Below, one piece after another: positions 1 to 61,451 of a DNA stretch of 61,451 bases. The DNA lies in the NCBI GenBank assembly GCA_019314525.1, contig JAFCZD010000026.1, positions 1-61,451 on the forward strand. The letters run 5' to 3'. The notes under the pieces are model-generated. The model searched no databases. It was not told the origin of the DNA and saw nothing but the letters and a program-made list of their open reading frames with translations. The position numbers were made by a program, and so were the translations under genes. Source of the DNA: Deltaproteobacteria bacterium (GTDB taxonomy: Bacteria > Myxococcota_A > Polyangia > GCA-2747355). How positions within the stretch are numbered: the first letter of the stretch is position 1; every line of letters begins with the position of its first letter.

Positions 1-1975
1 GGGGCCAGTGCAGCCAGGGTCACCTGTGCCATTGAGCTTGTAGTCGGTCTTGCCGTCGCTGTCGTTGTCGAGGCCGTCATCACACTCGGCGCTGCCATGC
101 TCATCGGTGTCATTATCAGAGCTGCAGCCCGGGTCGTTGGGGTAGTCCGCAAGGCCGTCGCCGTCGTTGTCCTGCCCGTCGCTGCAGGCGGCGTCACCCA
201 GCTCGCTGCTGTCTGTGGGGTCTGTGCATTGGCCATCGCCCGTGCCGTCGATCTTGTAGTCGGTCTTGCCGTCTTTGTCGTTGTCGAGGCCATCATCGCA
301 GGCCACAGAGCCCAGCTCGCTGGCGTCGGCAGGGCCGGCACAGCCTGGGTCTCCCGACCCATCTTTTTTGTAGTCTGTGGCGCCATCCTTGTCGTTGTCG
401 AGGCCGTCGTCACAGGCCACAGAGCCGCGTTCGTCGTTGTCTCCTGGGCCGCTACATCCCGGGTCGTCGGGCGAATCGGTGAGGCCGTCGTTATCGTTGT
501 CGACGCCATCGTCGCAGGCGGTGGAGCCCTTTTCGCTGGTGTCCAAGGGAGCGCTGCAGCCAGGGTCTCCAGAGCCGTCGGTCCTGAAGTCAATCAGCCC
601 GTCGCCGTCGTTGTCGGCGCCATCATCGCAGTGGGTGGTGCCGTATTCGCTGATATCGGTCAAGCTGGTGCAGCCAGGGTCTCCCAGCTCTGGCACGAGG
701 TTGTAGTCGGCCTGACCATCGCCATCGTTGTCGATACCGTCGTCACAGATCGCGATACCACGTTCGCTCGCGTCGGTGGGCGAGGTGCAACCTGGGTCTC
801 CGGAGCCGTCCATGCGGTAGTCGCTACGCCCGTCGCCATCGTTGTCGCTGCCATCGTCGCAGGCCCCACCCCCACGTTCGTCGTTGTCTGCGGGGCTTGT
901 GCAGCCTGCGTCACCACCGATGAGTTTGTAGTCGCTGCTGCCATCGTTATCGTTGTCAACGCCATCGTCACAAGCGGTGGTGCCGCGCTCATCGGTGTCT
1001 GAGACACTCACGCAGCCAGGGTCGCCGCTGCCGTCTTCTTTATAGTCGGCAGCGCCATCGCTGTCGTTGTCTTTGCCGTCATCGCAGACCCCAACGCCTG
1101 TCTCTGAGCTGTCTGTTGGAGAGCTGCAGCCAGGGTCTCCCGAGCCATCTTGCTGGTAGTCGACCTTACCATCGCCATCATTGTCGATGCCGTCGTCGCA
1201 GGCGCCAGTGCCCTTTTCAGAGGCGTCATCAGCGGCGCTGCAGCCTGGGTCGTTGGGATAGTCCGCGAGACCGTCACCGTCGTTGTCGACACCATCCTGG
1301 CAGGGGCCTACGCCTGTCTCTGCGCTATCTTCGGGGCCTGTGCATTGAGGGTCACCCGAGCCGTCAGCTTTGTAGTCGATCAGGCGGTCGTTGTCGTTGT
1401 CGATGCCATCATCGCAGGCGAGGCTTCCTGTTTCGTCCGTATCTTCCGGTCCAGCGCAACCTGGGTCGCCGCTGCCGTCGGCTTTGTAGTCTGCCAGCCC
1501 ATCGCCGTCGTTATCGATGCCGTCGTCACAGGCGATGGTTCCCTTCTCGCTGCTATCCGAGGGGCTCTCACAGCCTGGGTCGGCGTTGGAGCCGTGCCGG
1601 TAGTCAGCCTTGCCGTCGCCATCATTGTCAATGCCATCATCGCAGGGGAGGCTTCCCAACTCGTCTTCGTCGTCTGGCCCGTCACAGCCTGGGTCGTCTG
1701 GGTAGTCGATGGCGCCGTCGGCGTCGTTGTCGATGCCATCGTCACAGGCTGCGCCGCTGCTCTCGGTGTCATCATCCACGCCGCTACAGCCGGTGTCGCC
1801 ACTGCCGTCAGCTTGGTAGTCCGCCTTGCCATCACCGTCGTTGTCGCGCCCGTCATCACACGCGGTGGCCCCATGCTCGTCGTTATCACCAGCAGAGGAG
1901 CAGCCAGGGTCGTTGGGGTGATCGACAAGGCCATCGCCGTCATCATCGAGGCCGTTGCTGCAACTACACGCGCCA
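1..1975 (-). repeat. Imperfect tandem coding repeats (about 38-40 codons each) encoding the CDDGxDNDGDGxxDYxxDGSGDPGC modules.
   Basis: The motif gtcgttgtcgatgccgtcgtcaca... recurs on the plus strand at roughly 115-120 bp intervals. I counted at least 18 modules in the translation. Confidence 0.7.
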
Positions 1976-3384
1976 TGGGCTACCTCTGGGGCGTTCGCTG
2001 TGCTTCCGTCTGTTCCCCCATCCATGCCCCCATCGTTGCCGCTGGATCCATTGTTGACCACCGCCTCATCGAGCATGCCGTCGCAGTCGTTGTCTTTGCC
2101 ATCGCAGAGCTCAGGGGCGCCAGGGAAGCGCAACCGATCATTATCGGCGCAGTCGATGCGTGCGCTGTCCACCCCGCCTGCAGGCGCGGTACCACAGGCT
2201 GTGAAACCATCTCCATCGGCATCGAAGCCCTCATCGGTCATGCCATCGCAGTCGTCGTCAAAGCCATTGCACGTCTCTGTCACGGGATTGACTTGTCCCA
2301 CGCAGCCGGTCCAACTGCCCTGGGTGCAGGTTTGGCTGCCACGTGAGCAGGCGCCGAGGCTGCTGCCGCAGGGGCGCACCTGGCCTTCGCTGGTGCAGAT
2401 GCATCCCTCGTCTACGGTACCGTCGCAATCGTTGTCGAGGCCGTCACAGAGGCTCTCGGTGGGCTCATAAAGGGGGCCATAGTCGGCTGTGCCGCAGCTC
2501 TTCCAGCCGTCGACACCCTCACAGCTTTTCTTGGCGCGAGCGCAGACCCCAGCCGTCTTTTCACATGCAGGTTTGCTGAGGTCCTCGTCGACCTGCCCGT
2601 CGCAGTCGTTGTCTTTGCCATCGCAGATCTCACCCAAAGGGCGAACTTCGCCGCCACACGGTCCCCAGACGCCCTCGGCGCTGCAGGTCTGCGTGCCAGA
2701 GGCGCACTCACCCACGTCTTGCATCGCCGGTGCACAGGGCCAACAGCTTTGAGTGTCCGCTGGTGTACAGCCGCATTGCTCATCCACCAAGCCGTTGCAA
2801 TCGTCATCGATGCCGTTGCCGCAGACCTCTTTGGCTGGCGCCTCAGGAACGCACGTCGAGGGTTTGCCACCCACACAGGCAGGAATCGTCACCTGACAGA
2901 GCCCCATGCCGCAGGTGATGGTGCCCAAGCCCTCGTCGATCTGGCCATCGCAATTATTGTCGGCGTCGTCACAAAACTCAGGTGCGCCAGGGTAGACATC
3001 GTCGCGCTCGTCGTTGCAGTCACCCGCAAGGCAGCCCACGCCATCACCGTAGAGGTCCTCGTCACCGTCTTGGCAGTCAGCGCAGCGCCATTGACACTCA
3101 TTCTGCACGCAAGACCAGACCCCAGGGCAATCAGGGGGCATGAGCACCGCACAGTCGTTGGGGTGCACGCAGCGAAAGGCGGCATCAGGTCCAGGCGGTC
3201 CATCGCTGTCCACGGTGGGTGGGCCATCGCCGTCAACGCTGGGTGCACCATCGCTTGGCCCATCAACCCTCGCGTCGGCGCCCGTCTTCCAAAGGTTTTC
3301 GTTGGTGTCGATCAGACAGCCCGAGAGGAGCAGCGTGGCCATCGAAAGAGAGAGGATTAGGGTCTTCACGTTTGGAGCCTTCAT
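1..3384 (-). CDS. Giant secreted lipoprotein (partial, continues past window start). It has MopE-type Cys/Asp putative metal-binding motifs followed by at least 18 thrombospondin-type-3-like Asp-rich repeats.
   Basis: The minus-strand frame is open from ATG (3384..3382) to position 1. It is absent from the ORF track because there is no stop in the window. I hand-translated several segments (1-180, 1921-2100, 2401-2460, 3001-3060, 3301-3384) and all were in one frame. The N-terminus MKAPNVKTLILSLSMATLLLSGC is a signal peptide plus lipobox. The middle region has CDGxDNDCDGxxDE motifs. The C-terminal region has repeated CDDGxDNDGDGxxDY..DPGC modules. Confidence 0.8.
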   Translation of the reverse strand, partial: MKAPNVKTLILSLSMATLLLSGCLIDTNENLWKTGADARVDGPSDGAPSVDGDGPPTVDSDGPPGPDAAFRCVHPNDCAVLMPPDCPGVWSCVQNECQWRCADCQDGDEDLYGDGVGCLAGDCNDERDDVYPGAPEFCDDADNNCDGQIDEGLGTITCGMGLCQVTIPACVGGKPSTCVPEAPAKEVCGNGIDDDCNGLVDEQCGCTPADTQSCWPCAPAMQDVGECASGTQTCSAEGVWGPCGGEVRPLGEICDGKDNDCDGQVDEDLSKPACEKTAGVCARAKKSCEGVDGWKSCGTADYGPLYEPTESLCDGLDNDCDGTVDEGCICTSEGQVRPCGSSLGACSRGSQTCTQGSWTGCVGQVNPVTETCNGFDDDCDGMTDEGFDADGDGFTACGTAPAGGVDSARIDCADNDRLRFPGAPELCDGKDNDCDGMLDEAVVNNGSSGNDGGMDGGTDGSTANAPEVAHGACSCSNGLDDDGDGLVDHPNDPGCSSAGDNDEHGATACDDGRDNDGDGKADYQADGSGDTGCSGVDDDTESSGAACDDGIDNDADGAIDYPDDPGCDGPDDEDELGSLPCDDGIDNDGDGKADYRHGSNADPGCESPSDSSEKGTIACDDGIDNDGDGLADYKADGSGDPGCAGPEDTDETGSLACDDGIDNDNDRLIDYKADGSGDPQCTGPEDSAETGVGPCQDGVDNDGDGLADYPNDPGCSAADDASEKGTGACDDGIDNDGDGKVDYQQDGSGDPGCSSPTDSSETGVGVCDDGKDNDSDGAADYKEDGSGDPGCVSVSDTDERGTTACDDGVDNDNDGSSDYKLIGGDAGCTSPADNDERGGGACDDGSDNDGDGRSDYRMDGSGDPGCTSPTDASERGIAICDDGIDNDGDGQADYNLVPELGDPGCTSLTDISEYGTTHCDDGADNDGDGLIDFRTDGSGDPGCSAPLDTSEKGSTACDDGVDNDNDGLTDSPDDPGCSGPGDNDERGSVACDDGLDNDKDGATDYKKDGSGDPGCAGPADASELGSVACDDGLDNDKDGKTDYKIDGTGDGQCTDPTDSSELGDAACSDGQDNDGDGLADYPNDPGCSSDNDTDEHGSAECDDGLDNDSDGKTDYKLNGTGDPGCTGP

Positions 3385-4361
3385 CAGAAGTTTCCTCGCA
3401 ATCCAATGCCCCAGACATGAGCGTCATCATCCTCATGTTCTTTGGCTTGGCCGAAATCCGTGAAGAAGAAGAGGGTGGTGGTAGCCGCTGCTGCGACCCC
3501 CGTGAGGGCCACGAAGACGTTGGTGAGCATGCGGCGTTGTGTGAAATCATCGTAGCCTTGCTCGGTGGGGTCACTCTCGTAATCATCACGCAGCCCCACG
3601 GTCTGAGCACCGAAGATGCCCACGACCGCGCCGAAAACCACGGTGGCTCCAACGGCGCCCCAAAACCACGCCTGGTGCAGCCCACGGCGGCGTGGCTCGA
3701 AGGTTTGAGGGCGGGAAGCAGGTTGGGGCATCATCACCACTTTGGTGCGCACAGCCTGGACGATCTTCTTGGGGCTGAGAGTGATCGACATGGAGCCGCC
3801 CAAAGAACTCTCGACGCTTGCGCGGGCTGGAGTGGCGCCTTCGCGTCGAACTTCGATGGCGTGACGCCCAGGGTTGATGGAGATTGTGCCAGGCGCCATG
3901 CCTGCCTTCTTTCCATCAACGAAGATCGTGCCGCCTCCACCATGGCTCTTGATTTCGAGCGTAGCCACACGCCTCTCCACCCCCTCAAGAGATTCACGGA
4001 CGCGCTCGGCCATCTTCGCTTTGGCGGCGCCTTCGTTGAGACAGCGTCGGTAATGAGCGGCGGACTGGATGAAGTCGTTCATATTCTCGTAGCAACGCGC
4101 GATGCTGCACTGCACGAAGAAGTGGGGGCGGAGCTTGTAGGCTTTGGTGAAAGCGGTGATGGCCTGGACGTAGCTGCGCTTTTTGAAGAGCCTTTTGCCT
4201 TGTTTGAACGCTCGCGCTGCCTCATGCTTCTTGCCCGCGTGGGCACTAGAGGCGATCAGCGCCACCACGAGGATCAACGTCCATCGCAAAAAGGAGGTAC
4301 AGGCTCTCATGGGGGACGTCCTCTTCCTGACCGCTGGCCGCGGGTAAAGCCGAAGCCGCAT
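3384..4361 (-). CDS. Membrane protein with a signal peptide, a TPR-like segment, a PEGA domain and two C-terminal TM helices.
   Basis: ORF 3384..4364. PEGA-like stretch TIFVDGKKAGMAPGTISINPGRHAIEV. TPR-like stretch YVQAITAFTKAYKLRPHFFVQCSIARCY. TM helix AWFWGAVGATVVFGAVVGIFGA. The ATG at 4361 overlaps the upstream kinase stop (TGATG). Its own stop overlaps the downstream lipoprotein ATG (TGATG at 3382..3386). Confidence 0.75.
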   Translation of the reverse strand: MRLRLYPRPAVRKRTSPMRACTSFLRWTLILVVALIASSAHAGKKHEAARAFKQGKRLFKKRSYVQAITAFTKAYKLRPHFFVQCSIARCYENMNDFIQSAAHYRRCLNEGAAKAKMAERVRESLEGVERRVATLEIKSHGGGGTIFVDGKKAGMAPGTISINPGRHAIEVRREGATPARASVESSLGGSMSITLSPKKIVQAVRTKVVMMPQPASRPQTFEPRRRGLHQAWFWGAVGATVVFGAVVGIFGAQTVGLRDDYESDPTEQGYDDFTQRRMLTNVFVALTGVAAAATTTLFFFTDFGQAKEHEDDDAHVWGIGLRGNF

Positions 4362-5941
4362 CAATCGTAGGGGCTGGCGAGGATATCAGCGTCGCCGAGC
4401 TTGCCCTTCTTCTTCTTCTTGCCACGTCGACGTTTGACTCTCTTGGCAGGCTTGTCTCGATTCAGGGCGATGACCCAGCCGCCGCTGCGTTCGTGCGGGA
4501 TCTCGATCTTGCGGCTCTTGTAGCCAGGAGCGCTGATCTCCAGCAGGCTTTGTCCGGCACTCTTGGGTTGTTCGATCTTCAGCGGATTCTTCACAGCTTT
4601 GCCATTTAGCACCAGCTTGGCGGAGAGCGGGGTGGCCGTGACGCTGATGGTGATCAGCTCTGGCGCGGTGTCGGCTATCAAGCGCTGGTCGGGGGAAACG
4701 ACGACCTTGGCGTCGGCTGTGAGGGCAACCTTCGCGTCACTCGCTCCACCGTTGAACAGGGTCAACGTGAGGCCCACGCCGAGGGCTGCGAGGGTCAACA
4801 GACCCGCCACGCCGAGCAAGGTCTTGCGTTGGCGTTTACGCAAGAGGCTTCCCATGGAGGCCTGGGGCAGTGAGAGGCCGCTGATCAGCTGCGCGTCCAT
4901 CACCTCGCTTACATCGGAGATATCCGCCTGCTGCAGCAGCCGCTTCTTCTCGCCAATGCGCTCCTCAAAGCAGTCCCTCATGAACTTTCCCACATCGGAG
5001 GGCAGGACGGGGTCACCTGAGTTGGCGAGATATTTCTCCAGCGCGAGCTGCATCTCCTGGGCTGTCTGGAAGCGATCGGCCATGTCGCGCTCGAGGGCGC
5101 GCATCACGATGGTCTCCAGCTCCTGGGGATACTCAGGAAAGACCGCCGAAGGGGGCGTGATATTGTGGAAGAGCACCTTGGAGATCTGGTCGGCCTCGGT
5201 GGCGGCCTTGAAGAGGCGTCGCCGGGTGCTGGCCTCGAAGAGCACGATGCCCAGGGCAAAGATATCAGAGCGTCGGTCGACACGTTTGGTGTCTTTGAAC
5301 TGCTCAGGGGCCATATAGGCGAGCTTCCCCTTGAGCTCCCCTTGGGTGGTGTGCAGGCTGCCGCGGGCGCGAGCCACGCCAAAATCTATCACTTTGGTGG
5401 CGCCCGTGTAGCTGATGATGATGTTTTGTGGCGAGACGTCGCGATGCACGACGTTGAGCAGCTCGCCCTCATCATTGTGCAGCTCGTGGGCAGCATGCAG
5501 CCCGGCGGCGGCGTCGGCGATGATGCGAGCGGCGATGCGCGGATCGGGCCGCGTCTTGCGCAGAATCGCCACCAAGCTCTCGCCATTGACGTACTCCATC
5601 GCGATGAAGTGGGTCTGCTCTACTTTGCCCAACTCGAGGATGTGCGCGACGTTGGGGTGGTCGATCCTTGAGGCGAGGCGGGCCTCGTCGATGAACATCT
5701 TGACGAATTCTTCTTGTTCGGTGAGGTGGCTGTGAATGACCTTTAGCGCCACGAGCTTTTCGAAACCCTCAGCACCAAAGAGCCGGCCAAGATAGAGCTC
5801 GGCAGAGCAGCTTATAGCGACCAAGGAGGCGCTTCTTGGGAAACGTCGCCTTCTGCTGAAAGAGCTGCGCCGCGCTATTGACCATTCACCGAGTCTCCCA
5901 CCCAAGATTATTCGCACATAGCTCGTGCCACCTCTCCGCAC
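4361..5941 (-). CDS. Ser/Thr protein kinase with a TM helix and a C-terminal PEGA-like domain. The N-terminus is apparently disrupted: the glycine-rich loop is missing and the frame shifts.
   Basis: Motifs VALKVIH, HRDVSPQN, IDFGVA and YMAPEQ. TM helix TLLGVAGLLTLAALGVGLTLTLF. The listed ORF starts at GTG 5941 with an Arg-rich, non-kinase-like leader. A different frame (ATG 5885) encodes a typical kinase N-terminus, MVNSAAQLFQQKATFPKKRLLGRYKLLCR, and stops at 5769. Confidence 0.65.
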   Translation of the reverse strand: MRRGGTSYVRIILGGRLGEWSIARRSSFSRRRRFPRSASLVAISCSAELYLGRLFGAEGFEKLVALKVIHSHLTEQEEFVKMFIDEARLASRIDHPNVAHILELGKVEQTHFIAMEYVNGESLVAILRKTRPDPRIAARIIADAAAGLHAAHELHNDEGELLNVVHRDVSPQNIIISYTGATKVIDFGVARARGSLHTTQGELKGKLAYMAPEQFKDTKRVDRRSDIFALGIVLFEASTRRRLFKAATEADQISKVLFHNITPPSAVFPEYPQELETIVMRALERDMADRFQTAQEMQLALEKYLANSGDPVLPSDVGKFMRDCFEERIGEKKRLLQQADISDVSEVMDAQLISGLSLPQASMGSLLRKRQRKTLLGVAGLLTLAALGVGLTLTLFNGGASDAKVALTADAKVVVSPDQRLIADTAPELITISVTATPLSAKLVLNGKAVKNPLKIEQPKSAGQSLLEISAPGYKSRKIEIPHERSGGWVIALNRDKPAKRVKRRRGKKKKKGKLGDADILASPYD

Positions 5942-6061
5942 CCCTTGTCTTGGGAGATGGCAAACCGCGTTTATTGGACGATATCGGATCCGATTATACC
6001 AGGCTCTGGGGCACTAGAACAACAATGCTATCGCAGAGATAATAAATGCCGGAACCGGCAA

Positions 6062-7216
6062 CTATTTGTCGGTAGACGCTTTGAAGACGACGCCTCGCGC
6101 CTTGAGCTCGGAGAGCAGGTGATCGACAAGGTTTGGCTGGGTTGCGAGGGCCTCAGGGGGATGAACCCCGGGGCGCGTGAGTTCTCCACGAGCGATCATG
6201 CGGGCGATGATCGCCGCGGGGAAGCCAGTGGTGCGTGCCATGGAGGTGTGGCCGCGCTCGGTATCATAACGATCGAGGAGATCCCACTGGAAATGATGGG
6301 ACTTTTCGTCAGCGCCTATGCCCTCGACCATCACGCGCATCACGGTCAAGTCCTCCTCGCCGGGTGCGAACGTCCACTGGGGAAAGAGCAGCTCTGCGAG
6401 GACATCGAGAGGGCGTACCTTCACCTTTTCTCCGCTGACGCTGCGCACTTCGAGGGCTTCCTTCGAAAAGAGCCCCGCGTGGCGTAATACACGCATCAGC
6501 TCGATGTGGCCTGGGTAACGCATGGTCTTTTCGATGCGGTCAGGTGCATCCAAGGTGTCGAGGAGACTACGAAGACCATCGGTGTTGAAGACCTCGAGGG
6601 TGCCCACACCCGGGAAGTCGATCAGCTCTGGCTCTGAGAGCGCCTCGCGTTCGACCTCTTTGCCATCCAGCACAAAGCGCGCAGGGCGTGTATATTCCTC
6701 GATTACATCGAGGGGCGCGAAGCCCGCCTTGTACTCATAGGGCCACCGTCGTTCACGAGGCAGCCCACCGACGTAGATCACCACGCGCTTGGCCCGCAGC
6801 AGCTGCGCGCTGCCATAGCCTGCGAGGAGGTTCGACATGCCGGGTGCCACGCCACAGTCGTAGATCACCGTCAGCCCGGCCTCCTTGGCGCGTTCACCGA
6901 GGTGTCGTGGGTCCTCCTCCATAAAACTGATATCGCAATAATTGCGCCCGGCCTCGATCACCGCTTCCATGGCCATCAACCCCATGGCGCTAGGTAGCGC
7001 GCCAAGCACGATCTCATGGTCAGTGGCGAGCTTTCGAATGGTCTTTGGCGATGAGAGATCAGCGGCGACCACGCGCAAAGCCGCGGGAAGCGTGGGACGC
7101 AGCGCGTCACCGCGTATGTCAGCGAGGGTGACCTCGAAGTCTCCATCCCAGGCGAGATCTGCCGCGATGATCGCGCCGACACGACCTCCTCCCAGTACAA
7201 GCGCCTTATAAGTCAT
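6062..7216 (-). CDS. Saccharopine dehydrogenase family oxidoreductase (NAD(P)-binding; lysine dehydrogenase/saccharopine reductase-like).
   Basis: The N-terminal Rossmann motif VLGGGRVGAIIAADL, together with length and overall pattern (GVAPGMSN, YEYKAGFAP, RYPGH), is typical of this family. The ATG overlaps the upstream kinase stop (ATGA at 7213..7216). Confidence 0.8.
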   Translation of the reverse strand: MTYKALVLGGGRVGAIIAADLAWDGDFEVTLADIRGDALRPTLPAALRVVAADLSSPKTIRKLATDHEIVLGALPSAMGLMAMEAVIEAGRNYCDISFMEEDPRHLGERAKEAGLTVIYDCGVAPGMSNLLAGYGSAQLLRAKRVVIYVGGLPRERRWPYEYKAGFAPLDVIEEYTRPARFVLDGKEVEREALSEPELIDFPGVGTLEVFNTDGLRSLLDTLDAPDRIEKTMRYPGHIELMRVLRHAGLFSKEALEVRSVSGEKVKVRPLDVLAELLFPQWTFAPGEEDLTVMRVMVEGIGADEKSHHFQWDLLDRYDTERGHTSMARTTGFPAAIIARMIARGELTRPGVHPPEALATQPNLVDHLLSELKARGVVFKASTDK

Positions 7217-9003
7217 CGCTCAGGTCCCTTTCTCCTGCCGTGCTTTTTTAGCCTTTTCGGAGGCTGATAAGTCGTGCGCGCCAGATCAACCCGTAACACG
7301 AGATCTGTGCGAGGTTGAAACGTGACGCTCTTCGTCTCGAAGCCCGTGGCTCGGACCTCCACATGATAGATGCGGTCCGAGGCGCCCAACTCTAAGCGAG
7401 GCGAGGTGAGTGCATAGCCATCCACGAGCACTTGGGCGCCTCTGGGGGTGGTGATGAATTGTATCGTCACCTCATCACCGACTTCAGGCACCGTCGTCTC
7501 AGTTTTCTTCATCACCTTGAAGTAGTAATAAGCGCCACCTCCTCCAAGCCCCAGGAGCGCAATGAACGTGAGAAGAGGCAGATGACTACGCCGCCGGGCT
7601 TGCCCACCGTAGGGTGTGCCAGGCGCTCTTTGTGGGGGTGGAGTGCGTGGAGAGGGCTCTGCCTTTTCGCGCTGTGAGGGCGCTGAAAAGGTCTGTTGGG
7701 GCTCCTCCAACGCCAACTCGAGGCCACCGCTGCCGCTGTCTTCATCCTCAGGGGGGGCGAAGAGGTTGTTCGCTTCAGGCTTGGGCTTTTTTTGCTGAGG
7801 CTTGGGCTTTTTCGGCTGAGGCTTGGGTTTTTTCGGCGCTCGCTCTTTGGGCACGTCGAGGGGCACGAGGGCATCGTCGAGGTTTAGCGAGTCCAGCGCA
7901 TCGAACTCTTCATCGAGGGTTGCTGCGTCGAGGGCATCAAGCCCTTCATCGAGGTTCAAGGGCGCTATGGGTGCCTTTTCGGCTCGCGAAGGTGCGAGGG
8001 GGACTGCCGGATTGGTGGGCCGTGGGAGCAGGGAAGGGTCTTCGCCCAGCAGCTTCAACACCTCATGGCGCATGCTTCGCGCGTCGCTGAAGCGTTTCTC
8101 TGGTGTGTTCTCGAGCGCACACATCACCAAGGTGTCGAGCCCTGCAGGCAGGCCCGCGATGCGCTTTGACGGGGGTACGACTTGTTGCTCGAGCTTGGCG
8201 CTTATCAGGGCCGCCAAGGTGTCGGCGGTGTGGGGAGGCTGACCTGTGAGCATGGCGTAGAGGATCGCGCCCACAGCGTAGAGATCGGTAGCTGGACCCA
8301 CATTGGCGTTATCACCCCGGGCTTGCTCGGGTGCCATGTAGAGCGGTGTACCCATGACGAAGCCGGTTTGCGTCAGGCCTTGCTCGCTCCCGTCATCCTT
8401 CAGCACCTTGGAGATACCAAAGTCGAGGATCTTCACCGCCTCCATGCCTTCATCATCGATGACGACCATCAGGTTGTCGGGTTTGAGATCGCGATGCACG
8501 ATCCCTCTGCGATGCACGGCCTCCAGGCCAGCGAGGACCTGCTCCACCAGACGAAGCGCTAGCTCGTATGGGAGAGGCCCTTTGCTCATCAGCCCCTTGA
8601 TGGTTTGGCCATCGAGAAACTCCATCACCACAAAGAGCGATCCCTGTGGGGTGCGTCCCATATCGGTGACCGAGGTGATGTTTGGGTGGCCAGTGCCGCT
8701 CGCTGCGCGCGCCTCACGGATCAGGCGCTGGGTGCCCTCTTCGTCCTCCCCGATCATCACCTTGATGGCGACCTTCTTGTCGAGCAGCGTATGCTTTGCC
8801 TCGAACACCGCGCCCATGCCGCCCATGCCGATGGGTTCGCCGATGAGATATTTATCTTCGAGCAGCGAGTGGCGTGGCAGCAGGCGTGACGCCATCAGCT
8901 TGCCCGTCGCCGGACAATAGAGGTGTTCCGGTGTGTGTTGGCCGTCGCAATGCTCGCAGGGTTGCACCTGGAGAGGATCCAACGACAGGCGACGGGAATG
9001 CAA
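7213..9003 (-). CDS. Ser/Thr protein kinase with an N-terminal Cys4/His zinc-ribbon-like motif, a Lys/Pro-rich repeat linker, a TM helix and a C-terminal PEGA domain.
   Basis: Motifs GMGGMGAVFEAKH, VAIKV, HRDLKPDN, DFGIS and APE. N-terminal CEHCDGQHTPEHLYCPATG. Linker KKPKPQPKKPKPQQKKPKPE. TM helix LLTFIALLGLGGGGAYYYF. PEGA-like TIQFITTPRGAQVLVDG...YHVEVRATGF. The listed start is TTG, so the true start is uncertain (a GTG or TTG a few codons downstream is possible). Confidence 0.85.
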   Translation of the reverse strand: MHSRRLSLDPLQVQPCEHCDGQHTPEHLYCPATGKLMASRLLPRHSLLEDKYLIGEPIGMGGMGAVFEAKHTLLDKKVAIKVMIGEDEEGTQRLIREARAASGTGHPNITSVTDMGRTPQGSLFVVMEFLDGQTIKGLMSKGPLPYELALRLVEQVLAGLEAVHRRGIVHRDLKPDNLMVVIDDEGMEAVKILDFGISKVLKDDGSEQGLTQTGFVMGTPLYMAPEQARGDNANVGPATDLYAVGAILYAMLTGQPPHTADTLAALISAKLEQQVVPPSKRIAGLPAGLDTLVMCALENTPEKRFSDARSMRHEVLKLLGEDPSLLPRPTNPAVPLAPSRAEKAPIAPLNLDEGLDALDAATLDEEFDALDSLNLDDALVPLDVPKERAPKKPKPQPKKPKPQQKKPKPEANNLFAPPEDEDSGSGGLELALEEPQQTFSAPSQREKAEPSPRTPPPQRAPGTPYGGQARRRSHLPLLTFIALLGLGGGGAYYYFKVMKKTETTVPEVGDEVTIQFITTPRGAQVLVDGYALTSPRLELGASDRIYHVEVRATGFETKSVTFQPRTDLVLRVDLARTTYQPPKRLKKHGRRKGPER

Positions 9004-9083
9004 CGCTTTTATCGTGTGGAGTTGCCTGCTATTGCTCCGTTGCGGCCGATGCGCTCTATTGGTCCGCGACAGAAGGAGCGTTC

Positions 9084-9791
9084 ATGGGCGTTATGCGCGA
9101 GGTCAGTGGCGAGTACCACTCCAAGGGAGATTATCATCGCGAGCTTGATCGCTCGTGGCGTTACTACCCTGTCTATGAGGAAAAAATGGCCTACGTGCGT
9201 CGCTACCTCGACGCCGTGCCTCATGGCAGCAGCATCGTCGATGTTGGCTGTGGTGAAGGGCTCTTGGTGGAAGAGTATCGAGCCAAGGGCTATGAGATGC
9301 AGGGCGTCGACCTCAACTACGCCTCCGAGGCTGTGCGCCGCGGTGATATCACAGCGCTACCTGTGGACGATGCCAGCGTTGATCTTGCCCTCTGCCTCGA
9401 CGTCATCGAGCACCTCAACTTCTCACAACAGGGCCTCGCGCTCTTTGAGTTACATCGTGTATTGCGCTCTGGTGGCAAGCTGCTGCTCTCAGTGCCTAAC
9501 CTGGCACATTTCGCTTCTCGCCTGAGCTTCATGGTGCTCGGCCGGCTGATCCGCACATCGAGCATCGAGCGGCACCCTGGCGACCGACCCATCGGCGAGT
9601 ACCTGAAATTGGTGCGCGACATGGGCTTCAAGATCTCACGGCGTGACGGGATTTTCCCGACCTACCCTGGGGTTTCAGCGTTGACCGCCATCTCACCGCG
9701 TTGGGCGTTGCCTCTGCACCGCCTGCACAATCGCCTCGCCCCTCCCCCTGGTTTCTGCTTTTTGAACATGCTGGAACTCGTGAAGAGCTAG
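9084..9791 (+). CDS. Class I SAM-dependent methyltransferase.
   Basis: Motif I IVDVGCGEGLL, followed by acidic post-I and motif II regions (DLALCLDVIEHL, LRSGGKLLLSVPN). ATG 9084 is preceded by GAAGGAG 6 nt upstream. The first 70 codons of track ORF 8874.. overlap the kinase on the other strand and are rejected. Confidence 0.85.
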   Translation: MGVMREVSGEYHSKGDYHRELDRSWRYYPVYEEKMAYVRRYLDAVPHGSSIVDVGCGEGLLVEEYRAKGYEMQGVDLNYASEAVRRGDITALPVDDASVDLALCLDVIEHLNFSQQGLALFELHRVLRSGGKLLLSVPNLAHFASRLSFMVLGRLIRTSSIERHPGDRPIGEYLKLVRDMGFKISRRDGIFPTYPGVSALTAISPRWALPLHRLHNRLAPPPGFCFLNMLELVKS

Positions 9792-9961
9792 CTGCGGGAG
9801 GTCAGGTCGTTTGCCATTTTGGCAGAGGGCTTGGCGCGAGTGCGACAAGGATGCACTCAGGTAGCCTTCCTTTACCCTGGCACTAAACCTAAGGCATTGA
9901 TTTGTATAGGCGTATGGCATCGCTCGGCGAGTGGCATTGGATATGCTAGGTTGAGCCCTGT

Positions 9962-11290
9962 ATGAGTGCATCTCCTTCACGGAGCCTTTGGGCTCGCATC
10001 ACCAGCCGCCTGAGGCGGCGCCCTCCGCGTCGTGAGGAGGGCATGGCCTTGATCATGGTGGTGGTGATGTTGGCGGTGATCGGCGCCTCGGCCGCAGATT
10101 TCTCCTACAACGCTCGTGTGGACTTCGCTAGCGCCATCAACGCTCGTGAAAGCCTCCGCGCCCATTATCTGGCTCGCTCGGCGATCAACCTCGCCAAGCT
10201 CCCCCTGCGTTTGCAGCAGCAGATGATCGATCGCGACTTCTATCGGAATCGTGGTCGCTTTGGCATGGACATCCAGCTTACCGACTATATCCCGCTCCTG
10301 CTCCAGGCTTTCAAGTCCCGTGAGGACGCTGAGGGGCTCATGAGCATGTTTGGCGTTGCGGCGGGTGGCATCAAAGGGCTCGGTGTGGGCAAGCACGAAG
10401 ACTTTGACCTCGAGCTCGAGCCCCTCGACGGGCGCATCAACGTCAACTGCGCCGGTGGTGGCGCCAACGCCGGCGCCCCTGCTGTCAGCCGCACTGCGGC
10501 CTCGTTGGCGGCGATGATGATGCCTTTGCGTTACAACTGGCTCTTCGAACGCGCTGACAAGGATGGGCAGTACAACGATCGTGCGACGGTGATGCGCGGT
10601 CTCATCGATTGGGCCGATCAAGATCGGCAAATGTATGGCTCATCAGCCCCAGAGGATTACCAGTACAACCGGGGCAAGGACCCTTACGAGGTCAAGGACA
10701 ACTACTACGACACCATCGAGGAGCTGCGGCTGGTTCGCGGCGTCGACGAGCTCTTTATGAACGCCTTTGGCAAGCAGCTCACAGTGTATGGTCGCTGTAA
10801 GGTGAGCGTGAGCCTCGCCGACATACCTACGCTGATGGCGCTGATCATGCAGTACGCCGAGGCACCTCATGACCCAGGCCTCGAGATCCGCAACCTCACA
10901 CTCTTGGCCCACTACCTGGTGCAGATCCGTGAGCTGATGGGAGGGAAGTTTTTGCGCATCGGCGACTTCCGTGAGGCATGCGCTGACCCCATGGCGTGGC
11001 TGCAGAAGGCCACCGCCCAAGATAGCTTGCTCCAAGCCATCAGCGGCGAGAGCAATGAGATGCAGTCTTCACTCCCCCGAGTGACGGGAGTGAAGCTCAG
11101 CCCTAAGCTCGGTGACGTCGCGTTTGGTTCCTACGCTCAACGGATCTTTCGTGTCATCGCCAAGGCCAAGGTGGGGAAAGTAGAAAAGCGCATCATCGCC
11201 ATTTGGGACCAGAACCACATCTCTTCCCAGGCCGGGCCGGGGGGGCGCCATACAGGATCTGGGGGCTTTGTCTACTGGCGGGAGGAGTAA
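9962..11290 (+). CDS. gspK: Type II secretion minor pseudopilin GspK-like protein.
   Basis: N-terminus [30 protein letters not shown] (pseudopilin-like hydrophobic helix). Central segment [37 protein letters not shown] matches the conserved GspK core pattern (ED..Y...PY..KN..F.T.EEL.LV.GV). Confidence 0.6.
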
Positions 11291-11712
11291 ACCTCCAAAG
11301 CGAGCCGCAAGATTTTGGCGTGGTCGAAGGCGAGCGTTGGGGTGTCTTGGGCTGGAAACCAGTCCGCCGCTTGAGCGTCGCTTCCCGCCCGAAGAGGGTG
11401 CTCGGAGATTTTCACCGAGGCGTAGTAGACCACAGAGACGGTGCGGCCTCGGGGGTCACGGCCCACATCTCCGAAGGTGAAGAGCTGCTGCAAAGGGACG
11501 TTTTCTTGCAGCCCTGTCTCTTCATGGAGCTCTCGTAAGGCTGCATCCTGGAGGTCTTCCTCCATGTTCACAAAACCGCCGGGCAGCGCCCACTGGCCTG
11601 CAAAGGGTTCGAGATCGCGCTGAATGAGCAGCACCTTGAGATCGTCCTCACCCACACCAAAGATGACACAATCAACGGTGAGCGCCGGGCGGGGATATTT
11701 GTAGGTTGGCAT
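11272..11712 (-). CDS. NUDIX hydrolase.
   Basis: Nudix box [24 protein letters not shown]. 146 aa. The 3' end overlaps the gspK-like 3' end by 19 bp (convergent). Confidence 0.9.
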
Positions 11713-11726
11713 GGATGGGCTCTTCC

Positions 11727-13190
11727 TCAGGGACAGCCGTCACAGAGGATTGTCCAGTTGAAATTGGCGCGTAGCTCTTGGACTAGATTGCAATGCACAG
11801 CCGAGGGTGCTGCTGTGTTCGACAGATCGAGCGTCTTTGGCTCGGTGGAGTGGTTCCAGCGAGCGTTGTGGATGTCCTGGATGATGGTGTCAACGTCCCA
11901 CATGGACAGCGGGTTATTCGCTAGGCTGATCTCAGTGATGAGGGACAACCCTAACAGAGCGCCTGGCTCGTATGCTGTGAACTGATTGAGTTCCAGATGA
12001 AGTTCTTTCAGGTTCGTCAGCTGTGAAAGAGCGCGTGGTATCCCCCCAAAGAGGTTGTTCTCTTCGAGGTGGAGCTTCTGAAGGTTGGTGAGCTGCCCAA
12101 GCTCGGCAGGGATCGGGCCCTCGAGAATATTTCCTTCGAGACGCAAACTGTTCAGCGCGCCAAGCTGCCCAATCGTCGCTGGAATGGGCCCAGATAGCTG
12201 ATTGTAGCGCAACGAGAGGCTCTGCAGGTTTGTGAGGTGCCCAATGGTGGGGGGGATATCCCCCCAAAGATCGTTGTTGCCAAAGGTCACAGAGAGCAGC
12301 GACACGAGATCGGCGATCTCGGGAGGGATGGGTCCTGAAAGCTTGTTTGTCGCAAGATTGAGGTCTTCCAACTTTGAAAGTCGCGTCAGTTCCAGCGGGA
12401 TGTCGCCGTCCAACGCATTGTTGGAGAGGTCGAGCAGGGTCAAGTTGGCCAGGTCGCCAAGTTGTGGCGGGATAGGCCCCAACAATGCCGTGTTTTGTGC
12501 GTGGAAACTCGTGACCACCGAAGGACCATCGACGCTCGTGATGAGCACCTGCTTTTCGCCTTGTTGGGCGTAGAGGTGGTCTACTTTGTTGCCATTGATG
12601 GTGGTCCCATCACCCAAATCCCACTGCAGGACGCCACGGCTCACGATCGCTTCAGGGTCGAAATGAGACGGACCGAGCGATGTGGTCACCAGCACTAAGA
12701 TAACGCCACTTGGAAGACTCCCGTCGGGCCCAGGGAGGATGCTGTCGGCGCTGGGGATGATGCTGTCGGCGGTGGGGATGATGCTGTCGGCGGTGGGGAT
12801 GATGCTGTCGGCGGTGGGTGGGTTTGTGTCAGCAACCCAGACATCGGGCTCCACCTGTGCATCTCCGCCATCGAGTCCAGCGGTGCTATCGGCTGTGGTG
12901 TCAGCTGCCCAATCATCAACCTGGAAATCATCAAGCTGGAAATCATCGCCACCACTATCGAGACCAGGGGTGCTCTTGTCAGCTACCGCGTCGTTAGCCC
13001 GAAGGTCGTGCCATGTGTCGTGATCTAACCCCTCGAAGGATGGCGTGAAAGTGTCTGCGAGCCCACCGTCCACAGGATCGACAGGGATCGCAGGACTATA
13101 GGAAGCCAGCCCCTGGCAGCCCATGAGCACAAAGCTCAGCAGCAGTACGCTGCACGGGCGCAGGTGACGATCTCTGCCCAAATGGAACAT
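11727..13190 (-). CDS. Lipoprotein with a PTADSII heptad repeat, a PKD-like segment and eight 24-residue plant-specific-type leucine-rich repeats.
   Basis: Signal peptide plus lipobox [12 protein letters not shown] units such as [24 protein letters not shown] and [24 protein letters not shown] fit LxxLxxLxLxxNxLSGxIPxxLGx. Confidence 0.85.
12738..12821 (-). repeat. 21-bp in-frame tandem repeat, about 4 copies (encodes PTADSII).
   Basis: gatgctgtcggcggtggggat is repeated head to tail, with the first and last copies slightly diverged. Confidence 0.8.
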
Positions 13191-13246
13191 AGATCCAATT
13201 ATGCCATAGTCACGCGTTCTTTGCTGATTCTTTGCAGAAGGGGAGG

Positions 13247-14017
13247 CTAGATCAACAAGCCGATCTCACGAGCATTTTCGACGATCGACGTGACCACTGA
13301 GAGGCTCAGCCTCGCTTGCTCTGCGGCTTGCTCTGCGGTGACCCCTTCAACACCCATCTTCAACGCGAAGAGCAGCGCATCGTTCGCCGGATAGAAGACC
13401 GCCATGTGGTCTCGCGGTTCACGGAAGACGAAGATGCGCTCAGGGGAGGGTGTTGTTGTTGTCGGCAGCGTGGGAATCGGGTCACCGTCCTCGCGAGCCC
13501 GAAAAGCCTTGAGCACCGCCGCCACAGGATAGGATAGCTCAAGGATCGCCAATGTTGGGTTGAGCTGTGGAGTTTCGAGGGTCGTCGCGACCTCGCGTTC
13601 ATCGGCGTAGCAGGCGAACTCCTGCCATTCCAGACGCGCCAACTCGACGAGGGCCGGGTTCAGGCCTTCATCTCCGGCGGTGATGCGCTCTTCCAGGAAG
13701 TCGGCGAACGATGCCACACAGGCGTTGAGCTCAAAGTCATGGGCTGGCCTCTCGTGAAAAAAGCGCTGGACCAACGCCTCCCAGCGCGTCTTTGGCAGCA
13801 GCGCTGCTACAGACTCATAGTTCGACGCCAGAGCGTCAATGATGGGGTCCTTGACGAAATCCTGGTAGGACATGAGGCAGGGGATGGTTTTGGGTTTCAC
13901 CCCGAGGCGTTGCGCGATCTGCTCTGGACTGGCGTTGCCTCGTAGCAGATCATGCATGGTTTCTACCACTGCCTGTAGTGAAGTGTCCTGGCATTGCACT
14001 TGTTTCGGCATCATCAT
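13247..14017 (-). CDS. DUF2063-type protein (HvfC/BufC/MbnC-like partner of DUF692 enzymes).
   Basis: It lies immediately after the DUF692 gene. The N-terminal half (YQDFVKDPIIDALASNYESVAALLPKTRWEALVQRFFHERPAHDFELNACVASFADFL) fits the DUF2063 pattern. Three consecutive ATGs sit at 14017..14009. GGAGGAG abuts the first one, so the third ATG (14011) may be the real start. Confidence 0.7.
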   Translation of the reverse strand: MMMPKQVQCQDTSLQAVVETMHDLLRGNASPEQIAQRLGVKPKTIPCLMSYQDFVKDPIIDALASNYESVAALLPKTRWEALVQRFFHERPAHDFELNACVASFADFLEERITAGDEGLNPALVELARLEWQEFACYADEREVATTLETPQLNPTLAILELSYPVAAVLKAFRAREDGDPIPTLPTTTTPSPERIFVFREPRDHMAVFYPANDALLFALKMGVEGVTAEQAAEQARLSLSVVTSIVENAREIGLLI

Positions 14018-14023
14018 CTCCTC

Positions 14024-14887
14024 CTACGCCGCCGAGGCGCGCGCACGACCAAGCGCCTGCGCTGCTGCATGGCGCACACGGTCATTCTCCTCGAGGAGCA
14101 CCTCCAGCGAAGGGATGTTGTTATCCCACTCCACCAGCGTCCAGGCAGTACCCAGTTGCAAGATGGCGTGCTGATAGAGCGCGAAGACCTCGGGGGCGAT
14201 ATGCGATCCGTGGGTGTCGATGATCATCTCGCCGGATGCGTCATGCCCGGCCATATGATATTGCAGCACCCGGCCAGTGGGCATACTCTCGATGAAGGCG
14301 TGGGCGTCGTAGCCATGGTTCGTGGCGTTGACGTAGACATTGTTGATGTCCAGGAGCAGTCCACAGTCGGCGCGGGTGACGACTTCGCGCACGAACTCCG
14401 CTTCGCTCATCTCTTTGCCGGGTAGTTCGAGATAGTAGCTCGGGTTTTCCAGCAGGAAGGGCAAGCGCACACGATCTTGGACCTGCTTGATCTTCTTCAC
14501 CACGTGGCGCACCGCCTCTTCGGTGAAGGGCAGGGGAATCAGGTCGTGATATTCCACGCCCCCATGGGCGGCCCAGCTCAGGTGGTCTGAAAACCATGGT
14601 GGGCGCACGAAGTCGATGAGCTGTGCGAGCTTTTCCAGGTAACGTTGGTTGAGTTCGCCGAGGCTGCCCAATGAGAGGGAGACGCCGTGGAGCACGATGG
14701 GTAGCCGCTCACGTGCCCGCTTCAGCACCTCCCGTGGGCGACCCCCGAAGGTCATGAAGTTCTCGCTGAGCACCTCGAGAAAGTCGACGCCAGGGTGGTG
14801 GTCGAGGATCTCATCAAAGTGTGGCCGGCGAAGACCAACGCCGAAAAGCTCTGTACTTTGTGTTTCTGCGGCTGGGCTCTTCATCAT
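14024..14887 (-). CDS. DUF692 family (MbnB/HvfB/BufB-like) multinuclear non-heme iron oxidase, TIM-barrel.
   Basis: FGVGLRRPHF...FLEVLSENF...LHGVSLSLGS...FSDHLSW...LLENPSYY...LLLDINNVYVNATNHG...QYHMAGH...IIDTHG matches the characteristic UPF0276/DUF692 motif series. Confidence 0.9.
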   Translation of the reverse strand: MMKSPAAETQSTELFGVGLRRPHFDEILDHHPGVDFLEVLSENFMTFGGRPREVLKRARERLPIVLHGVSLSLGSLGELNQRYLEKLAQLIDFVRPPWFSDHLSWAAHGGVEYHDLIPLPFTEEAVRHVVKKIKQVQDRVRLPFLLENPSYYLELPGKEMSEAEFVREVVTRADCGLLLDINNVYVNATNHGYDAHAFIESMPTGRVLQYHMAGHDASGEMIIDTHGSHIAPEVFALYQHAILQLGTAWTLVEWDNNIPSLEVLLEENDRVRHAAAQALGRARASAA

Positions 14888-14926
14888 CGGAGGCTTCCTT
14901 CAGGAACTGAGACGCAACACTAGTGG

Positions 14927-14955
14927 TCAAAACTGGGGCCCCGATGTGGGGCCCC
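14927..14955 (-). terminator. GC hairpin plus a short T run between the precursor and the modifying-enzyme genes (possible attenuator or partial terminator).
   Basis: GGGGCCCC (14935..14942) gatgt GGGGCCCC (14948..14955) gives an 8-bp self-complementary stem with a 5-nt loop. On the minus strand it is followed by AGTTTTGA. Confidence 0.4.
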
Positions 14956-15018
14956 GTTCACCTTATGCAGCGCAAACGGTGAGGAGCGCACTGCGACCTT
15001 TGGAGCGTTGTGGAAATT

Positions 15019-15267
15019 TCAGCTGCAGCTCTTCTTGCCGCACTTCTTGTCAGCGCCACCGCATTTCTTGTCAGCGCCCTTGCCCTTTTTGCCCTTTTTG
15101 CCCTTTTTCGCGGAGCCACATGAGCTCTTGCCACAGCTGAGGGCGGTACCCACGGCGCTCTTTCCCACGGCGGGGGTCGCCTGAGCGCTCTCCGCGTTGA
15201 GGGCAAGACCTGCAAAGGAAAATGACAGAGCGAGGGCGCCGGCTGAGAGTGTCTTTTTTAGGTTCAT
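15019..15267 (-). CDS. 82-aa secreted Lys/Gly/Cys-rich peptide; candidate RiPP precursor (HvfA/bufferin-like).
   Basis: ATG 15267 with AAGGAG 7 nt upstream. Signal peptide MNLKKTLSAGALALSFSFAGLALNAESAQA. Core TPAVGKSAVGTALSCGKSSCGSAKKGKKGKKGKGADKKCGGADKKCGKKSCS has 5 Cys (4 as Cys-Gly) and 15 Lys. The longer track ORF (to 15429) has an Arg-rich, implausible leader. Confidence 0.7.
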   Translation of the reverse strand: MNLKKTLSAGALALSFSFAGLALNAESAQATPAVGKSAVGTALSCGKSSCGSAKKGKKGKKGKGADKKCGGADKKCGKKSCS

Positions 15268-15488
15268 GTGAGGTCTCCTTTTTTGGCCCCGTGGGGCGTG
15301 AATCCTTCTGAATCGTCGGTGGCATGTTGTCGATGCGCACCTGATGTGTTGGTGGGTCGTGCTCGAAGCCACGAGATTACAGAGGCGTGGTCTTTTTTTG
15401 CGAGGACTCTGCTGGCCTGTTGTAGCCAACCAACACCTGTCGCAGCCAACACCTTGGCAGGCAGGCGCGGCGCGCCTACAATCCCCCC

Positions 15489-16691
15489 ATGGTGCGACTT
15501 GGCCTCATGTTTGTGTTCATCTCTTGCGTCGCAGCCCTGCCGGGCTGTTACATCTCCTCTTTTGATGACTCCACCCCGACCGATACCGACCAAGGTGTCG
15601 TGGAGTCCGATGGTGAGATCATCGTCGAGCCGGCCTATGGCGCTGAGGTGCGCATTGGACTGGGCGAGGATCCCGCCGGTTCAGAGGCTTTTGCCACCAT
15701 CGCCCCTGGGGGCAGCGTGACCTTCCATGGTGAGGTGCAGTGCTTTCCCGAGGGCGCCGTGTGCGAGATGGGCTGGACCTTCCCTGATGGCAAGGTGCCC
15801 GATACTCTCGAGCCGGGCGCGCGAACCTTCGCCGCGGGTTACCACCACATCGTGCTCACCGCGCGGACTGTGGGGGGCGAGGTGGTTGGCGAGGCCCACG
15901 CCTATATCGCCGCATGGACCGGTGAGCTTCGCGATGATTTCAACCGTGGCTCCATGGAGTGGGACCAGCGCGGCTGGGCGCACCCTGTTCGCCCTGACGT
16001 GGAGTATCTGATCAAGGACGAATGGCTCTACATCAAGCATGACATTCACGGACCAGGCTCCACCGGGCTGATGGCTTACCCCTCCATGCGTGACGCCCAT
16101 GTGGAGGTCACCGTGCGGCGTTATCCCAACCCACTGGAGATCCACTACATGGACGTGATCTTCCGCGCACATCCCCAACACCGCAACTATCGCTTCTATC
16201 GCGTGCGCGTCGATCAGAGCCAGGAAGACCAACAACAGGGGCTGCGCATCGCCATCTTCAAGGTCTACGACGAAGAAGACGAGCATGGGCTGTTGGTCAG
16301 CGATATCCAGCAGCCCGTGGATGCCTTCGACCAACTCTTGGAGTGTACGCAGCGTACGGACTGTGAGTCGCTGCCCGATGCTTGGGCCAAAAACTGCCAG
16401 CAGGGGCGCTGCGTACCGATTCAATGCCTTGGTTGCGCCGAGCTCGCCAACTTTGACCCCCCACGCATCCAAGACTTTCGCATCGTCATCGACTTTCGCG
16501 ACGAAGGCGGCCTCCCCACCTGGGATGTGCGGGTGGTGGACCCCCAAGACACGTCCACTGTCTTCATCGAGCAGATCGGCATCCAGGATACCAGCCCCAA
16601 CCCGCATCTCCACGCGGGCCTGGTGGGCTTGGCTCAGTTTGACCTCGAGACCTACTTCGACGACTTCTACGTGAGGAGCCTCGACCCATGA
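15489..16691 (+). CDS. Lipoprotein, uncharacterised (PKD-like N-terminal part, jelly-roll/LamG-like C-terminal part suspected).
   Basis: Signal peptide plus lipobox FISCVAALPGC. Long clean ORF with coding-like composition. The stop overlaps the next gene's start (ATGA at 16688..16691). Confidence 0.65.
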   Translation: MVRLGLMFVFISCVAALPGCYISSFDDSTPTDTDQGVVESDGEIIVEPAYGAEVRIGLGEDPAGSEAFATIAPGGSVTFHGEVQCFPEGAVCEMGWTFPDGKVPDTLEPGARTFAAGYHHIVLTARTVGGEVVGEAHAYIAAWTGELRDDFNRGSMEWDQRGWAHPVRPDVEYLIKDEWLYIKHDIHGPGSTGLMAYPSMRDAHVEVTVRRYPNPLEIHYMDVIFRAHPQHRNYRFYRVRVDQSQEDQQQGLRIAIFKVYDEEDEHGLLVSDIQQPVDAFDQLLECTQRTDCESLPDAWAKNCQQGRCVPIQCLGCAELANFDPPRIQDFRIVIDFRDEGGLPTWDVRVVDPQDTSTVFIEQIGIQDTSPNPHLHAGLVGLAQFDLETYFDDFYVRSLDP

Positions 16692-17713
16692 GCTGCTCTG
16701 TCTTCAGCCATCAGCGTGACAACCTCATTTCGACCAGCCGCCTTAGGGCGTTGTTGCTCACCATCGGCGTCTTGGGCATCGCTTGCAGTAGCGATGACCC
16801 CGTGCTTCCTGATAGCGCGCCCATGGAGCTTGGTGAACCTGATGCTCCAGACCAGGTCGACTTTGGCCCCGATATGGGCGCCGAGGTGCCCCTATCATGG
16901 GCCACCGTCAGCGCAGGCTCTTTCACCATGGGATCACCCGCGACAGAGCTTTGTCGCGTCTATGAAGAGGTGCAACACCCGGTGACCCTGACGCACGACT
17001 TCGAACTCTCCTCCACGGAGATCACCCAGGCGCAGTTCTTTCGCCTCATGGGCTACAACCCTTCGTTCTACGAACTCTGCGGTTCTCAATGCCCTGTGGA
17101 GAACACCAGCTGGCACGAGGCGGCTGCTTTGTGCAACGCGTTGTCGACGGAGGCGAGCCTGACGAGCTGCTACAGCTGTGAGGGTGTTGGCCCCGCCGTG
17201 CGCTGCACGCCCACCACGGCCAGCGCGGGCGCTGGCATCTATGCCTGTGAAGGGTATCGGCTGCCCACGGAGGCTGAGTGGGAATACGCCTACCGCGCTG
17301 GTGCTACCACGACCTATTACAACGGCGACATCCTGCGCTGCGTCGATGTGCGCAACGAGGCCGATTTCCCGAACCTAGAAGACGACCCTTTGCTGGACAA
17401 GGCAGCCTGGGCCATCGCCTGGTACGTCAGCAGCGCGGACGGTCAGATACGCGAGGCGGGGCAGAAAGCGCCCAACAGCTCGGGCCTCTACGATATGGCC
17501 GGGAATGTCTGGGAGTGGTGCAACGACTGGCGTGCGCCTTATCCTACAGCCGCCGTAAGTGACCCCGCAGGCCCCGCCACCGGTACCTATCGCATGCTGC
17601 GCGGGGGCGCTGCGGACAGCGCCGCGATGTATCTGCGTGCGGCCTATCGCCTGCAGCACTCTCCTGACTATCGCGACGGCTTCACCGGCATCCGAGTGGC
17701 TCGTACTCGTTGA
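16688..17713 (+). CDS. Formylglycine-generating-enzyme (FGE-sulfatase/SUMF1) domain lipoprotein.
   Basis: Lipobox LGIACS. Motifs FTMGSP, HPVTLTHDFELSSTEITQAQF, NTSWHEAAALCNALS, GYRLPTEAEWEYAYRAG, GLYDMAGNVWEWCNDW, RMLRGG and GFTGIRVAR. Confidence 0.85.
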   Translation: MSCSVFSHQRDNLISTSRLRALLLTIGVLGIACSSDDPVLPDSAPMELGEPDAPDQVDFGPDMGAEVPLSWATVSAGSFTMGSPATELCRVYEEVQHPVTLTHDFELSSTEITQAQFFRLMGYNPSFYELCGSQCPVENTSWHEAAALCNALSTEASLTSCYSCEGVGPAVRCTPTTASAGAGIYACEGYRLPTEAEWEYAYRAGATTTYYNGDILRCVDVRNEADFPNLEDDPLLDKAAWAIAWYVSSADGQIREAGQKAPNSSGLYDMAGNVWEWCNDWRAPYPTAAVSDPAGPATGTYRMLRGGAADSAAMYLRAAYRLQHSPDYRDGFTGIRVARTR

Positions 17714-17737
17714 GCAGAGGGTCTGCGTGAAAAGGGA

Positions 17738-17811
17738 CCCGTCATTCCCGTGAAACCCAAACCCGTCATCCCCGTGAAAACCGAAGCTGTCATCCCCGTG
17801 AAAACGGGGAT
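17738..17811. repeat. Three direct repeats at exact 24-bp spacing (GTCATyCCCGTGAAA core). The last copy forms an 8-bp hairpin with a GAAA loop. The element sits between convergent genes.
   Basis: gtcat occurs at 17741, 17765 and 17789. Hairpin: atccccgt (17792..17799), gaaa, acggggat (17804..17811). Confidence 0.6.
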
Positions 17812-17823
17812 CCAGGCGTTGGC

Positions 17824-19215
17824 TTAGGGCACTGGGTTGTAGCGCACACGGAAGAAGTGCACGTTGCGCGCTGGGAACGCTGGGTCAACCATCGTGTTCT
17901 CCTCAGAAAAGACAATGCCGAGTTCCTGGCCCTCTGGAGCGCGTTTCACGACAACGTCCAGGCTCTGAATCTCGAAGCCCAGCTCTCTTTCGAGAAGGGG
18001 AATCTCCTCGTCGAGGAGCTCTCCAGAGGCATCGAAGAAGCGTGCCATGATGGTGGACTGACCGCCGTCTTGACGCACGTAAATCAAGAGCCTCTGGACT
18101 TCGCTGACGCCTTCGAGGAGCAGCAATTGGGGGAAGAGGCTGTCAGTGCTGACCAGCGTGGGGGTGGTGGCTGGCAATGGATCACCAGGCGTGAGGCTTG
18201 CCAGGTGTACGCCTGTTCCCGAAGTGCCCGAGACCCAATCACTCCAAGCCACAAAGATCTTGCCGTCACTGTCCAAAGCGTCCGGTCGCCGACGAGGCAG
18301 GTTGGGCTCGCTGCAGTGATAGGGATGCTTGCCGAGGATCGTGTGTGGAATCGACGAGTAAAGAGATTGGCTTGCTGTAGCTGGGAAGGTGACGGGCTTG
18401 AAGCGCACCTCGATGGATTGCTGCTCATCGGTCGCATAGCTGATGGTGGCTTCGTTGTTGTAGAGCCAGAGCAGGCCGTGGGTGGATGGGGAGCATGTAT
18501 CTGGACACGCCAAGGGAAGCGGAGAGAACGTGCTCCACGTGCTTTCGGGCGGGTACACATTGATGGAAGCCCCCCATGCTTGTCCATCATAGGCTATTTG
18601 CAACATTTTCGTATGGGGCGTGCAGGGCGTTAGTCCGAGGTGGGTCGAGGCGAGTATGTGGAGCGTTCCGTCAGCAGTGAAAAACCTCGGGTTGTCATAA
18701 GTTCCACCCATGCGTTGTGTGTCCCCGAGGTCCTTCGCCACCCAAAGGCTTGCAGGCAGGCCCGTGCTGAGGTTCTTCTCTGACCAGGCCACAAAGAGCC
18801 CCTCTACTGTGGAGGTGATCGCCGGAGTCCGGGCAGGTCCTGGGTAGGTTATGAGCGCCAATGAGCCCACATCCCACTTCTGTACGGAGACACCCTGGTC
18901 TCCATCGATCCACGCCACAGCGTAGCCTGCGCCATGCACGGTGATCACCGGTGAGTGCCCTTCTCTCAGCGGGTCAACCTCACCCTCGAGGGTGAAGGGC
19001 TCAACGTTGACCTCTGCGTCTGCGGAGCCGTCACCCTTCTCACTGTTGAAGTCAACAATACGAGCGTCCCTGGCGGACGCGTCCGCGCTCACCCAATCCT
19101 GCTCGTACGCTGCGACCCAATGGCAACTCGAGGCCATCAAGAGCGTGAAGGCGAGCAGTAGAGCTGTGGTGATGCGTGGGTGTTTGTATTGACGTGTGCG
19201 CCGCATTATCCCCAT
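17824..19215 (-). CDS. Hypothetical lipoprotein or secreted protein.
   Basis: 463-aa ORF. N-terminus RITTALLLAFTLLMASSC is a signal peptide plus lipobox. No recognisable catalytic motif. Confidence 0.6.
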   Translation of the reverse strand: MGIMRRTRQYKHPRITTALLLAFTLLMASSCHWVAAYEQDWVSADASARDARIVDFNSEKGDGSADAEVNVEPFTLEGEVDPLREGHSPVITVHGAGYAVAWIDGDQGVSVQKWDVGSLALITYPGPARTPAITSTVEGLFVAWSEKNLSTGLPASLWVAKDLGDTQRMGGTYDNPRFFTADGTLHILASTHLGLTPCTPHTKMLQIAYDGQAWGASINVYPPESTWSTFSPLPLACPDTCSPSTHGLLWLYNNEATISYATDEQQSIEVRFKPVTFPATASQSLYSSIPHTILGKHPYHCSEPNLPRRRPDALDSDGKIFVAWSDWVSGTSGTGVHLASLTPGDPLPATTPTLVSTDSLFPQLLLLEGVSEVQRLLIYVRQDGGQSTIMARFFDASGELLDEEIPLLERELGFEIQSLDVVVKRAPEGQELGIVFSEENTMVDPAFPARNVHFFRVRYNPVP

Positions 19216-19290
19216 CCCTCAGTGATCTTCATTCTATCTTAGCATGGCGGTGGTGTTTCGGATCATGAACCGAAGCTGCTAAAGTGGCCC

Positions 19291-20409
19291 ATGCTCGACA
19301 AATCTCATGGCGTCGTAGCTTGCGCCCACTGTCATGTCCCGCATGCCGACACCACCTGTCCCTATTGCCAACGCTTGGTTTGCAAGAGTTGCCTTGGGCC
19401 CGTGGGCTGCTCTGTGCCTCATCCCGAGGAGCTGCGCCTGGGCCGCGGACGGCGGCTCTTACGCGTGGATGACGCTGCCCGCCATGGCCAGGTTGGTTAC
19501 GCTTTGACGCGAGGCTCCGAGGCATGGCGCCTTCGCCACAAAGAAGTGTTCGGCCTGCGTCCTCATACATACGAAGAGTTGCCTGTCGAACTCCGAGGCG
19601 AGGCCGCTGTCAACGGGGGCGTCCTGGTGCAGGCAGCCTGGAGCTATGAGTTCTTCTCCTTTGCTAACGAAGACCACAAGGATTACCTCACCCCACTGCT
19701 CTTCGTGGCTGATGTGACAGAGCATGGGCTCTTCGGTGTGCGCTTCATCAAACGTTCCATTGTTCATGTGGCGGCGGATACCCGTGTTTCAGAGGATGGT
19801 AAGACGGCGCTCTTGGTCAGCGCCTCTCAGGTGGACATTGTCGACATCACAGGCGAACGCAAACCGCGTACGGTCGACTTCAAGGGAGAGCTGATCCAAT
19901 GCTGCGCTCTATCGCAGCAGGCAGACCTCTTCGCCCTTGGGATTTTCGGTCGTGTGTTGGTCTACCGCTTGAGCACGGCGCGTCGTGTGGGAGAGTTGAT
20001 CCTCGAGGGGCAAGACATCGCTGCTGTGGCCGTGGGAATGGGGCGCTGCGTTGTGGTAGACGGAAACAAGGGTTTACACCTCTTGGAGCAGCAAAGGCGA
20101 GAGGGCGAAGAGCGTTGGGTCGAACATGGCGACGTTAGGGAGAAGCTGGCCCATGCGCTGCGACCCAACGAGTTGAGCATGAGCGCCGATGGGCGCCTCC
20201 TGGCGTATCAACACAAACGCAAACGAGTGTTGCTGCGCACAGTCGATGAGCAGGGCGTGGGCGAGCCCGTGCAGGAGCTTCGCGCTCACACCGACCGTGT
20301 CAACCTGGTGCAATTTGTACGCAGGGGGCAGATGCTCGTCAGCGCAGACCAAGACAACCGCGTGTGGTTTTGGCCACGGGAGGGGGACCGGTTGATCTCT
20401 GGGGAGTAG
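19291..20409 (+). CDS. Cytoplasmic protein with an N-terminal Cys-rich zinc-finger-like motif and WD40/beta-propeller-like repeats.
   Basis: CAHCHVPHADTTCPYCQRLVCKSCLGPVGC at the N-terminus. The C-terminal HTDRVNLVQFVRRGQMLVSADQDNRVWFW resembles a WD repeat. Confidence 0.55.
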   Translation: MLDKSHGVVACAHCHVPHADTTCPYCQRLVCKSCLGPVGCSVPHPEELRLGRGRRLLRVDDAARHGQVGYALTRGSEAWRLRHKEVFGLRPHTYEELPVELRGEAAVNGGVLVQAAWSYEFFSFANEDHKDYLTPLLFVADVTEHGLFGVRFIKRSIVHVAADTRVSEDGKTALLVSASQVDIVDITGERKPRTVDFKGELIQCCALSQQADLFALGIFGRVLVYRLSTARRVGELILEGQDIAAVAVGMGRCVVVDGNKGLHLLEQQRREGEERWVEHGDVREKLAHALRPNELSMSADGRLLAYQHKRKRVLLRTVDEQGVGEPVQELRAHTDRVNLVQFVRRGQMLVSADQDNRVWFWPREGDRLISGE

Positions 20410-20421
20410 GGTTGGGGTGCC

Positions 20422-22647
20422 TCAGAGGGCACACCCGCTGTCATCCCGACGCCCAAGCAGGGCTGGTAGCAGCAGCGCGTCTACCCCGAGGGCGAAGACG
20501 ACCGCCAGCGCCGTGAGCAGACCAAAGCGTACCACCGGCAAAAAGCCTGAGAGGGTGAGCACCAAAAAGCCCCCAGCGATCACCACCGATGTGGCGACGA
20601 TCCCCTGCCCTGCGATGCGCGCGGCGCAGAGCAGGCTGCCGCTCTTTTGGAAGTGGTAGAGGTAATGAAAGGTGTCATCCACCGCGATGCCGAGAGCGAC
20701 AGTGGCGACCATTGCGGTGCCCACATCCACAGGCAGGCCGAGCCAGCCCATCAAACCCAGCACGCACACAATGGGCAGCAGGTTGGCGATCATGCCCACG
20801 AGCGTTGTCCACAAGGAGCGGAAAAAGAGCAGCAAGAGCAGCGCGATGATGGTCGCGCTGAGCGTTAGGCTTTTGGCGAGGGTGGTCATCAGCTGGTCTG
20901 GGGTATGCACGAGCATGGAAAAATGCCCACTGATCTCCAGGGGCACGCCTGGGAAATAACGCTTCGCCAGCTTCTGTATCAGGTGTTCCCGGGCCCTCAC
21001 CACCTCCGGTCCCGCCGTCAAACAGAGCAACGAGACCTTGAGGCCTTTCTGGGGGTGCCAAAAGAGGCGTAACCCTTGATGCAGCCGCTTCTGGCTCGGC
21101 TCGTCGAGGATGATTTGCAGCGCAGTGAAATCGCTCGGAGGTGTGGCTCGCCCAGTTTGACGGTACCCTACGAGGGAGAGCAGGTCATGGGCGCTGACGA
21201 CCGCGCTCACACCACTTTTCCCCTCCAGCTCGCCGACCATTTTTCCCAAAGCTGGCATGCGTGTGAGCAGCGCGTTTTCATTAGCCAAGGGTAGTCGTAA
21301 CCACACATCGACGTTGCCCAGGCCGACGCCCTCTTTTTCGAGGGTCTTGTAGGCGATGCGTTCTGGGGCGTCTTCCGCCAGCAGGTCGAAGCCGTCAAAG
21401 CTACTGTGTAGCCTTTGCATGCCACCAAAGCTGCCAGCAATGAGGCCCAGCCCCAACAAGATCCACAGCCAGCGCCGCCTGACCCCCACCTGCGCCAGGC
21501 GTTCGAGGACGCGGCGTCGATGGGGAGGGGCGCTGAGTGTGGGACGCAGCCAGAGCAACAAGCAGGGCGTGCCCACGCTCACCAAGAGCAGGGCTATGAG
21601 CAACGAGCCGCTAGCCGCGAGACCAAGGACGCGCACCACGTGCACCTCAGAGAGGCCCAAAGAGGCGAAGCCAAGGGCTGTGGTGCCAAAGGCGAAGGTG
21701 GTGGGTACGAGCTTGGCGCGAAGGGTCGAGCCCACGGCTGCCTCGGGGCTGAGCCCTTCGGCACAGCATGTGGCGTAGTGGGTCACGAGGTGGATCGCGC
21801 CCGCGCTGCCCACGGCGAGCACGAGGGGAGGCAGCATGCCGGTGACGAGGTTGAGCGACTCGCCTAAGAGCTGCAGCCCAGCGACTCCCAAGAGCACGCT
21901 GCCACCCACAGGCAGCAAAATAGCCGCGGCCGCTCGAAGGGAACGGAAGACAAAGAGCGCGATCAAGAGCGCGACGCCGACCACCGCCGGCATGAAATGC
22001 GCGAGGGAGCGCCGCGATTCGCGATCGATGGCGGCGTTGGCAGTGGCAAGGCTCGCGATGAGCGGCGTGTGGCCACGTTGTCGTAGATCGGCGGCGAGTG
22101 CCTCTAGGTCGTGCGCAAGGGCTAGGCGCGGCTCGGCGCCTCGCATGACCACCAGCGCCGCGACACCAAGTAATGCGGGCTTTTTCCGGTAGAGTCCGAG
22201 CTTGGCATAGAGCGCGATCTTCGACGCTTCGCCTTGCGCTCTTGGGAGGTGGTGCTCCTCGATGTTCTCATCGTTTGGCTCATCGTTTGGCTCATCGTTT
22301 GGCTCATCGTTTGGCTCATCGTTTGGCTCATCGTTTGGCCCATCGTCGAGGCCGCTGTGGGCGAGGGAGATTACCCGCACCACCCCGGCGGTCTTTTTCA
22401 GCTTCTCGCCGACCTCATGAAGCAGCCGCAAGCCGGCGAGGTTGAGCTCCTGGCCGCGCAGTTGCAACAGCACGATCTCGTCGGCGCCAAAGGTCTTCAC
22501 CATCTCGTCGTAGGTGGTGCGCGCTTGGACGTCGGCGGAGAAGAAGACCTCGGGGGAGTTATCCTGGGTGATGAAGAGCGCGCGATATCCCACGCCCAGC
22601 ACGACGAACGTGAAGATGAGCAGGGTGAGTCGTGGACGCGCGAACAT
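20422..22647 (-). CDS. MMPL/RND-superfamily exporter (12-TM, two large loops).
   Basis: The N-terminal TM helix MFARPRLTLLIFTFVVLGVGY is followed by a periplasmic loop, a TM bundle, a second loop and a second TM bundle with AVDDTFHYL. ATG 22647 is chosen over the track start 22911 because the upstream 88 codons overlap the GH3 gene and look non-coding. Confidence 0.85.
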   Translation of the reverse strand: MFARPRLTLLIFTFVVLGVGYRALFITQDNSPEVFFSADVQARTTYDEMVKTFGADEIVLLQLRGQELNLAGLRLLHEVGEKLKKTAGVVRVISLAHSGLDDGPNDEPNDEPNDEPNDEPNDEPNDENIEEHHLPRAQGEASKIALYAKLGLYRKKPALLGVAALVVMRGAEPRLALAHDLEALAADLRQRGHTPLIASLATANAAIDRESRRSLAHFMPAVVGVALLIALFVFRSLRAAAAILLPVGGSVLLGVAGLQLLGESLNLVTGMLPPLVLAVGSAGAIHLVTHYATCCAEGLSPEAAVGSTLRAKLVPTTFAFGTTALGFASLGLSEVHVVRVLGLAASGSLLIALLLVSVGTPCLLLWLRPTLSAPPHRRRVLERLAQVGVRRRWLWILLGLGLIAGSFGGMQRLHSSFDGFDLLAEDAPERIAYKTLEKEGVGLGNVDVWLRLPLANENALLTRMPALGKMVGELEGKSGVSAVVSAHDLLSLVGYRQTGRATPPSDFTALQIILDEPSQKRLHQGLRLFWHPQKGLKVSLLCLTAGPEVVRAREHLIQKLAKRYFPGVPLEISGHFSMLVHTPDQLMTTLAKSLTLSATIIALLLLLFFRSLWTTLVGMIANLLPIVCVLGLMGWLGLPVDVGTAMVATVALGIAVDDTFHYLYHFQKSGSLLCAARIAGQGIVATSVVIAGGFLVLTLSGFLPVVRFGLLTALAVVFALGVDALLLPALLGRRDDSGCAL
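22268..22339 (-). repeat. 12-bp in-frame tandem repeat x6 (encodes PNDE x6) inside the first loop of the MMPL gene.
   Basis: tcatcgtttggc is repeated six times, perfectly, head to tail. Confidence 0.9.
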
Positions 22648-23080
22648 GGGGCCTTTGTACCCTTTCAGGACGAAGGGCGCTATCCATGCGCGTGCTGCTG
22701 GTGCTGAGCCGTTCTGGGGAGAGCCGCCCTGTTCGCCGCGCCTCGAGGAGGGCCCCAAGAACACCATAGACTTGTCGTGGCTCCAGCGCGACGAGCACGA
22801 TGTCGACGCCTGCAGCGAGGGACCGGACGGCGGTTTCTCCCATGCCGCCACGCCGCGCCCAGGCAGGCGCCATGCAGAGGTCATCGGTGACCAGCAACCC
22901 TTGGGCGCCAAGCTCTCGCCGCAGCCAGCTCACGGCCTTCGCGGATGAAGACGCCAGCTCGCCGTCGAGCAAGCGCACATGACCCAGCATTACGGCGCTT
23001 CGTTTGCCCAGTTGGCGGTAGGGGACCCAATCGCTCTTTCGCAAGGTGTCCACAGAGACATCGAGGCGCCCAGGGAAAAA

Positions 23081-23112
23081 GTGCGTGTCAGCGGTGGTGC
23101 GTGTCAGCGGTG
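23081..23112. repeat. Perfect 16-bp tandem duplication (gtgcgtgtcagcggtg x2) that causes the GH3 frameshift.
   Basis: I compared 23081..23096 and 23097..23112 base by base and they are identical. Confidence 0.95.
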
Positions 23113-23915
23113 ACGCGGCCGAGGCCTGGGAAGTGCTTGAACGTCGCGGTGACACCGTGGCTGAGGAGCTCGCGCGCGTAGATATGCGCCACCTCGCGTA
23201 CTCGGGCTGGATCGTGATGGATTGCACGTCGTGGAATCTGGCTGTAGAGGTCGGCGCTTCCGGCCGCTCGCCGAGCGCGCAGATCGACCACAGGCCCGAA
23301 GTTGAGCGTCACACCCAAAGCAGCAAGCTCGCGTCCATGTATAGCGGCGTAGCGGCGCACTGCTTTGTGGCGGCGGTGAGTAGGCGTTATGGACGCTAAC
23401 TCGGCGAGGGGCGGAAGGGCTGTGAGCCAAGGCGAGAGGCGCGAGACAACGCCACCTTCTTGGTCGGCGGCGATGATCAGCGCTGGCAGGCCACGCTCAC
23501 GGCGCAGCGTCTGCAGGGAAGCAAGTTCATGGCGCAGCAGGTCCACAGAGCGTCCACGCAAGTTGCGGCTGGTGATGAAGAGCCCGCCAACGGCACCATG
23601 AGCCACGAGGTGTCTGATGTCGTGCACGTCTTTGTAGCCCACCATCACGTGTCGACCGACGTTGGATAACTCGGCTGGGGGTGCACTCAGCACCTGTTCT
23701 GTGATTTGCCTCTGGGACAGCTCTTGACCACCCGTGTAGCTCGCCACGACGAGCAAGAGCAGCGCTCGTAGCCATGTTTCCCTCTTGAGTTTGAGTATGC
23801 CCCTGCGCCAGGCATGCCACGTCATGGCCAGCGCGGCGCCTGTTGCCGCGCAGATCAAGACCAACGAGATCCCACGTATCTTATGGCAGAGAGGGGTTGG
23901 GAGCGCCGCGGCTAG

Positions 23916-23981
23916 CAAGACGAGCAGCGCAGAGAGGAGCCAGAGTACCAAGACGAGCAGCGCAGAGAGGAGCCAGAGTAC
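23916..23981. repeat. Perfect 33-bp in-frame tandem duplication (encodes LWLLSALLVLV/L twice) in the TM region of the GH3 gene.
   Basis: caagacgagcagcgcagagaggagccagagtac occurs at 23916..23948 and again at 23949..23981. Confidence 0.95.
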
Positions 23982-24195
23982 CGGCGACCGCCAGCGATGA
24001 AGGAGCCTTGGAGTGGTGCGTTTGAACATGCCCCACCACAAAGCAGATCCCGTGCCATCTCGGTTTTTCCGCGTGCCACCTCGAGTTTTTGGCATGTGTG
24101 TCGTCACAGACACATGACATGTGGCAGATGATCTGTAGCGACCACGGGAAGGCATGAGTTACCCTCACATGACGACCCCTTCAAAGGAGCGCCTC

Positions 24196-25500
24196 ATGTC
24201 CCGCTGGTGGATCTCGACCTCGTGTTTTCTCGTTCTGTTGCTCGCCGCTCCCGCCCAGGCTGACGAGCTCACCACCCTCAAGCGCGAGGTGGCCTTCGTC
24301 AACCGCACCCTCACGGGCACGCTCAAGACCGTACGCGCCCAACTCCGCAAGGGACAAACCCGCCTGGCCACGGCCAATATCAACGCGATCACAAAATCGT
24401 TGAAGCGTTTGGCCCGAGCGACAAAACGCATTCGGAAGCGTGAGCCTGGCTACGCCCCAAATCCACCGATCAACTTCGACCGCACCCCAGCAGCCTCGCG
24501 GCAGAGCGAATACGCCAACGCCAAGAAGCTCGGTATCACCGCCGCCAAACGCGTCTTCGGCGACTACCAGAGCGCTAGCGCTGCCTTGCAGCGCGCCAAG
24601 CGGCGGCAGCTCAAGACCATCGCCATCAGCATGCTGAAGTTCACCATCGAAAACGCGCCTGGTCGGCAAGGGGGCAAGGTGCTCGATCTGGTGGTGGAGG
24701 GTGTCAAGAAGCTCAACTCCTCCCTGATGGATACCTATATCAGCGCACCCATTACACGCATCTCAGAGGTGAAGCTCTTGCGAAACAACTTCATCGATAT
24801 CCGCCAGGCTGGGCGGCTGATGCGGGTCCTCCAAGCGTCCCAAGGTAAGCTGATGATCTTTGCTCATAAGATGAACGGGCAGGCGAAAAACCTGCAGAGT
24901 GCCATGCGAGCCGAAAAAAGCTGGCAACGTTACCGCTGGCTGCAGCGCGCAGGAGCAGCCAACGTGAAGGTTCGTGTGATGAACGTGCGCCTACGTGACA
25001 TGGAGTTGCGCCTTGGGGGCACAAAGCTGAGTGTGGCCTCCAAGGGGCGTCTGCTGCGCCTCCCGCGCACGGTGTTGCTCTTTGCTCGGGTCAAAGGCAA
25101 GCAGGCTGCGTTCATCCGGCAGAAGCGCGCCCTGGCCCAGCGCAGTCGCACCATCCGGCTACATAGTGGCCCAAGGGGTGGCCCTGAAGACTCGCTGGTG
25201 TATTCATCAACGCGTGTGCCTGCGCGTTCGTCATGGTTGATCCAACATGAGCGCTTCAACTGGAAGCCCAGCAACAACACACGCATCGAGGTTGCTCCGC
25301 GAGCTGTGAAGGTCGGTTACTGGCGTCGCGAGCGTGGTCAGGTGCGCTGGACCCTCCCAACGCGCACCGGAGAGAACTTCTCGATCTTCGTCAAGGGGCA
25401 ACAGAGGTGGCGCTTTGTGCGCATGATGCGCGGCCGGCGCAGTGAAAAACACAAAGACGAGACATCCTCGGCGACCCTCGTATTGAAGGTCGAGCGTTAG
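24196..25500 (+). CDS. Secreted, highly basic hypothetical protein.
   Basis: ATG 24196 with AAAGGAG 6 nt upstream. Signal peptide MSRWWISTSCFLVLLLAAPAQA. Arg/Lys-rich with a helical N-terminal half. No known motif recognised. Confidence 0.6.
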   Translation: MSRWWISTSCFLVLLLAAPAQADELTTLKREVAFVNRTLTGTLKTVRAQLRKGQTRLATANINAITKSLKRLARATKRIRKREPGYAPNPPINFDRTPAASRQSEYANAKKLGITAAKRVFGDYQSASAALQRAKRRQLKTIAISMLKFTIENAPGRQGGKVLDLVVEGVKKLNSSLMDTYISAPITRISEVKLLRNNFIDIRQAGRLMRVLQASQGKLMIFAHKMNGQAKNLQSAMRAEKSWQRYRWLQRAGAANVKVRVMNVRLRDMELRLGGTKLSVASKGRLLRLPRTVLLFARVKGKQAAFIRQKRALAQRSRTIRLHSGPRGGPEDSLVYSSTRVPARSSWLIQHERFNWKPSNNTRIEVAPRAVKVGYWRRERGQVRWTLPTRTGENFSIFVKGQQRWRFVRMMRGRRSEKHKDETSSATLVLKVER

Positions 25501-25502
25501 TC

Positions 25503-27158
25503 ATGCGCTGGATTTTGGTGTTGTTCCTCTGTTCAGCCTGCAGCGAGAGTACTTCTCCCGTCGATATGGGTTCAAAGGAGGCGAGCGTTGACGCACCCAT
25601 GGTGGCGGTTGATTGGACGCTTCGCTTTGACACCAGCGCTGGTTTGCCTTTGCCGATACAGCTCCTGGGACAATACGACCTCTCTGGCGCGCTCTTCGCC
25701 TACGATCAGCAGGCGGGCATGATCGACGCGATGAAGTCCACCGGCTTTTCGGAGTGGCGCGTGGGTGTGGGGCGGTGGGAGGTCTCCACGCGAGTGTTGC
25801 CCACGCTCACCGATGGCAGCTCTTGCGTGGCAGAGCTGATGGGTCTGCCCACAGAAGCTTTTCCGCCGGGCTGCTCCACCACGAGTTGCAGCACCAACGA
25901 TCTAGACCTGATGGCGTCGCGCGATTGGTTCACCACCGTCGACGCTACCCCAGTCACCCTCGCCGACACGGAAGACGATGCTCGTTATGCTCTAGACTAC
26001 GTGCGCAAGGTCATTGACGTCTCCCACGCCTTTGGCGCGCAGCCCTTCGTCAATATCGATCTCGTGCCGCGCGCGCTCTCTTCGCGTGAAGAGCCATTAA
26101 GGGAGGCTCAACGCTTCTCGAGCCTGCCATCGCCCAAGAGCGTCGCTTGTATGTCGAGCTTCACCAACGGTGTCTCCAATGCTGCGCCCGCCAACGCGGC
26201 AGTCTTCGCGGCGGCTGCGACGGGCTTGGTGAAGCGTGTGGTGGAGGGGTCAGGCGGCGAGCCCGGTCGCTCCGTCCAATATTGGGAGGTATGGAACGAA
26301 CCCGAGATGCCGCATTTTTGGCATGATGGTTGGCCCGCAGGCGCCGATGCCTTCTTTTCAGGGTTGGCGATTCCGACCCTCATGGCGCTGGATAGCTATC
26401 GGGAAGAAAGTACCAAGGCCGACGTGAAGGCCCTCCGTTTTGGTGTCGGAAGCTTTGCACACGCTGCCACCGCGGCTGAGGTCATTCCCTCATTCGACGC
26501 CGCCGCGATCCCAGTGGACTTCTTTTCTTTCCACGCCTACCCCAAGCCTGAACAGGCGCTGGAGACGGTGGACGAGATTGCCCACCTCGAGGGGCTCTTG
26601 GCGGAGTCAACACATTACAAGCAAGCCGAGTTGGTGTTGGCAGAGTGGGGCCCCAATCTTGGGGGTGCCCATCAGGACTGGGACCCAGAGAGCATGGATG
26701 TTCCGCTGCTCGTGGCGCGGGTGCTCGCCCTGGGGGCTGCGGCGGGGCTCGACCGTGCACACCACACCATGTTCTATGATTTCTACGAGGGGATTCCGTT
26801 CGGCTTGTTGCGGCACGATCTTTCGCCCAAGCCTCTCTATCACGCTTATGCGCTGCTGGCGCGGGTGATCACCCCTGGCGCCTTGCGCTTGCCGCCGCTG
26901 GACGATGAGAGCGGGAGGCTCGAAGGGGGAGTTGGCGCTGTCCTCGCGTCCAAGGGCGCGGACGGATCACTGCGGGTGTTGTTGGTGAACACTGCAGATA
27001 CACCACGGACTCTCGCTCTGGTGCGTGAGGGGTCACCCGTTGAGAGAGCGCGCATCACGCGCTTTGACACGCCTAATGAAGCGCCTCTAAGCGAAGAGGC
27101 GAGCTTTCCTTTAGCGCTCCCCGCGCGTTCGCTGGTGTTGATAGAGCCGGTGGACTGA
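25503..27158 (+). CDS. Lipoprotein glycoside hydrolase, clan GH-A TIM-barrel type (GH39/GH5-like).
   Basis: Lipobox LFLCSAC. YWEVWNEPE is the acid/base NEP motif. LVLAEWG is a candidate nucleophile Glu. It starts 2 bp after the previous gene's stop. Confidence 0.65.
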   Translation: MRWILVLFLCSACSESTSPVDMGSKEASVDAPMVAVDWTLRFDTSAGLPLPIQLLGQYDLSGALFAYDQQAGMIDAMKSTGFSEWRVGVGRWEVSTRVLPTLTDGSSCVAELMGLPTEAFPPGCSTTSCSTNDLDLMASRDWFTTVDATPVTLADTEDDARYALDYVRKVIDVSHAFGAQPFVNIDLVPRALSSREEPLREAQRFSSLPSPKSVACMSSFTNGVSNAAPANAAVFAAAATGLVKRVVEGSGGEPGRSVQYWEVWNEPEMPHFWHDGWPAGADAFFSGLAIPTLMALDSYREESTKADVKALRFGVGSFAHAATAAEVIPSFDAAAIPVDFFSFHAYPKPEQALETVDEIAHLEGLLAESTHYKQAELVLAEWGPNLGGAHQDWDPESMDVPLLVARVLALGAAAGLDRAHHTMFYDFYEGIPFGLLRHDLSPKPLYHAYALLARVITPGALRLPPLDDESGRLEGGVGAVLASKGADGSLRVLLVNTADTPRTLALVREGSPVERARITRFDTPNEAPLSEEASFPLALPARSLVLIEPVD

Positions 27159-27164
27159 CGACTC

Positions 27165-27509
27165 TCAGCGAGGTTCGAAGGTGGTGGGCAGGGGCTCTTC
27201 TGCAGGCGATGCCAAGGCCACCATGGTGCGCGGCGTTTCAAGATGCACGATCCGCTGCCCGGTTTTCGTTAGGGAGACCGCCATGCCTTCGAGGGCTGCC
27301 GAGAGCATCTTGGTGCGTGGGTTCACGGCCAGCTTGAGGAGGACCTTCGTTAGCGCGAAGGGGTCGCAGCGGAGCACCACCTTTGTGGTGTGTGCCTTCT
27401 TCCCTTTTTCAGCAGCGTTCGTCTCCACAGTTTTTGGTGCGGCGTTCGCCCAGGGGGAAAGAATCAGAGCCAAGGCCACCATCGACACAAGAGCTACAAC
27501 GCGGTGCAT
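27165..27509 (-). CDS. Small secreted hypothetical protein (114 aa).
   Basis: ATG 27509 with AAGGAGG 5 nt upstream. Signal peptide MHRVVALVSMVALALILSPWANA. Confidence 0.5.
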   Translation of the reverse strand: MHRVVALVSMVALALILSPWANAAPKTVETNAAEKGKKAHTTKVVLRCDPFALTKVLLKLAVNPRTKMLSAALEGMAVSLTKTGQRIVHLETPRTMVALASPAEEPLPTTFEPR

Positions 27510-27676
27510 CACGACCTCCTTGCCTTCCATAGGCAAGGAGAGCTGAAGCAAAGCGCATGCCTGTGTTGTGTTGCTTGATTTGACGGGATTTTTTGGCCGC
27601 TAGGCCCGCTGGCTGCAACCGAGGAGTGCACAGATCGGGGTCCATGGTCCCCAGCAGGCGTCCCGGCAGGGGAGTT

Positions 27677-28462
27677 CTAGGGTTGTAGGACCATGGCCTG
27701 CTGATGATTCAATGAGCGCTTGGCGTGGCGGTCGGTGACCTTGAAATGTGCGATGTAGGTCCCCGCCTCCTTGGGGAGGCGGATAGTCCCCGTGAGGGTG
27801 CCTACGGGCAGCCCCTTGGTGGGGATGGGTTTGTCGCTGCCTGCGAAGTTAGGCCGTGAGAAAACCGTCTTGCCATCCTTTGTGACCTTCAGATCGGTGA
27901 CAAAGAAGATCGTATCGTTCACCAGCTTCAGGCCATGTACTCGCAGCCGGAAGGCGATGGGCTGATCGAATTGGAAGATATTATTGCGCCGGTCTTTTCC
28001 CCCAGGCCTGTCAAGGAAGGTGAAGTGACCCACCTCGAAGTTGGCGTAGCGTGCGATTTTCTCCGCATGAGAGACAGCCTGCAGGGATTTGGCGAGATCG
28101 TCGCCTGTGAAGTTGAAGGAGACGATCTTGCTCTGCACTACAGAGATCTCTAGCGCCACGCTGCCCTTTTCATAGCGTAGCGTGTAGTCGCCCTTGCGCT
28201 TGTTTCCCATCTCCACCTTGATATGACGCATGGTGCGCTCTTTGAAGACACCAAGTTTTCTCAGGGCCTTGGAGACCCGTGTCAGCTGTGAAGCGGGGAA
28301 TTTCTCCCAGAGCAGGGGGTGGGTGATGGCTTTGAAGGCCTCATAGTTGCCACTCTCGGCGGCGACACGGAGCTGGGTTACCGACTGGTCGAGCTGCTTC
28401 TTGCTTCCACAGGCGGGGAAGGTGAGCAGCGCACAGACGAGGGCGGCTTTGGTCATTTGCAT
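27677..28462 (-). CDS. Hypothetical lipoprotein.
   Basis: MQMTKAALVCALLTFPACGSKK (signal peptide plus lipobox). The start is taken at ATG 28462 (or 28456) rather than the track start 28576. Confidence 0.6.
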   Translation of the reverse strand: MQMTKAALVCALLTFPACGSKKQLDQSVTQLRVAAESGNYEAFKAITHPLLWEKFPASQLTRVSKALRKLGVFKERTMRHIKVEMGNKRKGDYTLRYEKGSVALEISVVQSKIVSFNFTGDDLAKSLQAVSHAEKIARYANFEVGHFTFLDRPGGKDRRNNIFQFDQPIAFRLRVHGLKLVNDTIFFVTDLKVTKDGKTVFSRPNFAGSDKPIPTKGLPVGTLTGTIRLPKEAGTYIAHFKVTDRHAKRSLNHQQAMVLQP

Positions 28463-28574
28463 GCCCCACCCTATCATGGTGGTGTCGGAAGTGTTCCTTC
28501 GACACTCCATGAAAAAGCTGGCGGTTGGGGCCCTCCCTTGCCATGTTCCCGGAAAATCCGAGGGAGGCTGTCCC

Positions 28575-29987
28575 ATGTTTCACTTTCGCGTCCTCCGAAG
28601 CACTTTGGTGCTTGTCACGCTGACGCTCTGCGCGTGCACGGAGCGCAACCCTGGCTACATCGCTGACACCGATGGTGGTGCTGGTGGCGCTGATAGCGGC
28701 TTGAGTTGCGAAAATGAGTGCGTGGTGGGTAAGACGACCTGTTTGGGCGATCAGATCCAGCTTTGTCAGCTCTTGGAGGGCTGCGCTCGCTGGTCAGAGC
28801 CCCAAGCCTGCCCGCCAGACGAACCTTTTTGCAGTGAAGGTGCGTGTTCTGCTGCTTGTGAGGACGAATGTGAAGCAGAAACCCGGCGCTGTTCTGACCT
28901 AGGCTTTCAACGTTGTGGGCAGTCGGATTCAGATCCTTGCCTCGACTGGGAGCCTGCTATCAGTTGCGACGCGGGGGAGCACTGTGAAGACGGCGTCTGT
29001 GTTTTGAACTCTTGTGAAGCGTCTTGCGAGGGCAAAGCTTGTGGGGCCGACGACGGCTGCGGCTATCCTTGCGAGGTTGGGAGTTGCCCAACCCATGCGA
29101 GCTGTGTGCAGGCGAAGTGTGTGTGCGACGCGGTCGTGTGCGGGAGCGCCTGTTGTGCTCTGGGTCAGATCTGCAGCGCTGAGGGAGCGTGTGTTGTTTC
29201 GGATGTTTGTGAGCACAAATTCGTGCGTGGCGCCTCCGCCGTCAACGATCTGGTGACCCAGGGATGGATCCCCATCGCCTTCGCCGCGGATTCTGGTGGT
29301 GGTTCTTATGGTGCCTGGCTCGAGGGAGGCGGTGAATATCGCTACATCAGTACCAACGTGGCGGTCAACATCAGCTCAGTGGTGCTGTCGGGTGGCACCC
29401 TGGAGGCGTTTTACAACTTTGATCGGAACATGCCGTGGCATGGCGTGCTGATGGTCAAAGCTGGCGGGTACCAATTCTTTCGGGGGGAGAGCGCGGTCAA
29501 CGCCGCTGTGGCCAAGGGGTTTGAGGCCATTAGCTTCCACGCTTGGGCAAGCTCTCCTGGTTATAGCGCGTGGCTTTGGGGTGGTGACGAGTACCGCTAT
29601 GTGGACGCCGACTATCTGTCAGGGACCATCGCCGCGACGGTCAGCGCTGGAGGTGCCCTTGAAGCCTTCTACAAATTCGACGGTAACGGGAGTTGGTCAG
29701 GTGCGCTGGTGGAAAGAGCTGGTCAATACCAGTTCGCGTACGCCGAAGCAGGCGTCAACAAGGCCGTGGCCGACGGTTGGCACCCTTTGGTTTTTTTGGC
29801 CGATGCGAGCTATCCCACCAAGGCCGCCTGGCTCGAGGGCGCAGGGTCCTTTCGCTATGTGACCTCCAACGTGGAGCCGATGATCAGCACTGTGGTGGGC
29901 TCTGGCGGCAAGCTGCACGCCTTCTACAACTTCGACGGCAATGGGGCTTGGCATGGTGCGCTGATGCGCCGAGGGTGTTTGCCTTAG
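28575..29987 (+). CDS. Lipoprotein with a Cys-rich N-terminal region and three tandem copies of an uncharacterised domain of about 85 aa.
   Basis: ATG 28575 preceded by GAGGGAGG. Signal peptide plus lipobox LVLVTLTLCAC. The repeats begin FVRGASAVNDLVTQGW, FFRGESAVNAAVAKGF and FAYAEAGVNKAVADGW. Each ends ...LEAFYNFDxNxxWxGxL. Confidence 0.7.
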   Translation: MFHFRVLRSTLVLVTLTLCACTERNPGYIADTDGGAGGADSGLSCENECVVGKTTCLGDQIQLCQLLEGCARWSEPQACPPDEPFCSEGACSAACEDECEAETRRCSDLGFQRCGQSDSDPCLDWEPAISCDAGEHCEDGVCVLNSCEASCEGKACGADDGCGYPCEVGSCPTHASCVQAKCVCDAVVCGSACCALGQICSAEGACVVSDVCEHKFVRGASAVNDLVTQGWIPIAFAADSGGGSYGAWLEGGGEYRYISTNVAVNISSVVLSGGTLEAFYNFDRNMPWHGVLMVKAGGYQFFRGESAVNAAVAKGFEAISFHAWASSPGYSAWLWGGDEYRYVDADYLSGTIAATVSAGGALEAFYKFDGNGSWSGALVERAGQYQFAYAEAGVNKAVADGWHPLVFLADASYPTKAAWLEGAGSFRYVTSNVEPMISTVVGSGGKLHAFYNFDGNGAWHGALMRRGCLP

Positions 29988-30004
29988 GGACCCTTAGCGG
30001 TCAG

Positions 30005-31315
30005 CTACGAAGTTGGGTCCAACACCCGGCCCACAAAGAGGATCGCCCCTGTGGCGTGATCTTGAATCAAAAAAACGAAGGGCCGGTCGACGCTCACCGT
30101 CATGGGAGTAGAAATAGAGGTCCGTTCATCGACCACAACGGCGGTGGCTGCTGCTGCTTCAGTGCCCTCTTCGTTGACCTTGACGAAGGCCTTGTGCACC
30201 ACGGCGCTGACGAAAAGATTGCGCGAGCCATCAAGCCCAGAGAGGTCTGCTTGTCCAGGCGAGAAAGCATGGACCATGCCCAGCTCTTCGAGGGTCTCCT
30301 TCAATCCGAAGGCGCTCTCGGTCTCGAATTTCGGCAGGGTGAGCGTGATCCCCGACTCTTGCGCTGCTGCAAGCGCCTCTTTGAGCCCTGTGGCCGTCAA
30401 AGTCGCCTCCACCTCATTGAAGGCCCCCGCATCTGGTAAGAGCACGACCATGGACAGCTCTTCGCCATCATAGGGTAGCTCCACCACCTGCAATTTTCCC
30501 ACGCGCGCATGACGACCGGACATCATGCCGTGCATCAATGGGACTGTCTTTTCACTGCCATCGACGAGGGTGAAGGTGCCGTTGGTGGTGTTACTCGCCT
30601 CGAAGGGCGTTGCCCAGGCGGCGTTGAAATAGATGGCGTTGGTAAGCACCAAGCGCGTCATGCTGCTGATGACGCCCTCGGCCAGCAACTCCTTGATGCG
30701 GTCTTCTGTCTGCTCCTCCACCCACGCGTTGATCACCTGCCGGCTCCCCTCGGGATCGATAGAAAAATCCATCACACGCAACCCGGCCGCGTAGTTGAGC
30801 GCCAGGGTATCGAGGTAGTCGGGTAAGAAGGTGTAGTCGCGCTGACCCCACAAGGCGTTGACCACGTTGAGGCGAAAGGGCTGGCCATCGGCCGCCTTGG
30901 CCCCTTCTCCACGGCTCTCTAACTCGAGGTCGAGCTTGTTGAAGGCTGGGTGCAGCTGCGCTTGAGGCAGCACAAAATGCAACGTCTCGGCGATCTGTGT
31001 CTCTGTGGTCCCGCGCGCTCCAGCGTGCAGCATCGCCAAGGCCATGCTGATGCTGTGGGGCGAGTAGAAGATGTTGCCTTCTTCTGTACGGAGCTGGGCG
31101 TAGAGGTCGAACGCGAAGGCGCTGTTGCCTGCGATTTGCTGGGAAAAATCGTCTTCCATGATCTGCGGAGAGGTGACGCGCTCTTTGTTTGAGCGCACCT
31201 CCTCTGGCTCGGGCATGGAGGGGGCTTCGTCGTTCCCGCAAGCGCTAAGGGTGGCGATGGTTAGAGCCAGAGCCAAAGATATGTGTGTCACGAGATGAAA
31301 GGTTGAGCGATGCAT
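30005..31315 (-). CDS. Serpin (serine protease inhibitor) with a lipoprotein signal.
   Basis: FAFDLYAQL...NIFYSPHSISMALAMLHAGARGTT. Hinge and reactive-centre loop VNEEGTEAAAATAVVVDERTSIS. C-terminal DRPFVFLIQDHATGAILFVGRV. Lipobox ATLSAC. AAGGAG lies 7 nt upstream of the ATG. Confidence 0.9.
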   Translation of the reverse strand: MHRSTFHLVTHISLALALTIATLSACGNDEAPSMPEPEEVRSNKERVTSPQIMEDDFSQQIAGNSAFAFDLYAQLRTEEGNIFYSPHSISMALAMLHAGARGTTETQIAETLHFVLPQAQLHPAFNKLDLELESRGEGAKAADGQPFRLNVVNALWGQRDYTFLPDYLDTLALNYAAGLRVMDFSIDPEGSRQVINAWVEEQTEDRIKELLAEGVISSMTRLVLTNAIYFNAAWATPFEASNTTNGTFTLVDGSEKTVPLMHGMMSGRHARVGKLQVVELPYDGEELSMVVLLPDAGAFNEVEATLTATGLKEALAAAQESGITLTLPKFETESAFGLKETLEELGMVHAFSPGQADLSGLDGSRNLFVSAVVHKAFVKVNEEGTEAAAATAVVVDERTSISTPMTVSVDRPFVFLIQDHATGAILFVGRVLDPTS

Positions 31316-31487
31316 GGTGAGTCTCCTTGCTGGCGGTCAAAGCAAGACACAGGCCAAGGAGTTGTCCATGTTGTTTCAGCATCTTATGTCGTATGAGTCT
31401 TGAGTTTTTCGCCACCAGCGGTGGCGCCAACCACAGTTTTTCGAGGTGGTTTCAGACTGCTCTCCGGCTATCGTGGGTACATTCAGA

Positions 31488-32858
31488 TCAGCGCCAGCGC
31501 ATCTTCTTTCCACGAATCTTCCACCAGGTGAAGAGTCGCTGAGCCTCACGCTGGTAGTGCGCGTCCCGATTGACGATCACTGTGGCGTGCTGGTGCCGGT
31601 TTCCAACCCTGCGATAGCTCCGGTTGAAATCATATCCTTTCAGATGAGCCAACGTGACCACCGCCATGGCCGAGACTCGAAAAGCATTGTGCATGTTGGT
31701 CTTGCTGTTTTTGGGGTTACGCAAGTATCGTTTCAAGAACGCTACCAACTTGGGCACGGCGGGTCGGTAGCCCAAGGACATGAGGCTCTGGGCGCTTTCA
31801 GCCACGGCATCAAGGGAGTTATCTCTCAGGCCCCTCAGCAGAAGGGGGGCTGTCCAAATCATCAGCGGCGGGCGAGGCCCTCGCCGCTGTGAAGAAGACG
31901 CCAAAGGCCCTCGTGACGAAGGCCCCTCTTTGTTCAGAGCTGCGTAGAAGACGCGCCGCACGTTCTCGTCTTTGTCCCGCGTTATTTTGCGGAGGACTTT
32001 CAGGTCGTCCTGTCTTAGCCCCTGGTCTCGTAATCCCACGAGAGCGTGAATACGTACTTGTACCCTGGGGTGCTTCAAGGCTCGCAGGAAGAGAGCTCGC
32101 AACGGCTTCTGCAGGCTCTTGGTGTTGCAATGTGCGAGGCGCGACATGCCGTGACTCCAATACGGGCTGCGAAGATCGGCCTTCAGCAGGCGCGTGATGA
32201 GCCATCGTGTCATCCATGGCTCAAACCTTGGAAGATAGTTGTGGGCCAGACGCGCCGTGTCATCAGCGTTTCCAAGGGCCTTGAGCAGCACCTGCACCGC
32301 GCGTTGCCAAATCGTCGCAGGCTTGCCTATCTTCTTTTTCGCCAGCGCCCCGGCGGCGTGGACTCGCGCGAAGGCGGGTGAAGGCGTTTCGAGCAGTTTG
32401 ATCAGCATTCCATGCCCGTGCTTCGTATTTGGACCAAGCACGCCAGCTGCCCAGAGCGCCTTCCAGGTGGCCTTGGGGTCTGGAAGGGTGATGTGGCGCA
32501 GGAGCCTCTGCAGATCTTTCCGACGCAGCTGGCCGTTCTGCTCCTGTCGCAAGGGAGTGAAGGCCGCCTGGCTCAGGCTCGCGTCCTCAGAGAAGGTGAG
32601 CAGCACCAGATCGGCAGCACGGCAGAGCTTCTTCAGCTCGTGAGGCAGCTTGATCAACGTGGCCGAGTTGGGGAGGCTCATGAGCTTGCGCTGCTGCGCG
32701 TGGTAGCGCGCCACCAAGGTGCGCACCTGCGCGAGCACTTTCGGGGAGAGACCTTTGACGGGCTCGAGTGGGTCGCTGCTCTCAGCGCGGGCCAGGGATG
32801 CCAACTGCAGGGAAGACACAAGGAGCAGAAATAACCAGAGCTTTAGAGCTGTCGTCAT
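31488..32858 (-). CDS. Secreted HEAT/armadillo-like repeat protein.
   Basis: Signal peptide MTTALKLWLFLLLVSSLQLASLARA. All-helical repeat-like sequence with HEAT-like units (HPRVQVRIHALVGLRD, DENVRRVFYAAL). Confidence 0.55.
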   Translation of the reverse strand: MTTALKLWLFLLLVSSLQLASLARAESSDPLEPVKGLSPKVLAQVRTLVARYHAQQRKLMSLPNSATLIKLPHELKKLCRAADLVLLTFSEDASLSQAAFTPLRQEQNGQLRRKDLQRLLRHITLPDPKATWKALWAAGVLGPNTKHGHGMLIKLLETPSPAFARVHAAGALAKKKIGKPATIWQRAVQVLLKALGNADDTARLAHNYLPRFEPWMTRWLITRLLKADLRSPYWSHGMSRLAHCNTKSLQKPLRALFLRALKHPRVQVRIHALVGLRDQGLRQDDLKVLRKITRDKDENVRRVFYAALNKEGPSSRGPLASSSQRRGPRPPLMIWTAPLLLRGLRDNSLDAVAESAQSLMSLGYRPAVPKLVAFLKRYLRNPKNSKTNMHNAFRVSAMAVVTLAHLKGYDFNRSYRRVGNRHQHATVIVNRDAHYQREAQRLFTWWKIRGKKMRWR

Positions 32859-32870
32859 GGAAGAAACTCT

Positions 32871-35495
32871 CTACTCGCTAGGCATCATGTGCAAGGGCAT
32901 GCCAAGAAACTCAGAGCACAGCTTCTGCTGGAGCACCCTAAGTCGGGACAGCACATTGTGGAGGTTTTGCCGCTCCACCTCCGTCAGCATCCCAAGGTCG
33001 AAGCTATCGTTGACCTGCTTGAGGTCAGCGTGAGAGAGCAGTTGATTGTAGAAGCGCATGCGCCAGAGGTAGTTGAAGATATAGACGCTCTCATCGATGA
33101 TTCCTTGGGGCAGCGCGCCCATTTCTCCCAGCTTCATTAGCCGACCAAGGGTGCTCCTCTCGATAACCCTGTGTTTGAGCGCGTGGACTCGGACAAAGAT
33201 CTCTACGGGCTTGAGGCACTCTTTGATGTTGATGGTTCCAGGGTTTTCCTCTTGCTCGGCGCGTTTTTTTGCTGTGCGCTTCTTGTCCACGCGTCTTTTG
33301 CTGAGAAGATCAAGTGGTGCCTTGTAGAGCAGGCAATTGCGGGAGAAGTGCATGAAGAAGGTTGTATTATCTTCTGTGAGGTCGTGGATATGCTCCGTCA
33401 GCGCGTCGGCGATCTCCTGCTCTCCGTAGATGCAGTGGATGTCGAAGAACACATTGAACTCGAGGATCGACTTCGGTGTTGCGTTGTTGACCCACTCCCC
33501 AAAACGAGACTTCCATGCAGATAAGGGCATGCACCACTGGGGATTGACCGCCATGATGCCACCTGGGCAATAGGGGTAACCCACCTCGTTCAGGTTTGAG
33601 CAGACGTGGTCAGAGAGTTCGAGAAAATACTTCGTGACGTCTTCTTTCTTGCCTGGGCTGACGTCCGCGAATACGAGGGCGTTGTCCTGGTCCGAGAACA
33701 TCGTCATTTCATGGCGAGCGTTGCTGCCGAGGGCGAGGAACGCGAAGGGAACAGGCGCTTTGCCCACCTCTTTCAGGGCCATCTTCATCAAGCTTGCCAC
33801 GGATGCATCGAAGGTTTCACCAATGGTGTGTCGCAGCAGGCCTGGGCGTACGCCTTGGTCGGCCATCTCTCTCACCAGCAGTGAGAGCCGATTGAGGGTC
33901 TCCACTATCTGACCCACGCTCTTGCTCTCCTCGAGTTCCTTGAGGACGCCAGCCCCTTCCTCTCGCTGGGATGAGGCGTCCACAAAAGATTCGAGCAGGC
34001 TCCTGACGCGCGTACGCCGCACGAGGCGGAAGGAGATGACGTGCCCGTTCTTCTGCGAGAAGAATATCTTCGAGATGCTCACCATCACATCGACGACGCC
34101 ACCACTGCCGGCAGCGAGCTGCGCTGGGAAGCTACTGGCCCTTGCCTCTCCATCGCTAAGCTTCATCAGGTGTTCCCGGGCCGACTCGTTTGCAGGGGCA
34201 CCGGGGACGAGGAGATCCCAAACCTTCCGCGCCGCGAGCTCCTCTGCGCTCAGGCCGAGCATTCGTTGCAGTGTTCGATTGGAGTAGATGCACTCGCCCT
34301 CGATGTCGAGGATGTATCCTTCTTTCGAGGCGTCAACCAGAGCGCGATAGCGCTCTTTCGCCTCATGCAAACCCATCTGGGCGCTGATCCTCTCCTCCGA
34401 GATTTTTCGGCTCTGCAAGACGACGCTCAACAACATAATTGCCAGCGCCGCACCGATCAGGATGAAGAGGGTACTCAAGTTCCTGGTGAGGCGATCAATC
34501 TCGGTCTGCACGTCATCAAGATAGATCCCGGTGCCAATAATCCAGCCCCAGGACGGAACACCTCTGACATAAGAGAGCTTGGGTCCGGTGCGGCTCGGGT
34601 CGTCCTTCCATTGCCACAGATATTCCATATACCCTGCCCCTTGCTTGCGGACGATGTGCACCGCCTCCACAAAGAGCTTCTTGCCTCCCTGCCCCTTTGT
34701 GTCGGTGTAGCTCTCGAGGTCAGCGCCGACGAGATCTGGACGATAAGGATGCATGACCATCATGGGGTGCATGTCGGTGATCCAGAAGTAGTCTTTGCCC
34801 TTGGCGCCATATCGCATGGCGCGGACCTTCGCTGCCGCGAGCTCTTGCGCTTTGTTCTTCGAGAGCTTGCCTTGCTGCTCTTGTTGAGCATAAGACTCAA
34901 CGACGCTCACCGCCGCAGAGGTCAGCTCTCGGACCATCGTCTTCTTTCCATCGAGCATAGTGCTGCGAAAAGCAGGGATGACGAAAGCAAAGACGGAGGT
35001 GACGAAGAGCACGATGGTGGCGAGGGTGGGGAGGATGATCCTCAGCCGGAACCCAGTCCCAAGGCGCTTGGCATGCAGCTGATGTTGTGAGTATGCCTGC
35101 CCCTTGAAATACTCCGAGAGTTCAGCTGGGTTGAGGATGCGCTCAGCCTTCGCTTGCTCTTCGCTATCGTGATATTTTTCGGTGAACGTGCCGTTTTCGA
35201 AGTCCTCCCGATGAGGGAGATAGCCATCATAATCATCACGAATATGGCACTCGAACACGGCGCGCACCTGCTCAGGCGTGTACTTGCCAGCGAATTCGTC
35301 ACAGGCGTCTTTGATCGCCTCCTGGCAGTGCCTGAATTTTCGGTGGTCGTAGGGGTCGTAGTCAGGCGATCGTCCCAAGCGCAGCAGCTGGTCGAAACCC
35401 TCCGCGTCGAAGAGATCGTCGATCCATTTGTGGATGTCTTCGGCCCGGAGGCCGACGAGTTTTTCGCTGCGGTCGGCATGCTCGGAGATTCTCAT
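32871..35495 (-). CDS. Membrane sensor: unknown N-terminal cytoplasmic domain, TM, Cache_2-like extracytoplasmic domain, TM, PAS, and a DUF294-type putative nucleotidyltransferase with its C-terminal substrate-binding domain.
   Basis: Cache-like: GKDYFWITDMHPMMVMHPYRPDLVG...WGWIIGTGIYLDD. PAS-like: EGYILDIEGECIYSNRTLQRMLG. DUF294-like: PFAFLALGSNARHEMTMFSDQDNALVF ... LEFNVFFDIHCIYG. Confidence 0.7.
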   Translation of the reverse strand: MRISEHADRSEKLVGLRAEDIHKWIDDLFDAEGFDQLLRLGRSPDYDPYDHRKFRHCQEAIKDACDEFAGKYTPEQVRAVFECHIRDDYDGYLPHREDFENGTFTEKYHDSEEQAKAERILNPAELSEYFKGQAYSQHQLHAKRLGTGFRLRIILPTLATIVLFVTSVFAFVIPAFRSTMLDGKKTMVRELTSAAVSVVESYAQQEQQGKLSKNKAQELAAAKVRAMRYGAKGKDYFWITDMHPMMVMHPYRPDLVGADLESYTDTKGQGGKKLFVEAVHIVRKQGAGYMEYLWQWKDDPSRTGPKLSYVRGVPSWGWIIGTGIYLDDVQTEIDRLTRNLSTLFILIGAALAIMLLSVVLQSRKISEERISAQMGLHEAKERYRALVDASKEGYILDIEGECIYSNRTLQRMLGLSAEELAARKVWDLLVPGAPANESAREHLMKLSDGEARASSFPAQLAAGSGGVVDVMVSISKIFFSQKNGHVISFRLVRRTRVRSLLESFVDASSQREEGAGVLKELEESKSVGQIVETLNRLSLLVREMADQGVRPGLLRHTIGETFDASVASLMKMALKEVGKAPVPFAFLALGSNARHEMTMFSDQDNALVFADVSPGKKEDVTKYFLELSDHVCSNLNEVGYPYCPGGIMAVNPQWCMPLSAWKSRFGEWVNNATPKSILEFNVFFDIHCIYGEQEIADALTEHIHDLTEDNTTFFMHFSRNCLLYKAPLDLLSKRRVDKKRTAKKRAEQEENPGTINIKECLKPVEIFVRVHALKHRVIERSTLGRLMKLGEMGALPQGIIDESVYIFNYLWRMRFYNQLLSHADLKQVNDSFDLGMLTEVERQNLHNVLSRLRVLQQKLCSEFLGMPLHMMPSE

Positions 35496-35523
35496 CGGCT
35501 GCCTTCTGGGGGTGAAAGAGATC

Positions 35524-36132
35524 CTAGACGACGTCGTCGGTTCTCATGAGGGCTGTCTTCACCCGTTGGCGGGTGAAATAGATCAGCAAGATGATCGGGT
35601 AGGGCAAGTACAAGAGCAGCTTGGCGAGGGCTAGCACTACGGAGCCGGTCATGATTCCGGTGACCATGGCCATGAGCTGCGCTTGGTGCCCGCCTCCCTG
35701 GGCGGCTGCGTCAAGGGCGGTCTGCAAGATGACAGAGTTGGGGTGGACCCAAAGGACCTCGATCCAGCCGATGGCGAAGAGCACCAAGAGCCCGCCGCAT
35801 GCCCAGCCCAGCGTCCATGGCCGCGCCCAAGGGCGGTAGCGTAGCTGGCCGAGGCTGATCATAAAGAGCGCCAGAGACATCAGCGCCAAAGCACCAGCGG
35901 TCACCGCCTTGGGCACGCGCGTCCTTTCGTAGAAGCTGACGATCGCCTCCTGGGCGGCCTTGGCGTCTCCCATCTCCCTTGCGTACATCGCGCCCTCGAG
36001 CTGAGGAGAGTAGGTCGCCATGGAGAGGCTCTTGATGAGCACCGAGATGAAAACCAGGCAGGAGAAGATGATCGAGAGGATGCCAAAGACGCGGGGCACG
36101 AGACTCCTGGGAGCTGTTGTTTCCAAGGTCAT
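35524..36132 (-). CDS. Integral membrane protein (about 4 TM), uncharacterised.
   Basis: 202-aa ORF with hydrophobic segments VFGILSIIFSCLVFISVLI, AGALALMSLALFMISL, WACGGLLVLFAIGWI and GSVVLALAKLLLYLPYPIILLIYF. Confidence 0.6.
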   Translation of the reverse strand: MTLETTAPRSLVPRVFGILSIIFSCLVFISVLIKSLSMATYSPQLEGAMYAREMGDAKAAQEAIVSFYERTRVPKAVTAGALALMSLALFMISLGQLRYRPWARPWTLGWACGGLLVLFAIGWIEVLWVHPNSVILQTALDAAAQGGGHQAQLMAMVTGIMTGSVVLALAKLLLYLPYPIILLIYFTRQRVKTALMRTDDVV

Positions 36133-36138
36133 ACGCTT

Positions 36139-37338
36139 TCAGCGGTAAGGACCAACGTGGTTTGCGCTTGGTTTGGTGCGTGAGACCTCCCACTCGACCG
36201 CTTGGTTGAGCCAACGCGCAGCAGTGGTGGAGGGCAGATGGCATGAGGCGAGGTGCTCGTCGCCCATGAGGAGCAGCCTGGGCAAGGGGAGGGAGGAGAC
36301 ACGCACCACCTTGAGCTTGGTCAACGGCATGTGCTTTTCGCGGCCCCAAGGTGGGCGGAGGCTTATGCCTTTGGGGTTCACGCGCAGTCCATAGGGGCGC
36401 TTGAGGGCAAAGAGTGAGAGGGCGGTGAGGGCAAAGACCCCACCGCTCAACAAGAGCGGGAGTCCCGTCCTCGTGAAGACATGCGCTGCTAGCCCTATGA
36501 CCAGTTGAAGGAGCGCGAAGATGCCCATGAGCGCAAGAGCAGGTGATGCCGCTCGCCAGCTGGCGTGCAGGCCGTCTTCATTGAGCGTCGCCTGTATCCG
36601 CCCTGGCGCGTCGCCTGGGTGGGGGGGGGCTTTTTGTTGTCGCAGGCGTTCGCCCAGGGGGAGATCGAGCTCATGATGAAGTCGCAAGAGCGCATGTTCA
36701 CCACAGGTGTCAAGAAGAGGCACCTGCAGCGCATGGGCCAGGGTCTCGGCGGTCAACCATGCCGAGAGCGCGTCGGTGTGCTGAGTGACCTCCACCGAGG
36801 ATGCGGCGAGTTCCTCTACGAGGTCAGACGGAGACGCGCTCGCCTGGCCCAAGGTTTCCATCAGCGCGGAATCTTCACCGGTCTGGCCTTCACCGGTCTG
36901 GCCTTCACCGGTCTGGCCCTCGTTTCGCAACACAAGGCTGACAGTGAAGCATTTGGGGTGAGGATTCTGTGCCTGTCGCGCCTCGCTCATATGCACCGCG
37001 CCCGCACGGCCAGGCGTGACCTTGCCCGTGGGTAGCTGCAGCGTCCCCGTTGATTCCAGCGTCACCCGATCGCTGGCGAGGCGCCACATGGCGAGGCCGA
37101 TGAAGCCCACACACGCGGCCACGGCCGCGGTGCTCGCCAAGAGCAGGCTCGCTCCAGTGACCTGCGAGGAGAGCAGGCCAGCCAAGATGGCAAGGGCGAG
37201 GGATGCACCCAAGGCCCAAGCTGCCAGCACCGCACCCCGATGTCGAGTTTCACCGCGAGGGTAGAGGTGAATCAGCTCTCCCTCAGGGCGCACGACATGG
37301 TTGAGCCGTTGGAGGTTCATGTTAGCAGCATAGCGCAT
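36139..37338 (-). CDS. Membrane protein with two pairs of TM helices, each followed by a soluble segment; uncharacterised.
   Basis: The ATG at 37338 (MRYAANMNLQ) is preferred over track start 37407. TM helices AVLAAWALGASLALAILAGLL, LLASTAAVAACVGFIGLAMW, ALALMGIFALLQLVIGLAA and LLLSGGVFALTALSLFAL. Contains an internal EGQTG x3 repeat. Confidence 0.55.
   Translation of the reverse strand: MRYAANMNLQRLNHVVRPEGELIHLYPRGETRHRGAVLAAWALGASLALAILAGLLSSQVTGASLLLASTAAVAACVGFIGLAMWRLASDRVTLESTGTLQLPTGKVTPGRAGAVHMSEARQAQNPHPKCFTVSLVLRNEGQTGEGQTGEGQTGEDSALMETLGQASASPSDLVEELAASSVEVTQHTDALSAWLTAETLAHALQVPLLDTCGEHALLRLHHELDLPLGERLRQQKAPPHPGDAPGRIQATLNEDGLHASWRAASPALALMGIFALLQLVIGLAAHVFTRTGLPLLLSGGVFALTALSLFALKRPYGLRVNPKGISLRPPWGREKHMPLTKLKVVRVSSLPLPRLLLMGDEHLASCHLPSTTAARWLNQAVEWEVSRTKPSANHVGPYR
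36873..36917 (-). repeat. 15-bp in-frame tandem repeat x3 (encodes EGQTG x3).
   Basis: cttcaccggtctggc is repeated three times, perfectly. Confidence 0.9.
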
Positions 37339-37591
37339 CTCTGGTTCCTTGGCGCGAGGCGCCGGTGATACGTGGAGAAGCTCACAGTGTACCCAGGAGG
37401 CACGCATTTTGTGAACGGAAGCTAACAGAGTGTGTATCCGTCACGTCCATGTCGCGAAAAAACTGGCCTGAAACAAGGGCTGGGAGCATTCCAGCGGCTG
37501 GCACAGCTCGTGTATTGCAGAGTGGTGAAGTTGTGGAGTTTCGAAGTTGCGCTCGGCGCTGTTACGACCACGAGAACGCTGCGAGGGAGCT

Positions 37592-38869
37592 ATGAAGAGC
37601 ATGGTGTGGAAGTCAGCCGTTGTGATCCTTGGGATTTTCAGCACGGGAGATGCGCTGGCCAAAGAGCGGCGTGTTTGTGTCGAGGTGGTGCTGCGGGAAC
37701 CTACAGCACGTCCAGTCGAGAAGACGATGGCTTTACCTCCAACGACCACGTCCCCGACGTCGTCCAAACAAATAAGACCAAGCCAACCCACCGCTCCAAA
37801 GGTGGGTGGGCCACAGGTCGATGACCACGAAAGTCCAAAGACTCCTGCGGTAGATCTCCTTGGCCAGCAGAAGAAGGCCAGGCTCCGTCCACGACGCTTG
37901 AGACGTCCTCCAAGGGCTTCTCTGGTACGTCCTCCACGCTGGAAAGCCACCCGCTATGACCTCTCGCAGATGCCCCTCGGCCAAACCCCGGTGACCTACC
38001 TCGAGCGCCTCCTTGAGCACTTTGTTACCCACGAGGGGGGCTTTACGGCGGCGAAGCAGAAGTGCGAACAGACGCTGCGCGTGGAGCTCTATCCCTTGCG
38101 TGAGGGGTGGACAGCCTTCGCCCGTTACACAGGCCACGGTCGCGAAGAGTGGGTGGAGCAGCTGCTCCCTGACGAGCTGAGCCAATTTGCCGAGCGCGCG
38201 GTGCAAGCCTTGCTGCACAATCAGCCCATCAGCACGACCATCAAGCGTGACACCGTGTTGCGTGCTGATACACGTATCCCCAAGCGTTGGATTGGCGGGA
38301 CCCATCACCTCGCCATCTCCCTCGGGACCCAGCTGCGCTTTGGCATCATCGACACCGTGCAGGATGGTGGCGCCGTGGAGAGTGAGGTGCGCATTTTTTC
38401 GCCTATGACCTTCAACGTCGGCTATCGCGGCAAATTCGAAAACTGGGCTATTGAGGCCATGGGAAACCTTGGTCTCAACGCCAACCGGACGGCGGTGCGT
38501 CGCAACCCTGCTGGAGGCCACGTCGATATGGGCGGTAACGCGGGCATCTCGGTGCACTTCTTACGCTACCTCAACCCACGGGGCATCACGTCCTTCTACC
38601 TTGGCGCTGGCAGCCGCTTCGAGGTGCTCTGGTTCGAGCTCATTCGCGCCGAGAGCGCACGTGAGGGAGATACGCGCAGTACCCTCGCTTCAGGTGGCAT
38701 CAACGTCGACCTGGTCTTCGGCTGGGAGTTCATGCGTGCCACGAAGATCCAGTGGGTGATCCAGGGTGAGGTGCACCTGCCGGCGTATATCATCGACACC
38801 GAAAATGATCACGGTCGCGTGGGCTCCTGGGTGCCTGGCGCGTCCCTCTCCTTGGGCGTGCTCTTTTAA
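37592..38869 (+). CDS. Predicted outer-membrane beta-barrel protein with an N-terminal Pro-rich and alpha/beta region (paralog A).
   Basis: ATG 37592 after GAGGGAG. Signal peptide MKSMVWKSAVVILGIFSTGDALA. The C-terminal half has alternating hydrophobic strands and ends ...SLSLGVLF (terminal Phe). Confidence 0.55.
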   Translation: MKSMVWKSAVVILGIFSTGDALAKERRVCVEVVLREPTARPVEKTMALPPTTTSPTSSKQIRPSQPTAPKVGGPQVDDHESPKTPAVDLLGQQKKARLRPRRLRRPPRASLVRPPRWKATRYDLSQMPLGQTPVTYLERLLEHFVTHEGGFTAAKQKCEQTLRVELYPLREGWTAFARYTGHGREEWVEQLLPDELSQFAERAVQALLHNQPISTTIKRDTVLRADTRIPKRWIGGTHHLAISLGTQLRFGIIDTVQDGGAVESEVRIFSPMTFNVGYRGKFENWAIEAMGNLGLNANRTAVRRNPAGGHVDMGGNAGISVHFLRYLNPRGITSFYLGAGSRFEVLWFELIRAESAREGDTRSTLASGGINVDLVFGWEFMRATKIQWVIQGEVHLPAYIIDTENDHGRVGSWVPGASLSLGVLF

Positions 38870-38871
38870 AC

Positions 38872-39813
38872 ATGGACATCAGGATGCTACACGGGACCCT
38901 ACGCTCGATGCTATTGATGGGGCTCTTGATGACGCTGATGAGCGCTCCACGCTTGGCTCAAGCGAAGGTGAAGCTCTGCCTGGACGTTCGCGCTGACACA
39001 GAGCTCTCCGGTTTGACCAAGCTGCTGCGCGCACAGCTCTTGCACCACCCCAGCCACCTCGCCGTGGACAAAGGTTGTGATTCATACTTGATGGTACAGC
39101 TCTTTTCGCTGGCCAAAGCCCACTACCTCACCTTGCGCATTAATCAAGAGGTACCGCTGCGATTCTCGCTGAAGAACCTCCAGGCCGACCTAGAACAGAA
39201 GCTGAAAGAAGCGCTACGGCGTGTCCTCAAGCGCGACCCTGTCTACCTGGGGCGTGACATTCGCGAGTACAGCCGCTTAGAGCGGGCCATGCGCAGCGTA
39301 TTGGTGCGCGGCCATACACGCTTTCGCTTCGAGATCTTCGAGGTGCTGGCGCGCTCGGGTGCGGGCGCCTCCTTCGCCTCAGCGGCGGGGTTTTCGCTGA
39401 CGCGCGGCTCGGAGCGGTGGAGGGTCTTCGCCCGGGTCTTTGGTGGAGGTGCAGTGGACGGCACACCACGTGAGGGGCAGGTCCTGCGCGTCGTGGCGGG
39501 CGGCGAGGCAGGGCTGACCTACGAGTTTTTCCTGCGCGAGACCTGGTCGCCCTATCTCAGCGCCTCTCTTGGCGGGCAGCTGCTGCATTTCGAAGGGTAC
39601 GCGAGCTCCGGCGCTGGCGACGTTGAGACCAACACAGATCGTGGCGCCTTCTTTGGGTTACGAGCAGGGGTGCGACTCTTTCGCGCCCACGACTTCGATT
39701 TTGACGTTTTCGTCGCCGCCAGCGTACCATTCTTCTTGACTCAGGATCCTGACAGCTTGCTGCCAGGGGCCTATACGCCACAAATGCAGGTGGGGGTGGG
39801 GGTGGGGTTTTGA
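38872..39813 (+). CDS. Predicted outer-membrane beta-barrel protein (paralog B of the preceding gene).
   Basis: Starts 2 bp after the previous stop. Has a signal peptide ...LMSAPRLAQA. It shares motifs with paralog A (KVKLCLDV vs RRVCVEV; GCDSYLMVQLFSL vs KCEQTLRVELYPL). Ends ...QVGVGVGF. Confidence 0.55.
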   Translation: MDIRMLHGTLRSMLLMGLLMTLMSAPRLAQAKVKLCLDVRADTELSGLTKLLRAQLLHHPSHLAVDKGCDSYLMVQLFSLAKAHYLTLRINQEVPLRFSLKNLQADLEQKLKEALRRVLKRDPVYLGRDIREYSRLERAMRSVLVRGHTRFRFEIFEVLARSGAGASFASAAGFSLTRGSERWRVFARVFGGGAVDGTPREGQVLRVVAGGEAGLTYEFFLRETWSPYLSASLGGQLLHFEGYASSGAGDVETNTDRGAFFGLRAGVRLFRAHDFDFDVFVAASVPFFLTQDPDSLLPGAYTPQMQVGVGVGF

Positions 39814-39903
39814 AGTGGAGGGCGGAGGGAGAACCACAGGAGGGACACTGGCTGGGTTCACCCTCCGCACCCTGAGTGAGGGTTCAGTCGGGGTTTAGCT
39901 GGT

Positions 39904-41049
39904 TTAGCAGCTAGAGCAAGGGGGCCCACCCATGCCGCCGGTTGGACGGGGCTCTGGGATGTCAGTGCAGGTGCCAGAGTTGCAGAAGCCACCTGTGCCA
40001 CATGCAGCGTCAGAGTCACATGTCTTGCTCGTGCAGCTGCCGGAGTTGCAGGAGCCGCCGGTGCCGCAATCTTCATCACAGGAGCAGTCCTTGGTGATGC
40101 AGAGGTTGCTGTCGCCGCAACGTGAGCCTGAGCCGCAGGCTGCGTCGGTGCTGCAGGTCTTCGCTTCGCACTTGCCAGAAAAGCAGTTGGCGCCCGCGCC
40201 GCAGTCCTCATCACAGCCGCAGTCTTTGACCTCACATTGGCCGGAGGAGCATTTTCCACCCGCGCCGCAGTCATCATCGCAGGAGCAGCTGCCACGATAG
40301 CAGTGGCCGAGCATCCCGTTGGTGAAGCCGCACATATAGCCTTGGCCGCAGCCATCCGAGCTGTCGCAATCGCGCGGAACGCAACGTCCCTGGCCACAGA
40401 AGTGATCGGAGGCGCAGTCGCCATCGGCCTGACAACCTTGGCGGTGGCACTTTCCGAGCAATCCGTAGGTGTTGCCGCACATATAACCGTGCCCGCAGCC
40501 GTCCGAGGTGTCACATTCGTGTGGACGGCATTTGCCGAGGCCACATTTGAAGCCCTCGCCGCACTCGGCGTCGCAGGAACACTTCTCGGAGACACATTTG
40601 CCAAGCAGGCCATTGGTATGACCACACATCTGGCCCTGCCCGCAGCCCTCAGAGGTGCTGCATTCGCGCGCCTGGCATTTTCCTGCGCCGCAGCCGCGGC
40701 CCTTGCTGCAACCTGCGTCACGATCGCATTCTCGTGGTTCGCAGCGGCCTGTGGCGCAGCCGCAGTCAGCGTCACACTCTTGGTCTACTGAACACTCTGT
40801 GGCCACGCATACTGCCGCTTCACAGATGAAGCCTGTGCCGCAGTCAGCGTCAAACTCGCAAACGGCTGCTTCACAGGTACCAAACCCACATTGCAAGATA
40901 TTCGAGGCGCAGTCCCCATCCTCGAGGCAGATCACCCCGAAGTTCTTCTCCTCGGTGGGCGCACCAACGCCAACGACTCCTTGGCAGCCCACCATGACCA
41001 GCAAGGCAGCACAACACACCACAATAATTCCAGACCTTCGATAAACCAT
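39904..41049 (-). CDS. Cysteine-rich repeat lipoprotein (about 66 Cys in 381 aa).
   Basis: Lipobox LLVMVGC. Reiterated modules of the form C..D.DCG.G..C..G.C. GGAGGG lies 6 nt upstream of the ATG. Confidence 0.8.
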   Translation of the reverse strand: MVYRRSGIIVVCCAALLVMVGCQGVVGVGAPTEEKNFGVICLEDGDCASNILQCGFGTCEAAVCEFDADCGTGFICEAAVCVATECSVDQECDADCGCATGRCEPRECDRDAGCSKGRGCGAGKCQARECSTSEGCGQGQMCGHTNGLLGKCVSEKCSCDAECGEGFKCGLGKCRPHECDTSDGCGHGYMCGNTYGLLGKCHRQGCQADGDCASDHFCGQGRCVPRDCDSSDGCGQGYMCGFTNGMLGHCYRGSCSCDDDCGAGGKCSSGQCEVKDCGCDEDCGAGANCFSGKCEAKTCSTDAACGSGSRCGDSNLCITKDCSCDEDCGTGGSCNSGSCTSKTCDSDAACGTGGFCNSGTCTDIPEPRPTGGMGGPPCSSC

Positions 41050-41523
41050 ACATGTCCCTCCGGTTTGTTCGTCCTATGCGTTACGAGATAACGGTAGAAG
41101 AGTTCCACGGATAGTGAACATTTATATATAAAACAGCAGAGCGTAACGGGCGCTCGGACTGACAGGAAGTGCTGTTATTGCAGGGAGGTGGCGTAGCTGT
41201 GCAGATGCGGGTCAATATCGCAACGCAGGAGCGCTATCTGTAAAGGAAGATGTATAAACGCGTTATTGGTATGCCATAAACGCGAAATAAAAAAAGGGGG
41301 GTCTCTCTTGTTAACAAAGTTGCCAAAAAGTGGCTCCCAACCGCCGTGTCCATCACGAACGCGGCGGCGGGAACCGGCCAGCATCCTGGGCCTTCCTACA
41401 GCAAGACTCGCTCCAACTATTTGGATCTATCTACATGTCGTAATGCTGGGGGGTTAGGAGTTGAAAGCAGCACCAGCGGTGGGGGAAGACACTCCAGCCA
41501 GGGGAAATGTCCCCAAAAATAGG

Positions 41524-43764
41524 TCAGTTTCGTTTCTGATCTGCAACCCCACGGGTGATGTCAGCGCTGGTGATCTTCGGGTTGATCTCGATCTTTTCGA
41601 TGATCCAGGTTTGTACCTTCTTGCCACTCTGTGTCTCAGCGTGATGGGGCAGCCAGACATGGCCCACCTTGCGGTGATCGCTGTAGCTGGTGATGCGTGA
41701 GATTCCACCTGCTCCGCGGCGGCGCATTTCTATCAGGCGCAGGGTCTTGGGTGCAAAGACGAGGGTCAGAGGCTCGGCGTCCTTCGGATAGACGTCAAGG
41801 GCCAGCTTGCCCTTCAGCGCAGTCTCCTTGCTCGGACGCAGACGCACCTCTCGTGCCGCGGCATGGCGGAATAGGAAGGCTGGGCGGCGCCAAACCATGC
41901 TCCGCAGGGCGGAGACCTGTTGGGCAGACATCGCATGCGGCGAACCCGTGATCAGGTTGAAGCCCTTCTTTCCGGCGAGCACCTGGATCAGGCGTAGCTT
42001 GGGCATGCCAGGTTTGTTCATGGCGAGCTCGAAGTCGAGGCGCGCCTGGTCGGGTGCGATGAGCAGCAGCGTGTAGTTTGCGGGGACTATCCCACGCTTA
42101 AGCGTGCCCTGCAGCCGTAAGCGCTGCAGCTTGGAGAACGCTCGATCGCCTCCATTTGCCTTGACGACGCGGTCGAGCAGCTTGCGGCCCATGCGCTGCT
42201 CGGCGGGTGAGATCTTGGCTGCCCGCCGCGCCATTGTTCGCTCGAGTGCGCTGATGGGGGCCAGATACGAGATCTGTGTGAAGGGGATCTTCGCTGCCTC
42301 GAGGAGCGGTGCCACCACGCTCGCTTTGCCCACGATGGCGCAGAGCAGCCGGTTGGGTTTGACGTACGCTCGAGCAGCGGCGGCGATTTCTTTGACTCCC
42401 TGGCGCTCAATGCGCAGGGGAAACTCTGTGACATAGCGATCTCCCAGTCCGCGCAGCTGTGCCAGCGCCAGTGATGCCGCGAGCTGGGAGGCTGTCTTGA
42501 AGCGGATGGGATAGCTCCCCACCATCTTGCCCTTGGCCGCCTTGATCTCTCCCTTGGTGGGCGGCTTGGCGCGGATCTTCCTCAGCTCGGCGCGCACGAG
42601 CTCCAAGGTGCGTATGATCTCGGTGTTACGTGTGGAGCTGCGTACGCGAAAGACCCCATCGGCCTGATGGGCGTAGAAGGCGCTAGAAATGCCATAGGTC
42701 TTTCCACCTTTGGATCTCACCTCTTTCATCAGACGTGAGCTGAAGCCTCCACCACCGAGCACATAATTCACCAGGCGGAGGGGGTCTCTGGCGGGGTTGC
42801 TGATGTTCACGCCAGCGTGACCCAGCATGAAGAAGCTTTGGGTCAGGTCGCTCTTGTCTACGAGCAGCACTCTCAGCCCTGGTCTTGGGTTCTTGACGGG
42901 AGCGATCACGCGCCGAGTGGCTCGCCCACGCCGCCAGTTGGAGAAGCGTGCTCCCACCCGTTTGCTGATGTTGGTGGGCACGTCGCCGGAGAGCACGAGG
43001 ATCGACCCCGTGGGCAAGAGGTGACGAGCATGGAAGCGCTTCAAGTCGCCTCGCGTGATCGACTCCACGCTCTTGGCCGTCAATGGTCGTCCAGCGGGGT
43101 GGTCGTCGCCGTAGAGCATGTTGTAAAAGTGCAGCGCCGCCAGCTGGCCGGGGTCATCACGGGCTTGTTTGACCTGCCCCAGGAGGCTATCTCGCACCTC
43201 CTTCATCTCGTTGAGGGGAAAGGTCGGCCGCGCCACGAGCTCGAAGACGGTCTGCAGACAGAGGTCGAAGGTCTTGCTGCGACCCGAGCAAGAGATCGTC
43301 GAGCTCTCATGTCCCGGAGAGATGTGGAGGCTGGCGCCTGGAGCCTCGACCCTGGCGGAGATCTCATCAGCGCTCCTTCCACGTACGCCTTGGCGCAACA
43401 TCTTCATGGTGAAGTCCGAGAGCCCCACCTTATGGGCTGGGTCATCGACAGCGCCGGATTTGATCAGCAACTTGACGTTCACCAGCGGCAGGGTGGGGTC
43501 GCGCACCACCAACACCGAGAGCCCGTTCTTGAGGGGATGTCGCTGGATGGGTGGGAGCTTGAAGGCTTCCGCCGGGGCGGCAGGGGGCTGCTTGATCAAC
43601 AGGCTCTCGTCGGCCCAGGGATCGGGGGCGGGCGACTCTGGAGCCTTCTTTTTTAAGACACCATGAGAGGACGCGCCCTCTGCCCCTTTGGGAGGTGGGA
43701 GCTTCGAGGGCGGTGAGCAAGCCGTGAGCGTGGTGAGCAGCACACAGAAAATGATGTGCTTCAT
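41524..43764 (-). CDS. M16-family peptidase-like lipoprotein lacking the HxxEH zinc motif (non-catalytic subunit) with a C-terminal extension of about 250 aa.
   Basis: Lipobox LTTLTAC. It has the M16 fold pattern (LKNGLSVLVVRDPTLPLVNVKLLIKSGAVDDP...) but no HxxEH. Its ATG overlaps the upstream M16 stop (ATGA at 43761..43764). Confidence 0.75.
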   Translation of the reverse strand: MKHIIFCVLLTTLTACSPPSKLPPPKGAEGASSHGVLKKKAPESPAPDPWADESLLIKQPPAAPAEAFKLPPIQRHPLKNGLSVLVVRDPTLPLVNVKLLIKSGAVDDPAHKVGLSDFTMKMLRQGVRGRSADEISARVEAPGASLHISPGHESSTISCSGRSKTFDLCLQTVFELVARPTFPLNEMKEVRDSLLGQVKQARDDPGQLAALHFYNMLYGDDHPAGRPLTAKSVESITRGDLKRFHARHLLPTGSILVLSGDVPTNISKRVGARFSNWRRGRATRRVIAPVKNPRPGLRVLLVDKSDLTQSFFMLGHAGVNISNPARDPLRLVNYVLGGGGFSSRLMKEVRSKGGKTYGISSAFYAHQADGVFRVRSSTRNTEIIRTLELVRAELRKIRAKPPTKGEIKAAKGKMVGSYPIRFKTASQLAASLALAQLRGLGDRYVTEFPLRIERQGVKEIAAAARAYVKPNRLLCAIVGKASVVAPLLEAAKIPFTQISYLAPISALERTMARRAAKISPAEQRMGRKLLDRVVKANGGDRAFSKLQRLRLQGTLKRGIVPANYTLLLIAPDQARLDFELAMNKPGMPKLRLIQVLAGKKGFNLITGSPHAMSAQQVSALRSMVWRRPAFLFRHAAAREVRLRPSKETALKGKLALDVYPKDAEPLTLVFAPKTLRLIEMRRRGAGGISRITSYSDHRKVGHVWLPHHAETQSGKKVQTWIIEKIEINPKITSADITRGVADQKRN

Positions 43765-45107
43765 TTTGCACCTCCCTTGCTTTTGCCGGCGGGCACGAGC
43801 ACGAGGCTCAGGTTCGTGGGTGATAGATAACGAGCGGCGACGCGCTTGATGTCCGCGTTCGTGACCTTGTCCAGCGCCAAGGCGTCGTTGATGAAAGCCA
43901 TGGGGTTGCCCCGGACCAGCGCTGCTTGCCCCACCTGATACGCGATGCCCTCCACCGTGGCCAAGCCACGAAGGTGTGAGGTAGCGAGCTGGTTTTTTGC
44001 CTTGGAGAGCTCTTTCTGCGTGACACCCTTTTCCCGGACCTTCTCGATCTCGGCCAGCAGCGCGGTGTTCAAGGTATCGACGTTGTGTTGGGGCAGCCCC
44101 ACAGCATAGACAAAGAAGAGCCCAGGGTGTTCCAGCTGCCGGGTGAAGCCACCGGCGCCGAGGGCGATCTTCTGCTTGCGTACCATGGCTCGGTGAAGAC
44201 GTGAGCTTCGCCCCGCGGAGAGGATCGTCGAGAGCACCCGCAGCGCCGAGATGTCAGGGCTGCGCGCCGAAGGGATATGGTACACACCGAGCACGACATT
44301 GAGCTGGGAGTTCCAGTCGGCGCGCAGCAAGCGCTGCTTCTTCTGGGGCGGCTCAACGATGGAGACGCCTGGAGTCTTCGGGCCACCTGAGAGGCCACCA
44401 AAGAAGTGCTTCACGGCCTTTTGGACTTCTCCCCGCTTCAGATCCCCAGCCACCACCAACGTCGCGTTATTGGGTTGGTAGTAGCGCTCATAGAAACGTT
44501 GGTAGGTCTCGAGCTTCGAGCGGTCGAGGTCTCCGATGTCCCCAGCAGGTGTCCAAGCGTAGGGGTGTTTTTTGTAGGCCAGCTCGTGGATCGCCTCAAA
44601 AGCGCGGCCGATGGGATCGTTCTCCATGCGCTGGCGCTTCTCTTCTTTGACGACCTCCCGCTCACTCTTGAGCATCTTGTTGCTGATCATCAGGCTGCGC
44701 ATGCGCTCCGCTTCGAGCTGCAGCGCGAGCTTGAAATACTGCTTGGGCAGGGTGTTGTGGTAGGCGGTCACGTCTTGGGTCGTGAAGGCGTTGACGCTGC
44801 CTCCGAGGGCTGAGAGCAACTCTGCGTGGGCCTCAGGACGCACACGACGTGAGCCCTTGAACATCATATGCTCGAACATATGCGCCACGCCGCGGATCCC
44901 TCGACGCTCGTTTTTCGACCCCACATGGTACCAGACCTGTACGGACGCGATGGGGATGCGGTGATGGGGCACGAAGATCACCTGCAGCCCATTGGGCAGC
45001 GCCCAACGCTCGAGCTTGATATCAGCCTTTGATGGCCCGCCGTTGGCCTGGCGCAGGGTACCAAGAGCCAGCACCATCGTGAGAGCGAAAAGAAGCGAGT
45101 ATTTCAT
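43761..45107 (-). CDS. M16-family zinc metallopeptidase (insulinase/pitrilysin-like, catalytic subunit).
   Basis: HMFEHMMFKG is the HxxEH motif. NGLQVIFVPHHRIPIASVQVWYHVGS. Signal peptide MKYSLLFALTMVLALGTL. ATG 45107 is preferred to the TTG at 45128. Confidence 0.85.
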   Translation of the reverse strand: MKYSLLFALTMVLALGTLRQANGGPSKADIKLERWALPNGLQVIFVPHHRIPIASVQVWYHVGSKNERRGIRGVAHMFEHMMFKGSRRVRPEAHAELLSALGGSVNAFTTQDVTAYHNTLPKQYFKLALQLEAERMRSLMISNKMLKSEREVVKEEKRQRMENDPIGRAFEAIHELAYKKHPYAWTPAGDIGDLDRSKLETYQRFYERYYQPNNATLVVAGDLKRGEVQKAVKHFFGGLSGGPKTPGVSIVEPPQKKQRLLRADWNSQLNVVLGVYHIPSARSPDISALRVLSTILSAGRSSRLHRAMVRKQKIALGAGGFTRQLEHPGLFFVYAVGLPQHNVDTLNTALLAEIEKVREKGVTQKELSKAKNQLATSHLRGLATVEGIAYQVGQAALVRGNPMAFINDALALDKVTNADIKRVAARYLSPTNLSLVLVPAGKSKGGAK

Positions 45108-45245
45108 GAACCCTCCAAAGAGAAGCAAGCGGGCCGAAGCCTAGCACTTGGGTGGCGGCGTAGCACCCCGGCGACGCCAGGCGTTGAGAGGTGGTGAGAC
45201 CAGCCATTCCTCAGGAGCCACCAGATGTGATAACTTCGAGCTGTT

Positions 45246-45854
45246 ATGCATACGAGCAAAATTGTTGTTGTCGCCTTGATAACCGCTCTCGGCGCCAGCG
45301 TAGGCACCTTCTTTGGCTTGCGAGTACTGGTGGGACAGACCTCAGGTCCCAAAATGGTAGAAGTGCCTGCTCTTGTAGGAATGGCCGTAGATCAGGCCCG
45401 AGAGCTGGCTGAAGCCAAAGACCTGCGGTTGGCGATCTTCGAGCGTCGCGCTGACCAAGAGGCTGCAGGCCGGGTGATCAAACAGGTCCCGCTGCCCGGC
45501 TCGAGCGTGCCCGCGGCGACGGCCACCTATGTGGTGGTCTCCGCCGGAAAAGATGCATCGTCTGGCGCGCCAACCAAAGGCCCGGTCGTGGCAGCGCTTC
45601 CGGCGGCGCCTGCGCCCACGCCTGCGGTGGCGCCTGTTGTGGCGGTGGTGCAGGTCGTTGTCCCTCGTGTGCGCTGGCGCCGCTTGAAGCGCGCGAAGAA
45701 GCAACTAGAAGAGGCTGGCTTGCAGGTGGGGCGCATCCGCTTGATGGAGGATGAAGATCGGGCCCCTGGTTTGATTCTCAAGCAGAGGCCCAAGGCGGGG
45801 CAAGAGGTCGCCAAGGGCGCCACCGTTGAGCTCTGGCTCAACGACACAGAGTAG
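45246..45854 (+). CDS. Membrane-anchored protein with two PASTA domains.
   Basis: N-terminal TM helix IVVVALITALGASVGTFFGL. PASTA-like units VEVPALVGMAVDQARELAEAKDLRL...GRVIKQVPLPGSSV and VVPRVRWRRLKRAKKQLEEAGLQVG...LILKQRPKAGQEVAKGATVELWL. Confidence 0.75.
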   Translation: MHTSKIVVVALITALGASVGTFFGLRVLVGQTSGPKMVEVPALVGMAVDQARELAEAKDLRLAIFERRADQEAAGRVIKQVPLPGSSVPAATATYVVVSAGKDASSGAPTKGPVVAALPAAPAPTPAVAPVVAVVQVVVPRVRWRRLKRAKKQLEEAGLQVGRIRLMEDEDRAPGLILKQRPKAGQEVAKGATVELWLNDTE

Positions 45855-45856
45855 TG

Positions 45857-47422
45857 ATGCATACGGGAGAGCCGATGGATTTTGTGGGGCGGGTCATCGG
45901 CGGGCGCTTCGAAATCGTCCGTCTTTTAGGGCAAGGAGGGATGGGGGCCGTCTATGAGGCGCGGCACCAGACGCTCACGCGCCGCTTCGCGATCAAGATT
46001 CTCCGTCCAGAGCTCGCCGCGAGCCGCGATTTCGTCGAGCGTTTTCGACGCGAGGCCGTGGCGTCAGCTCGTATTGAGCACCCAAACGTCATTTACATCA
46101 CCGACTTTGGTAGCATGGAAGATGGCTCGTTCTATCTGGTGATGGAGTTCTTGCAAGGGCAGGGCCTCGACGAGATCCTGGTGCAAGCCGGTCGCATCCC
46201 CCTCTCTCGTGCGATCCCGATCTTGGCTCAGGTCGCCGACGCGCTCGACGCCGCGCATGCGGTGGAAGTCGTGCATCGCGACTTGAAGCCAGAGAATATC
46301 CTCTTGTCGGAGGTGCGTGGTCACAAGGACATCGTGAAGGTTTTCGACTTTGGGATCGCTCGGGTGCGCACTCCAGAGTTTTCCGAGACCCTCACCATGC
46401 GTGGCCAGGTCTTCGGCACGGCTGAGTATATGTCTCCTGAGCAGGCCATGGGTGAGGAGTGCGATGGGCGCTCTGATCTCTACGCTGTGGGTTGTCTCGC
46501 GTACGAATTGGTGACAGGAGACCCACCCTTCACAGGGCAACCCGTGAAGGTGTTGCAGGCGCAGGTGAGCAAGGAGCCTGCGCCTCCTTCGACGCGCTTG
46601 CGTGACCACCCGATTCCATCCGCCTTCGACGCGTTGGTCCTCCGCTGTTTGGCAAAGAAACCAAGCGATCGCTACAGCTCAGGCGCTGAGTTGCGCCAAG
46701 CTCTGCTCAAGGTGAGGGGCATGCTCTTCAGCATGGGCGCACAGCTCTCCACGCGCCAACGCGTCACAGGTACAGTGCCGATGGTTTCTCAGCAGCAGAT
46801 GAGTGAGGGTTGGCGCAGCCTCGAGGGGCGTCTACCTGAGATCTTCAGCACGGCTCGTGATCCTGTCATCGCCCGCCGTGGTTCTGTCACCGCCGCGCAA
46901 CAGGATGCCAGGCGGGTGGTGAACGTCGACGCTCTTCACGACCAATTTCATGACACCCTGCGTGGGCTCGCCATCGCTCTGACCCAAGCCGCCCTTGCCC
47001 CAGAGGAGACCAACGAGGCGTTGGCGCGCTTGCTCGCCATCGAGGAGGAGATAGCGTCCCTCACGGGGACCATCGCGCTCTCTGAACAGAACTTCGATCG
47101 CATCCGCTATGAGCATGGTCAGCGAGAGAAGCGGTTGCGTTATGCAATCTTTGACCTGGGCATGGAGCAGGCGCTGCTCGAAGGGAGGAGCGTTGGCGAG
47201 GTGGCTAAAGAGCGGGCGCTGCAGATCCAAGAGCTCAATCTAGAGGTCCAAGGCTACCGTGACGCCAAGGAGTCTCGAGAGCAAGAGGGCGCGAAGATCT
47301 ATCAAATGATCCACTCGCAGATCGAGGCCCTCCGTCCCGCGGCTCGTGGCGATGAGGTGCTCGCGCTCTATTCGAAATTAGATACCCTCCGAGAGCAGCT
47401 GGAGCGGGCGACGAAGGGTTAG
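45857..47422 (+). CDS. Ser/Thr protein kinase, soluble, with a C-terminal coiled-coil region.
   Basis: LGQGGMGAVYEARH, FAIKIL, HRDLKPENILL, DFGIA, SPEQ. No TM segment was seen. Its ATG is 2 bp after the PASTA gene's stop. Confidence 0.85.
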   Translation: MHTGEPMDFVGRVIGGRFEIVRLLGQGGMGAVYEARHQTLTRRFAIKILRPELAASRDFVERFRREAVASARIEHPNVIYITDFGSMEDGSFYLVMEFLQGQGLDEILVQAGRIPLSRAIPILAQVADALDAAHAVEVVHRDLKPENILLSEVRGHKDIVKVFDFGIARVRTPEFSETLTMRGQVFGTAEYMSPEQAMGEECDGRSDLYAVGCLAYELVTGDPPFTGQPVKVLQAQVSKEPAPPSTRLRDHPIPSAFDALVLRCLAKKPSDRYSSGAELRQALLKVRGMLFSMGAQLSTRQRVTGTVPMVSQQQMSEGWRSLEGRLPEIFSTARDPVIARRGSVTAAQQDARRVVNVDALHDQFHDTLRGLAIALTQAALAPEETNEALARLLAIEEEIASLTGTIALSEQNFDRIRYEHGQREKRLRYAIFDLGMEQALLEGRSVGEVAKERALQIQELNLEVQGYRDAKESREQEGAKIYQMIHSQIEALRPAARGDEVLALYSKLDTLREQLERATKG

Positions 47423-47455
47423 GGCGCTGGTTGCATGGCCCCTTGGTGACGAAAC

Positions 47456-48199
47456 TTAGTCCTCGAGCAGAAACTTCTCTTCTTCAACGAAGTCTGCAGG
47501 GCGGGGGAGGATTGGCCAGCCCTTTTTCCTCGAGTACTCGGCGAAATCTGGGGCGGGGTAGACACTCCAGGCCATCTCGGAGAGCTCCATCATGGGCCCG
47601 TCCAGGCTCCCATTACCCGCACAGAAGCGCACCTTGCGTTGCCCGAGCATGGCGTTCAACTTGCGCGCCTTTCCCTCGCCCGCGCAGGGGATGCCGCTGT
47701 GCTTGCCCGTGATGCGGCCTTCGACCACCTCGAAGTCCATGCCCACGATGACGTTGGCGCCAATGATGCGTTCGAGAGGCAGCAAGATGTCCGTGGGCGT
47801 CCCAGAGACGATCCAGATCGGGAAGCCCTTTTCTTGCAACAAGGTCAAGCTCTCCATGACCTCCCAGACCCATGTGCGAGCGTGCTCTTCCCAGTAGTGG
47901 TTCACATGCTTATGGAGCGTTGTGAGAGCCATGTCGTGGTAGAGCGTCAAGAGAAAGCGGCATCCTGTGGGCGGATCGTCGCGGTAGACGCGCATATACT
48001 GTGGCCAGAGCTCGTTGGAGATGTGGCCTTGCTCCATCATCCATTGGGTGAAGTCGTCGGCGACGTCGTCGACCCATAGCGTGCCATCAGCGTCGAAGAC
48101 GGCGATGGAGTCATCATGGCGAGTGGGGATCGCCTTGATGAACTCAGGGACTAGCTCTGGCGCGCGAGGGCGTTTCAGCCCGTGAGGGTCATCTTTCAT
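47456..48199 (-). CDS. HAD-superfamily (subfamily IB-like) phosphatase/hydrolase.
   Basis: Motif I AVFDADGTL, motif II IVSGT, motif III/IV K...GNGSLD. Its ATG overlaps the dctM stop (ATGA at 48196..48199). Confidence 0.75.
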   Translation of the reverse strand: MKDDPHGLKRPRAPELVPEFIKAIPTRHDDSIAVFDADGTLWVDDVADDFTQWMMEQGHISNELWPQYMRVYRDDPPTGCRFLLTLYHDMALTTLHKHVNHYWEEHARTWVWEVMESLTLLQEKGFPIWIVSGTPTDILLPLERIIGANVIVGMDFEVVEGRITGKHSGIPCAGEGKARKLNAMLGQRKVRFCAGNGSLDGPMMELSEMAWSVYPAPDFAEYSRKKGWPILPRPADFVEEEKFLLED

Positions 48200-49689
48200 G
48201 GGGTCGCTTTCTGTGTTGTCGGTGGAGCCGGGGCTGGCTTCTTTTTGTCATCGTCGAGATCGTCGAGTTCGTCGTCGATATCATCACCCTGGCAATCGGG
48301 ATCTTTTGGGTCGCCTTCACAGATGCCGTCAAGGATGGGGGGGCGCTTCTTGGCTGGGGGTGCAGCACCCTTCTGTGGTGTGGCACCTGGCGTGGGCTGC
48401 TCGACCATTCCACCTTTGATCGTGGCCTGGCCCTGAGGAACAGTGAAGGTGGTCACCACAGGGAAGTAGGTGATCACCAGCAGCGCGATGAGGTTTGCCA
48501 GGACAAAGGGGACGGCAGCGCGATAGAGCCGCACGATGGGCTGGCGAAAGCGAAAAGAGGCGATGAAGAGGTTCATGCCCACCGGTGGCGTATTGTAGCC
48601 CAGCTCGAGGTTGATCAAGAAGATGATCGCCAGGTGCATGGGGTGAATGCCAAACTTCGCCGCCAAGGGCACGATCAAGGGCACCACGATGACGATGGCG
48701 GAGAAGATGTCGAGGAGGCAGCCAACCACCAAGAGGAAGAGATTGAGGGCGAGCAGGAAGAGCCACTTGCTCTCGATAGTGCTGGAGATAAAGCCCACGA
48801 TGGCTTGGGGGATTTGCCGGTCCACCAGGAAGTTGGTCAGCCCCAAGGCGGCCCCGACGATCACCAAGATTGCGCCGCAGAGCACCATGCTCTCCTTGGT
48901 GATGCGTGGCAGGTCGCGGATGGGGTGCACGTCGCGGTAGACAAAGATCTCGATGAGCAACACGTAGAGCGCTGCCATGGCCGCTGCCTCTGGCACCTTG
49001 AGCGTCCCGGTGAGGATGAAGACGATGAGCCAGACTGGGAGCAGCACCTCAGGCAGGGCCACGAGCAGGGCGCGCCACGCCTCCTTGGGCTCGAAGGGGG
49101 TGCGTGGCACACCGCTCTTCACACCAAAATAGACGGCGATGACGGCGATGACTCCGAGGTCGATGAGCCCTGGGATGATGCCCGCGACGTAGAGTCGTGT
49201 GATGTCCACCGCAGCGACATAGCCGTAGATAATCACGGGGAGGCTCGGCGGAAAGACGAGGCCACGGCTCCCGCTGGTGGTCACCAGGCCCAAGGAGAAG
49301 TTGCGGCCGTAACCTTCTTTGAGCAACACGGGCAACAGCAGCCCCCCCAAGGCGACGATGGTGATGCCGGAGGCGCCTGTGAAGGTGGTGAAAAAGGCGC
49401 ATGTTATGAGGGTCACCAGCGCCATGCCACCGGGGATGCAGCCGAAGACGGCCCGGCTCACAGCGACGAGGCGTCGTGGAGCGCCACTCTCAGCGAGGAG
49501 GTAGCCAGCAAAGGTGAAAAGGGGGATGGTGATCAGCGTGTCCATCTGGACCAGCTTGCTGATCTCTCCTGTGACGTCAGCGGCGGGCCGACCCACGCTC
49601 ATGAAGCTTGCGAGGGCAGTCCCCGAGATGACGAGGAAGAGTGGGGCGCCCAAAAGCGCGAAGGCGAATAGTAAGACCCCAAACCCCAT
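48196..49689 (-). CDS. dctM: TRAP transporter large permease (DctM family) with an acidic, Cys-containing C-terminal tail of about 70 aa.
   Basis: N-terminus MGFGVLLFAFALLGAPLFLVISG and the multi-TM pattern are typical of DctM. Tail: ...ILDGICEGDPKDPDCQGDDIDDELDDLDDDKKKP. Confidence 0.9.
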   Translation of the reverse strand: MGFGVLLFAFALLGAPLFLVISGTALASFMSVGRPAADVTGEISKLVQMDTLITIPLFTFAGYLLAESGAPRRLVAVSRAVFGCIPGGMALVTLITCAFFTTFTGASGITIVALGGLLLPVLLKEGYGRNFSLGLVTTSGSRGLVFPPSLPVIIYGYVAAVDITRLYVAGIIPGLIDLGVIAVIAVYFGVKSGVPRTPFEPKEAWRALLVALPEVLLPVWLIVFILTGTLKVPEAAAMAALYVLLIEIFVYRDVHPIRDLPRITKESMVLCGAILVIVGAALGLTNFLVDRQIPQAIVGFISSTIESKWLFLLALNLFLLVVGCLLDIFSAIVIVVPLIVPLAAKFGIHPMHLAIIFLINLELGYNTPPVGMNLFIASFRFRQPIVRLYRAAVPFVLANLIALLVITYFPVVTTFTVPQGQATIKGGMVEQPTPGATPQKGAAPPAKKRPPILDGICEGDPKDPDCQGDDIDDELDDLDDDKKKPAPAPPTTQKATP

Positions 49690-50843
49690 TATCGTCTCGT
49701 CTCGTCATCATCGTCGTTGGGTACAAGGGCGAGCTCTGTGGCCGCCTCTGCGACGTCGTCACCATCACTCTCCTCCGGAACAGAGGAGGAGATCACCACC
49801 TTTGCGTCTCGGGTCTTGTCCTCGTCCTCATCCTTCGATGGAGTGGTGAGTTTGTCCTGCAGATCAGGATCGAAGAGCGTTTGGGCGTCTTCTTCCGGCT
49901 CTTTCCGATTTTTGAGTTCAGGGACCAATGTATCGCTGAGAGCATCGCTTACCGTGGCTTCGTCCAGCTCGCCAGATGTCTCTGCGCTGGCCTCCCCGCT
50001 GACTTTGGCCGCGGCTAGGGCTGGCAACTCGTTAGCGAGCTGTTTGCGATGTTTAGGCGTGATGGGGGTGGTGGGTGCTTCCTCTTGTTCATCATCGTCA
50101 TCGTCGAGCTGGCTTCGCTGAGCCTCAGGCTCAGCCTCAGGCTCAGCTGCCAGAACGTCTGCAGGCTTGCCCTCCTCTACTTCATGCACCCTGGGTTCGT
50201 CTTCTTCGGCGCTGGCCATGATGCGGTCAAGGAAGCGGTCACCCTCATCCCTGTTGTCATCGCCCTCCTCACCACTGGCTAAGAGGGTGAGGTCCCGTGC
50301 CAAGCGCAGAAAGAAGTGCACGCCGATCAGCCCAAAGCCCATGGGGAGCATCAGCTGTGAGAGCCACTGTGGGAAGCTGCCCTCACCGAGCTCCTGTTGC
50401 AGCAGGCGCATCGCACTCCACCCTTCAGGGACATTGGCGAGCCAGGGCTCATAGTTGGCGCGAAAGGTTTGCCAGCCGCCGCGAGTGAGCAGGGCACAGG
50501 TGATCACCCCGAAGACGCCAATGAGCACGTTTAACGCAAGGCGCTTGCGCCCCTTCAGGGCGCGCCCCACGAGATCGATGTTGAGGTGCCGCCCCTCGCT
50601 GGTGGCCACTGCAGCGCCAATCAAGCCAATGAGCACGGTGGCGTTTTGCAGGGTGACGTCCGCCCAGTCGATGGAGGTGCTCCAGATGTTGCGCAGCAGC
50701 ACCTGCAGAGCAGCGAGCACGATCAACGAGACGAGGAGCAGCGCAAGGAGCACCTCTTCGAATTTGACCAGGAAGCGGTCGAGTCGTGTCAGCAGGCCCA
50801 CGTCGAACCTCGAGTCAGCGGTTGGCGTTGATGATGGGAACAA
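49689..50843 (-). CDS. dctQ: TRAP transporter small permease (DctQ family) fused to an acidic, low-complexity C-terminal tail of about 200 aa.
   Basis: The first 180 aa or so have 4 TM helices with a DctQ-like pattern (LDRFLVKFEEVLLALLLVSLIVLAALQVLLRNIW...). The remainder is Asp/Glu-rich. Its stop overlaps the dctM ATG (TAATG). Confidence 0.75.
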   Translation of the reverse strand: MFPSSTPTADSRFDVGLLTRLDRFLVKFEEVLLALLLVSLIVLAALQVLLRNIWSTSIDWADVTLQNATVLIGLIGAAVATSEGRHLNIDLVGRALKGRKRLALNVLIGVFGVITCALLTRGGWQTFRANYEPWLANVPEGWSAMRLLQQELGEGSFPQWLSQLMLPMGFGLIGVHFFLRLARDLTLLASGEEGDDNRDEGDRFLDRIMASAEEDEPRVHEVEEGKPADVLAAEPEAEPEAQRSQLDDDDDEQEEAPTTPITPKHRKQLANELPALAAAKVSGEASAETSGELDEATVSDALSDTLVPELKNRKEPEEDAQTLFDPDLQDKLTTPSKDEDEDKTRDAKVVISSSVPEESDGDDVAEAATELALVPNDDDDETRR

Positions 50844-50880
50844 AAACCTCGTGAGGTCACCGCTGTGGCAGCAGGAGCAC

Positions 50881-51870
50881 TCACTGGAGGCGTCGCACCT
50901 TGTTCAGCGTCGCGGCGGAATAGTATCGTGGCACGAAAGAACGTGCGACTTTTGTCGCCGCCGCCCGGTAGGCTTGGTGATCGGCTGCTTTCATTTTGAT
51001 GAAGATCATGCCCTGAGCTTTGAGGGCGGCTCGGGCCTTGTCATTATCCTTGCGAATGCGTTTGGTGAGCACGGTGTGAACCTTGGCGGCCCACTTCTTC
51101 AGTGTTTGCTGTTGTGCTGGCGTGAGCTTGTCGAAGACTTTCTTGGTGATCACCGTGGCGCCGATGCCGATGGCCAAGGGCATCTCGATCATATAGTTGA
51201 TCTTGGTGTGCCACTGCAACGCCATGGCGCCAAGGGGAGAGTTGGTCACCACATCCACCATGCCCGTGGTGAGCGCGGGGTAGACTTGGGGCAACCCGAG
51301 GACGCGTGGCTTGACGTTCAAAGCGCGCATCATCGCTTTGGAGATAGGGTCGTCGTTCCAGGCCCAAACACGTTGCTTCCGCAGCTCAGCGAGGGAGGCG
51401 ACCTTGTTCTTTGTGAAGAGGTGAATCATGCCCAACTCGCTCCAGCCGAGTAGGACGTAGCCACGTTTCTCAAAGGATCTTTCGAAGTCAGCCTTCATCG
51501 CCACTTTGACCTTGTCCAGCCGCGCGTAGTTGCGAAACATCAGCGGCAATTGCAGTACCAGCGCCTCGGGGTTTATCATCGCCAAACCAACCGTGGTGAA
51601 GGAGCCGCCCTGGAGCTGTCCGGTGCGCATTTTCCGCACCACATCCCGTTCGTCTCCTTGCACCTGGCCAGGGTAGAACTTCAGCCTCACGGCTTTGTTC
51701 GTCTCCTTCTCCACCTTGCTTTTCATCTTGTCGAAATAGCGCATCCAAACCGAGCCCCGCGGGGCCACGGTGGCGATCTTGATCACGACCTCTGCGGCGG
51801 CCGGTTGGGAGCAGAGAAGAGGGAATGCAAACATAGTGAGCAGCATCGTGCTGCCAAGAAGCCGTTTCAT
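50881..51870 (-). CDS. dctP: TRAP transporter substrate-binding protein (DctP/TatP(T)-like).
   Basis: ATG 51870. Signal peptide MKRLLGSTMLLTMFAFPLLCSQPAAA. DctP-like pattern: IKIATVAPRGSVW..., LKFYPGQVQGDERDVVRKMRTGQLQGG. The track ORF's extra 65 N-terminal codons are rejected. Confidence 0.85.
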   Translation of the reverse strand: MKRLLGSTMLLTMFAFPLLCSQPAAAEVVIKIATVAPRGSVWMRYFDKMKSKVEKETNKAVRLKFYPGQVQGDERDVVRKMRTGQLQGGSFTTVGLAMINPEALVLQLPLMFRNYARLDKVKVAMKADFERSFEKRGYVLLGWSELGMIHLFTKNKVASLAELRKQRVWAWNDDPISKAMMRALNVKPRVLGLPQVYPALTTGMVDVVTNSPLGAMALQWHTKINYMIEMPLAIGIGATVITKKVFDKLTPAQQQTLKKWAAKVHTVLTKRIRKDNDKARAALKAQGMIFIKMKAADHQAYRAAATKVARSFVPRYYSAATLNKVRRLQ

Positions 51871-51940
51871 ATCGATTTCAACCTCCGAAGCAAAGTTCCT
51901 AAGGGCCGGCGTTAACCGGTCATCTCCCTGCGACGAGCCA

Positions 51941-52861
51941 CTAGAAAAGTTCACTCGCTCTGGCGCGCAAGCGTGTCGCCTGGCGTTTCGCGCCCACATT
52001 GGCCAAGCGCTGGTCCACCAGGATATTGATGTCGGCTTTGTCCACCTCATCGAGGAGCGCATCAAAGAGCTTGCGATCTTGCACCTGCACGGCCAACGTT
52101 TTGGCGTACATCAGCTGGACGAGGAGGAAGCGCCGTTTAGTCAGTTTCAATGCTCTTTCGAAGTGCTCACGTGCACGTTTGGCGTCGCCCCCGAGCATGG
52201 GCCCGACGCTGCCGTAGAGCGAGCCCAAGATCACATGGGCGTTGGCGAAGTAGAAGCCCTCGTTGAGCGCCACTACTCGCTCAAGGATCGCTTTGATTTT
52301 GGCGATGTTGCCCATGAGGGCCACATCTTCCCGGTCGACGTTGATCGCCATGGAGAGCGGCGCGGCGGCCCAAAAGAGCCCCTCCACGTCATCTTCGTCG
52401 CAGCTGGCTAAGAACTTCTCGAGGGCCTCGCGACCCTTCTTGAAGGTCTCTTTTGCTCCGGTTTCGTGGGTCTCTAGCAGCCGCAACCCATAGCGGTGAG
52501 CTCGCAGATGCATCTCCTTGGCGCGCAGACGCAGCTGTTCTACGGCAGGGTTTGCGTCAAGATCGTCAGAGCTGGCTGCCATGCGCTCCAGCTGGTCTTC
52601 GAGCACGACCATCCCATAGCCGCTGTAAAGCCGCGCGAGCAGCTTGAGGAGCACAGGATTTTGCGGTGATGAATAGAGAAAAGTTTCAAGGGTCTTGATG
52701 GTGGGGGCGAAGGAGGTCGCCGCCAGCTCGTAGTCCCACTCTTTGTCCATGGCAGCAGCGCCATGCTTGAAGACCTGAGCCGTTTGATCAACGGTGATTT
52801 GCCGCAAGCTGCAAGCTGAACAGATGAAGGTGAGAGAGAGGAGAAAGGGAAGAAGTCTCAT
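51941..52861 (-). CDS. tatT: TRAP-associated TPR lipoprotein (TatT-like T-component).
   Basis: Lipobox LTFICSAC. All-helical TPR-like protein located directly upstream of dctP-Q-M. The C-terminal segment GSLYGSVGPMLGGDAKRAREHFERALKL is reminiscent of the TatT family. Confidence 0.65.
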   Translation of the reverse strand: MRLLPFLLSLTFICSACSLRQITVDQTAQVFKHGAAAMDKEWDYELAATSFAPTIKTLETFLYSSPQNPVLLKLLARLYSGYGMVVLEDQLERMAASSDDLDANPAVEQLRLRAKEMHLRAHRYGLRLLETHETGAKETFKKGREALEKFLASCDEDDVEGLFWAAAPLSMAINVDREDVALMGNIAKIKAILERVVALNEGFYFANAHVILGSLYGSVGPMLGGDAKRAREHFERALKLTKRRFLLVQLMYAKTLAVQVQDRKLFDALLDEVDKADINILVDQRLANVGAKRQATRLRARASELF

Positions 52862-52995
52862 GATCCATACTCCATGGACAGTGGCGGAGGCATCTTGTGC
52901 GAGGAGAGGGCCTTCGTCAATGTCGAGGAATCAAGGGAATATGGCTGGAGTGAGTGGCAGGAAACAAGTGGGTTCGCGACTTACGCCGCGAGCGT

Positions 52996-53313
52996 CTAGA
53001 GACCACCCTCTGAGGGGATCCTCCGCAAACCTTCGCGCCGGTGTCGTCGTCGCACCAGCTGAACCTTCAATTTGTCACAAGCCTCGGACACGACACTGTT
53101 GATTTCGTGACCCGAGCTGAGTGAAGTCAACTCCCCTCCCCGCAGACTCATCGAGAGCGTAACTCGTGACTCTGCGCCTCCTTCAACCACTGCGCGCAAG
53201 GTTGCTGGCTCGTCGAGCAAACGCTCGAAGCGTGCGGTTCCCTTTTCCAGCGCGCGCGTTGCCACCGCGGACTCGTTGTCTGACAGCCCGCGATACGTCG
53301 TGTCCAATTGCAT
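52996..53313 (-). CDS. hpf: Ribosome hibernation factor HPF/RaiA-family protein (short form).
   Basis: 105 aa. The layout, MQLDTTYRGLSDNESAVATRALEKGTARFERLL...V...ACDKLKVQLVRRRHR, matches the beta-alpha-beta-beta-beta-alpha HPF pattern, including the terminal dKLe.Ql.r.k motif. Confidence 0.55.
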   Translation of the reverse strand: MQLDTTYRGLSDNESAVATRALEKGTARFERLLDEPATLRAVVEGGAESRVTLSMSLRGGELTSLSSGHEINSVVSEACDKLKVQLVRRRHRREGLRRIPSEGGL

Positions 53314-53363
53314 CTTCGCTCCTTTGACAAAGTGGACCTGTTGCTACACTTGAGCCTCTCAAG

Positions 53364-54797
<1,434 letters not shown>

Positions 54798-54943
54798 GAA
54801 TGACTCCTATGGATGCTGTTTGGAGCGCTGACCGAATTTTGCCCCTAGGTTTGAAGCTCTGAGTCGAATCCGGTCAACTCTCTGGGGCTCAACCCGCCCC
54901 CTTGTCCCTTGATTCCCCATGCCATCGTGGTACCAGCGATGGC

Positions 54944-55543
54944 ATGCAAATCATCATCGCTGCGCTCATTCCTGCCGCCGGGGCCTCGCGTCGCATGGGG
55001 CGCGATAAGCGTAGCTTGCCCTACCGTGATCGCACAGTGCTTGAGGTCACAGTGGACACTTTGCGTCAGGCGGGCGCGCGGCCGCTGGTGGTCGTGCTTG
55101 AGCCCGATTCCCCCTGCGCTGGCTTCCCTGGGCTTTCGGATGCTGTCTTGGTGGAGAATCCACAGCCCCAACGAGGCATGCTTTCGTCGATACGGGTTGG
55201 GCTCGCGGCTCTGCCCGATGAGGTCGACGCGGTGGCTGTGTTGCCAGGAGATCACCCCTTTGTTCCACCGCAGGCAGTGCAGGCTCTCTTTGCACGTTTT
55301 GCGAGGGAACGACCCGCGCTGCTCGTACCGCGCTATCCTCGCCAGAGGGGGAGTGCAGCCCGGGGGCACCCGCTCTTGATGGCGCGGGAACTCTTCGCCG
55401 AGGCGGCCGCTTGTGATGACGCGGTGGGTTTGCGGCAGCTCCTGCGACGTCACCCAGAGCGAGTGCAGACCCTTGACCTCGATCTCCCCGACGCAGATGA
55501 TGATCTGGACACCCCCGAGGACTTGAAGAAGCTAGAACGTTAA
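54944..55543 (+). CDS. MobA/MocA-like nucleotidyltransferase (molybdenum-cofactor nucleotidyltransferase family).
   Basis: AALIPAAGASRRMGRDKRSLPY is the NTP-transferase P-loop signature. About 200 aa. ATG 54944 chosen. Confidence 0.7.
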   Translation: MQIIIAALIPAAGASRRMGRDKRSLPYRDRTVLEVTVDTLRQAGARPLVVVLEPDSPCAGFPGLSDAVLVENPQPQRGMLSSIRVGLAALPDEVDAVAVLPGDHPFVPPQAVQALFARFARERPALLVPRYPRQRGSAARGHPLLMARELFAEAAACDDAVGLRQLLRRHPERVQTLDLDLPDADDDLDTPEDLKKLER

Positions 55544-55568
55544 TTGCGGAGTGCCGATCGCTGAGGGA

Positions 55569-57626
55569 TCACTGGCCCTCCCGCTCGGCGCGTTCCGCTG
55601 CGGCGAGGCGCTCAAAATTGGCGAGGTTGGGGCGCACAAAGGACGCCATGGGGTACGCCTTATCCACTCCGCCCTCACCGAGGTCACGCTTGGGGTCGAA
55701 GCGCAGCAGGGCCTGTTGAAGCTGCGTGAAGAGCTTGGGGGAGAGGTGTGGGGCCGCACAGATGCAGTCGTTGGGTAGATCTCCAGTGATGGCCAAGATT
55801 TTCACCGCCGAGGTGGGGATTCCTTCTTTGCGAGCAATCCGGTACTCCGAGTAGGCGGCGGCCACATCACAGCGCTTGGCGAGTAGGTCACGCAGCACAC
55901 CTGGCTGGGTGCGAGAAAAATGGTGGCTGACGAAGAACCGGTCCGGGTCGAGGCCTTTGCTGCGCAAGAAATGACGAGGCATCAAGTAGCCGCTCGCCGA
56001 TCCCGGGTCTACATAACAGATGCGCTTGTTGCGCAGCTGCTCGAGGCGCTCGAAGCCGCTGTTGGTGCGCACCAGCAGGTAAGCTTGATAGGTCGCTGCG
56101 CCATCGAAGGCGCTGGCAGCGATGGTTCGCAGGTTGGGAATGGTGTTGCGTGCACGGACCACCTGCAGGGGCGGAAGCGAAGCAAAGTCCAGCTCGCCCG
56201 CAAGCAGCCTCTTGCGCAGGTCATCATAGCTTTGGGTTACTACCAGCTCGATGCGACGTCCCACAGCGTCGCCCAAATAGCTGGCCAAAGGTTCCATGGC
56301 ACGACGCATGGTAGGGGCAGGCTGCACTGGAGTTAGCCCCAAACGCAGAGCGGGACTACTGTGCTCTGCGTTGAGGCGATACCCCAGGCCCGCAGCGATA
56401 CCAAGGGCGACGGCCAGCAGGGCCATCCATGGTGTCCAGCGCCGCATGGGTGATGGAGGATCGTCGCGTCTAAGGCGCCCGCGTTCATCCACCGTAGTGT
56501 CTTCAGCGGGCAGGCCTGTGATGGCGGCCACGGCTAAATCAGCCACGGCGATGTCTGCAGCCTCAAGCTCTGATGTCGGTCGGCGCTGGCGCACGCCCGC
56601 GCTCGTTTCGTTGTCGTCGAAGCCGCGAACCAAGGCAGGGATGGCCCCTGTGGGCTTGCGCGCGATGCGGGCCAGGGCCGCCACACGTCGGTCGAGTACT
56701 GGACCGAATTCACCACGAAAGTAGCGGGCCAGGGCGTCAGGCCCAGTGGCTGTGGCTTCATCCATGAGCAGCGCCGCGAGGGCTTCTTTCATCGCTAGGG
56801 TGGTGGGGAAGCGCTGCTTTCGATCACGCTCTAGAGCTCGCATGATCACCTCCTCGATCCGTGCATCGAGGGTGTTGTTGATCTCACGAGGGGGTGTGAT
56901 GGGCTCCTCGCAGATCGCCCTGAGGGTCGTCAGTTCGCTGGAGCGGAGGAAGAGGCGCTTGCCGGTGACGAGTTCATAGAAGACGGTACCGAGGGAGAAG
57001 ATATCCGAGCGGCGATCGAGGTCGAGGCCCTCTGCCTGCTCTGGTGACATATAGGGGAACTTGCCTTTGATACCCCCAGTGTTGGTGCGAATATTGGTGT
57101 CCTTGGCTTTGGCCACACCAAAATCCACCAGCTTCACCACGCCCGCGCGGCTGATCATCAGGTTGTGGGGGCTGACGTCGCGGTGCACGATGCCCAGGTT
57201 GTCGCCGTTCTCGTCAGCGCAGATTTCGTGCACGGCGTGCAGTCCATCACACGCCTGCATCACGATGGACGTGGCGATGGAAGTAGGCATGGCCCGCGCT
57301 CTCTCTCGGGCGCGACGAGCCAGGGCTCCTGCGCTGGGGCCGTCCACATACTCCATCACCATGAAATATTCGTGCTCATCCTGTCCCACCTCATGGATGT
57401 GCACCACATTGGGGTGGTCCACCATCGCCGCCAGGCGTGCCTCCTCGATGAACATCTCGACGAAGGACTTCTCTTCGGCTAGGTGGGGCAGGATACGCTT
57501 GATTACAACCAAATCGGCCAGGTCGCGGCGCCCACTGGGCCGGGCGAGATAGATCTCAGCCATCCCACCCTTGGCGATGCGGGCACAAAGCTCGTATTGT
57601 CCGAGTCTGGCGGGTCGATCGCTCAA
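55569..57626 (-). CDS. Ser/Thr protein kinase fused through a TM helix to a PhnD-type periplasmic solute-binding domain.
   Basis: Kinase motifs IAKGGMAEIYLA, VVIKRIL, HRDVSPHN, DFGVA, SPEQ. TM helix WMALLAVALGIAAGLGY. The C-terminal LRLGLTPVQ...DFASLPPLQVV...GSASGYLMPRHFL fits phosphonate/PhnD-like binding proteins. The only in-frame start before the kinase domain is a TTG. Confidence 0.85.
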   Translation of the reverse strand: MSDRPARLGQYELCARIAKGGMAEIYLARPSGRRDLADLVVIKRILPHLAEEKSFVEMFIEEARLAAMVDHPNVVHIHEVGQDEHEYFMVMEYVDGPSAGALARRARERARAMPTSIATSIVMQACDGLHAVHEICADENGDNLGIVHRDVSPHNLMISRAGVVKLVDFGVAKAKDTNIRTNTGGIKGKFPYMSPEQAEGLDLDRRSDIFSLGTVFYELVTGKRLFLRSSELTTLRAICEEPITPPREINNTLDARIEEVIMRALERDRKQRFPTTLAMKEALAALLMDEATATGPDALARYFRGEFGPVLDRRVAALARIARKPTGAIPALVRGFDDNETSAGVRQRRPTSELEAADIAVADLAVAAITGLPAEDTTVDERGRLRRDDPPSPMRRWTPWMALLAVALGIAAGLGYRLNAEHSSPALRLGLTPVQPAPTMRRAMEPLASYLGDAVGRRIELVVTQSYDDLRKRLLAGELDFASLPPLQVVRARNTIPNLRTIAASAFDGAATYQAYLLVRTNSGFERLEQLRNKRICYVDPGSASGYLMPRHFLRSKGLDPDRFFVSHHFSRTQPGVLRDLLAKRCDVAAAYSEYRIARKEGIPTSAVKILAITGDLPNDCICAAPHLSPKLFTQLQQALLRFDPKRDLGEGGVDKAYPMASFVRPNLANFERLAAAERAEREGQ

Positions 57627-57738
57627 AGTGGGCTCTTTTCGGTACCGATGACTTTGGCTGGGGTCCTCGCCACGCGTAGACTATGCCACGGCGTTTGGGG
57701 GCCGGGCAAACAGCTCTTCGCCACCACGCCTCGAGGGT

Positions 57739-58629
57739 TTGAGTATGACTTTTCCAATGCGTGACGCGTCCTCCTTGGTGCTAGCGCGTGAAGGGGCCGA
57801 GGGGCCGCAACTCTACATGGTGCAGCGCCATCGGGGACATGTTTTCATGGCTCAGGCGCAGGTCTTCGTTGGCGGTCGAGTGGACGCTATGGACCGCACA
57901 ACTGACATCCTCTCTCGCTGCACGGGGGGCACACCTGAGCAGCTCGCGCAGCGGTTGGGGGTTGAGGATCCGCTGCGCGCTCTGGGGCACTATGTTGGGG
58001 CTTTGCGCGAGGCGTTTGAGGAGTCTGCGCTGCTTCTGGTAGAGGGCGTCAAGGGCATGGCGCCTGATGCACACGAGCGGCGCGTTTTGCGAGACGCGTT
58101 GCTGGCGGGTGAGCGGTCCTTTGTGTCAATCTTGGTGGAGCTCGAGGCGACCTTGCCCCTCGACTCTCTGCGTTACCTCGATCACTGGATCACTCCCCCT
58201 TTCGAGCCTCGTCAATATGACACTCGGTTCTTCATCGCGGCGGCCCCTGCGACTCAGAGCGCCCACGCCGACTTGGGTGAGACTGAGGGGGGGGATTGGT
58301 TTGGTGTCGAGGAAGTGCTCGCACGTCATCTGGCAGACGAGGTGATACTCGCACCACCAACCCTCTGTATTTTAGAGGGTTTGCGAGGTGCACGCTCTGT
58401 GGAGGAGATCCTCGCTCAGGCCAAAGATAGCCCGGTCACGGCAATTCGGCCTCGGCTCCTCGAGGGGGTCGAGCCACGCACGTTGGCTTTGCCCGCCGAC
58501 CACCGATACGCCGACCCCTTGTCATCTGAGGGAAGGGTCCATGCCATGGTTTATGAAGCGGGGCGTTGGGTGCAAAAAAAGCAGCTAACGCGCCGCGTCG
58601 ATCTTCCCAGCGCGTCACCGCTGGGCTAG
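57739..58629 (+). CDS. NUDIX-fold protein (degenerate Nudix box).
   Basis: GGRVDAMD...ALREAFEESALLL resembles GX5EX7REUXEEXGU. About 296 aa. Confidence 0.5.
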   Translation: MSMTFPMRDASSLVLAREGAEGPQLYMVQRHRGHVFMAQAQVFVGGRVDAMDRTTDILSRCTGGTPEQLAQRLGVEDPLRALGHYVGALREAFEESALLLVEGVKGMAPDAHERRVLRDALLAGERSFVSILVELEATLPLDSLRYLDHWITPPFEPRQYDTRFFIAAAPATQSAHADLGETEGGDWFGVEEVLARHLADEVILAPPTLCILEGLRGARSVEEILAQAKDSPVTAIRPRLLEGVEPRTLALPADHRYADPLSSEGRVHAMVYEAGRWVQKKQLTRRVDLPSASPLG

Positions 58630-58655
58630 CTTTCATTACAGAAAGTAGAGGTCGA

Positions 58656-60497
58656 ATGATGGCTGCCACGCTTATCGAAAAGATCATAGCCGCTCATTGT
58701 GAGAGCGACTTTGTTGTGCCTGGAGAGATCGTCGATCTTCGGCTCGACGCACGCGTGGCTCGCGATTTTGGCGGCGCCAACGTGGTGAAGAACCTACGCG
58801 CTGCGGAGCTCTCCATCGCGGATCCAGGGCGCACCTTCTTCACCTTCGATTGCAACCCTGGTGGGTCGGATCAAGACTACGCTGCGAACCAGCATTTGTG
58901 TCGCCTCTTTGCGCGCGAGCGTGGTATCGCGGTGCACGATATTAATCGTGGCATTGGCACCCATATCGCTATCGAAGCGGGCCTGGCGTGGCCTGGGAGC
59001 ACCTTTGTCTCTACCGACTCTCATGCCAACATCATGGGCGCCATCGGTGCCTTTGGTCAGGGTATGGGGGATGCGGATATCGCGGGGGCCTTTGCTCATG
59101 GCAGCGTTTGGTTCGAGGTGCCGCCTACGGTGAAGGTGATCTTCGAGGGCCAGCCTGCCAAGGGCTGTGCGGCTAAGGACCTCACCCTCGCGGCTTGTGG
59201 TCAGCTTGGCGCTAAGGGTCTTCTCGGCTGTGCAGCAGAGGTCTACGGCGATGTGATCGATGGGCTGGGGCTGGCAGGCCGCGTGACCCTTTCATCCATG
59301 GCGACGGAGATGGGCGCGATCACCGTGCTCATCCCGCCGAGTGAGGAGGTGCTGGCTTTCTGTGGGCAACGCATGAGTGAGGACTTCGAGGCGCTCTACG
59401 CTGACGAGGGGGCGAGCTATGTGCGGGAGGTGGTGGTCAACGTGGAGGGGTTGACACCACGCGTCTCTAGGCCGGGTCACCCTGACGATGTGCATGCAGT
59501 GGAAGAGCTTGGGGGTCCCTGGATTGACTCGGCCTTCATTGGCTCATGTACCAACGGACGCTTGGCGGATTTACGCGTGGCGGCTGAGGTGCTGGTTGGG
59601 CGGAAGGTGAAAGAAGGTGTGGTGCTCAAGATCGTGCCGGCCACAGACGAGGTTTGGTGTGCGGCCCTCGAAGAGGGGCTCTTTGAGGTCTTCAAAGCTG
59701 CTGGGGCGTTGGTGAGCAATGCGGGTTGCGCGGGCTGTGCTGCGGGTCAGGTGGGGCAAAATGGGCCAGGCGAAGTGACCATTAGCAGTGGCAACCGCAA
59801 TTTTCCGGGCAAACAGGGGCGAGGCGACGTCTATTTGGCCAGCCCTGCTACCATCGCGGCTTCTGCGGTGGCTGGCGCTATTGTTACGGCTGAGCAGCTT
59901 GTTGCGGGGACCGTTCCGCAGCGGCGGGTTGCGCCTTCGCTTCCAGCGCTTGTAGTGAGTGGGGCAAATGGGGGGGAAGCGCAGAAGAGGGTATCTGCCA
60001 AAGGCAGGCCGCGGGTCTTGCGCGGTCGGGCTTGGGTGGTAGATGTGGATAGCGTTGACACCGACATGATCTACCACAACCGCTACCTGGCTGAGACGGA
60101 TCCGGCGAAGATGGGACGGCATGCTTTTGGAAACCTTCCAGGATGGGAGGATTTCTCGGGGAAGGTACAGGCGGGCGATGTGCTGGTGGTGGGGGCTAAT
60201 TTTGGAGCGGGGTCTAGTCGACAGCAGGCAGTGACGTGCTTCTTGAGCCTTGGGGTGAGCGCTATTGTTGGGCGCAGCTTTGGCGCGATCTATGAGCGAA
60301 ACGCGATCAACGAGGGCATGCCAGCGTTGCGTTGCGATTTCCCTTTGGGAGCTATCGCTAACGGCGATACGTTGGAGATCGATCTTGAGAGCGGCCAAGT
60401 GGAGAACCTGACGCGGGGTACACGCCTGGATGCGCGGCCGCTTTCGCCGGTTCAACTGCGCATCTACCAACGTGGGGGGCTTCTGGCGCGGGTGTGA
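58656..60497 (+). CDS. Aconitase-family dehydratase with fused large and small subunits (LeuC/HacA-like plus LeuD/HacB-like).
   Basis: STDSHANIMGA, GSCTNGRLADL, GCAGCAAG and GNRNFPGKQG belong to the large subunit. A linker follows, then GRAWVVDVDSVDTDMIYHNRYL...GANFGAGSSRQQA, which is small-subunit-like. ATG 58656 chosen. Confidence 0.8.
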   Translation: MMAATLIEKIIAAHCESDFVVPGEIVDLRLDARVARDFGGANVVKNLRAAELSIADPGRTFFTFDCNPGGSDQDYAANQHLCRLFARERGIAVHDINRGIGTHIAIEAGLAWPGSTFVSTDSHANIMGAIGAFGQGMGDADIAGAFAHGSVWFEVPPTVKVIFEGQPAKGCAAKDLTLAACGQLGAKGLLGCAAEVYGDVIDGLGLAGRVTLSSMATEMGAITVLIPPSEEVLAFCGQRMSEDFEALYADEGASYVREVVVNVEGLTPRVSRPGHPDDVHAVEELGGPWIDSAFIGSCTNGRLADLRVAAEVLVGRKVKEGVVLKIVPATDEVWCAALEEGLFEVFKAAGALVSNAGCAGCAAGQVGQNGPGEVTISSGNRNFPGKQGRGDVYLASPATIAASAVAGAIVTAEQLVAGTVPQRRVAPSLPALVVSGANGGEAQKRVSAKGRPRVLRGRAWVVDVDSVDTDMIYHNRYLAETDPAKMGRHAFGNLPGWEDFSGKVQAGDVLVVGANFGAGSSRQQAVTCFLSLGVSAIVGRSFGAIYERNAINEGMPALRCDFPLGAIANGDTLEIDLESGQVENLTRGTRLDARPLSPVQLRIYQRGGLLARV

Positions 60498-60507
60498 GTT
60501 GTTTGGT

Positions 60508-60585
60508 CTTGGTCCCAACTCAGAGTCATTTTTTCTGCCAGAAAAACTTGGTCCCAACTCAGAGTCATTTTTTCTGCCAGAAAAA
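60508..60585. repeat. Two perfect 39-bp direct repeats, each containing the 17-bp palindrome TTTTTCTGCCAGAAAAA (REP-like element).
   Basis: cttggtcccaactcagagtcattttttctgccagaaaaa occurs at 60508..60546 and again at 60547..60585. Confidence 0.9.
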
Positions 60586-60691
60586 CAGCGATGGGTCCGC
60601 CATTTGGACGACCAGACCGTGGACCGGACGCCCTTCCATATTCTTGTTGCCAAGCCCTTGAATTGACACGCCGAGGAGCGTGGTACGCTTC

Positions 60692-61451
60692 ATGAAGCGC
60701 CTACGAGGCATGACCCGACCCATGCCTGTACGCCCCAACACCACCTATATGGAGAGTCGCCGCTGCTCAGAGCGGCGTTTCTTTCTCAAACCCTCAAAGA
60801 TGAGCAAGCAGATCTATGAGTATGTCCTGGCCTTGGCCGCTCAAGAATATCGAGTCGAGCTTCATGGCTACATGGTGGAGTCCAATCACGATCATGTGGT
60901 GTCGACGGACACTGAGGGAAACCATCCCGCCTTTCGCCAGAAGAAAAACAGCCTCATTGCGCGGGCGATGAACACTCACCTCAACCGCAAGGGGGCGTTT
61001 TGGGTATCCACAGATCGAGACGTGGTGGAGTTGGTGGACGAGGGGGCTCAGGTGGAGGCGTATGCGTATACCCTCGCCAACCCGGTGAAAGATGGCCTGG
61101 TGATGTATGGCTACCAATGGCCTGGGCCTCGTAGCCAACCGTGCGACTTCGGCAGAAGCCGCGTCATCAAACGCCCTCACGTATTTTTCAGCGACAAGCT
61201 CCCTGAAGAGGTGGTGTTGACGCTCACACCACCGCCGTGTCTGGCTCATATGTCCGTGGCACTCGCGGCTCACCACCTTCAAGAGGTGGTGGCCGACGAG
61301 GAAGCCAACCATCGACAGAAGCGGGCCGCCGCAGGGTTAGGCTTTCTGGGGCGCCGTGCGGTGCGCAAGCAGAGCCCCTTTGATAGCCCTACAAGCAAGC
61401 CAGCCTTTCGTCGGCTCAATCCGCGCATCAAGTGCGCGGATATCACCGTGC
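60692..61451 (+). mobile_element. IS200/RAYT-like HUH tyrosine transposase gene (partial, runs off the window end).
   Basis: Hand translation from ATG 60692 gives MKRLRGMTRPMPVRPNTTYMESRRCSERRFFLKPS...ELHGYMVESNHDHVVSTD (HUH-type H-D-H motif) ...AYAYTLANPVKDGLV (Tyr motif resembling Y...NPVkAGLV). The frame is open to the window end. The track ORF 60794..61312 (-) is its antisense shadow. Confidence 0.55.

Follow-up and report, generated by a model that had tools for sequence, protein, structure and literature searches.

A likely bufferin/oxazolin-type RiPP cassette with a diverged, lysine-rich precursor in a Myxococcota-like genome

The closest described relatives of the locus reported here are the HvfABC (oxazolin), bufferin and methanobactin systems. 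In HvfA, each motif cysteine loses 4 Da and each cysteine pair binds one Cu(I) (PMC11252979). The modified ligand, given as a heterocycle/thioamide in the preliminary description of our locus, has since been reassigned for bufferins and oxazolin to a 5-thiooxazole, which is required for copper binding (PMC11626156; bioRxiv 10.64898/2026.07.17.739211). According to the survey of Antoine et al. (Microb Genom 2025, PMC12452194), precursors with signal peptides go with PME-type 1 partner proteins, which are typically 250-260 aa long. The same survey reported hundreds of unclassified precursors near MNIO 'mega-cluster' genes. The category comprises small annotated ORFs that encode 1-18 Cys and a predicted signal peptide, lie directly upstream of a bufferin-cluster MNIO gene and lack a Buf1, Buf2, EGKCG or CxxxxC signature.

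We analyzed a stretch of 61,451 nucleotides, here called the window, from a Myxococcota-like genome. It holds a three-gene cassette in the order precursor, MNIO and partner, all on the same strand, with 131 bp between precursor and MNIO and 6 bp between MNIO and partner. This gene content and order is established here, and the 82-aa ORF, both spacers and both enzyme genes lie exactly where the preliminary description had placed them. The features are:

13247..14017, minus strand: DUF2063-type partner (PME-type 1, BufC/HvfC-like), 256 aa, from Pfam match and length
14024..14887, minus strand: MNIO (DUF692) maturase, BufB-type, 287 aa, from Pfam, NCBIfam and structure match
14929..14955, minus strand: GC-rich hairpin GGGGCCCC-ACAUC-GGGGCCCC followed by UUUU, in the 131-bp precursor-MNIO spacer, from RNA folding
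15019..15267, minus strand: precursor gene, 82 aa, stop codon at 15019-15021, from ORF and translation, homologues and family profile
15038..15078, minus strand: 21-bp tandem duplication, 2.0 copies, 95% match, encoding GADKKCG twice (Tandem Repeats Finder)
15080..15108, minus strand: 9-bp tandem repeat, 3.2 copies, 100% identical, encoding a (KKG)n polycationic linker (Tandem Repeats Finder)
15178..15267, minus strand: predicted Sec-type signal peptide region, residues 1-30, from hydropathy and inspection
15275..15280, minus strand: Shine-Dalgarno-like AAGGAG, 7 nt 5' of the precursor ATG, read from the sequence

The precursor (15267..15019, minus strand) has the 82-aa sequence MNLKKTLSAGALALSFSFAGLALNAESAQATPAVGKSAVGTALSCGKSSCGSAKKGKKGKKGKGADKKCGGADKKCGKKSCS and is annotated by NCBI as hypothetical protein JRH20_03125. 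The strong Shine-Dalgarno sequence and Sec-type signal peptide first ascribed to it are both present. By inspection and hydropathy, its N-terminus consists of an n-region (MNLKK), a hydrophobic stretch of 18 residues and a predicted signal peptidase I site at AQA-TP. The reported composition of the 52-aa core was likewise reproduced, with 15 Lys, 2 Asp and five Cys (positions 45, 50, 69, 76 and 81) in the contexts SCG, SCG, KCG, KCG and terminal KSCS. The peptide has a net charge of about +13. Two Cys-x4-Cys pairs, SCGKSSCG (Cys45/50) and KCGKKSCS (Cys76/81), are conserved in the family; Cys69 is specific to this member and absent from its relatives. Additional atypical features are the Cys69-x6-Cys76 spacing and the Ser that replaces Gly after the last Cys. 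NCBI annotates the small ORF, its homologues share the signal peptide and the Cys motifs, and 12 of 13 family members with flanking DNA neighbour an MNIO gene, so that it stands out from chance and can be regarded as a genuine gene.

An exhaustive profile search recovered about 60 clusters of precursor relatives, 70-110 aa in length. The family was seen only in uncultured genomes and metagenomes, and its organism-named loci come from Myxococcota or 'Deltaproteobacteria' MAGs. Its members share a conserved N-terminus (MxLKKTLSxGxLALSLSFGGLALGA) and the repeat motif (E)KGxDx(K/S)CG-A-G-S-CG, and about half of the close relatives carry a lipobox-like x-G-C after the hydrophobic region. Across 12 aligned relatives, C45, G46, C50, G51, C76, G77 and C81 are fully or almost fully conserved.

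The window peptide itself showed no match at E<=10 to Pfam or NCBIfam models, among them DUF2282, BufA2 (NF050166) and the HvfA precursor models NF050137 (KCGExKCG_twice; cut-off 19.5) and NF050188 (HvfA; cut-off 95), as the preliminary description had anticipated. At the profile level, the family is homologous to HvfA-like precursors, as judged from sequence. In hhalign the two aligned with 98.4% probability (E=1e-14) over 46 columns spanning both motif units, with an HvfA-like set that was retrieved with the family's own profile, yet matches the NCBIfam HvfA models independently. Of 67 family-profile matches, one curated HvfA model is hit by 14 and the other by 17. A core member (P0011) passes NF050137, an HvfA-family domain, at 27.1, and two precursors fall below its cut-off (L007, 17.4; P0003, 11.6). 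The L017 precursor is BufA2-like, at 59.8 bits just short of the 60-bit cut-off. The retained HvfA design, the profile alignment and the passing of P0011 argue for a sub-threshold branch of the oxazolin/Buf_EGKCG group, and the 'undescribed precursor class' suggested earlier does not hold. The cassette is best placed within the known bufferin/oxazolin family, as a member that has diverged, and does not amount to a new kind of system.

The enzyme families, given earlier as DUF692 and DUF2063, are established by curated models. The MNIO matches Pfam PF05114 (MbnB_TglH_ChrH) at 352.5 bits (cut-off 25, E=1.6e-105) over profile positions 2-261 of 263. It passes the NCBIfam MNIO_BufB equivalog model NF050167 (337.6 bits, cut-off 310) and lies below the cut-offs of the HvfB (285.6 bits, cut-off 360) and MbnB (60.8 bits, cut-off 325) models. 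The closest solved structure is the HvfB-like 3BWW (E=8.9e-52), and an exact-sequence look-up of the protein gave no match. All iron-ligand motifs are present: LHG (66-68), SDH (100-102), LLEN (145-148), LDINN (179-183), HMAGHD (211-216), IDTHG (223-227) and VEWD (252-255). The putative ligand positions, mapped by alignment to 3BWW and MbnB structures and not from a structure of the enzyme itself, are HG at 68, DH 101-102, LLEN 145-148, D180/N183, H211/H215/D216, D224-x-H226 and E253. In the alignment to 3BWW, the motifs also cover the positions of the site-3 residues, which are essential according to the HvfB preprint.

With respect to the partner, the protein passes Pfam PF09836 (41.7 bits, cut-off 27.2) and scores below the HvfC cut-off (53.7 bits, cut-off 142); its length of 256 aa agrees with PME-type 1. 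A search of 5.8 billion proteins recovered no more than two homologues. Its AlphaFold model has a mean pLDDT of 52, with residues 132-225 below 50. Foldseek matched this model to no PDB entry at E<=0.001, and sequence and profile searches of the PDB returned nothing useful. These structural results did not bear out a putative RRE-like C-terminal domain, which is suggested by its similarity to the SbtM N-terminal region. In one related locus, MNIO and DUF2063 form a natural fusion, which parallels the engineered HvfBC fusion.

An MNIO that passes the BufB model, a DUF2063 partner and a conserved signal-peptide precursor agree with the initial assignment to RiPP cassettes of the HvfABC/bufferin type. 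We consider it likely that the three genes form a bufferin/oxazolin-type RiPP cassette for 5-thiooxazole formation, Sec export and periplasmic copper chelation. Weighing against this reading are the lack of any curated-model match for the window peptide, the MNIO and partner scores short of the HvfB and HvfC cut-offs, the atypical Cys69-Cys76 spacing and final Ser, the RRE-like domain without structural support and a neighbourhood that does not point to copper. What is inferred from characterised relatives is the chemistry, modification ahead of export, the identity of the metal as copper and the function of the spacer hairpin. By this analogy, the most likely course would begin with synthesis of the 82-aa precursor with its Sec signal peptide. 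In the cytoplasm, before export, the iron-dependent MNIO and its DUF2063 partner would oxidise the Cys of the C-G-x-x-x-C-G/S motifs to 5-thiooxazoles, with a change of -4 Da each. Sec would export the modified peptide and the signal peptide would be removed. In the periplasm, each modified pair (45/50 and 76/81, perhaps helped by 69), giving about two sites, would chelate one copper ion and buffer copper stress.

The precursor-enzyme spacer folds at -49.1 kcal/mol (z = -2.4). Its hairpin is possibly a partial terminator, through which the precursor transcript would probably exceed the enzyme transcripts. Strong stem-loops also lie 3' of the precursor stop codon in four related loci (L001, L003, L013 and L012); a consensus terminator scan did not call the spacer hairpin. 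Rfam returned no RNA family in the window, and a consensus scan found no sigma-70-like promoter upstream of the precursor on the minus strand.

The polycationic core highlighted in the preliminary description is present in the window peptide, but it is not a feature of the class. The Lys run is encoded by the perfect 9-bp repeat and is therefore a recent expansion. Furthermore, the 21-bp duplication created the extra Cys69, an insertion seen in two family alignments. The polycationic linker and the fifth Cys thus derive from two recent tandem duplications, and characterise a small sub-clade rather than the family. A polycationic core is common to only a few close relatives, for example P0016, the closest precursor, which is also Lys-rich in its linker and is paired with the closest MNIO found (L020, 70% identity). 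Family members differ in their linkers, which are acidic, mixed or Pro/Ala-rich, and the net charge has a median of about +1 and reaches down to -13. The alignments show that the Cys motifs, not the charge, are conserved.

A more specific version of the bufferin/oxazolin-type reading is possible, though doubtful. The window may represent a distinct subfamily without a name so far, a 'mini-oxazolin' group comprising about 60 sequence clusters, with two or three isolated Cys-x4-Cys putative copper sites joined by free-evolving charged linkers. Jointly with this, the Lys-rich linker of the sub-clade would serve as a tether between the copper-binding peptide and anionic surfaces of the envelope or of prey. 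If true, such tethering would be a localisation or function undescribed for bufferins.

MNIO enzymes catalyse several different reactions, so the chemistry is not readable from sequence alone, and roles beyond copper have been suggested from MerC fusions and gold-induced operons (PMC12452194). The same cassette and enzymes could accordingly have another output, be it a different Cys modification, a metal other than copper (e.g. Au, Hg, Zn, Cd) or a redox role. We regard this as unlikely: the substrate motif is that of HvfA, for which product and Cu(I) binding have both been measured, the MNIO passes the BufB equivalog model, and bufferin- and oxazolin-associated MNIOs share one similarity cluster in the 2025 survey (PMC12452194). 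The surroundings of the cassette are more favorable to a different output. The genes within about 4 kb encode an LRR/PKD lipoprotein, a NUDIX protein, a PKD lipoprotein and an FGE-sulfatase-domain protein; none of them is a DoxX (BufD) gene, and the absence of an adjacent DoxX noted earlier holds over this range. In the window, tblastn found no counterpart of the YceI-like, ECF sigma and anti-sigma proteins of related loci, and no copper-resistance gene of the kind present there turned up either. The neighbourhood therefore gives no pointer to copper. Related loci also depart from the canonical bufferin set, with YceI-like and ECF sigma accessory genes in the place of DoxX. A literature search found no paper on MNIO together with YceI. 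The FGE-sulfatase-domain gene (16688..17713) was considered as a copper-linked cassette member and rejected, as it is not conserved beside related cassettes.

It is less probable still that the peptide is primarily membrane- or surface-active, as an antimicrobial, as a factor in predation or as an anchor on anionic polymers of the envelope, with its Cys modifications secondary. Such a role would suit the 15 Lys in the 52-residue core, the Lys-rich linker kept in P0016, and a Myxococcota-like genome from a group that includes predators. The variable linkers and charges of the family, the recent origin of the Lys run and the conservation of Cys motifs instead of charge all argue against it, and many relatives are apparently lipid-anchored and thus ill-suited to act as a diffusible toxin.

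Conservation of the small ORF beside orthologous enzymes, on which its proposed role depended, is established here by synteny, as the MNIO gene adjoins the precursor gene in 12 of the 13 family members with readable flanks. That the small ORF is no substrate but a chance ORF or unrelated secreted peptide, with the MNIO pair acting on a product encoded elsewhere, is hardly credible and already largely refuted by this synteny. In its favor, spurious ORFs of comparable length are numerous in the 60% GC window, P0014 is a family member without an adjacent MNIO gene, and the 4 kb upstream of one close MNIO orthologue (L005) contain no precursor. Against it, the ORF is preceded by a ribosome-binding site and encodes a signal peptide that is conserved in the family, its Cys/Gly positions are fully or almost fully conserved in the 12 aligned relatives, and stand-alone precursor genes are known for true bufferins too. 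In some related loci, the precursor gene is divergent from the enzyme gene. An invertible element at these loci was considered and rejected, since there are no flanking inverted repeats and only a terminator-like hairpin in L012.

On the preferred reading of a bufferin/oxazolin-type cassette, the copper-binding peptides made by MNIO enzymes and exported by Sec would gain a Myxococcota-like branch. Precursors missed by current HvfA and bufferin models can still be linked to the oxazolin design through profile comparison. With only two Cys-x4-Cys sites and a dispensable linker, the family would offer a compact natural substrate for studying Cys-Gly recognition by BufB/HvfB-type enzymes. The field's current picture is unchanged, and many unclassified precursors had already been predicted by the 2025 survey (PMC12452194).

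Among the known systems, methanobactin MbnABC resembles the cassette in that an MNIO and a partner convert Cys of a ribosomal peptide into copper ligands. In contrast, similarity to MbnB is weak, the MbnABC partner is of the MbnC type and not DUF2063, and its precursor carries a leader peptide instead of a Sec signal peptide and yields an oxazolone/thioamide product.

DoxX (BufD) is frequent in bufferin clusters, but not obligatory. With BufABC(D) of Caulobacter vibrioides and others, the cassette shares an MNIO of the BufB class, a PME-type 1 partner, the order precursor-MNIO-partner and a precursor signal peptide, and a 5-thiooxazole product and periplasmic copper buffering would be expected as for bufferins (PMC11626156). 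Unlike in bufferins, the precursor is unrelated to Buf1 (DUF2282) or Buf2 (BUF_6/12Cys, BufA2), the cassette lacks DoxX, and the window lacks a sigma/anti-sigma pair.

HvfABC/oxazolin of nontypeable Haemophilus influenzae, in the Buf_EGKCG/oxazolin group, likewise has a precursor of about 80-95 aa that is secreted and bears a Sec signal peptide. As in HvfA, the target Cys stand in K-C-G-x-G-x-C-G pairs, with Cys-x4-Cys spacing and Gly after Cys, and as in HvfBC the MNIO gene, whose structural match 3BWW is HvfB-like, is followed by a DUF2063-type partner gene. The differences are that the precursor, MNIO and partner all fall below the HvfA, HvfB and HvfC models, that no DoxX gene lies nearby, and that the hosts are Myxococcota-like MAGs whereas those of HvfABC are Pseudomonadota. 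The motif consensus is (E)KGxDx(K/S)CGAGSCG in the window family and AEGKCGEGKCG in HvfA, laid out as two or three isolated units with variable charged linkers in the former and as 17-residue repeats in the latter. Many relatives of the window precursor also have a lipobox-like signal peptide, unlike HvfA.

Likened by description, the window precursor fits the unclassified ORFs of the 2025 survey (PMC12452194) exactly. The survey did not sort such ORFs into families, whereas the present analysis delineates one family, with about 60 clusters, and links it to the HvfA group.

The putative precursor and its two enzyme genes follow one another in the window:

15267..15019, minus: precursor ORF, 82 aa, by sequence reading
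7 nt 5' of the precursor ATG, minus: ribosome-binding site AAGGAG, by sequence reading
14887..14024, minus: MNIO (DUF692) gene, 287 aa, beginning 131 bp past the precursor ORF
14017..13247, minus: DUF2063 partner gene, 256 aa, 6 bp past the MNIO gene

The precursor has a Sec-like N-terminus (MNLKK, a hydrophobic stretch of 18 residues, then AQA before TP). The 52 residues after the predicted signal peptide include 15 Lys, 2 Asp, and 5 Cys, the latter at positions 45, 50, 69, 76, and 81 in the contexts SCG, SCG, KCG, KCG, and KSCS. The ORF, Shine-Dalgarno site, signal peptide, Lys/Cys-Gly core, and enzyme gene spacing of the preliminary description are thus all present. An alternative TTG start would give a 136-aa version; the 82-aa form is favoured by the ribosome-binding site and by the alignment of homologue N-termini, and is already annotated as JRH20_03125 in the MAG 'Deltaproteobacteria bacterium'. 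Downstream of the cassette, ORF 11727..13190 encodes an LRR/PKD lipoprotein containing a tandem PTADSII(x4) peptide repeat at ~12678..12761 (minus).

Both enzymes match the families proposed for them. For the 287-aa protein, the match to Pfam PF05114 (MbnB_TglH_ChrH) has E=1.6e-105. With 337.6 bits, the protein exceeds the curated NCBIfam cut-off for MNIO_BufB (310); it falls under the HvfB cut-off (285.6 vs 360) and those of ApyH, MbnB, and ChrH. Every iron-ligand motif is in place, and the nearest solved structure is 3BWW (E=8.9e-52), an MNIO with 72% identity to HvfB (2026 preprint). The 256-aa partner scores 41.7 bits against Pfam DUF2063 (cut-off 27.2) and weakly against HvfC (53.7 vs 142). 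Its length and position fit 'PME-type 1' partners, with which signal-peptide precursors go (2025 survey, PMC12452194). Only 2 partner homologues were found, the predicted structure model was poor, and a structure search and PDB searches gave no match for its fold.

At a threshold as loose as E<=10, the window peptide still matched none of the Pfam and NCBIfam models, Buf1, Buf2, and HvfA included, which agrees with its proposed placement outside the DUF2282-type bufferins. An exhaustive search of 1.84 billion representative proteins with a 12-relative profile retrieved 61 clusters at E<=0.001, 18 of them at E<=1e-10; almost all are 70-110 aa long. The family has a common signal peptide, MxLKKTLSxGxLALSLSFGGLALGA, and the motif (E)KGxDx(K/S)CG-A-G-S-CG in two or three copies, between which lie linkers of highly variable charge. 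The motif is built like the AEGKCGEGKCG repeats of HvfA, with Lys-Cys-Gly, Cys-x4-Cys, and Gly after each Cys (PMC11252979). The NCBIfam model 'KCGExKCG_twice' picks up 14 of 67 sequences, and the HvfA model 17 (E<=6e-4). Core family member P0011 exceeds the domain cut-off (27.1 vs 19.5), the precursor of related locus L007 falls narrowly under it (17.4 vs 19.5), and when the family is compared by hhalign with aligned HvfA-like proteins, the probability is 98.4% (E=1e-14) over a region spanning both motif units. Since the HvfA model matches, P0011, and hhalign agree, we regard the window peptide, on sequence grounds, as a divergent, sub-threshold member of the oxazolin/Buf_EGKCG group; the homology speaks against an undescribed precursor class.

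By analogy with published systems (PMC11626156; PMC11252979; bioRxiv 10.64898/2026.07.17.739211), the MNIO-partner complex would most likely turn the motif Cys into 5-thiooxazoles in the cytoplasm. Sec would export the peptide, with signal peptidase I cutting the leader in the window version; in relatives that have an x-G-C box, lipidation is probable. One copper ion would be bound per heterocycle pair, and the two canonical copper sites of the window peptide would be 45/50 and 76/81. In the precursor-MNIO spacer, a GC-rich hairpin is accompanied by a short run of U, and most related loci have strong stem-loops past the stop codon of the precursor gene, which suggests partial termination favouring precursor over enzyme transcripts. 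No copper-pointing neighbours lie near the cassette: DoxX is absent near it, as previously described, YceI and ECF sigma genes are absent from the window, and the nearby genes that were scanned include none for copper resistance. Copper as the metal of the window peptide would thus follow solely from family membership, and another modification than 5-thiooxazole, or another metal, retains a small but appreciable chance.

Two local repeats account for the unusual look of the peptide:

15080-15108: (KKG)n run, a perfect 9-bp x3.2 tandem repeat
15038-15078: GADKKCG-GADKKCG, a 21-bp duplication

The duplication adds Cys69 and with it the odd Cys-x6-Cys spacing; the aligned relatives carry just one unit at this position. 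The window peptide and family member P0016 have net charges of about +12 to +13, against a family median of about +1 and a minimum of -13. What the family conserves is the signal peptide and four Cys/Gly positions. The two repeats are recent and local, and the polycationic core, proposed as a class trait, goes back to them. Such a charge could drive an antimicrobial or surface-tethering role, which is distinctly unlikely, as the charge is not conserved in the family and comes from fresh repeat expansion.

Two 89-aa homologues (48-49% identity) each have an MNIO orthologue ~110 bp downstream. Genomes and metagenomes were scanned with the MNIO, which yielded 15 loci. A homologous small ORF lies just upstream in 5 of the 8 MNIOs of at least 50% identity, co-directional in two (L007, L013) and divergent in three (L012, L008, L014); among the same 8, the contigs of L004 and L006 end too near the MNIO gene to show an upstream ORF. 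At L005, the available upstream DNA holds no precursor and instead an ECF sigma/anti-sigma pair. Exact-sequence look-up located more family members:

P0016, L019-L021: directly before an MNIO gene, product 70% identical to the window MNIO
P0010, L022/L023: directly before an MNIO gene
P0011, L024: directly before an MNIO gene
P0017, L027: directly before an MNIO gene
P0014, L025/L026 4001..4279, plus: orphan precursor, downstream neighbour not an MNIO

The gene after P0014 encodes a 1137-aa protein without similarity to MNIO or DUF2063 partner; stand-alone precursor genes are likewise known for true bufferins. Of 13 family members with flanking sequence, 12 neighbour an MNIO; the small ORF is thus conserved beside orthologous enzymes, and this synteny essentially excludes a spurious or unrelated ORF.

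The divergent precursor genes lie at 1766..1470 (L012), 3842..3567 (L008), and 1523..1248 (L014), all minus, and these loci lack the flanking inverted repeats that would point to an invertible element. Published accounts give the precursor-MNIO-partner order as strictly conserved; divergent precursors would escape surveys taking only the preceding co-oriented ORF. At L008, from a Polyangia MAG, 3962..5608 (plus) encodes a natural MNIO-DUF2063 fusion of 548 aa (PF05114, residues 17-276; PF09836, residues 335-401); a stable active HvfB-HvfC complex needed an artificial fusion (2026 preprint). The closest cassette found, that of L019-L021, also has a Lys-rich precursor and lies on contigs of 68% GC. 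It is directly preceded by GatD/GatE-type amidotransferase genes (L019 1464..4846; L020 972..2375; L021 910..2313), a pair typical of archaea.

A YceI-like gene follows the DUF2063 gene in L007 (5566..6210), L013 (4679..5287), and L022 (5983..6579), all plus, at the position usually held by DoxX in bufferin clusters, and ECF sigma genes lie close by in L007, L022, L005, and L012. A literature search for MNIO together with YceI found no paper. In the window, a lipoprotein-like gene with an FGE-sulfatase (formylglycine-generating enzyme-like) domain lies at 16688..17713 (plus), at a distance of 1.4 kb from the precursor gene. FGEs are copper enzymes, some of them known from Buf1-cytochrome c-FGE fusions. 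The gene was rejected as a cassette partner; because it is not conserved beside related cassettes, its proximity is probably coincidental.

MNIOs at 39-45% identity are accompanied by other precursor types: a BufA2-like peptide with 12 Cys (L017), an EGKCG-repeat peptide (L011, Flavobacteriales MAG), and, in Polyangiaceae, long lipoprotein-like Pro/Ala-rich precursors of 155-169 aa beside MNIOs 39-42% identical to that of the window:

L009 3472..3981, plus
L010 3486..3992, plus
L018 2415..2882, plus

These keep the same two Cys pairs (SCSANGCG ... SCGAGTCG) around a ~100-residue Pro/Ala/Thr-rich linker, showing free linker evolution.

Antoine et al. (2025) explicitly describe unclassified small ORFs, hundreds in number, that encode a signal peptide and Cys and lie upstream of genes of this MNIO cluster; the window locus fits this description. 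It may represent a 'mini-oxazolin' subfamily of its own, marked by lipid-anchored members, YceI/ECF-sigma accessories, divergent gene arrangement, and a natural fusion of enzyme and partner; even this more novel reading would vary a known theme. The proposal of an HvfA/bufferin-type RiPP cassette is borne out at sequence level, and by analogy the cassette would function like HvfABC and BufABC. It shares with BufABC a BufB-type MNIO and a DUF2063 partner by curated tests, and with the HvfA group a precursor homologous at profile level, whereas the window peptide itself fails the Buf1, Buf2, and HvfA models. The window cassette is a divergent addition to a known system type.
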